This document shows positions 1 to 29,218 of a stretch of DNA of 29,218 bases, piece by piece. The notes below the pieces were generated by a model that worked only from the letters and a program-made list of their open reading frames with translations, searched no databases and was not told the DNA's origin. The position numbers and the translations under genes were made by a program. How positions within the stretch are numbered: position 1 is the first letter of the stretch; each line of letters begins with the position of its first letter. Source of the DNA: an uncultured Bacteriovoracaceae bacterium (GTDB lineage: Bacteria > Bdellovibrionota > Bacteriovoracia > Bacteriovoracales > Bacteriovoracaceae); contig CAXGUD010000044.1 in the NCBI GenBank assembly GCA_964012805.1, positions 1 to 29,218 on the forward strand, read 5' to 3'.

Positions 1-196
1 AAGGAAGAGGTTTATTACTAAACCTTAAAAAAACTTATCAAGGAGTTCTCAAAACCTTACCAACAGAATGGAAACAACAAAAGACAAGATGAAATGCCAT
101 TGTTGAATAACCTTGACCTTCCTGATAGGTAATCAAAAATTTTTATACTTTCAATTAAACTTACAGACAAATTAATAACAAACTCCTAACATTTTC

Positions 197-226
197 TTGC
201 TAAACCTAACTTAAATGAAATACAAT
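197..226 (+). promoter_or_regulatory. Putative sigma70 promoter of the 290-2170 operon
   Basis: TTGCTA(197-202)-N18-TACAAT(221-226), 63 nt upstream of ATG 290; AGGA precedes the start codon. Confidence 0.5.
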
Positions 227-289
227 CAAACAATTCCCTAACAAAACAAAAACATTCTTAATTTAGGGATCAGTTTTTAGGAACAATCT

Positions 290-646
290 ATGAAGTTAAA
301 AGTGATGGTTTTTACCATTTTTATGATCTGTATGAGTCCTCCCTCTTACAGTGAAGACAATTTTTCTTTCATCGGTCTATCATCTAAAGGTATGCCCGTT
401 GAAGTTCTTTTTAAAAAAAATAAATGGAGAGAAAAAATAAATAAATCAATTGGAGTTATATCCCAATCTACCTTAAGATCTTTGGAAAAATTCGAAGACA
501 AGCAACTAAGCTTTAACTTTGACCAAGTTGACGTTGGCTCTTATATAAAAATGTCTTTAGGGTTGGGGGATATCGTTAAAGGGACCATTGAGCCTTATTT
601 CAAATTATTTTTTAAAAAGAATAAAACCCATAAAGCCATAAATTGA
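290..646 (+). CDS. Secreted hypothetical protein with one helix + beta-hairpin (Trypco/Pepco-like) module
   Basis: 118 aa; N-terminal signal peptide (MKLKVMVFTIFMICMSPPSYS); C-terminal FNFDQVDVGSYIKMSLGLGDIVKGTIEPYFKLFFKK matches the repeats in the next two genes. Confidence 0.8.
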   Translation: MKLKVMVFTIFMICMSPPSYSEDNFSFIGLSSKGMPVEVLFKKNKWREKINKSIGVISQSTLRSLEKFEDKQLSFNFDQVDVGSYIKMSLGLGDIVKGTIEPYFKLFFKKNKTHKAIN

Positions 647-652
647 AGCATA

Positions 653-1897
653 ATGAAAAACCTCATAATTGGAATTATCATTTTTTTTATATCTCCCCCT
701 CCTTCTCTTTCTAGAGTTGGTTATCTTTCTAATTATTGGTTTGGAGAGGTTCTTGAAAAAAAAGTCAAAGAAGACAACTTTCAATCCATAGATACATTTT
801 TAAATGATTATATAAAATCTCACTCCAATATTGGTATAGACTTTCAAAAAGGGATACAAAACCATTCCTGGTATTTTGCGGGATTCCAAACCTCATTGGC
901 CTTAGGCCTAAAGGGGAAAATAGGCATCCACTCTTGGGGTGGATCCAAAACGATTGAAATTGATTGGGAAAGAAGGAATAAAAACCAATATCCCTCCAAA
1001 ACAAGAGAAAAGCTAGATAAAAACCAAGACTTCACAAAAAATAAAAATATTTTTGTTTTTGACAATCAGATAACAGAAGAAATCATTAACTCAAGAATAA
1101 ACTTTATTATTACAAAAGCAAGAGACTCAGGAAGAGTAAGAAACCTGAATATTCTTGAAAAAGAGTTGAGAAGAGTCATTGAATCATTTCTACACATTGG
1201 TGAATCTCTAACTTCATATTCATTTAAGCGTTGGCAACCTTCTAAACTCAGACTTGACCTAGGTATCAAATCGAATGGTAAATTGGCCTTCGGCCCCATA
1301 ATTAAGACTGGTGGAGGTTTGAGGCTAAGGCTTGAATGGAAAAAAGCAAGCAACAAAAATCGTCGAAAAATAATGAACTTAAACAAGTCAGCGTCCTCAT
1401 TTTTTCAAAAATTGGAAAATATTTTAAACTCTTCTTTGTCCCTTACCAAAAAAGAGTCTTTATACCCACTTAGTTTTATTGAAATAGGCTTAGGAATTGG
1501 ATTAAAGGGTAATTTAAGTATTGCGGAAATTGGTGCATATGGAACTCCTTCTATTTTTTTCAAAAAAATGTCCTCTTTTAAAAAAGCGCTTTTTCAAAAT
1601 ACTTTTGAAGGGCCCATTTCAGGCAAAATTCTAAACAGAAGTGAAGAAAAAAATAATAATAAATCCGTTCAATATTTAAACTTAGATCAAAAAAGATTAA
1701 AAAGAGGCATTAAAAAGGCATTTAAGTTTTCCAATAAATTTATAAGGAAACTAAATAAAAAAATAAAACCTAATAGTAAATGGAGAATAAAAAAAATAAA
1801 AACCCAATTCCAATTTTCCTTAGGTGGATCCCTCGGACCTGTCAAAGTAAGCGGTATTCCCCATATAGCTTTTTACATGTTAAATACTAAAAAATAG
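653..1897 (+). CDS. Secreted basic hypothetical protein with four tandem helix + beta-hairpin modules
   Basis: 414 aa; signal peptide; Gly-rich alternating hairpins at aa 73-107, 194-231, 271-305 and 377-411; starts 6 nt after the upstream stop. Confidence 0.85.
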   Translation: MKNLIIGIIIFFISPPPSLSRVGYLSNYWFGEVLEKKVKEDNFQSIDTFLNDYIKSHSNIGIDFQKGIQNHSWYFAGFQTSLALGLKGKIGIHSWGGSKTIEIDWERRNKNQYPSKTREKLDKNQDFTKNKNIFVFDNQITEEIINSRINFIITKARDSGRVRNLNILEKELRRVIESFLHIGESLTSYSFKRWQPSKLRLDLGIKSNGKLAFGPIIKTGGGLRLRLEWKKASNKNRRKIMNLNKSASSFFQKLENILNSSLSLTKKESLYPLSFIEIGLGIGLKGNLSIAEIGAYGTPSIFFKKMSSFKKALFQNTFEGPISGKILNRSEEKNNNKSVQYLNLDQKRLKRGIKKAFKFSNKFIRKLNKKIKPNSKWRIKKIKTQFQFSLGGSLGPVKVSGIPHIAFYMLNTKK

Positions 1898-1906
1898 GGG
1901 TCATAG

Positions 1907-2170
1907 ATGAAAAAAGCATTAGTTTTTCTACTTTTAATCTCAAGCTCATATGCTTTTCCAGAGATTAACACTTTTGAAAACTGGCTTGAGGAAGAAATCT
2001 CTAATTTTAACACCGAACATAATACGTTGCAAAAAGAAAATTCAGGTCCATTAAGATTAGATAAAATTAGGTTAAGGGTCCGCCCCCTTTTTGGAATAGA
2101 AATACCAAAATTAGCGTCATTGGAAATAAAACCATTTATAGAATTTCACTGGAAAGCATCATCTGACTAG
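1907..2170 (+). CDS. Small secreted hypothetical protein with one helix + beta-hairpin module
   Basis: 87 aa; classic signal peptide MKKALVFLLLISSSYA; AGGGG RBS; LRLDKIRLRVRPLFGIEIPKLASLEIKPFIEFHWK. Confidence 0.8.
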   Translation: MKKALVFLLLISSSYAFPEINTFENWLEEEISNFNTEHNTLQKENSGPLRLDKIRLRVRPLFGIEIPKLASLEIKPFIEFHWKASSD

Positions 2171-2187
2171 ATGCTAAGGTAGTCCAT

Positions 2188-2213
2188 AAAAAAGGCCTCT
2201 TTATAAGAGGCCT
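2188..2213 (-). terminator. Rho-independent terminator for the 2248-4287 gene, possibly bidirectional
   Basis: Perfect 9-bp stem AGGCCTCTT-tat-AAGAGGCCT (2193-2213) with an A-run at 2188-2193, which is a U-tract on the minus strand; lies between convergent genes. Confidence 0.8.
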
Positions 2214-2247
2214 AGATTATTCATTTATGAAAAGACCTTATTGATAA

Positions 2248-4287
2248 TTAATTTTTGTTGCAACGGTGCTTATCGATAAAATTCTGCACCCTTTGCATTT
2301 TTTCCTCATCTTTTTTCAACCTTAACATTAACCTTCCCACACTGGTCGTTTTTAAAACCCTATTATTTAGCTTAATTTTTTTATAGTCATAGTCTCCACC
2401 TTTGATCATACGGTTTGCCTTATTAGCAGATTCTGCTTGCTCATAAAGGTACCGTTGATTACCTTTTCCTGCGTAGACAAAGCCCATAAACCACTTATGT
2501 CTTTTTTTAGGCTTATAAAAGGAATCCTTGTTTGATTCAATAAAGTCAAAACCAATATTAATAACCGAATGCGCGATACCCCATTGTAGTTGAAGCTTTC
2601 TTGCCTCAGCACAGTGTTCAAAACGATCACCTTTTGGTCTTGCCTTATGCTCATAATAATCAGACGTTAATTGATAGCGCCTTTCAAAGTCTTTTATATC
2701 CTTCCGACCAAACTTATTAACATATCTAACAAAGCTCTCACCCACTTGGCCATAAATTGTATCTTCTATCTTTTTAAAACTTGTTAAAATATTATTTTTA
2801 ATCCTAGTTCCATCATCGTTATTTTTAAAGACAGCGCCCGTTGTAACATTTTTTAAAAAGCGAATTCTTCCTTCAAATTTATTTTCAACAATTTCTAGAC
2901 GACGAATCCACTTTTCTGCTTGTAGTTTTGGGTTTCTAACCAAGCTAGAAATGGATTGTTTTGGGTAAGTTTTTAGAAACTCATGTCTTTTTAAGGCACC
3001 ATAAATCCACTCAATATTTGCAAAATAACTATCTTTTAAAACATCAAACCAAGCCGTTTTTACTGATTTATCGATATACCCTAAGTGGTCATGAGGCACC
3101 TTAATTGTTTTTGATCTTGTATCACTCATAAACATGGGAATAATTTTTTCTTCCTCGGTTTCTCCATTAAAAATATTTTTAAATTTTGCCATACTTTTTG
3201 GCATCTCATACTTATGAGCAAATTTTCCAAGAACGGAAGGCTTCATTTTAGGAACTTGTTCTAAAATAATTTTATAAATTTCAAAAAGTTCCTGAATAAC
3301 TTCACCTTTTACCTGGGCCGCCGTCATATCTTTGCTCCAACTTTTTGGATCTGCGCCTTTTGCCTGAATTAAATATTTTGCCCTATCCATTGCCTCTACG
3401 ACCTGAAATTCTGATAATCCCAACCTCTTCATTTTAAGAGGTCTTGTCACAAGTAATTTTTTCTTACTTTCAAAACTTTTAATCAGGACGCGAATTTCTT
3501 TTTGAAGTTTCCTAATTTTTGGTAGTTCCCGTGTTTTTTTAAATATCTCTGTTTTGTGCATATCAGTTTTAACTGAAACAATACCGGCTGCATCCATTTG
3601 ATCCTTTATATCAAAAAACGAGCAGTTGTAACTCATAAAGGTATTTCTATCTTCTTCTTTTTTCCAGTTATATTTTGATTTTAACATTATATCGATGACT
3701 TTAAGTATATTTCCAACGGCCATACCACCAGCTGCTCCAATAAAGCCATATTCATTTGGAACAAGAAGACCAAGACCTGAAACACTTTGAATAATATCGC
3801 TCATGATACTTAATACCCCCTGATCTCGGAGGCTATACTCGCATTCAGCCTTTTGAGCGATAAGGCCAAATGTACTTAAACTTTTTGAAACCATTTCAAC
3901 TCTAGCTTGATTTTGTATATAAATAGCATCTTCTTTTGTATGACCTTCAAATCGCTTTCCAGCATCTACTTCGGCTTGATAAGTCTGGTTAATATCGTTA
4001 ATTGAGCTATTTAGTGTCGAAAATAAAGCGCCGTTTTTTGAGGTGCATTCCTTATCAAGAGAGGCCTTAAGGGCCGTCAAAGCATCAGCAATATTTGCAT
4101 TGGCCTTTGATTCTAGAGGACAACTTTTTGGTCTTAAGGTAGTCTTTTTGATTTGAAAATGATATTGGAGTTTCTCCAACATAAACTTAGCTTCACTTAT
4201 TTTGGCCGACAAATTTCTATTTGTTATGCCATAAGAAGAAAATGATGTTACTAACATCATTCCTATTATTAGAGTTTGAAATCTCAT
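2248..4287 (-). CDS. Large secreted, mainly alpha-helical hypothetical protein with an internal Gly-rich hydrophobic hairpin
   Basis: 679 aa; GGAGGA RBS; signal peptide; 6 Cys; segment GVLSIMSDIIQSVSGLGLLVPNEYGFIGAAGGMAVGNILKVIDIML. Confidence 0.85.
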   Translation of the reverse strand: MRFQTLIIGMMLVTSFSSYGITNRNLSAKISEAKFMLEKLQYHFQIKKTTLRPKSCPLESKANANIADALTALKASLDKECTSKNGALFSTLNSSINDINQTYQAEVDAGKRFEGHTKEDAIYIQNQARVEMVSKSLSTFGLIAQKAECEYSLRDQGVLSIMSDIIQSVSGLGLLVPNEYGFIGAAGGMAVGNILKVIDIMLKSKYNWKKEEDRNTFMSYNCSFFDIKDQMDAAGIVSVKTDMHKTEIFKKTRELPKIRKLQKEIRVLIKSFESKKKLLVTRPLKMKRLGLSEFQVVEAMDRAKYLIQAKGADPKSWSKDMTAAQVKGEVIQELFEIYKIILEQVPKMKPSVLGKFAHKYEMPKSMAKFKNIFNGETEEEKIIPMFMSDTRSKTIKVPHDHLGYIDKSVKTAWFDVLKDSYFANIEWIYGALKRHEFLKTYPKQSISSLVRNPKLQAEKWIRRLEIVENKFEGRIRFLKNVTTGAVFKNNDDGTRIKNNILTSFKKIEDTIYGQVGESFVRYVNKFGRKDIKDFERRYQLTSDYYEHKARPKGDRFEHCAEARKLQLQWGIAHSVINIGFDFIESNKDSFYKPKKRHKWFMGFVYAGKGNQRYLYEQAESANKANRMIKGGDYDYKKIKLNNRVLKTTSVGRLMLRLKKDEEKMQRVQNFIDKHRCNKN

Positions 4288-4366
4288 AACAAAAGTCCTC
4301 CCTTACTATTATTGATAAGTTTAAATTAGTCCTAACTTAGAAAGTTTCAATTAAATTTCATTTAGC

Positions 4367-4393
4367 TTTTCGGAAATATATTTTTTTTACTAA
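4367..4393 (-). promoter_or_regulatory. Putative sigma28 (FliA)-like promoter
   Basis: Minus strand TTAG-N15-TCCGAAAA versus consensus TAAA-N15-GCCGATAA; 80 nt upstream of the 679-aa gene. Confidence 0.4.
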
Positions 4394-4662
4394 AAAATCT
4401 TTGGTATTTTTAGAAATGGGAAAACTTATCTAGTTTACTAACTCTTGTAATTAGAATACGAAACTAGTTTTTTATTTTTTAACCTAATTTAATCCTTTAT
4501 TTCTAATCAGAGTTTAATCAATTGAAGAGAAAATTCTCTTAAACAATTTTTAAATCAGACTTTCAATATTTTAATTCTAAAAAAAAATTTTCTCCACACA
4601 AAAAAACTCTTTCACTCAACTTTATATTATTAAAAATTAACTTAAAAATGACCTAAATTATT

Positions 4663-4687
4663 TAAATAATTTCAATTAATCCGATAT
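4663..4687 (+). promoter_or_regulatory. Possible sigma28-like promoter
   Basis: TAAA(4663-4666)-N13-TCCGATAT(4680-4687); spacing is suboptimal; 40 nt upstream of the 624-aa gene. Confidence 0.35.
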
Positions 4688-4727
4688 TAAAACTGATATT
4701 TTTTTTTACAAGGCATTGATTTAAAGG

Positions 4728-6602
4728 TTGTTTGTGAATAAAGAAGAAGGAAAAAATTCTTTATTAGATCTTGAAATGAAAAGCTTTATTCTCATTTCAT
4801 TTCTAGTTTTTGTAAGTTGGCCGATCTTCTTGATTGTTAGCTATACTGTATGCAAATATCAAAATTTAGACATGCCATCTCCTTTATATTTTTTTATCCC
4901 AATTATATATTTAGCTATTAGCCACTTTGCCTTAAAAAAGAAAATTAAAATTCCCTTTATAAAAGGTGTCGAAAGTAATACAAATTTCATTTTTTACACA
5001 TTACTTCTAATTAATTTTTTATGGTCAGTTCATGTTAGCATGCTTCATGACAAAGAGATTAATGGTTATTTTCTAATATTTTCTTTGGGTTTAATTCAAG
5101 TTTTCCAAAGCACAACGGGATTATTTAATGCGAAAATCACACTCATTAGCGGTATAATAAAAACTATATTTTTTATGTTCTCTTATTTATTTCTTTACAA
5201 AAGTGAGTTATCGACAGATGATCTTTTTGCTACTCATTTCCTCTGGGTTTCGATACTCTTTTTCTCATTTCTAAATGAAACAATAACAAGGCAGATAAAA
5301 AGAATAAAAGAAATTCAATTTGATCTTGAAGTTAATAATATGGAATTAGACGACTATTCTGAACATATCCATCGTTTACTAAAAGAGGTAGAAAACCATA
5401 ACAAGTTTCTAAAAGTAACCGTTGAGGAGAAAACCAAAGAAATAAGAAATCTTTTAGATCACATGAAGCTTGCTATCTTCGCAGTTAATGAAGATTTTAA
5501 AATTTTAAATCCTATTTCGAAACATTCTGAAGAAATTTTTGAACAAGCGATTATAGGAAAGAGTATTTTTGATGTTTTATATCCTGATATCAAAGACGAT
5601 AGTAAAGAGTACGAAGATATCAATTGTTCATTCCCATTGTTTTTCGGTGAAGATGAATTTCAATTTTCCGCTTTCAAGGAAAATCTACCAGAAATTGTTA
5701 AGGTACCAATTGAAACAGAGGATGGAGAAAGTGAAAAATTACTAAAACTATCTTATGCACCAATTTTTGATGATTCACAACTTGTTGAAAGAGTACTATT
5801 TTTAGTTGAAGACATAACTCAATCTGAAGAATTCTTTTTTGAAGCTAATGATGACTTTATTGACTTTAGATACGTTAAAGAAGTTATCGCAAGAGAAAAT
5901 AAAGAAAAAATAGCCTTAATTTTAGAAATTGCAATTAAAGAAGGATTAATTCTTTTTAACAAACTTTATTACAATAAAGAGGAACAAAAAGATCCTCTTT
6001 ACTTTAAAGGGGTTCTTACAGAATGGTTCGATAAAGTTCGAAAGAATGTAAACGACTTAGTGCTTTTAGATAGGGCCCTTAATAGAGAGTTCTGGTATGT
6101 TGATAAACTTGACCCTGAAAGTGACGAGTTCATAGATTTAAAATCAGAATCACCTCAACTTATTTCCCTTAGTATACTCGGTAGTGGTTTAAATTTAGTT
6201 TTTAAGTATTCAAGTAATGCGGAACTTTTCTTTCCAGTTTTTTACGAATTAGACTATCCCTTTATTTATGATATTTCACTTAAGTTTGATAACTTACAAG
6301 AATCCTTAATGTCATTAAGACAAGTTAATAATGAAAATTTAAATGCCTCAGTATTGAAAGTTATAAACCAACTTATTTTACTCTTTTCTTTATCAAAAAT
6401 TATTCAGCATGATCAACTCGCAATGGAAATTGACGACCTTAGATATCATCTTAAAAAGCATATTGAGAAAAATGATAAATCTATAAGTTTATTCGGAAAA
6501 ACCTATAATAAAGTCACAACAAACATTTTAAAACTAACTAAGAGTTTAAAAGAAGATATAGACGAAAAAATAGAGAAGAAAAAAGAAGAAAAAGCTGCTT
6601 AA
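4728..6602 (+). CDS. Membrane sensor protein: ~6 TM + coiled coil + PAS-like domain + degenerate Hpt-like bundles, no kinase domain
   Basis: 624 aa (alternative ATG at 4776); hydrophobic N-terminal region; VEEKTKEIRNLLDHMKLAIFAV...LSYAPIFD...VLFLVEDIT aligns with the PAS-like region of the 10757-13786 protein; ends EKAA. Confidence 0.8.
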   Translation: MFVNKEEGKNSLLDLEMKSFILISFLVFVSWPIFLIVSYTVCKYQNLDMPSPLYFFIPIIYLAISHFALKKKIKIPFIKGVESNTNFIFYTLLLINFLWSVHVSMLHDKEINGYFLIFSLGLIQVFQSTTGLFNAKITLISGIIKTIFFMFSYLFLYKSELSTDDLFATHFLWVSILFFSFLNETITRQIKRIKEIQFDLEVNNMELDDYSEHIHRLLKEVENHNKFLKVTVEEKTKEIRNLLDHMKLAIFAVNEDFKILNPISKHSEEIFEQAIIGKSIFDVLYPDIKDDSKEYEDINCSFPLFFGEDEFQFSAFKENLPEIVKVPIETEDGESEKLLKLSYAPIFDDSQLVERVLFLVEDITQSEEFFFEANDDFIDFRYVKEVIARENKEKIALILEIAIKEGLILFNKLYYNKEEQKDPLYFKGVLTEWFDKVRKNVNDLVLLDRALNREFWYVDKLDPESDEFIDLKSESPQLISLSILGSGLNLVFKYSSNAELFFPVFYELDYPFIYDISLKFDNLQESLMSLRQVNNENLNASVLKVINQLILLFSLSKIIQHDQLAMEIDDLRYHLKKHIEKNDKSISLFGKTYNKVTTNILKLTKSLKEDIDEKIEKKKEEKAA

Positions 6603-6614
6603 AATTAAATAAAT

Positions 6615-8249
6615 TCATTTTAAAAAACTCAAAATTTCCCCTTTCTTTTTTCTTAAAAATTTATCGAAATCATCAATAAATTTAACATACTCTAATGACA
6701 ACTTGTTACCTTTTTTCGATAATGCCAACCGATCTTTATAATATTTTGATTTCCTTCTTCTTTCTAGTTTTAAGATCGCTTGATTGTAACGGTTTAGGTA
6801 AACCCTGTAATGTTCGTTTAAACCTTCAAAGCTTCTCTTTCCCCTAGGGTGATTAAAAGATGCTCCTCTTCTATCACCTGCTTTAGTATAGAGCGTAATT
6901 CTATTTTTTAATGAATAGTCTCTCAATGTATGATCCGTAAACCATTCCTTAAAGTCTTCCATACTTTGAAAAGGGTTTTTTACTTTACTTTTAAACCATT
7001 GAAATTTTTTTCCTAAACTTGTCCTTCTACTATTTCCGGATAATGAGAGAACTTGAAGTACATAATCATTATTTTTATGAATTAAATTAATTTTGTTTTT
7101 AACATTTTTAGAATGGGGGTCTCCAATTGTTCCGTAAAGAGGTATTTCTTCAACAATCGTTCCAGGTTGTTGAGTTATAAAGCCTCCTTCTCCAGCATTA
7201 ATAGACTCCTGAAAAACTCTTCTCTTATCCTTATCGGCCCAATAAATATCTACATCAATGGGTATCCTATTTAAACCATCATATATTTCCACAAAATAAT
7301 TGGCAGGAATCGCTAATTGTGTAAACTGTTTAAAGAAAGGAAGATCTGTCAAAACAGGAGGAAAGATTCCAGTTACCCGTGCTAAAGAATTTATAGATAA
7401 ATGAGTACAGTTTTTATAAAACATATCCCAATCATAAACAGCATCTTTTTTAACGCCATACTTAAGGAATTTTCCTCTATATTTTGTCCCAACGGCCACT
7501 AGTTTTCTGTCTTCATTGGCCTCCTTAACCATTTTTCTCATTAACCTCTCATTCAAAGGAATATTAACACAATATAGGTTTCTTCCATATGAAATAGCAA
7601 TCCCAGTACCAAAAGCAATTTTTGCTATTTCAACATGCCTTTCTCTTTCACTCATGCTTTTTAATTTTTCTTCAAACTCTTTTTCACTTAGTTTTTTGGC
7701 CCATTGATAAGCAGACTTTTTAAATAAAATGCCAGCTGTTGCCCCTTTATCAACAGCGTAATTTGAAATTTTCAAAACTTCCTTTTCATCCAATACCTCT
7801 TTTCCATTTAAAAGTCCTACTCCTAAAAACAAATCTAAACCAGGAATATTCATATAAATTGTATTTTTTAGATAAGAATCAACTGTTACTCCAGTTCCAA
7901 GGTTAGGATCTCTCAATTTACCAGGATTGGACTTATACTCTGGAAGATCCTTACACATAACTAAAGGACTCAAAGAATTGAGCCCCTTACTTTTATCTAA
8001 GCAAACTTGACTTAAAAACATAAGTGCATGGCCACCAATACCTCCGCCTTCTCCCTTTTTTGGAATTCTCTGAGTGCTTGCACAATACTTATAATAGTAA
8101 GGATACATTGTTGAAATTAATTTAGGAGGTGCAAAAGTACCTGGTGAGGTTGTATTAGCAAAACCAGCAGGAAATTGAGCTAAGGCCTGTTTAAAAAAGA
8201 TAAAAGAAGTTAAAATAATTATGACTAATCTTAAATTAAATTTATTCAT
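6615..8249 (-). CDS. Secreted hypothetical protein, possible permuted papain-like (NlpC/P60; DUF4105/Lnb_N-like) enzyme
   Basis: ORF is open to 8285, but ATG 8249 gives a normal signal peptide ending ALA; motifs GGHALMFL and YDWDMFYKNCTH (His before Cys). Confidence 0.7.
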   Translation of the reverse strand: MNKFNLRLVIIILTSFIFFKQALAQFPAGFANTTSPGTFAPPKLISTMYPYYYKYCASTQRIPKKGEGGGIGGHALMFLSQVCLDKSKGLNSLSPLVMCKDLPEYKSNPGKLRDPNLGTGVTVDSYLKNTIYMNIPGLDLFLGVGLLNGKEVLDEKEVLKISNYAVDKGATAGILFKKSAYQWAKKLSEKEFEEKLKSMSERERHVEIAKIAFGTGIAISYGRNLYCVNIPLNERLMRKMVKEANEDRKLVAVGTKYRGKFLKYGVKKDAVYDWDMFYKNCTHLSINSLARVTGIFPPVLTDLPFFKQFTQLAIPANYFVEIYDGLNRIPIDVDIYWADKDKRRVFQESINAGEGGFITQQPGTIVEEIPLYGTIGDPHSKNVKNKINLIHKNNDYVLQVLSLSGNSRRTSLGKKFQWFKSKVKNPFQSMEDFKEWFTDHTLRDYSLKNRITLYTKAGDRRGASFNHPRGKRSFEGLNEHYRVYLNRYNQAILKLERRRKSKYYKDRLALSKKGNKLSLEYVKFIDDFDKFLRKKKGEILSFLK

Positions 8250-8391
8250 TTTATTTTCCACATACAAGGTTTCAATTAAAACCATTATTAAAAATTATTT
8301 ACTACATTATTTTTTAATTTATATATGGTATATTCTAAAAACTATATTCTAATTTATTTTTTCTCTATTTTAAAAAAAAGGAATAAGTTTT

Positions 8392-9777
8392 GTGAAAAAA
8401 TTTGACGACATTCCAGGTCCCCAAGGTTTGGGAATCTTTTCATGTATCAAGGGCCTTCTTACTGATAATTGGAATGAACAAAAAAGGATGCATCAAAGAT
8501 TTGGTGATATTGTCTTAGTTAAATATCCACAAAAAAGAGTTTTTGTTTACCACCCAGATTATATTCACTATATTTTAAAAGAAAACTCCAAAAACTATGG
8601 AAAAGGCAAAGCATTTGAACCTCTAAAGTTTTTATTAGGAAATGGCCTGGTTACAAGTGAGGGAGATATATGGAAAAATAGTCGAAGAATCATCGGTAAT
8701 GAATTTAACTCAAAAGCAATTATTAAATTTTCTGAATTAATGATTAAAGATACAAACAAATTAATTCAATCATGGAAAGATTTGTCCAAGGACCAAACAG
8801 AAGCTGTGGAAGTTGACGTAAACAAAGAAATGATGGCCCTTACTTTCAATATAATAGGAGATAGTCTTTTTGGAAGTTTGTTGGGAGAAAAATCGCACAT
8901 AATTCAAAACAACCTTGGAACTGCAACAGATATTATTATAAAAAGAGTCATGACAGGTATTAATACCCCTTCCATTCTTCCTACTCCTGCCAACTTAAAA
9001 CTTTCAAAAATTAACAATAGTTTTGAAAAAATTGTTTATGAAATCATGGAAAAAGACACGTTAATTGAAGAGCAACTAAAAAAAAATATAAAATCCCAAG
9101 AAGTGCCTAATAATGTTCTTTTTAAATTAATAAAAGCAAATAAAAGCGAGGGTAAAAAGGCCCTCTCCATCCAACAAATACGCGATGAAATTATGACTCT
9201 TATGTTGGCCGGCCATGAAACGACTAGTAATTTATTAACATGGACGCTTTACCTCCTTTCTCAATCACCAGAAAAAGAAAAAATACTTTATAAAGAATTG
9301 AGTTCATTTGAAAAAGAGATTTTAAGTTATGATGATTTAGGCCAAGCACCATATCTAAATGCTGTTATTCTTGAATCCATGAGGATGTTACCACCAGTCC
9401 CGCTTACATCTAGGGAAACTATTGAAGAGGATCAAGTCGGCGGTTACATTATCCCTCCTAAAACGACCATCTTTATGAGCCAAATGATCACCCAAAATGA
9501 TGCTCGATTTTTTAAAAACCCCGATACCTTTTTACCAGAAAGGTTTTTAAACAAAGACCCATACAAAGAAAACCCAGGTGCTTATTTTCCTTTTGTGCTA
9601 GGGCCAAGACGATGTGTTGGAGAAGATTTTTCACTCGTTGAATCAAAAATAATCTTATCAGGCCTTATTAAAAATTTTAGTTTTTCTCTGAAAGAAAACT
9701 TTAGGCCAAAACCTGTTCCTAGTATTACCCTCCAGACAAAAAATGGTATGCCTATGTATATAAAATTTCGAGGTTAA
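8392..9777 (+). CDS. Cytochrome P450
   Basis: 461 aa; I-helix AGHETT, K-helix ESMR, PERF, heme motif FVLGPRRCVG; AAGGA RBS before GTG. Confidence 0.97.
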   Translation: MKKFDDIPGPQGLGIFSCIKGLLTDNWNEQKRMHQRFGDIVLVKYPQKRVFVYHPDYIHYILKENSKNYGKGKAFEPLKFLLGNGLVTSEGDIWKNSRRIIGNEFNSKAIIKFSELMIKDTNKLIQSWKDLSKDQTEAVEVDVNKEMMALTFNIIGDSLFGSLLGEKSHIIQNNLGTATDIIIKRVMTGINTPSILPTPANLKLSKINNSFEKIVYEIMEKDTLIEEQLKKNIKSQEVPNNVLFKLIKANKSEGKKALSIQQIRDEIMTLMLAGHETTSNLLTWTLYLLSQSPEKEKILYKELSSFEKEILSYDDLGQAPYLNAVILESMRMLPPVPLTSRETIEEDQVGGYIIPPKTTIFMSQMITQNDARFFKNPDTFLPERFLNKDPYKENPGAYFPFVLGPRRCVGEDFSLVESKIILSGLIKNFSFSLKENFRPKPVPSITLQTKNGMPMYIKFRG

Positions 9778-9931
9778 ATGTATTTTTAAAGGAAATATTT
9801 CATAGAATCTTGTTTTTCCCTCTATTATTTATTTATATTTTGCAGTAATCGTTGTACTTCTTAAAATGTTAAGTTCCTCAGGTTTAAATAAACCTATTTT
9901 CTTTAATTAATTTCAGGTAAGGGGGGAAAGA

Positions 9932-10144
9932 GTGCAGATTTTTAAATTAGAAGGGAAGGCCTTTATTCCACTATGCGACATTCTTAAAAGGGTTGGGCTA
10001 TGTCAAACTGGTGGGCATGCAAAAATGGTGATTGCAGATGGTCTTGTTAAAGTTGATAATGAAATAGAACTAAGAAAGAGGTGTAAAATTAAAGACGGCC
10101 AAATTATAGAATTTGAAGGTCAAAGGATTAAAGTTGAAGCTTAA
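9932..10144 (+). CDS. ybcJ: RNA-binding S4 domain protein (YbcJ/YaaA family)
   Basis: 70 aa; FIPLCDILKRVGLCQTGGHAKMVIADGLVKVDNEIELRKRCKI is typical of the family; strong G-rich RBS. Confidence 0.9.
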   Translation: MQIFKLEGKAFIPLCDILKRVGLCQTGGHAKMVIADGLVKVDNEIELRKRCKIKDGQIIEFEGQRIKVEA

Positions 10145-10751
10145 GGAAAAAGCTCATTGGGAAAATGTTTATCAAACAAAATCTCCAAATCAAGTTAGCT
10201 GGTTCCAAGAGGAACCTAAGCTTTCTATGATTTTAATAAATCGCTTCGCTCAAAATAAAGAAAGTTCCCTAATTGATGTAGGTGGAGGAGCTTCCCGATT
10301 AATTGACCAACTTCTTGTTAATGGCTTTAATAATACGACTGTCTTAGATATTTCTGAAAACGCCTTAAACCATTCAAAAGAACGGCTTGGCTGTGTTAAA
10401 AAGAATGTTAAGTGGGTCGTTCAAGATATAAAAGACTTAAGCATTCAAACTAAATTTGACATCTGGCACGATCGCGCTCTTTTCCATTTTTTAAACTCAA
10501 GCGAAGAAAAAAAAGCATACCTAAAAAATTTGGAGGCAAATTTAAATCCAGGAGGCATCGTCATCCTCTTCACTTTTTCTGAAGAAGGGCCGTTAAAATG
10601 TTCAGGCCTTGAAATAACAAGATATGATCAAAAAACAATGATAGAGCTTATAGGACCCCATTTTAAATGTCTTCATTTTCAAAAGGAAACCCACCAAACG
10701 CCATTAAATAATGAGCAAAATTTTAATATTTGGGTATTTAAAAGAATTTAA
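10134..10751 (+). CDS. Class I SAM-dependent methyltransferase
   Basis: HWENVYQTK...VSWFQ, IDVGGGAS, DIWHDRALFHFL, GPLKCSGL; ORF is open from 10113, but TTG 10134 has an AAGGA RBS 6 nt upstream. Confidence 0.92.
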   Translation: MKLKEKAHWENVYQTKSPNQVSWFQEEPKLSMILINRFAQNKESSLIDVGGGASRLIDQLLVNGFNNTTVLDISENALNHSKERLGCVKKNVKWVVQDIKDLSIQTKFDIWHDRALFHFLNSSEEKKAYLKNLEANLNPGGIVILFTFSEEGPLKCSGLEITRYDQKTMIELIGPHFKCLHFQKETHQTPLNNEQNFNIWVFKRI

Positions 10752-10756
10752 TTTTT

Positions 10757-13700
10757 TCAAGAAGCCTTTTTATCCTCAATTGAGATCAATGTTTCCGTTC
10801 CTTTCCCTTTGACAGACTTTATTTTTAATTCTCCATTCAACGATTCAATATTGGTTTTTACAACATCCATTCCGATCCCACGACCACTTACATCTGTCAC
10901 ATTATCTTTTGTAGAAAGCCCTGAAGAAAAAATTAAATCAAGTTTTTCATCTTCTGAAAGTTTTTTGGCATCTTTATCGTTTATTATTTCATTTTCAATG
11001 GCCTTTTTTACGAGCCTTTCTCTATCAATTCCCTTACCATCATCCGCAATAGTTATATCAAATCCACCATCTCGCTTTTTGCAGTTTATTTCCAATTTTC
11101 CAAATTTTTCTTTTTTTGCATCGGCCCTCGAATTGAAGTCTTCAATTCCATGATCCAGGGAATTCCTTAGGATATGATTTAAAGAATCATTTAAAAGTTG
11201 AAACTCTTTTTCATCTAAATAGATATCATCGCTTTGAAAAGAGTAATGTACGTCCTTTTCCATATTATCTGTTATTTCCTTTATTGTGCCCTCATATGAC
11301 TTAAACATTAGAGAAATAGGTGTGAAATCAACTTTTGACAAAAGGCTTTGGAGATCAGTTATTTCAACGGCTTTAAATTTTGTAAATAAATGCTCTAATG
11401 TTGTTTTGATTTTTTTAAAAATGCTATTATGAACTTCAATAAATTGGTCTTCCTCTTCCTGGGTACCAAAAGAAATTAACTCTCCGGTAAGATTATCCGG
11501 ATTTTTTCCTTCGTGAATAATTTTAATTGAAAAAACGTCATTTGCCATCTTTATATATTTATTAAGGTCTACAACAACAAGAGACTTTAAATCGTTTTCT
11601 AAATTAAGCTGATTTTCTTTTGAAAACGTTCCTCTATCATCCCGCCACTTATTGATATTATTTTCCAATTCATGAACAGTTGTCGACAAACTTAAAAGAC
11701 CTACACTCCTTGCGTTTCCTTTAATAGTATGGATATTTCTAAGAAGTCTTTTTACTTCTTCGGAATCACCATCCTTTGCCAAAGTCTCACTTCTTTTTTC
11801 AATATCATCCCTTATTTCAACAATTTGTAGTCTCGTATTTTCCATAAACTTTTTAATCTGCCTCATGTGAGCGGAGAAGTCCTTACCTTGAGATGGTGCC
11901 AATTCGCTTAATATCTGATTATAGGAATCTTCTTTATCCTTTCTCTTTTTCATTTCATCTTGAAGCTTTTCCAAATCAGTAATATCTTCTGCGACAATCA
12001 TTATTTTTTCTAAATCACCTACTTTATCCCAAAGAGGCTTATAGCCGACTCTCAGAACAGATTTATCGGAATCATCCTTTTTATTATCTGACTCACCACT
12101 TCCATTGCCATAACCTTCAAAAATCTCTATTCGAGTAGGTAAATAGTCAACTGATTGGTCCCATTGAATATCACACATACCAAAAGAACACTCAAAAGCA
12201 GACTTTATTTCAACACCCTTTTCAGAGGAAAAATCAATATCCTTGAATAAGATATTATAAACAGATTCTCCTTTTATCTCTCTTTTAAAGATTTCTTTTG
12301 AAAATTCACTGACGACCTTATCCTCAATGACAAAATCCATCTTTTCTTCATTATCAATGACAACACAGGAAACAATGAAAACAGCTTGCTCCATATTATG
12401 GAGGAGTGATTCTGTATCATTTAATGCAACAGATAACTGCTCAGTTCTTTCTTCAACCATTTTTTCTAAATTTCTGTTGAAATCATTGAGGGCCTCATTA
12501 CTTTTTTCTAACTCAAGGGCCTTCTTCCTCTCGGATATTCTAAGGCTGTTAATTATATCAGCAAGACCTAATGAAAGAATAATAAGTTCAATTAAAATTC
12601 CTATTTTCATATAATGTTGAGATATATAAGTAAAAGGTAATCTTCCACTCTTTGCCCATGATAAAGTTAGCGCCCCAATGAGATAACAAGCAAAGGCCGG
12701 AAAATAAAACTTAGCGGGTCTTAGAATTTCCCAATTCGCTTTTTTTCCTTTATAAAAGGCAATTCCTGAAACGACAATTGTATAAACACCCATGAAGGAA
12801 ATCATGGGATAAAAAACTGTTCCTGTAATTAAGCTTATTAGTTTTGGATGAAAGCTTAAAAGCATAAAAATGAAATAAATCCCTGCCAAGAGCCATAATG
12901 TTTTATTAATAGTAGGAAGGTTTTTTTTTGCATCAATAAAAATAGCCGTTAGGGTAAAAATCATAACAATTTGTGCGTAAATACTTATAACGGCCATATT
13001 ATTTCTTAAAATAAGGGAGCTGGGCTCAAGAAAGTAATTGAGCCAACCTTCAATAAAAAGAATTTGGCTACTCCACACGACGGCCAAATAAAGACAATAA
13101 ACACCATATTTTGGGTCTTTGGTAGAAAGGAAAATAAAAAGGTTATAAAGAAATAGCGTTATCATTGCCGCTGATAAAGTTATATCCCAAAGCATTTCCT
13201 TTCGTTGATCTTTTGAAAGATTTAATTCATTCATTACCTGAATATTTAGCGCTGTTGTTCCCGGACTCTTTATTTTTAAAATATAGCTGGCCCCTTCTTG
13301 TCCTGGATCTATGCTAAAAATAGGGTATCTGTAATTATTTTCTTTTTCTTCCCACTTAACTCGATCACCATCTCTTACGATTTCCTCTTTTCCATTCTCA
13401 AACTTTAAAAGGTCAGCATTATCAACATTAGGTGCATTAACAGTTAAATAAAGAGGTCTTTTGGTATTTGCCTTTAAAGAAAACTTAAACCAATAGGTAT
13501 TTTTGAGGGATTGTTTAAAGCCTGTTGCTTCTTTACCAAATATTTTAAAGCTTTGTCCTTTTATCGTTTCAAAACTCTTTGAAGAGTCTTTATCCAAAAA
13601 GATTTCCGCCTTTGAGGTAATATTTTGGATTTCACCTGTTACGGTTATACTTTTTTCTGAAGCTTTCAGATCATAAGTATTTGTCAGGGTCAAATAAAGA

Positions 13701-13786
13701 CCCAAAAAAACGAATAATAATTGTATATTATATTGTTTGAATAATATCCTGATTTTTGCACAAAATTCCTTTGAATCCATAACCAT
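10757..13786 (-). CDS. 7TM-DISM sensor fused to PAS-like, Hpt and CheA-type HATPase domains (no CheW domain)
   Basis: 1009 aa; DISMED2-like YWFKFSL and YRYPIF; 7TM region LFLYNLFIFLSTKD...ILSLGLAD; Hpt RNIHTIKGNAR (H686); HILRNSLDHGIE, DDGKGID, IFSSGLST, SGRGIGMDVV; exact start uncertain. Confidence 0.92.
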   Translation of the reverse strand: MVMDSKEFCAKIRILFKQYNIQLLFVFLGLYLTLTNTYDLKASEKSITVTGEIQNITSKAEIFLDKDSSKSFETIKGQSFKIFGKEATGFKQSLKNTYWFKFSLKANTKRPLYLTVNAPNVDNADLLKFENGKEEIVRDGDRVKWEEKENNYRYPIFSIDPGQEGASYILKIKSPGTTALNIQVMNELNLSKDQRKEMLWDITLSAAMITLFLYNLFIFLSTKDPKYGVYCLYLAVVWSSQILFIEGWLNYFLEPSSLILRNNMAVISIYAQIVMIFTLTAIFIDAKKNLPTINKTLWLLAGIYFIFMLLSFHPKLISLITGTVFYPMISFMGVYTIVVSGIAFYKGKKANWEILRPAKFYFPAFACYLIGALTLSWAKSGRLPFTYISQHYMKIGILIELIILSLGLADIINSLRISERKKALELEKSNEALNDFNRNLEKMVEERTEQLSVALNDTESLLHNMEQAVFIVSCVVIDNEEKMDFVIEDKVVSEFSKEIFKREIKGESVYNILFKDIDFSSEKGVEIKSAFECSFGMCDIQWDQSVDYLPTRIEIFEGYGNGSGESDNKKDDSDKSVLRVGYKPLWDKVGDLEKIMIVAEDITDLEKLQDEMKKRKDKEDSYNQILSELAPSQGKDFSAHMRQIKKFMENTRLQIVEIRDDIEKRSETLAKDGDSEEVKRLLRNIHTIKGNARSVGLLSLSTTVHELENNINKWRDDRGTFSKENQLNLENDLKSLVVVDLNKYIKMANDVFSIKIIHEGKNPDNLTGELISFGTQEEEDQFIEVHNSIFKKIKTTLEHLFTKFKAVEITDLQSLLSKVDFTPISLMFKSYEGTIKEITDNMEKDVHYSFQSDDIYLDEKEFQLLNDSLNHILRNSLDHGIEDFNSRADAKKEKFGKLEINCKKRDGGFDITIADDGKGIDRERLVKKAIENEIINDKDAKKLSEDEKLDLIFSSGLSTKDNVTDVSGRGIGMDVVKTNIESLNGELKIKSVKGKGTETLISIEDKKAS

Positions 13787-13787
13787 T

Positions 13788-13814
13788 TTTTCGGTTATTG
13801 AACAAGTTTTCTTA
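13788..13814 (-). promoter_or_regulatory. Putative sigma28 promoter of the sensor kinase
   Basis: Minus strand TAAG-N15-ACCGAAAA. Confidence 0.55.
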
Positions 13815-13992
13815 AAACATCTTCAAAATAAAAACTTAGGAATCTAATTAATAGAAACTGATTTTAATCACATTTATAATTTGATTTGCCTAAAACACGG
13901 ACCTGTTTCTTTAATCTTGCTCTTTTTTGGTTGGTTTTTTTAAGCAATAGGAATAACTTCAAATAAAAGGTATTTACTAGGATAAATGATAT

Positions 13993-15411
13993 CTAAGGAG
14001 AAATTATGTAAGGTCTGGCCTTATCACTTAAGTAATCATAAAACTTCAAAACCAAATCACTTGAAGGATTGGTTCCTGGGAGAAGAGAAGTTTTTCTTGG
14101 GACCCTGTCTAAAAAAAAGTGACCACTCATTTGGTTTAATTCAGGAGCGGAGGCCATCCATATTATAGTATCGGCCCCCTCTTCTGGAGTTCTAAGATGA
14201 GGCTCCATAAATTTATAAAAACTGGGAAGACTTTCAGCAACGCCCGGTGTATCTGCCCAGCCCGGATGCATTGAGTTGACGTTAATAAAATCTGATGACC
14301 ATTTTTTTGCCCAGACTTCACTCAATGTTACAAGACCTCTTTTTGCCCTGGCGTAGGCGACGGAACCATTATAATTTTCAGCTCTCATTTCCAACCCCTT
14401 AAGTTTAAGGGCCTGTGTATACATTCCTCCTGAAGATACATTAATAACTCTTGAGTGCGGAGTCTTTTTAAGAAGAGGAAATATATTTTCCGTTAAAACA
14501 AAAGGTGAGAGAAGAAGAAGTGCGAAAGTTTTTTCAAAGCCCTCAGAGGTGACCCCTCTTTCATTATAAAGGGCCCCTGCATTATTAATAAGAACATCGA
14601 TTGGTTTTCCACCCTTTAAAAGCTTTTCTGATAAGTCTTTAACCTCTTCAAGAATGCTTAAATCTCTTTTCTCTACATGAACTTTCTGACCCGTTTCCTC
14701 TTCGATCATGAAAGCTGTATTCCAGCTTTTATCTTCATTTCGGGAAACAATTGTTAAATCTGCTCCTAGCTTCGCCAGTCCTAATGCTGTGGCACGACCA
14801 AGTCCGGAGCTTCCCCCCGTTAGCAAAACCTTCTTGCCTCCCATGTAGCTTGAAAGCGCTCCCCACTTTTTTTTACCTTCCCGATGCCCCCTTTTTGTAA
14901 AGTTTAGAACGCCAGGAATAATTAATGTATCTTTCATTGTATCAATTAGATTGGCCTTTGGTTCAGGAGGAACAAACTCAAGCGCCCTTTTCAATTCATC
15001 TAATACTCCATCACCAAAACTAAATTTATTATCTTTAAATTGGCTTCCAAAAACGCTAAAGAAACCCTTTATTTGGTGGTTCATCTCATAATTAATTTGT
15101 GTGGTAACTTCATCAATTTTATGAAAAGATATTTTCTCTTCTCCTTCATAATGGGGACCGCTTCCATGAACCAATATCAATTTGTCTTTCTCATAATTTT
15201 TAACCTCGTATAAAACTGTCCCCTTAAAAGGTCCAAAACCAAAAATAAGTTCAAAACGAGTTCCAACACCCAAGAGCCCTGGGCTAATTTTTCTCGATTC
15301 TTTAACACTAGAACTCCATTGATCACTATTTTCAAAATGGCTTACATAATGAAAAACTTCAATAAGAGGTCTTTTAACAGTAATTGATTTTTTAAAATTA
15401 AACTGCTTCAA
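13993..15411 (-). CDS. SRPBCC (START/polyketide cyclase-like) domain fused to a DHRS12-like short-chain dehydrogenase/reductase
   Basis: 472 aa; N-terminal SITVKRPLIEVFHYVSHFENSDQW; SDR motifs TGGSSGLG, NNAG, VSSGGMY, YARAK, MHPGWADTPG. Confidence 0.92.
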   Translation of the reverse strand: MKQFNFKKSITVKRPLIEVFHYVSHFENSDQWSSSVKESRKISPGLLGVGTRFELIFGFGPFKGTVLYEVKNYEKDKLILVHGSGPHYEGEEKISFHKIDEVTTQINYEMNHQIKGFFSVFGSQFKDNKFSFGDGVLDELKRALEFVPPEPKANLIDTMKDTLIIPGVLNFTKRGHREGKKKWGALSSYMGGKKVLLTGGSSGLGRATALGLAKLGADLTIVSRNEDKSWNTAFMIEEETGQKVHVEKRDLSILEEVKDLSEKLLKGGKPIDVLINNAGALYNERGVTSEGFEKTFALLLLSPFVLTENIFPLLKKTPHSRVINVSSGGMYTQALKLKGLEMRAENYNGSVAYARAKRGLVTLSEVWAKKWSSDFINVNSMHPGWADTPGVAESLPSFYKFMEPHLRTPEEGADTIIWMASAPELNQMSGHFFLDRVPRKTSLLPGTNPSSDLVLKFYDYLSDKARPYIISP

Positions 15412-15468
15412 AAGCCTTATCCTTTGGAGACAATATTGACTTCGTTATCTTAACACTTAGAGGTTCGA

Positions 15469-18090
15469 TCAGTCCCTTTTTTTCTTTTTTTGTTTTGAGT
15501 AAGAAGTAGGTTTACTTGATAACGGATCCAATGGCCAATCATGTTTTGGGTACTGACGATTTAGCTCCTTTCTTACAAGTTCATATGAACCTTCCCAAAA
15601 GTCCTCGAGTCGGTCTGTAATCTGAACGGGTCTTCCAGCAGGGTTTAGTAAATGAATAGTCATAATAACTTTTCCTTTGCAAAGAGTCGGGGTTTTGGTT
15701 TGGCCATACATCTCATTAATCTTAATAGGAAGAACAGGTTTTTTTCCCTTTTCATACTTTATCCTAACCTTCTTTCCAGTAGGTGCATTAAAAAAAGGTG
15801 GAGCTAACTGATTCACAAGTGCCAGAAATTTATGACCCAAAAAAAAGTCCAGACCTTCTTCCAAATGACTTCGTTTTAAGTCACCCAGCTCAAAAATACC
15901 TTCAATAAAAGGGTAAAGCCATTGCTCAATATTTCTTAGAAGGTCTTTTTGGGTAACAGAAGGTATATTGAGCTCAGGACACCACTCTCTCACTGTCATA
16001 ACCCTTTCAATCCACTGCAAAGTCCCTTCATCCCATGGCAAAAGGGTACTATCTTTCTTTAGCGCCTGCAAAAATACTTTCCTTTTTTCATCATGACTAA
16101 GATCCTTAACAAAATACCTTTTTAAAATAATGGCACCTAATTTTTCGTACTCAAAAGCTGTAACCTCTTTTAGTTCATGATCCCAGCCAGTTTCTCTAAC
16201 TCTTTCTATATAATCACCAAAGTATTTTTGAATATGTGCCTCTTTTAAACCTGCAGAAATTGTAATAAAAGAGTCCTTACCCTTTTTCTTTAACTCTCCA
16301 ATGGCCAGGAAATCATGTGGAATTTGTTGGTCTTCATTTAAGAGGTATGCACCCTTTCCGCCCAACATATGATATCTTTTTGTCTTTTGATTCCTTCTCT
16401 TCGCTAACCTATCAGTGTAGGCCATCCCCAGAACCACTCCAGTCAGCTCTTCAACCACCTTTAAGGAAGAAGAATTCCATTGATCTTTTTCCTCGCCTGA
16501 CAATTTTTTTTTCAAGTAAAGAGACTTTAAAAACCTTCCCTTTAGCTTCTTAGAAGTTTCATCAATCCCTTTAACAAAGCCTGGATGAAGCCCTAAATCT
16601 TTTACTGCTTTTAATCCCTTTTTCCTAAAATCATGAAGGGCCTCAAGTACTAGGCAAAGGTCACTATTAAAAGGGCCTTCTCGACTCTTACCCCCAAAAC
16701 TTGATGAAGCCTCCCTCTCTAGAAGAAAAGCAGTCAAATCAAGGGCCAAAGATTGAAGCCCAAACCTTTTGGCCATAAGAACCATATGCCCGAGGCGGGG
16801 CTCAATCCCTAATGATAAAACGCCCTCACCATGCGCCGTTATTTTTTCATCATGATCAAGACATCCCAATTGTTTTAAAAGCTCCTCTGCTTTTTGAAAT
16901 GTTTCTTCTGGTGGCTTTGTTGGCCAACTCATTTTACTCCAATCAGACGCTCCCCAATTTGCGAGCTGGAGAACAGTATCACTCAAATCTGCAAAAAGGA
17001 TTTCTGGTTCCCTCTCTTCTTTTAAAAGGTTGTGCTGAGCTTCACTCCAAAGTCTATAACAAAACCCTGGACTTAATCTTCCTGCTCTTCCTGCCCTTTG
17101 CTTAGCTTGACCTTTTGATATCTTTTTTATTTGAAGCTTAGTGAGACCCGAATCTTGGTCTAAATATGGAACCTTTGAAAGTCCTGAGTCTACAACAACC
17201 TTTATTCCAGGAATTGTTACACTTGTTTCAGCTATTGGAGTAGATAAAATGACAAACCTTTGAGGTGCGTCTGGCTTCAAATTTAAAACCTCATCTTGTA
17301 ATGGCTTTGCCATACTTCCATAAAGTGTTTTTAAAACCACCTCTTCTTTACTACTCAGATTCTTTTCAAGCTCTTTTTTCATCTTTAAAATTTCACCACT
17401 TCCCGGTAAAAAAACTAAGACATTCCCTTTATGCCTAGAATAAGCATCCAAGACTAAATTTTTAAAAGGGTCAAACCAATCCAAACTTATGTCTCTTGGG
17501 GAATAAATGATTTCTACCGGATAAGGACTTCCAGGCCCGCTAACGATAGGGGCATTCTTAAAAAAGCTTTTTAGATGGTCTAAATCAAGGGTCGCGGACA
17601 TTATCAATATTTTTAGATCATCTCTAAGGTTTTCTTGAACATCCATGGTCAAAGTTAATGCCAAATCTGACTGAAGGTTTCGTTCATGGAATTCATCAAA
17701 AATAATAAGACCAACACCACTTAATTCTGGGTCTTTTTGAAGTCTTTTAGTTAATACGCCTTCTGTGACAACCTCAATTTTAGTATTTGGACCAGAAAAA
17801 TGCTCGAACCTTACAGAATAGCCAATAGTTTCCCCTATTGTCTCTTTAAGTAATTGGGACATAAAATTTGATGTCGACCTAGTCGCGATCCTTCTAGGCT
17901 CAAGCATTAAAATTTTTTTTTGACCTAAAATGCCTGCCTGATAGATGGCCAAAGGTACTGCGGTAGTCTTTCCCGCGCCTGGCATTGCCTCTAAAATTAC
18001 CCTATTATTCTTCTGTAAGCTCTCTATAAGTGAGGGAAGACACTCGTTAATTGGAAGAGAAGAAAAATCTAAAGGCCCGCTTTTATTCAC
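15469..18090 (-). CDS. hrpB: ATP-dependent RNA helicase HrpB
   Basis: 873 aa; PGAGKTT, LEPRR, DEFHER, MSAT, QRAGRAGR; HrpB C-terminus LLNPAGRPVQIT..L..FWEGSY..VRKEL...YPKHDWP. Confidence 0.97.
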   Translation of the reverse strand: MNKSGPLDFSSLPINECLPSLIESLQKNNRVILEAMPGAGKTTAVPLAIYQAGILGQKKILMLEPRRIATRSTSNFMSQLLKETIGETIGYSVRFEHFSGPNTKIEVVTEGVLTKRLQKDPELSGVGLIIFDEFHERNLQSDLALTLTMDVQENLRDDLKILIMSATLDLDHLKSFFKNAPIVSGPGSPYPVEIIYSPRDISLDWFDPFKNLVLDAYSRHKGNVLVFLPGSGEILKMKKELEKNLSSKEEVVLKTLYGSMAKPLQDEVLNLKPDAPQRFVILSTPIAETSVTIPGIKVVVDSGLSKVPYLDQDSGLTKLQIKKISKGQAKQRAGRAGRLSPGFCYRLWSEAQHNLLKEEREPEILFADLSDTVLQLANWGASDWSKMSWPTKPPEETFQKAEELLKQLGCLDHDEKITAHGEGVLSLGIEPRLGHMVLMAKRFGLQSLALDLTAFLLEREASSSFGGKSREGPFNSDLCLVLEALHDFRKKGLKAVKDLGLHPGFVKGIDETSKKLKGRFLKSLYLKKKLSGEEKDQWNSSSLKVVEELTGVVLGMAYTDRLAKRRNQKTKRYHMLGGKGAYLLNEDQQIPHDFLAIGELKKKGKDSFITISAGLKEAHIQKYFGDYIERVRETGWDHELKEVTAFEYEKLGAIILKRYFVKDLSHDEKRKVFLQALKKDSTLLPWDEGTLQWIERVMTVREWCPELNIPSVTQKDLLRNIEQWLYPFIEGIFELGDLKRSHLEEGLDFFLGHKFLALVNQLAPPFFNAPTGKKVRIKYEKGKKPVLPIKINEMYGQTKTPTLCKGKVIMTIHLLNPAGRPVQITDRLEDFWEGSYELVRKELNRQYPKHDWPLDPLSSKPTSYSKQKKKKRD

Positions 18091-18133
18091 TATTTATACT
18101 CTCTAGTGTCTCTTTTAAAACTCTAGGAAAAGC

Positions 18134-18163
18134 AGTATAAAAGATATCCAATAGAACTGGCAA
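18134..18163 (-). promoter_or_regulatory. Putative sigma70 promoter of hrpB
   Basis: Minus strand TTGCCA-N18-TATACT, 43 nt upstream of GTG 18090. Confidence 0.55.
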
Positions 18164-18226
18164 ACGATCTAATATAAACCTCAGGTCATTTCTTAGGTTT
18201 TTTTTAGGAAGTTAAGCGATTTCTGT

Positions 18227-19048
18227 CTAAAGCCAATCAGCAAAAAAGGGTATCATTTTATGATGGTGCGTTATTGGGGCCATATGTCCACCTACCGTTT
18301 CAATCAATTCGCTATTTTCTAGACCCTCTCTGAGAAGCTTACAGACTTCCAGCTCCTCTTTTGGACCACTTTTACCTCTTAGAATTCTAATTGGGTGCTT
18401 TATGTCCTTCCAATAGGAAAGATTCTTATTATCAAAGCAAAGTCCTTTTACTTCGCTGTAAACTTTTGGATATATTTTTCTCCAATAGTCTTTGCTTTTA
18501 GAGCTCAACGAGACCCAAAAGCCATCATGATTCCAAAAGTCTAAAAAAACACAAAGCCAATCATCTTGTATTAGACTTTGATAAAAAAGTTTTTGACATA
18601 ATTTTTCAAAATTTCTCTTAATCATTTGATTTTGACTATCAAACCTCAAAACCCCCCAGGCAATAGGTTCAAAAAGAGCTAAGCGTCTTATTTTATCGGG
18701 ATATTTTTTGGCAAGTGAAAGTGCTAAGAAACCTCCATAAGAATGACCCACCAAATCTACTGGTCTTCCTCCTTTATCATATAGAATGTTTACAACCTTT
18801 TCTGCGGCCAACAAATCGATATTAAAGTCAGGTCCGTCACTTCCAATCCATAAATCAGAAGGAGGGTAATTTAAATAACTTAAAACATAGCTCAAACGAT
18901 CAGGTATAAGCTGGAAAAGAGAAGACCATTGATTTCGACCAAGTCCAGAACTAGGAAGGATTAAAACACCAGGATCTTCTCCTAATTGTTCTTCAAAAAA
19001 CAACTGGTATTTTTCAATTTTTATATACCCCATATCTATTAAGCTCAC
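18227..19048 (-). CDS. Alpha/beta fold hydrolase
   Basis: 273 aa; nucleophile elbow VGHSYGG, LFEP, C-terminal GGHMAP. Confidence 0.92.
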   Translation of the reverse strand: MSLIDMGYIKIEKYQLFFEEQLGEDPGVLILPSSGLGRNQWSSLFQLIPDRLSYVLSYLNYPPSDLWIGSDGPDFNIDLLAAEKVVNILYDKGGRPVDLVGHSYGGFLALSLAKKYPDKIRRLALFEPIAWGVLRFDSQNQMIKRNFEKLCQKLFYQSLIQDDWLCVFLDFWNHDGFWVSLSSKSKDYWRKIYPKVYSEVKGLCFDNKNLSYWKDIKHPIRILRGKSGPKEELEVCKLLREGLENSELIETVGGHMAPITHHHKMIPFFADWL

Positions 19049-19077
19049 GTATTTTTTAATAAATATATTAGTCTTAC

Positions 19078-19104
19078 TTATCGATTGCTCTTACCCTTTT
19101 TTAA
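19078..19104 (-). promoter_or_regulatory. Putative sigma28-like promoter
   Basis: Minus strand TTAA-N15-ATCGATAA (or TAAA-N14), 30 nt upstream of the hydrolase. Confidence 0.45.
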
Positions 19105-19280
19105 ATGCTTTTCTAATAATGAAATAATTCTATTCCTTCTTGTCTTTTGAAAATTAAACGCTAAGTTTTCAAATGATTTTCTTTTCAAGTCGTTTATAAT
19201 TAAAATAATATAATGTTTTTAAATATTTTTTAGATTAAAGTTGAAAATCATCTAAACTTCTTCTAATTGGAGGACCTTTA

Positions 19281-19742
19281 ATGAATACAGAGGTTATGTA
19301 CACATGGAAAGAAAAAGACTATAAAGATAAAGAAGTCGTCAAAAGAATTGTAAATACCTTCGTAAACGCTCTTGACTCAAATAGTTTTAATGAAAAGTTC
19401 CAGGTACAAATCGCCCAAAGTGACAGACTCATCGACTTCAGTATTCTCATATCAATAGAAAAAAGTCTTGTATCTTTAGGGGAAGAGCAAGCTATGAAGA
19501 ATTGGAAAACATTAGAATTAACTCATCCTGGCCTAGAAAACTCAAGGCTCTTTATAGATAAGAAAACACAAACAGAAATTGAAATTTTCCATTTGCCAAA
19601 TCAATTAAACTACTCAATCTTTACATATGTCCATTTCAAAGAGCCTAACATTGAAACGAATAAAAAGCTTGATCTTCTAGAGCAAAATGGAAAAGAAGTT
19701 AGTCAGTCTTTTATTAATGTTCTTGATTTTCTAAAGGCTTAA
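19281..19742 (+). CDS. Hypothetical cytoplasmic protein
   Basis: 153 aa ORF with strong GGAGGA RBS; no motif recognised. Confidence 0.8.
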   Translation: MNTEVMYTWKEKDYKDKEVVKRIVNTFVNALDSNSFNEKFQVQIAQSDRLIDFSILISIEKSLVSLGEEQAMKNWKTLELTHPGLENSRLFIDKKTQTEIEIFHLPNQLNYSIFTYVHFKEPNIETNKKLDLLEQNGKEVSQSFINVLDFLKA

Positions 19743-19834
19743 CTTATTTAAAACGAGGACTAATTAAGTCGGTTTTAAGTTGTGATCACTATTTTGAAAA
19801 CATCTTGTGAAAATATAGAACCAAAAAAGTCATT

Positions 19835-20620
19835 TTAGATTTTCTCAGTATTTGAAGGTACCAATTGCCCCAAAACTCTGTAAATAGATCTTCTCATTTT
19901 TAAAAATGCTTTATAAATGCTGGTGGCAAGTACTTTCCAATCAAAGACGCCAAGGCAAACAAGTTCTTCCCCTTGTTCCCAATTGGGGTTTTTTTCAAGA
20001 AAAAACTTGATTTTTTGATAGCGGCTTAACAATATATCATCAACCGGTGCAACAGACTTTTTCAAGGAGTCGTAATTATTTCCAAAGCACAATGTTTTTG
20101 TTTCTGGGTTATAAGCATCAGGATAATTTTGCATAGAAAATTCATCCATGACTTCTTCCATCTCTTTTGGAGTTTTTACTTTAGGGTTAGGATAATATTC
20201 TGGAAAGTTATTTGCCAGAAGCAGATACGTTTTAAATCCTTTAGAAATTAAAAACCAATAGAGAGGCTCAAAAGGCTTCTTATATTTTTCTTTAAGAAGA
20301 TAAAAAGAAAAGGCAATATTTAATGCCCTATCGCCCCAGAATTCTTTTTCAATAATTGTATCACCACTAAAAATACCTCTTACTTTTTTACCTGAACTTA
20401 AATTAAAGTTAATATGCTTTAGTGTGGAAAAACCTTTTATCATATCATCACGGCGGCTTCTTAAAATAATGACCTTATCTTTATTGAGCAGATCTTTTTC
20501 AAATTTTTCTCGGGTCGCATTTTCATAATACTTTTCATAAATACTAAACATTCTACATCTTTCAGGAAGATTTAGTTCTTTAACTAAAATTATATCTGCT
20601 TTTAATTTACTGCCTTTCAT
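19835..20620 (-). CDS. Conserved GNAT-like (acyl-CoA N-acyltransferase fold) protein
   Basis: 261 aa; IKGFST, FSGDTIIEKEFWG, YWFLISKGFKTY, FF..NP.W..GEELVC; ATGA overlap with the upstream gene. Confidence 0.75.
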   Translation of the reverse strand: MKGSKLKADIILVKELNLPERCRMFSIYEKYYENATREKFEKDLLNKDKVIILRSRRDDMIKGFSTLKHINFNLSSGKKVRGIFSGDTIIEKEFWGDRALNIAFSFYLLKEKYKKPFEPLYWFLISKGFKTYLLLANNFPEYYPNPKVKTPKEMEEVMDEFSMQNYPDAYNPETKTLCFGNNYDSLKKSVAPVDDILLSRYQKIKFFLEKNPNWEQGEELVCLGVFDWKVLATSIYKAFLKMRRSIYRVLGQLVPSNTEKI

Positions 20621-23532
20621 TTTAATTGACCTTCATCACTATTAAAAAACCCCTTCTTCGAAAGAGTTTTGTATTGATTAAGTGATAATTTATTTCTCAA
20701 CTTAATTTCGGTTTTCTCATTTCCACACCAAAGTACCTTTAGCTCTAGAGAGTTACTATTAAGAGCATAATCACCTAAACCAAAATGAACTCTTGTATCA
20801 TTTTGGGCCGAAAAACCAGTCGATAAACTAACCTCTCTAACTTGGAAAACCTGTTTTCCTTTTTTATTTTGGTAATGAAGCTCCACTCTTGTTCCAATAG
20901 CTTGCCTTGAGCAATTTTTAAAAGATCCTTTATGAAAGTCATATTGAAGATTTAATCCTATAAAAGGATTTTTTTCTTTTTCACCTTCGTTCCACTTATT
21001 TTTAAATAAAGTTGGGTTTGAAAATATATGAGTAACAACTAAGTCCATCAGACCATCGTTATTAAAGTCAGCTGCTGCCATTCCTCTTGAGTTTAAGGCT
21101 TCAGTCATACCGATTTCTTCAGATACATCAATAAAGCGAACACCATTTGCTTTACCTGTGTTTAAATAAAGTCGGTCTTTTTCATTACCATAAATACAAT
21201 GACCTCTTATATCACCCCAATTGTGAGCATACCTGTGAATAGAAGGTGCCGACCTAGCTATTTTTTCATTTACATACCAATAGTCTGGACAATTTTTTTG
21301 AGTTCTATCTATTTTATCATCTACCATTCCATTGGCCTGAGAAATATCCAAGTGACCATCATTATTAAAATCCACAATTGAAGCTCCCCAGCCAAACCTT
21401 TGTTCATTGAGAGCACCGAGTTGGGTTGCTTCGTCCTTTATTAAAGGTTTTTTAAGACCCAACTCTTCGATATTACCCTGAGCTTCTTTTTGACCTTCTT
21501 TAGGGTAGAACATCCAAAGAAGACTTCCCTCTGCTTGCATCGCATGATGAACATTTGAAACATAAATATCTAAATAACCATTTCTATCAACGTCACCAAA
21601 GGATGCATTCATTCCCTTATAAGTATCTTTCCCAATAGATCCAAAAAGGTTTCCTTCTATTTTTTTAAGGCCTTGTCCAAAATTATTATAGTAAAGATTG
21701 TCAGGACCGAAATCATTTGCAACATAAATATCTGTCCATCCGTCTCTATTAAAATCCCCAGTTGTTAGTGCAAGAGTCCAAAAAGTCTCGGGTAACGCCA
21801 ATTCTTTCTTTTCAATAAACGTTCCTTTCTTTGTTTGTATTAAAAGAATATTTCTTCCGCCATTATCGGCCATATGCCAACTAGCATGCATAAAATTAAA
21901 CATTCTTTTATCACCTTCATACTCTTTTTTAGGAAGGTTAAAAAGATTTAGCTTTTTAGGATTTTCTTTAGGGTAATCAGGTAGGTTTTCAGGCCAAACT
22001 TGTCCTATAATTACATCTAAAAGTCCATCTTTATTGAAATCAAAGAAGGTGGCACTAACGGAGTTGGTGTAAAATTTATCAAACCCTAAATCTTTGGTAA
22101 CATCTTTAAATTTTGCTTTACCTCTTTCATTCAACATATTCTTAAGCATAATAGAATGTCCAAAAGCATAAGAAAGAAAAAGATCTAAGTCCCCATCATT
22201 ATCATAATCAACAAATTGAGCATTCGTATTAAGACCAAACTCTTCAATTTGATCAGGTCTGTTTTTTAAAGCAGGTAATTTTACCCTTTCAAATGAAAAA
22301 TCGCCTTTATTTTTATAAAGGGCGCTCCTGTACTTTCCCTTTTTTAATATATTCGTTAGAAAAATATCTACCAAACCATCATTATCATAATCACCGACAC
22401 TAACTGAATCACCAACACTTAAAAGCCATTTGGAAAAGTGTGTTATTCTTGGATCAACCCTCTTAAGAACATTCCCAAATTCGCTTCCCAAGTTAGTCTT
22501 ATTTAAAGGAATTGTATTAAAACTAAAGCTTAACTTTTCTAACGATGGAGTAGGCAAAATTTTTGATTTGTAAACGGTCACACCAAAAAAGGCAATGGCA
22601 GATAAAATAAAAAGTTTTATCAAAAGTCCTTTTATCTTATTAAATGTATTTTTTATTCCAACTTTTCTAAATTCCCGAGAATGAAGAAGAAAAAGTTTCC
22701 CAAGTTGAAGCGTAAGGCCTGCATAAAAAAAAGTATAATAACTTTGCTTAATATGAAAAATGAGGTCCAATACTGCTAATAAACTCCCCGTAATAATCTG
22801 ACTTTTTGTATCGCTTGGTGACGTTTTTGGGTCCGTTATCATAAAAAAGGTAAAGAGAAAAAATGCTGGAGAAGTTAATGTCCCCAGAAAGAGGGTTTCA
22901 AAAGGCAGATGGTGCTTCATCAACCAAGCTCTTAGGGCCGTTTGAAGAGTAAAAACAGCTAAAAAAGAAAATACCAAGGGAAAACGCTTAACCTGAGGTA
23001 CCAGAAAAAATAAACCAAAACCAGCAATGAAAGCCCCCATAGCGCCAATACCATTCCACTGGTAAGCGGGAGAAGATGTTATAAGATGTCCACAAAAAAT
23101 TAATGAAAAACTCACCCCTGCTTGAGCGGGATTTAAAATGTGGCGACCTTTAAAGGTTAAAATATGCTTGCTTCCGATTGCAAAGAAAACTGGAACCAAA
23201 AGAAGATAGTGTCCATGTGAGTAATTCAAGAGGAGTGACAGTGAAAAACTAGTAATAAGAGCACTTAAAGGAAAGAATAACTTTCTTTTATCTTTAGGAC
23301 AAAATAAATTATAAAAGGTCAATTCACATAAAAGGGCGGCCAAACTTGTAATTATAATTTGGGTAGGCTCCCTATTAAAGCCCAATACTGTTACACCTAA
23401 AACTAAGTAAGAAAAAAGAAGGAGAGCGATCCTCGCCCTCGGATCAAGGAAGCTTTTTATCTTTTGTAAAAAAGTAACCAGTGATGAGGTAGGTGTCTTT
23501 AAAAAATAAGGCTGTAAAATTGTATTTTCCAT
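20617..23532 (-). CDS. Fusion of RnfD/NqrB-like (UnbU-type) membrane domain with FG-GAP/VCBS beta-propeller and ASPIC/UnbV domain (CRTAC1 family)
   Basis: 971 aa; N-terminal ~320 aa polytopic with AIGSKH...GRHILNPA and FFMITDPKTSP; seven D-x-D/N-x-D/N-G-x-x-D repeats; C-terminal AIGTRV...STGFSAQNDTRVHFGLG. Confidence 0.9.
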   Translation of the reverse strand: MENTILQPYFLKTPTSSLVTFLQKIKSFLDPRARIALLLFSYLVLGVTVLGFNREPTQIIITSLAALLCELTFYNLFCPKDKRKLFFPLSALITSFSLSLLLNYSHGHYLLLVPVFFAIGSKHILTFKGRHILNPAQAGVSFSLIFCGHLITSSPAYQWNGIGAMGAFIAGFGLFFLVPQVKRFPLVFSFLAVFTLQTALRAWLMKHHLPFETLFLGTLTSPAFFLFTFFMITDPKTSPSDTKSQIITGSLLAVLDLIFHIKQSYYTFFYAGLTLQLGKLFLLHSREFRKVGIKNTFNKIKGLLIKLFILSAIAFFGVTVYKSKILPTPSLEKLSFSFNTIPLNKTNLGSEFGNVLKRVDPRITHFSKWLLSVGDSVSVGDYDNDGLVDIFLTNILKKGKYRSALYKNKGDFSFERVKLPALKNRPDQIEEFGLNTNAQFVDYDNDGDLDLFLSYAFGHSIMLKNMLNERGKAKFKDVTKDLGFDKFYTNSVSATFFDFNKDGLLDVIIGQVWPENLPDYPKENPKKLNLFNLPKKEYEGDKRMFNFMHASWHMADNGGRNILLIQTKKGTFIEKKELALPETFWTLALTTGDFNRDGWTDIYVANDFGPDNLYYNNFGQGLKKIEGNLFGSIGKDTYKGMNASFGDVDRNGYLDIYVSNVHHAMQAEGSLLWMFYPKEGQKEAQGNIEELGLKKPLIKDEATQLGALNEQRFGWGASIVDFNNDGHLDISQANGMVDDKIDRTQKNCPDYWYVNEKIARSAPSIHRYAHNWGDIRGHCIYGNEKDRLYLNTGKANGVRFIDVSEEIGMTEALNSRGMAAADFNNDGLMDLVVTHIFSNPTLFKNKWNEGEKEKNPFIGLNLQYDFHKGSFKNCSRQAIGTRVELHYQNKKGKQVFQVREVSLSTGFSAQNDTRVHFGLGDYALNSNSLELKVLWCGNEKTEIKLRNKLSLNQYKTLSKKGFFNSDEGQLK

Positions 23533-23540
23533 AGCATCTG

Positions 23541-23569
23541 ACTATAGACCTAGTCCTAAACGACCTCAA
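23541..23569 (-). promoter_or_regulatory. Putative sigma70 promoter giving a (near-)leaderless transcript
   Basis: Minus strand TTGAGG-N17-TATAGT ending 8 nt before ATG 23532; no Shine-Dalgarno sequence. Confidence 0.5.
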
Positions 23570-23736
23570 GAAAAGCCTTCAAAAGAGTGTAAATCTTTTA
23601 TGGGTTTTACTTTCATCAAAATGGTTATAAGTGACTTATTCACTAAGCCCACTCCAAGTGATTGTTTTTATTGGGGTATATAACACTTACCTACAGTCAT
23701 TGACGCAATTTATTAGTAGGTGTATGTCACATAATT

Positions 23737-24744
23737 ATGACTAAGACACAAAAAAAATTATTAATGATAGGCTTAACTCTTACAATTCTCATTTTGTGGT
23801 CTCTTGGCATGACTCTTTTTAATAATTGGGAAAAATTTATTAACTTTTGGCCTATTACTCTGATGATGGCATTTGGATCTTTTATCGCGGGAGCAACTAC
23901 TGAAGGTGGGGGAGCTGTGGCATTCCCCGTTTTGACCCTCTTTTTTGAGATACCTCCGGTTATGGCCAGAGATTTTGCGTGGATGATACAAACAATTGGA
24001 ATGGGAACGGCGGCTTTTTCAATTTTAATTTACAAAACACCTTTTTATAAAAAGGTCATCCTTCCAATTTCTCTTGGAGGGCTTCTTGGGCTATACCCTG
24101 GTATGAAATTCCTTGCTCCTCTTGTCCCACCAAACTACTGTAAGATTTTTTTTACCTCCCTCTGGTTAAGCTTTGGTGTCTGGATTTTAATTATTGAAAA
24201 AAGGAAAAGAAAATTAAAAGTAAGGGATAAACAAAATGATAACTTTTCTTTACCTCTAACTAAAAAAAATACCTTCATTCTTTTTTCAATTGGCCTTATC
24301 GGAAGTCAAATCTCGTCATTAACTGGTACAGGTTTAGATTTATTTTCTTTTTCCTTCCTAGTCCTTTATTTTAATCTTGACCCAAAGAAAGTTACTTTCA
24401 CTTCAATTATTTTAATGGCGGTCAATTCACTATTCGGATTCCTCATGAAAATTGGCCTGGGCGGCCCAGCTCCCGAAACATGGTCAATGTGGTGGGTAAG
24501 TGTTCCGATTGTTATTTTTGGAGCTCCATTAGGCGCAGCATTTATTAAAAACAAGTCTAAAAACTTTGTCCTATCCCTTTTAGTTGTGATTATTCTCATC
24601 CAATTTATTATGAGCTACCTAATTGTGAATATGACTTTTGAACTCTATCTTTTCAGTTTTCTAATATTTATTTTTGGGTTTTCTTTTTTCTTCTTTGTTT
24701 ATTCCAAAATGAATTTTAAAAATATCAAACTTACCTACTCATAA
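23737..24744 (+). CDS. Sulfite exporter TauE/SafE (TSUP) family membrane protein
   Basis: 335 aa, highly hydrophobic; GSFIAGATTEGGGAVAFPVL in the first half, SSLTGTGLD in the second half, GAPLGA. Confidence 0.88.
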   Translation: MTKTQKKLLMIGLTLTILILWSLGMTLFNNWEKFINFWPITLMMAFGSFIAGATTEGGGAVAFPVLTLFFEIPPVMARDFAWMIQTIGMGTAAFSILIYKTPFYKKVILPISLGGLLGLYPGMKFLAPLVPPNYCKIFFTSLWLSFGVWILIIEKRKRKLKVRDKQNDNFSLPLTKKNTFILFSIGLIGSQISSLTGTGLDLFSFSFLVLYFNLDPKKVTFTSIILMAVNSLFGFLMKIGLGGPAPETWSMWWVSVPIVIFGAPLGAAFIKNKSKNFVLSLLVVIILIQFIMSYLIVNMTFELYLFSFLIFIFGFSFFFFVYSKMNFKNIKLTYS

Positions 24745-24785
24745 TTTTAAAGGCATTCTTTTAGTTTTATCTTACAAAAAGTAAT

Positions 24786-25817
24786 TTAAAACCTAAAACC
24801 AAAGCCTGAGTTGATAATCCAAGGATAATTTTGATAATCGTCTTCAGAGCCTAAAAAGAGCCCCTTAACAACTCCAATTGTTACAATAACAATATCCTTT
24901 ATATTCGCCCCATAACCAATCGATAAATTATGACCCCAAACACCTTGAGGCTCGAAAACCTCACTATCTATCTTATACCTTTCATAAAAGGAAAAACCCA
25001 CCTCTGAATAAATCAAGTGACTTCCCCAATTTGAATGAAACTTAAAAATTTTATTCAAGTCGAACGTAATCTGTGGTCCAAATGAAATATAAGTATTGAC
25101 TGAGTTTGTATTTTTATTAGAAGGAAAGTTACCATTAACTCCTCTTACTTCAGTCGGAGTTCCAATCGTGAAGTTAAAGTCGACATCTCCAAAACCATAA
25201 ATTCTTTCCCCCAAGGAAAAGGATATAAGGGTTGGCCCTCCCCACTCCCAACCAAACCGGAAAAAGATCGAACTTGTTAAATTTAAATTACCAACTTTAA
25301 TCATTTTATTTTTATAAGTCTTAGACCAGATTAAAGTTCCATTTTTAGCTGAGTAAAAACTTACTTTTAATTCAAGAGATAACATATTTTTTATAATTGT
25401 CACTTCACCGTAAGAGTCTACATTTTTCTTTTTCGTTAAGGCCTTTATGCTTTTAAGATTACTAAAACCTTTTTTAAAATAAACTTGATTTCCAATTGTA
25501 TCTCCTCTTTTCACAGTACAAGCTGTACAATATTTAAAATAAAATGAAGAGTTTTTGATCTTCATGGTTTCAAATGACTTTCTTACATGAGATTTAAAAG
25601 ACGGATGTATTCCATTTTTGAGATATATATTTAATAATATTGAGGACTTTACCTTATTGCTGAACTCCTTAACGTCAAGCTTAAAATCGTTTAACAAGAG
25701 TTCAAAAGTATCATAGATAGGAGATTTAGTCCTGCCCTCTGAGTGAACCTTTTGCTGAAAAAAAGATATAAAAATTATAATAAAAAATATTACTTTTTTT
25801 GTTTTGGAAGTATTCAT
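24786..25817 (-). CDS. Putative outer-membrane protein: N-terminal alpha/beta domain with CxxC plus C-terminal beta-barrel
   Basis: 343 aa; signal peptide; CTAC; alternating aromatic/Gly strands in the C-terminal half; ends in a beta-signal-like INSGFGFRF. Confidence 0.75.
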   Translation of the reverse strand: MNTSKTKKVIFFIIIFISFFQQKVHSEGRTKSPIYDTFELLLNDFKLDVKEFSNKVKSSILLNIYLKNGIHPSFKSHVRKSFETMKIKNSSFYFKYCTACTVKRGDTIGNQVYFKKGFSNLKSIKALTKKKNVDSYGEVTIIKNMLSLELKVSFYSAKNGTLIWSKTYKNKMIKVGNLNLTSSIFFRFGWEWGGPTLISFSLGERIYGFGDVDFNFTIGTPTEVRGVNGNFPSNKNTNSVNTYISFGPQITFDLNKIFKFHSNWGSHLIYSEVGFSFYERYKIDSEVFEPQGVWGHNLSIGYGANIKDIVIVTIGVVKGLFLGSEDDYQNYPWIINSGFGFRF

Positions 25818-25848
25818 CTAAAAGCTATATCCATTGTGATAAAAAATT

Positions 25849-26295
25849 CTATTCATTCATTTTATATTTTTCTAAAATATCTTTGGCCCTTTTGAAATCG
25901 ATATTTTCCAACCAATAAAGAGCATATTTTCTGCTACAAAAACTGTCTTTAATATCCGATTTTAATCTCTCCTCAATAAGGTCAAAAATTTCTTCATCGC
26001 CATAACAAGAAAGGCCTAAAATAGCGTCCAAGTAATAAAAATCTTTTTTATCATTATGAGTGATATAATCCTTCAAAATATTTTTAGCTTCTTTAAAACC
26101 TGTTAAGGCCAAAAACTTTGAGTCTTTTGGCCCATGCATTAATTTATAGTTCAAAAAAAGTACTATTTCCTGGTTCGATGCCTTCACCCAACTAGGTAAT
26201 TCTTTTAACCAATTACATAGAGCTTCCTCTCCCTCAACTTTAATATAATTCCACTCTGCTCTTAACCTTTCTTCAGTTTTACGATCCATTTTCAT
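25849..26295 (-). CDS. Hypothetical alpha-helical (HEAT-like) protein
   Basis: 148 aa; repeated patterns LALTGFKEAKNIL / AILGLSCYGDEEIFDLI / ALYWLENIDFKRAKDIL; AAGG RBS. Confidence 0.7.
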   Translation of the reverse strand: MKMDRKTEERLRAEWNYIKVEGEEALCNWLKELPSWVKASNQEIVLFLNYKLMHGPKDSKFLALTGFKEAKNILKDYITHNDKKDFYYLDAILGLSCYGDEEIFDLIEERLKSDIKDSFCSRKYALYWLENIDFKRAKDILEKYKMNE

Positions 26296-26356
26296 AAGAC
26301 CTTAATCACAAGAATGAAAATCTCTTATAAATTCCACTTTTGGATTTTTTTTACTT

Positions 26357-26872
26357 TTACTTTTTTATTATTTCATCTTTTTTAAAAGACTTATCTCTCA
26401 AATTACAATCTAAATCGCGTCCGACCTTCCGGCTTAAATTTTCTGCAAATTCAAGAGTTCCTTTACCTAGAAATATTTTAATTTTTTTTCCTTCTAAAGT
26501 TACTTGATGAAGACTCTTTATTTTTTTGTTTTTTGAAATGATGATAGCTTTAGCATTTTTCAATTTATATGACTTCTTATAAAGTACTTTTCCACAAAGT
26601 GATCGACAAACTGAAAAAGACCTCTTTTCTTTATTTATTACTAGTGTTTTAAAAAAAAAGAAGGAAAAAAGCCCATAAATTAAAAACAATGAAAAAGAGA
26701 AAATTATCAAGTTTTTGAGAACAAATGAATGAAAAAAATAAAAACTTCCAACTGATGTAGGATACAAAATGGAAAAAAGAATGGATACAACAATCATAAC
26801 AATCACAGTAATAATGGTAACCTTTAAACACATTTTTCTATGATAACGAGGATATAAAGGGTATTGATTCAT
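26357..26872 (-). CDS. Hypothetical membrane protein (2 TM + basic, possibly PH-like beta domain)
   Basis: 171 aa; two hydrophobic segments followed by TLVINKEKRSFSVCRSLCG..YKL..AKAIII; GAGAG RBS. Confidence 0.7.
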   Translation of the reverse strand: MNQYPLYPRYHRKMCLKVTIITVIVMIVVSILFSILYPTSVGSFYFFHSFVLKNLIIFSFSLFLIYGLFSFFFFKTLVINKEKRSFSVCRSLCGKVLYKKSYKLKNAKAIIISKNKKIKSLHQVTLEGKKIKIFLGKGTLEFAENLSRKVGRDLDCNLRDKSFKKDEIIKK

Positions 26873-26908
26873 TTGTTTCTCTCTTGTATTTATTTAATTC
26901 TGCTTATT

Positions 26909-26935
26909 TTATCGGGCCTAAAAAGTAAGGGTTTA
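26909..26935 (-). promoter_or_regulatory. Sigma28 (FliA) promoter, near consensus
   Basis: Minus strand TAAA-N15-CCCGATAA (11/12 match to TAAA-N15-GCCGATAA), 36 nt upstream of ATG 26872. Confidence 0.72.
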
Positions 26936-27057
26936 GCAATATCATTTTTTCCGACTTAAATGGTAAAGTAGGCTTCTTAATTCATTTGTATGTTCTAAGT
27001 TAAGTTAATGAATGATAATATTAGCTAAATCGTCTTAATTTTTTTTAAAAAGCTACC

Positions 27058-28680
27058 ATGATCAATAACAAAAATAATTACATAAACTTTGGGTTTTCTG
27101 TTTTAGGAGCTTTCTTATACTCTATTGCTCACCCTACAAGACTAAATATTCAACCACTAGGCCCATTATTTGTTTTTATTGGTTATTTACTTATCTCTTA
27201 TTCAACTTTAAACAACGAGAAAAAGCCGGTATTGCAAATACTATTAACCTACCTTTGTTTATATTTTTTTAGCCTAGACTGGTTAGCATCATCACTTCAA
27301 ATTCTATCTCCAATTCCTTACTTCTTTTGTTATATCATCTGTTTTTTCTGGACTTTTTTATTGGTTCCGACTTTATGGTTCCCATACCTGTGGAAAATAA
27401 ATAGAAAATCTCCTTATCTTAAAAATCACAGTCTCATTAAAAATGTTGTGATTCCTTCATTTCTTTTTACTTTCCTAGAAAACTTTTTATCATTCAACTT
27501 AGAAATCTTTATAGGCTCTTCGTGGCTGGTTTACCCTGATGCTGCAAAATCAGCATCTATTTTAGGTCCTAAATACTTTTCTTTTTTAATTTTTGCATCT
27601 GTCTTTTCAATTCTAGATATTTTGGAATCTAAAAAAAATCAATTAACAAATGTTGCCCAAAAAAAAGTCATTTATATTATCTTTTTGACTTTGCTTTTTT
27701 ATCCTATTGTCATCCCTGAATCGATAATTAACAAAGTAGTTCTTGATAAGCATTTAAAAGTAAGAGTTATTCAACCAAACTCTTCAAATAAAAGAAGGCT
27801 TGCCGCAGAAAAAGGAAAACAAAATGTCATAGAAGAAATTTTGGACGATCTTATACGCCTTAGTACGATCCGAGAAAATGGAAACTCTTTAGATCTTATT
27901 ATTTGGCCTGAAGTAGCCTACCCTTATGGTCTGACATTATCAGAAGACAAAAAAAGTATAAAAGGTGGACTTCCCTATACACTTCAAAGATATTTCCAGA
28001 AAAGGCAAACTCCTCTTATTTTCGGAGGCTATATAAAAAATGAAACAACAAAAAGCAAAACATATCAAGACACCTTTAATTCTGCTCTCTTCTTAAGTTC
28101 TTTTGGTGAATTGAAACAGTTCTACCATAAGCATTATTTTGTACCTTTCGGAGAAGAAATTCCTCTAATTGGACACTATCAATGGGTTCAAAAATTATTT
28201 ACAAGTACTTCCTACTTTGCCAAAGGTGAAAAGTTCCCTACTTTTAAAGGTCCTGATTCAAATAATTTTATAACGGCCATGTGCTTTGAAGTTCTTTTTA
28301 CTTCTTATATAAGAAATTATCTCAATCAAAACAAAAAAAATTACCCATCTTTTATTATCAACCTAACAAATGATTCTTGGCTTTTGGATTCTGCAGGACC
28401 TAAGCACCATTTATTTCTTACGAGGTGGAGGGCCTTGGAGTTTAAAGTCCCTATTATAAGGGCCAATAACTCAGGCGTTTCGACTATTATTTTTCCTGAT
28501 GGAAGCTTTGGAAAAGCGATTCCTTTTGATACTAGTGGATATTTAGACCTCTCTTTTAGAGTCGATAGCAAAAAAAGCCCCACAATTTATCAAAAGTTTG
28601 GCGATGCAGCTTATTTTGTTTTCATTGTTCTTCTTTCACTAGTAGGCTTGATATCTAATAAAAAAATTAGGAAAATATAA
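27058..28680 (+). CDS. lnt: Apolipoprotein N-acyltransferase
   Basis: 540 aa; N-terminal TM region; nitrilase triad IIWPE, YHKHYFVPFGE, MCFE; NLTNDSW, RALE, RANNSGVS, C-terminal TIYQKFGD. Confidence 0.96.
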   Translation: MINNKNNYINFGFSVLGAFLYSIAHPTRLNIQPLGPLFVFIGYLLISYSTLNNEKKPVLQILLTYLCLYFFSLDWLASSLQILSPIPYFFCYIICFFWTFLLVPTLWFPYLWKINRKSPYLKNHSLIKNVVIPSFLFTFLENFLSFNLEIFIGSSWLVYPDAAKSASILGPKYFSFLIFASVFSILDILESKKNQLTNVAQKKVIYIIFLTLLFYPIVIPESIINKVVLDKHLKVRVIQPNSSNKRRLAAEKGKQNVIEEILDDLIRLSTIRENGNSLDLIIWPEVAYPYGLTLSEDKKSIKGGLPYTLQRYFQKRQTPLIFGGYIKNETTKSKTYQDTFNSALFLSSFGELKQFYHKHYFVPFGEEIPLIGHYQWVQKLFTSTSYFAKGEKFPTFKGPDSNNFITAMCFEVLFTSYIRNYLNQNKKNYPSFIINLTNDSWLLDSAGPKHHLFLTRWRALEFKVPIIRANNSGVSTIIFPDGSFGKAIPFDTSGYLDLSFRVDSKKSPTIYQKFGDAAYFVFIVLLSLVGLISNKKIRKI

Positions 28681-28688
28681 AGGCCTTT

Positions 28689-28952
28689 TTAATTATTAAA
28701 TAAACTCCTAACTTTTTTTCTTACCCAAATTAAAGTTTGACTCTTTTTTTTTCTAACCTTTCCTTGTTCTAATTTAAAAAGGCTAATTTTTTTTATTGTA
28801 AAAGGATTATAATTTATGAAAATGTCATATTTAACAAATTCATTAAACTTTATCTTTATCATTATATAATTACCTTGCCGAAAGAATTGATGAACTCCCC
28901 ATCTAATTTTAGTATTTCTTCTTAAATTCTTATGGCAGAAAATGGACGGCAT
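28689..28952 (-). CDS. Possible small basic hypothetical protein
   Basis: 87 aa; TAATG overlap with the upstream ORF; ends 8 nt from the lnt stop; no motif or RBS. Confidence 0.3.
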   Translation of the reverse strand: MPSIFCHKNLRRNTKIRWGVHQFFRQGNYIMIKIKFNEFVKYDIFINYNPFTIKKISLFKLEQGKVRKKKSQTLIWVRKKVRSLFNN

Positions 28953-29188
28953 TATTTAAAGTTTAATGTTTCTATTAAGGCACACCTAAGCCTACGAACT
29001 AAAACCATTTTTAATGATAGTAACGTCAAAAAAATGACCATTAGAAAAATTAAAAAAGACCCTACTTCAATAATACCAACTGAAAAGGTTAAATGTGGTA
29101 CAGATTTAAGGTTCAACCTCAACAAAAAAATAAAAGGAAAGGAACTCACCCAACAACCAAAAGCCACTCTCTTCTTTCTTTTCCCCAT
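28952..29188 (-). CDS. Possible small membrane protein
   Basis: 78 aa; basic N-terminus and one or two hydrophobic stretches; no RBS or motif. Confidence 0.3.
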   Translation of the reverse strand: MGKRKKRVAFGCWVSSFPFIFLLRLNLKSVPHLTFSVGIIEVGSFLIFLMVIFLTLLSLKMVLVRRLRCALIETLNFK

Positions 29189-29218
29189 TTTAATTTAATT
29201 AGGCTTAACTCGAACTTC

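Follow-up and report, generated by a model that had tools for sequence, protein, structure and literature searches.

Pepco, the closest described relative of the system analyzed here, is a 117-aa protein whose gene lies beside that of a sensor-fused protease. It forms 9-10-mer barrels that have a hydrophobic exterior, a charged lumen and amphipathic helices at the base, it becomes toxic once its C-terminal tail is removed, and its likeness to MACPF has been stated (10.1101/2025.11.14.688446). The Trypco1 and Trypco2 domains have been named as neighbours of trypsin-like peptidases (PMC7159879; 10.64898/2026.01.04.697583).

We have analyzed a stretch of 29,218 nucleotides from an uncultured Bacteriovoracaceae bacterium (contig CAXGUD010000044.1), hereafter the window. 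An earlier note, made from the sequence alone, had described in it an operon of three secreted proteins built from six copies of one helix and hairpin module, and had proposed that they co-assemble a barrel or pore. In the open-access literature we found no description of such an A-B-C system; exported or tandem versions may be listed in the supplementary material of the Pepco preprint.

Organization of the locus

The locus lies at the start of its contig and consists of three open reading frames, A, B and C, separated by gaps of 6 and 9 nt (Table 1); their coordinates check out against those reported before. Modules are named A, R2-R5 (within B) and C, giving 1+4+1 copies over the three genes. 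The hairpin segments quoted for them start at A75, B73, B194, B271, B377 and C49, in agreement with the nucleotide positions given, and the alternation of hydrophobic with polar or small residues that had been noticed extends, in the strands of all six modules, over 14-18 residues each. The charged inner face is best conserved in R3 (R200, D202, R224, R226 and E228). In a profile comparison, A and the R5 region of B align over 87 columns with a probability of 96.7%. A hairpin said to follow the operon does exist; however, its T-run is on the minus strand, which is the pattern of a terminator for the convergent 679-aa gene, maybe shared with the triad. This convergent gene has no assigned function and is the only neighbour at the window locus.

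Table 1. Features of the triad locus; positions are those of the window.
Feature	Position	Strand	Description
Gene A	290-646	+	118 aa; N-terminus resembling a signal peptide (about residues 1-21), a short beta-hairpin near the N-terminus with an IGL motif, an amphipathic helix and a single long hairpin of Pepco-like type
Module A hairpin	512-619	+	Residues 75-110; partners predicted by covariation: R2 of B on one side, C on the other
Gene B	653-1897	+	414 aa; signal-peptide-like N-terminus, four Pepco-like modules R2-R5
Hairpin R2	869-973	+	B73-107; preceded by helix B44-57
Long R2/R3 insert	977-1144	+	B109-164: linker, short strand, helix B142-159; probable position of the A and C slot (covariation)
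Hairpin R3	1232-1345	+	B194-231; preceded by helix B165-188
Hairpin R4	1463-1567	+	B271-305; preceded by helix B245-261; inner face Gly-rich
Hairpin R5	1781-1885	+	B377-411; preceded by helix B346-370 and a gene-A-like beta-hairpin
Gene C	1907-2170	+	87 aa; signal-peptide-like N-terminus, helix, one Pepco-like hairpin (2051-2155)
Imperfect direct repeat upstream of A	227-242	+	Two 5-mers, 11 bases apart; candidate regulator site
Stem-loop	2193-2213	-	T-run on minus strand; resembles a terminator of the convergent gene, which the triad may share

Relationship of the modules to each other and to Pepco

Comparison of single sequences, with 1000 shuffles as the control, gave p<=0.005 for only 3 of the 15 segment pairs, and significance was not reached by any of the five pairs with C. 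Profile comparison with hhalign, carried out on module alignments of 38 A, 149 B and 32-34 C rows, matched all 15 pairs with probabilities of 79-98% and scores of 25.8-53.9, while the controls did not exceed 18.1 with column shuffles (20 per pair) or 26.1 with reversed profiles. The six segments are thus copies of one module, as had been supposed.

Scanning the window's own A, B and C proteins against Pfam and NCBIfam gave no match, Pepco included. The likeness to Pepco and Trypco mentioned in the earlier note emerges instead from homologues of B: the curated Pepco cut-off (PF24393, 27 bits) was passed by 4 of the 12 closest ones and by 37 of the 110 distant ones scanned (110 of the 149 alignment members), and 78 of these 110 matched at E<=0.05 (all counted by hand). 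The Trypco1 cut-off was passed by two of the 110. Best-matching stretches to Pepco cover each of the four repeats. No Pepco match at E<=0.05 was obtained for the 38 A or the 34 C homologues; A and C are tied to the Pepco family through the B modules, by profile-profile matches and HMM cross-hits. Neither canonical Pepco nor Trypco1 was found on the genome's own contigs, and among 101 genomes of the class the matches were triad B proteins only. By this profile evidence, A, B and C are built from Pepco-like modules, yet they are not a Pepco-protease defence module. Because neither the protease partner nor the single cytoplasmic chain of that system is found here, we treat the triad as a new variant and not as a member of the Pepco-protease system.

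Export signals and protein ends

A signal peptide had been assigned to each of the three genes. A hydrophobic-stretch heuristic, which is not a dedicated predictor of signal peptides or lipoboxes, finds signal-like N-termini in nearly all homologues (146 of 149 for B, 38 of 38 for A and 34 of 34 for C) and lipobox-like motifs in 19 of 149 B, 7 of 38 A and none of 34 C homologues. A reading that places the proteins in the cell's own envelope counts these lipobox-like signals in its favour.

Outer-membrane barrels carry a terminal Phe signal, and the N-x-x-F C-terminus found in 50 of the 149 B homologues is reminiscent of it. Pro-rich C-terminal tails end many A and C homologues; they are variable and are missing from many others. 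In the Pepco-protease module, activating cleavage takes place behind a conserved Ile that precedes the C-terminal tail; a conserved Ile after the last strand was not found in the A and C alignments.

Distribution and conservation of the triad

Homologues of B form 394 clusters at 50% identity, 150 of which were listed. Among sampled genomes of the phylum, B is present in 27 of 301, from five families; the counts by family are 53/236, 10/75, 9/182 and 3/34 genomes. Labels of named relatives are Bacteriovoracales, Halobacteriovoraceae, Bdellovibrionales and Oligoflexia. Presence is patchy even where near-complete genomes abound, with B in 1 of 44 genomes of one such genus (g103) and in none of 6 genomes of another (g4).

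Six modules in the A-B-C order were found at 86 of 94 distinct Bdellovibrionota B loci: at 78 of them A lies upstream of B and C follows downstream as a gene of its own, and at eight A is followed by a natural B-C fusion, in which C is joined to the end of B. Five of the remaining loci are cut by the end of the contig or locus, and three lack explanation. These counts leave out one locus with a broken B (L046) and a remnant on contig C91 of the window's genome; the search for fused forms of B covered lengths up to 909 residues. A, B and C are an obligate trio, in keeping with the co-occurrence in other genomes that the earlier note had expected.

Besides the C91 remnant, the genome to which the window belongs has a second full triad on contig C12; no extra stand-alone A or C was found in it. 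Paralogous loci reach 3-4 per genome, and decayed copies exist. A search of the ESM Atlas gave one lead, at 0.77, in a Bdellovibrionota cluster, and a single B homologue (P0060) used as query against plasmid and phage collections gave no match.

Structure of the modules

The AlphaFold2 model of B (pLDDT 81.7, pTM 0.84) consists of four helix-hairpin units, R2 being separated from R3 by an inserted strand and helix; the hairpin tips of the model have low confidence. Each module has an amphipathic helix of 14-25 residues, and B holds additional helices. The strands are 16-18 residues long and two-faced in all six modules. The outer face, with a mean hydropathy of +1.7 to +2.7, is hydrophobic and almost uncharged along its full length, and the tips are hydrophobic; the inner face (-0.9 to -2.3) is polar, charged near the base and with small residues near the tips. 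It has no conserved His, Cys or Met, and its mean net charge is zero.

In the predicted fold of a natural B-C fusion (pLDDT 79.6), the C hairpin reaches only 46-62, with nine alignment rows covering it. Fold searches with these models, which are incomplete barrels of more than 400 residues, returned no clear match in Foldseek (best E 0.13) or in VIA-align (best Z 2.4 and 3.6), and a PDB sequence search gave one row, at E 0.051. Weak, below-significance rows with tunnelling folds cover R2 and R5 jointly, which fits adjacency of these two hairpins.

Covariation and the predicted order of the ring

Mean-field covariation was computed for 149 and then 228 B sequences, and for 78 paired triads where pairs between chains were sought. 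Besides the four ladders within hairpins, the 228 sequences gave b1(R3)-b2(R4) and b1(R5)-b2(R2) as the best ladders between hairpins; the b1(R4)-b2(R5) ladder is weaker and is backed by the top single pairs 273-407 and 271-411. The three best inter-chain ladders from the 78 triads were b1(A)-b2(C), b1(C)-b2(R3) and b1(R2)-b2(A).

When the register is taken from the conserved aromatic anchors, it is identical for five of the six ring links and off by two residues for the sixth. With the register fixed at this common value, all six first strands score highest with their ring partners (0.49-1.11, as compared with -0.41 to 0.51 for the other 24 combinations). Among 120 cycles, A-C-R3-R4-R5-R2 ranks first (0.78 vs 0.57 for the next), and neighbouring registers score lower. 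When A and C were re-paired with B, none of 312 permutations reached the observed 0.70 (null maximum 0.40); this null strips shared ancestry along with contacts, and 78 triads are a shallow set in which single pair scores are noisy. A reduced alphabet gave the same best cycle with a smaller margin, and two of its six rows miss the ring partner at the common register.

Two other arrangements were scored in the same way. A ring in gene order (A-R2-R3-R4-R5-C) was rejected, since at the common register R5-C scores -0.41, A-R2 0.02 and R2-R3 -0.26; the same direct R2-R3 score disfavours B alone as a closed eight-strand barrel.

It is thus very likely, on covariation evidence, that A, B and C interlock in one ring in the order R2-A-C-R3-R4-R5, with 12 strands per set; the idea that six hairpins co-assemble as a 12-strand set had been put forward in the earlier note, and covariation now attaches a specific order to it. 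Judging from the ladders, the cycle score and the permutations, the most likely place for A and C is the opening that B leaves between R2 and R3, the site of its long insert. Rings of 12 strands (1:1:1) and 24 strands (2:2:2) fit the covariation equally well, and the computed width of a 12-strand ring is about 22-24 Å (C-alpha). A few couplings between the inner faces of R3 and R5 lean weakly to the narrower ring. The strongest couplings also include helix-strand pairs (176-227, 179-201 and 359-386), and some of this kind, for example 250-394, would suit helices covering much of the outer face.

Genomic context

Neighbours within about 1.5 kb were collected as 100 ORFs at 40 loci and, as a held-out set, 120 ORFs at 49 loci; 94 ORFs from 20 stretches at round coordinates in carrier genomes served as controls. 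An adjacent protease, said to be lacking at the window locus, was not found at the others either: none of the 220 neighbours is a trypsin-, caspase- or subtilisin-type protease or a STAND sensor. Scattered peptidases of other kinds do occur near triads (C92 in one genus, Rce1-like, rhomboid, M16 and C15), and at one locus (L056) a DegP-like gene precedes A by about 2.4 kb. The 220 neighbours include no conserved sensor or defence gene, and their Pfam matches no secretion or pilus genes.

Families of metal or inorganic transport, porins and metalloregulators account for 12 of the 100 first-set and 12 of the 120 held-out neighbours, against 2 of 94 controls. The Fisher p values are 0.011 and 0.025, to be read with the facts that the category was fixed after a first look, that the loci are kin and that some held-out loci are congeners of first-set loci. 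About nine in ten neighbours have no relation to uptake, and the window locus has no uptake neighbour.

In the clearest cases, such families share a co-directional run with the triad. Four loci (L054, L055, L087 and L123) have the run OprB porin-A-B-C-DtxR/FeoA-FeoB and adjoin a magnetosome-like cluster with genes like mamA, mamQ, mamB/M and mamE; magnetosome genes have been reported in the phylum Bdellovibrionota (PMC13200544). At L056, A-B-C is followed by fetB, fetA and fecB-like, fecCD and ATPase genes of a ferric-citrate-type ABC transporter. At L090 and L169 the triad is followed, in the same direction, by cbtA-like and cbi (cobalamin) genes, and at L093 it is preceded by methylmalonyl-CoA mutase and meaB. 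Upstream of A-B at L060 are sbtA, a PII-like gene and an unassigned gene, that is, a bicarbonate transporter with its PII-like neighbour; carbonic-anhydrase-like genes and a porin lie upstream at L064 and L065, the run at L065 being porin-carbonic-anhydrase-like-A-B-C. A pstS-like gene for a phosphate-type binding protein precedes A-B-C at L058, ZnuA lies downstream at L136, and PepSY-TM adjoins seven loci. The solutes of the linked genes thus vary, from iron, cobalt and zinc to phosphate and bicarbonate. Overall, the gene neighbourhoods lean to the cell's own envelope and nutrient limitation, not to prey membranes.

Putative operator sites

A palindrome lies 50-70 bases ahead of A in several loci. 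Scored with a matrix derived from nine sites remote from triads, chosen by eye among strong intergenic sites only, it reaches at least 18 bits ahead of A at 5 of the 38 first-set and 4 of the 44 held-out loci (9/82), against 4 of 3697 ORFs of the window's own genome; nine of the 44 held-out upstream regions reach at least 14 bits. The four top sites of this genome precede a FecR-domain gene, bacterioferritin, flavodoxin and the gene before the C12 triad; the last site lies 191 bases from A, on the same strand. At the window locus, the 289 upstream bases contain no match (score 1.5). Counted genome-wide with two mismatches, the palindrome is not enriched in five genomes (44 sites vs 53 for the reversed control). 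Some loci do carry a putative operator, recognized by its sequence, that is common to flavodoxin and bacterioferritin genes. Two DtxR/MntR-like regulators and one Fur-like regulator encoded in the own genome are candidate binders.

Other patterns were also considered. A Fur-like 15-mer, judged by the Fur consensus, is present with 12 or more of 14 positions agreeing in 3 of the 82 upstream regions. A direct repeat like that upstream of the window's A is found in 5 of the 38 first-set and 2 of the 44 held-out regions vs 4 of 3697 in the own genome, the pattern having been defined after the first set. A 19-base palindrome proposed by a motif sampler was dropped, as it did no better than shuffled controls.

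Discussion

The interpretation first attached to this locus is partly supported by our results, namely in the kinship of the modules, their export signals, the lack of an adjacent protease, the conservation of the triad and its co-assembly. We propose that the three chains form an exported Pepco barrel that probably inserts into a membrane; that it serves the producing cell as a small-solute channel of the outer membrane when metals or inorganic nutrients are limiting has, in our estimate, about an even chance. A, B and C would be exported as separate chains. B would form an open eight-strand sheet in the order R3-R4-R5-R2, and C and A, folded after separate export, would close the gap between R3 and R2; because they join only then, the pore would close only in the periplasm. 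Chain splitting may in this way stand in for the protease gate by which Pepco is kept harmless in the cytoplasm. The helices, the aromatic residues and, in some A and B homologues, a lipid anchor would make up a periplasmic base, from which the Gly-rich hydrophobic hairpin tips would lead into the outer membrane from the periplasmic side, and the finished barrel would pass scarce small solutes. No substrate can be named, because the linked solutes differ and the inner face offers neither conserved His, Cys or Met nor a mean net charge. A broader scenario is conceivable, and we place it a little below even: a phage-defence suicide pore would have been domesticated as a new class of outer-membrane nutrient channel, with the assembly of three ordered chains as its switch, and recruited repeatedly to iron, cobalt, zinc, phosphate and bicarbonate loci, magnetosome clusters included.

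The same three-chain barrel could instead be a secreted weapon that assembles in the membrane of prey or competitors, its iron control coupling killing to need. Secreted cytolysins are typically under iron control, the phylum is one of predators, and Pepco, a homologue, is a demonstrated pore-forming toxin. The lipid anchors in part of the family and the co-directional runs with uptake systems and porins point the other way, as do the Pfam matches of the 220 neighbours, which are devoid of secretion and pilus genes. Paralogous loci, at most 3-4 per genome, and decayed copies would suit a weapon, whereas the patchy presence within genera argues against a part of the core predation machinery. 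The three-chain split would protect the producer, and an immunity gene would be unneeded if assembly requires a foreign membrane; on balance we consider the weapon unlikely. What the outer face of the ring meets bears on another possibility, namely a soluble periplasmic barrel with helices covering that face and with a charged lumen in which a small ligand would be bound or buffered for neighbouring transporters. Strands of this length with an outer face uncharged throughout and hydrophobic tips are hard to reconcile with it, as are a lumen without conserved metal ligands and the arrangement in Pepco, where the helices are basal and the barrel exterior is exposed and hydrophobic. The helix in each module, the extra helices of B and the presence of helix-strand pairs among the strongest couplings do speak for it, and the uptake context suits a binding protein equally; we find a soluble barrel improbable. 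Finally, the barrel might be a stress or death pore of the cell's own envelope, serving defence or controlled lysis, with an unlinked periplasmic protease trimming the short C-terminal tails of A or C. Canonical Pepco becomes active once its own tail is lost, and the Pro-rich ends of many A and C homologues recall this, but many others are tail-less, no conserved protease, sensor or defence gene lies nearby, and the one B homologue used as query had no phage or plasmid match. We regard such a pore as very improbable.

What the triad means depends on which of these readings holds. Pepco is described only as a cytoplasmic death pore gated by a protease; an exported three-chain form without a protease would be a toxin barrel made safe by splitting and then reused. 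If it is a channel, it would represent a further way in which several different chains can make a pore in the outer membrane, and it would be a candidate iron entry route in Bdellovibrionota, magnetotactic ones included. If it is a weapon, it would be a candidate pore for damaging prey in a group of predators about whose killing tools little is known. Given the predicted strand order, either reading can be tested directly with three small genes.

Comparison with known systems

CsgG-type oligomeric lipoprotein channels consist of exported subunits, some of them lipid-anchored, whose hairpins share one barrel over a periplasmic alpha/beta base. The A-B-C chains resemble them as subunits predicted to be exported, in part lipid-anchored, and to share a barrel above such a base; CsgG, however, is a homo-oligomeric secretion channel, whereas A, B and C are three different chains, and our searches found no match to it in sequence or fold. 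Bicomponent leukocidins and the complement membrane attack complex build one barrel from different homologous chains, in a set order and after secretion, as is predicted for A, B and C. The A-B-C modules are much smaller and have no receptor-binding domain, and again no sequence or fold match was found. Single-chain 12-stranded outer-membrane barrels share with the triad the predicted number of strands and their two-faced character; they are continuous meanders, whereas A-B-C is predicted to be of the 2-1-4-3 type, with helices between hairpins and three chains.

Pepco (PF24393), with Trypco1 (PF19493) and Trypco2, has the same unit, a helix and one long amphipathic hairpin that is hydrophobic outside and charged inside, and in both systems the hairpins of several units make one barrel, as predicted for A-B-C. 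Pepco is a small single-domain protein that forms a cytoplasmic homo-oligomer of 9-10 identical chains with 18-20 strands, next to a protease and sensor and in a defence context; an SDS-resistant barrel, permeabilised membranes and defence against phage further characterize the Pepco-protease module. The A-B-C system, in contrast, has three genes with export signals, distributes its modules as four fused copies and two single-module chains whose heteromeric covariation predicts a fixed order and 12 strands per set, and occurs without an adjacent protease or sensor, in an uptake context.

A candidate iron regulon and its neighbourhood

In the window's bacterial family, the palindrome of 20–22 bases found upstream of some triads also precedes genes for flavodoxin and bacterioferritin, as well as genes for a solute-binding protein, a FecR-domain protein, a porin-like protein, a DUF4856 protein, a HiPIP and small lipoproteins. 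These palindrome-headed genes appear to constitute an iron regulon. The source genome of the window encodes two DtxR/MntR-like proteins. In two genomes, the co-directional run of porin, triad and iron-uptake genes (OprB-A-B-C-DtxR/FeoA-FeoB) immediately adjoins magnetosome-like clusters, which contain mamA-, mamQ-, mamB/M- and mamE-like genes. In one triad subgroup, the neighbours that recur most often are a gene of the GCS2 family, a PepSY-TM gene, or both, possibly reflecting a linked metal-acquisition pathway.

Triad arrangements and other nearby genes

Triads are paired in two different genomes, facing each other around a fetBA-fec transporter run in one (L056) and standing in tandem in the other (L170). 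The third copy in the source genome, on contig C91, lacks A and most of B, and its C ends abruptly within the hairpin. A divergent subgroup (the triads of L047, L048 and L049) has A and C shortened or without the helix; carbonic-anhydrase-like genes precede the first two of these.

Similar-looking lipoprotein-like genes with no assigned family lie near three separate triad loci. The 679-aa protein beside the window's triad belongs to no Pfam or NCBIfam family, and a Pfam search with the 359-aa protein beside the C12 triad, the second full copy, returned no matches. Elsewhere in the window, a putative 971-aa membrane protein, encoded next to a 261-aa gene and a putative TauE-like permease gene, appears to have a long, repeat-rich soluble part, whose repeats may resemble the FG-GAP/ASPIC type.

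Locations of triad copies, palindrome sites and associated genes (L, stretches of DNA around triad loci or palindrome sites)
Feature	Location	Strand	Remark
Palindrome sites	L085 3562; L083 2885, 3874; L086 3012; L069 1501; L067 1501; L072 1501; L081 3031; L082 3126
Remnant triad	C91, L002 1053-1466		~40 final B codons and C
Facing triads	L056 4975-15125
Tandem triads	L170 1206-4846
Magnetosome-like clusters	L087 9055-18728; L088 4737-13801; also L054, L055		Two genomes
Triads with GCS2-family and/or PepSY-TM neighbour	L018, L050, L092, L142, L154, L165, L166, L171, L135
Lipoprotein-like genes	L001 16794-17558; L002 1490-2434; L062 11693-13053
359-aa Gly-rich protein	L001 6734-7813	+	Exported-looking; convergent on C12 triad
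679-aa protein	Window 2248-4287	-	Signal-like N-terminus; convergent on triad
Putative 971-aa membrane protein, 261-aa gene, putative TauE-like permease	Window 19835-24744
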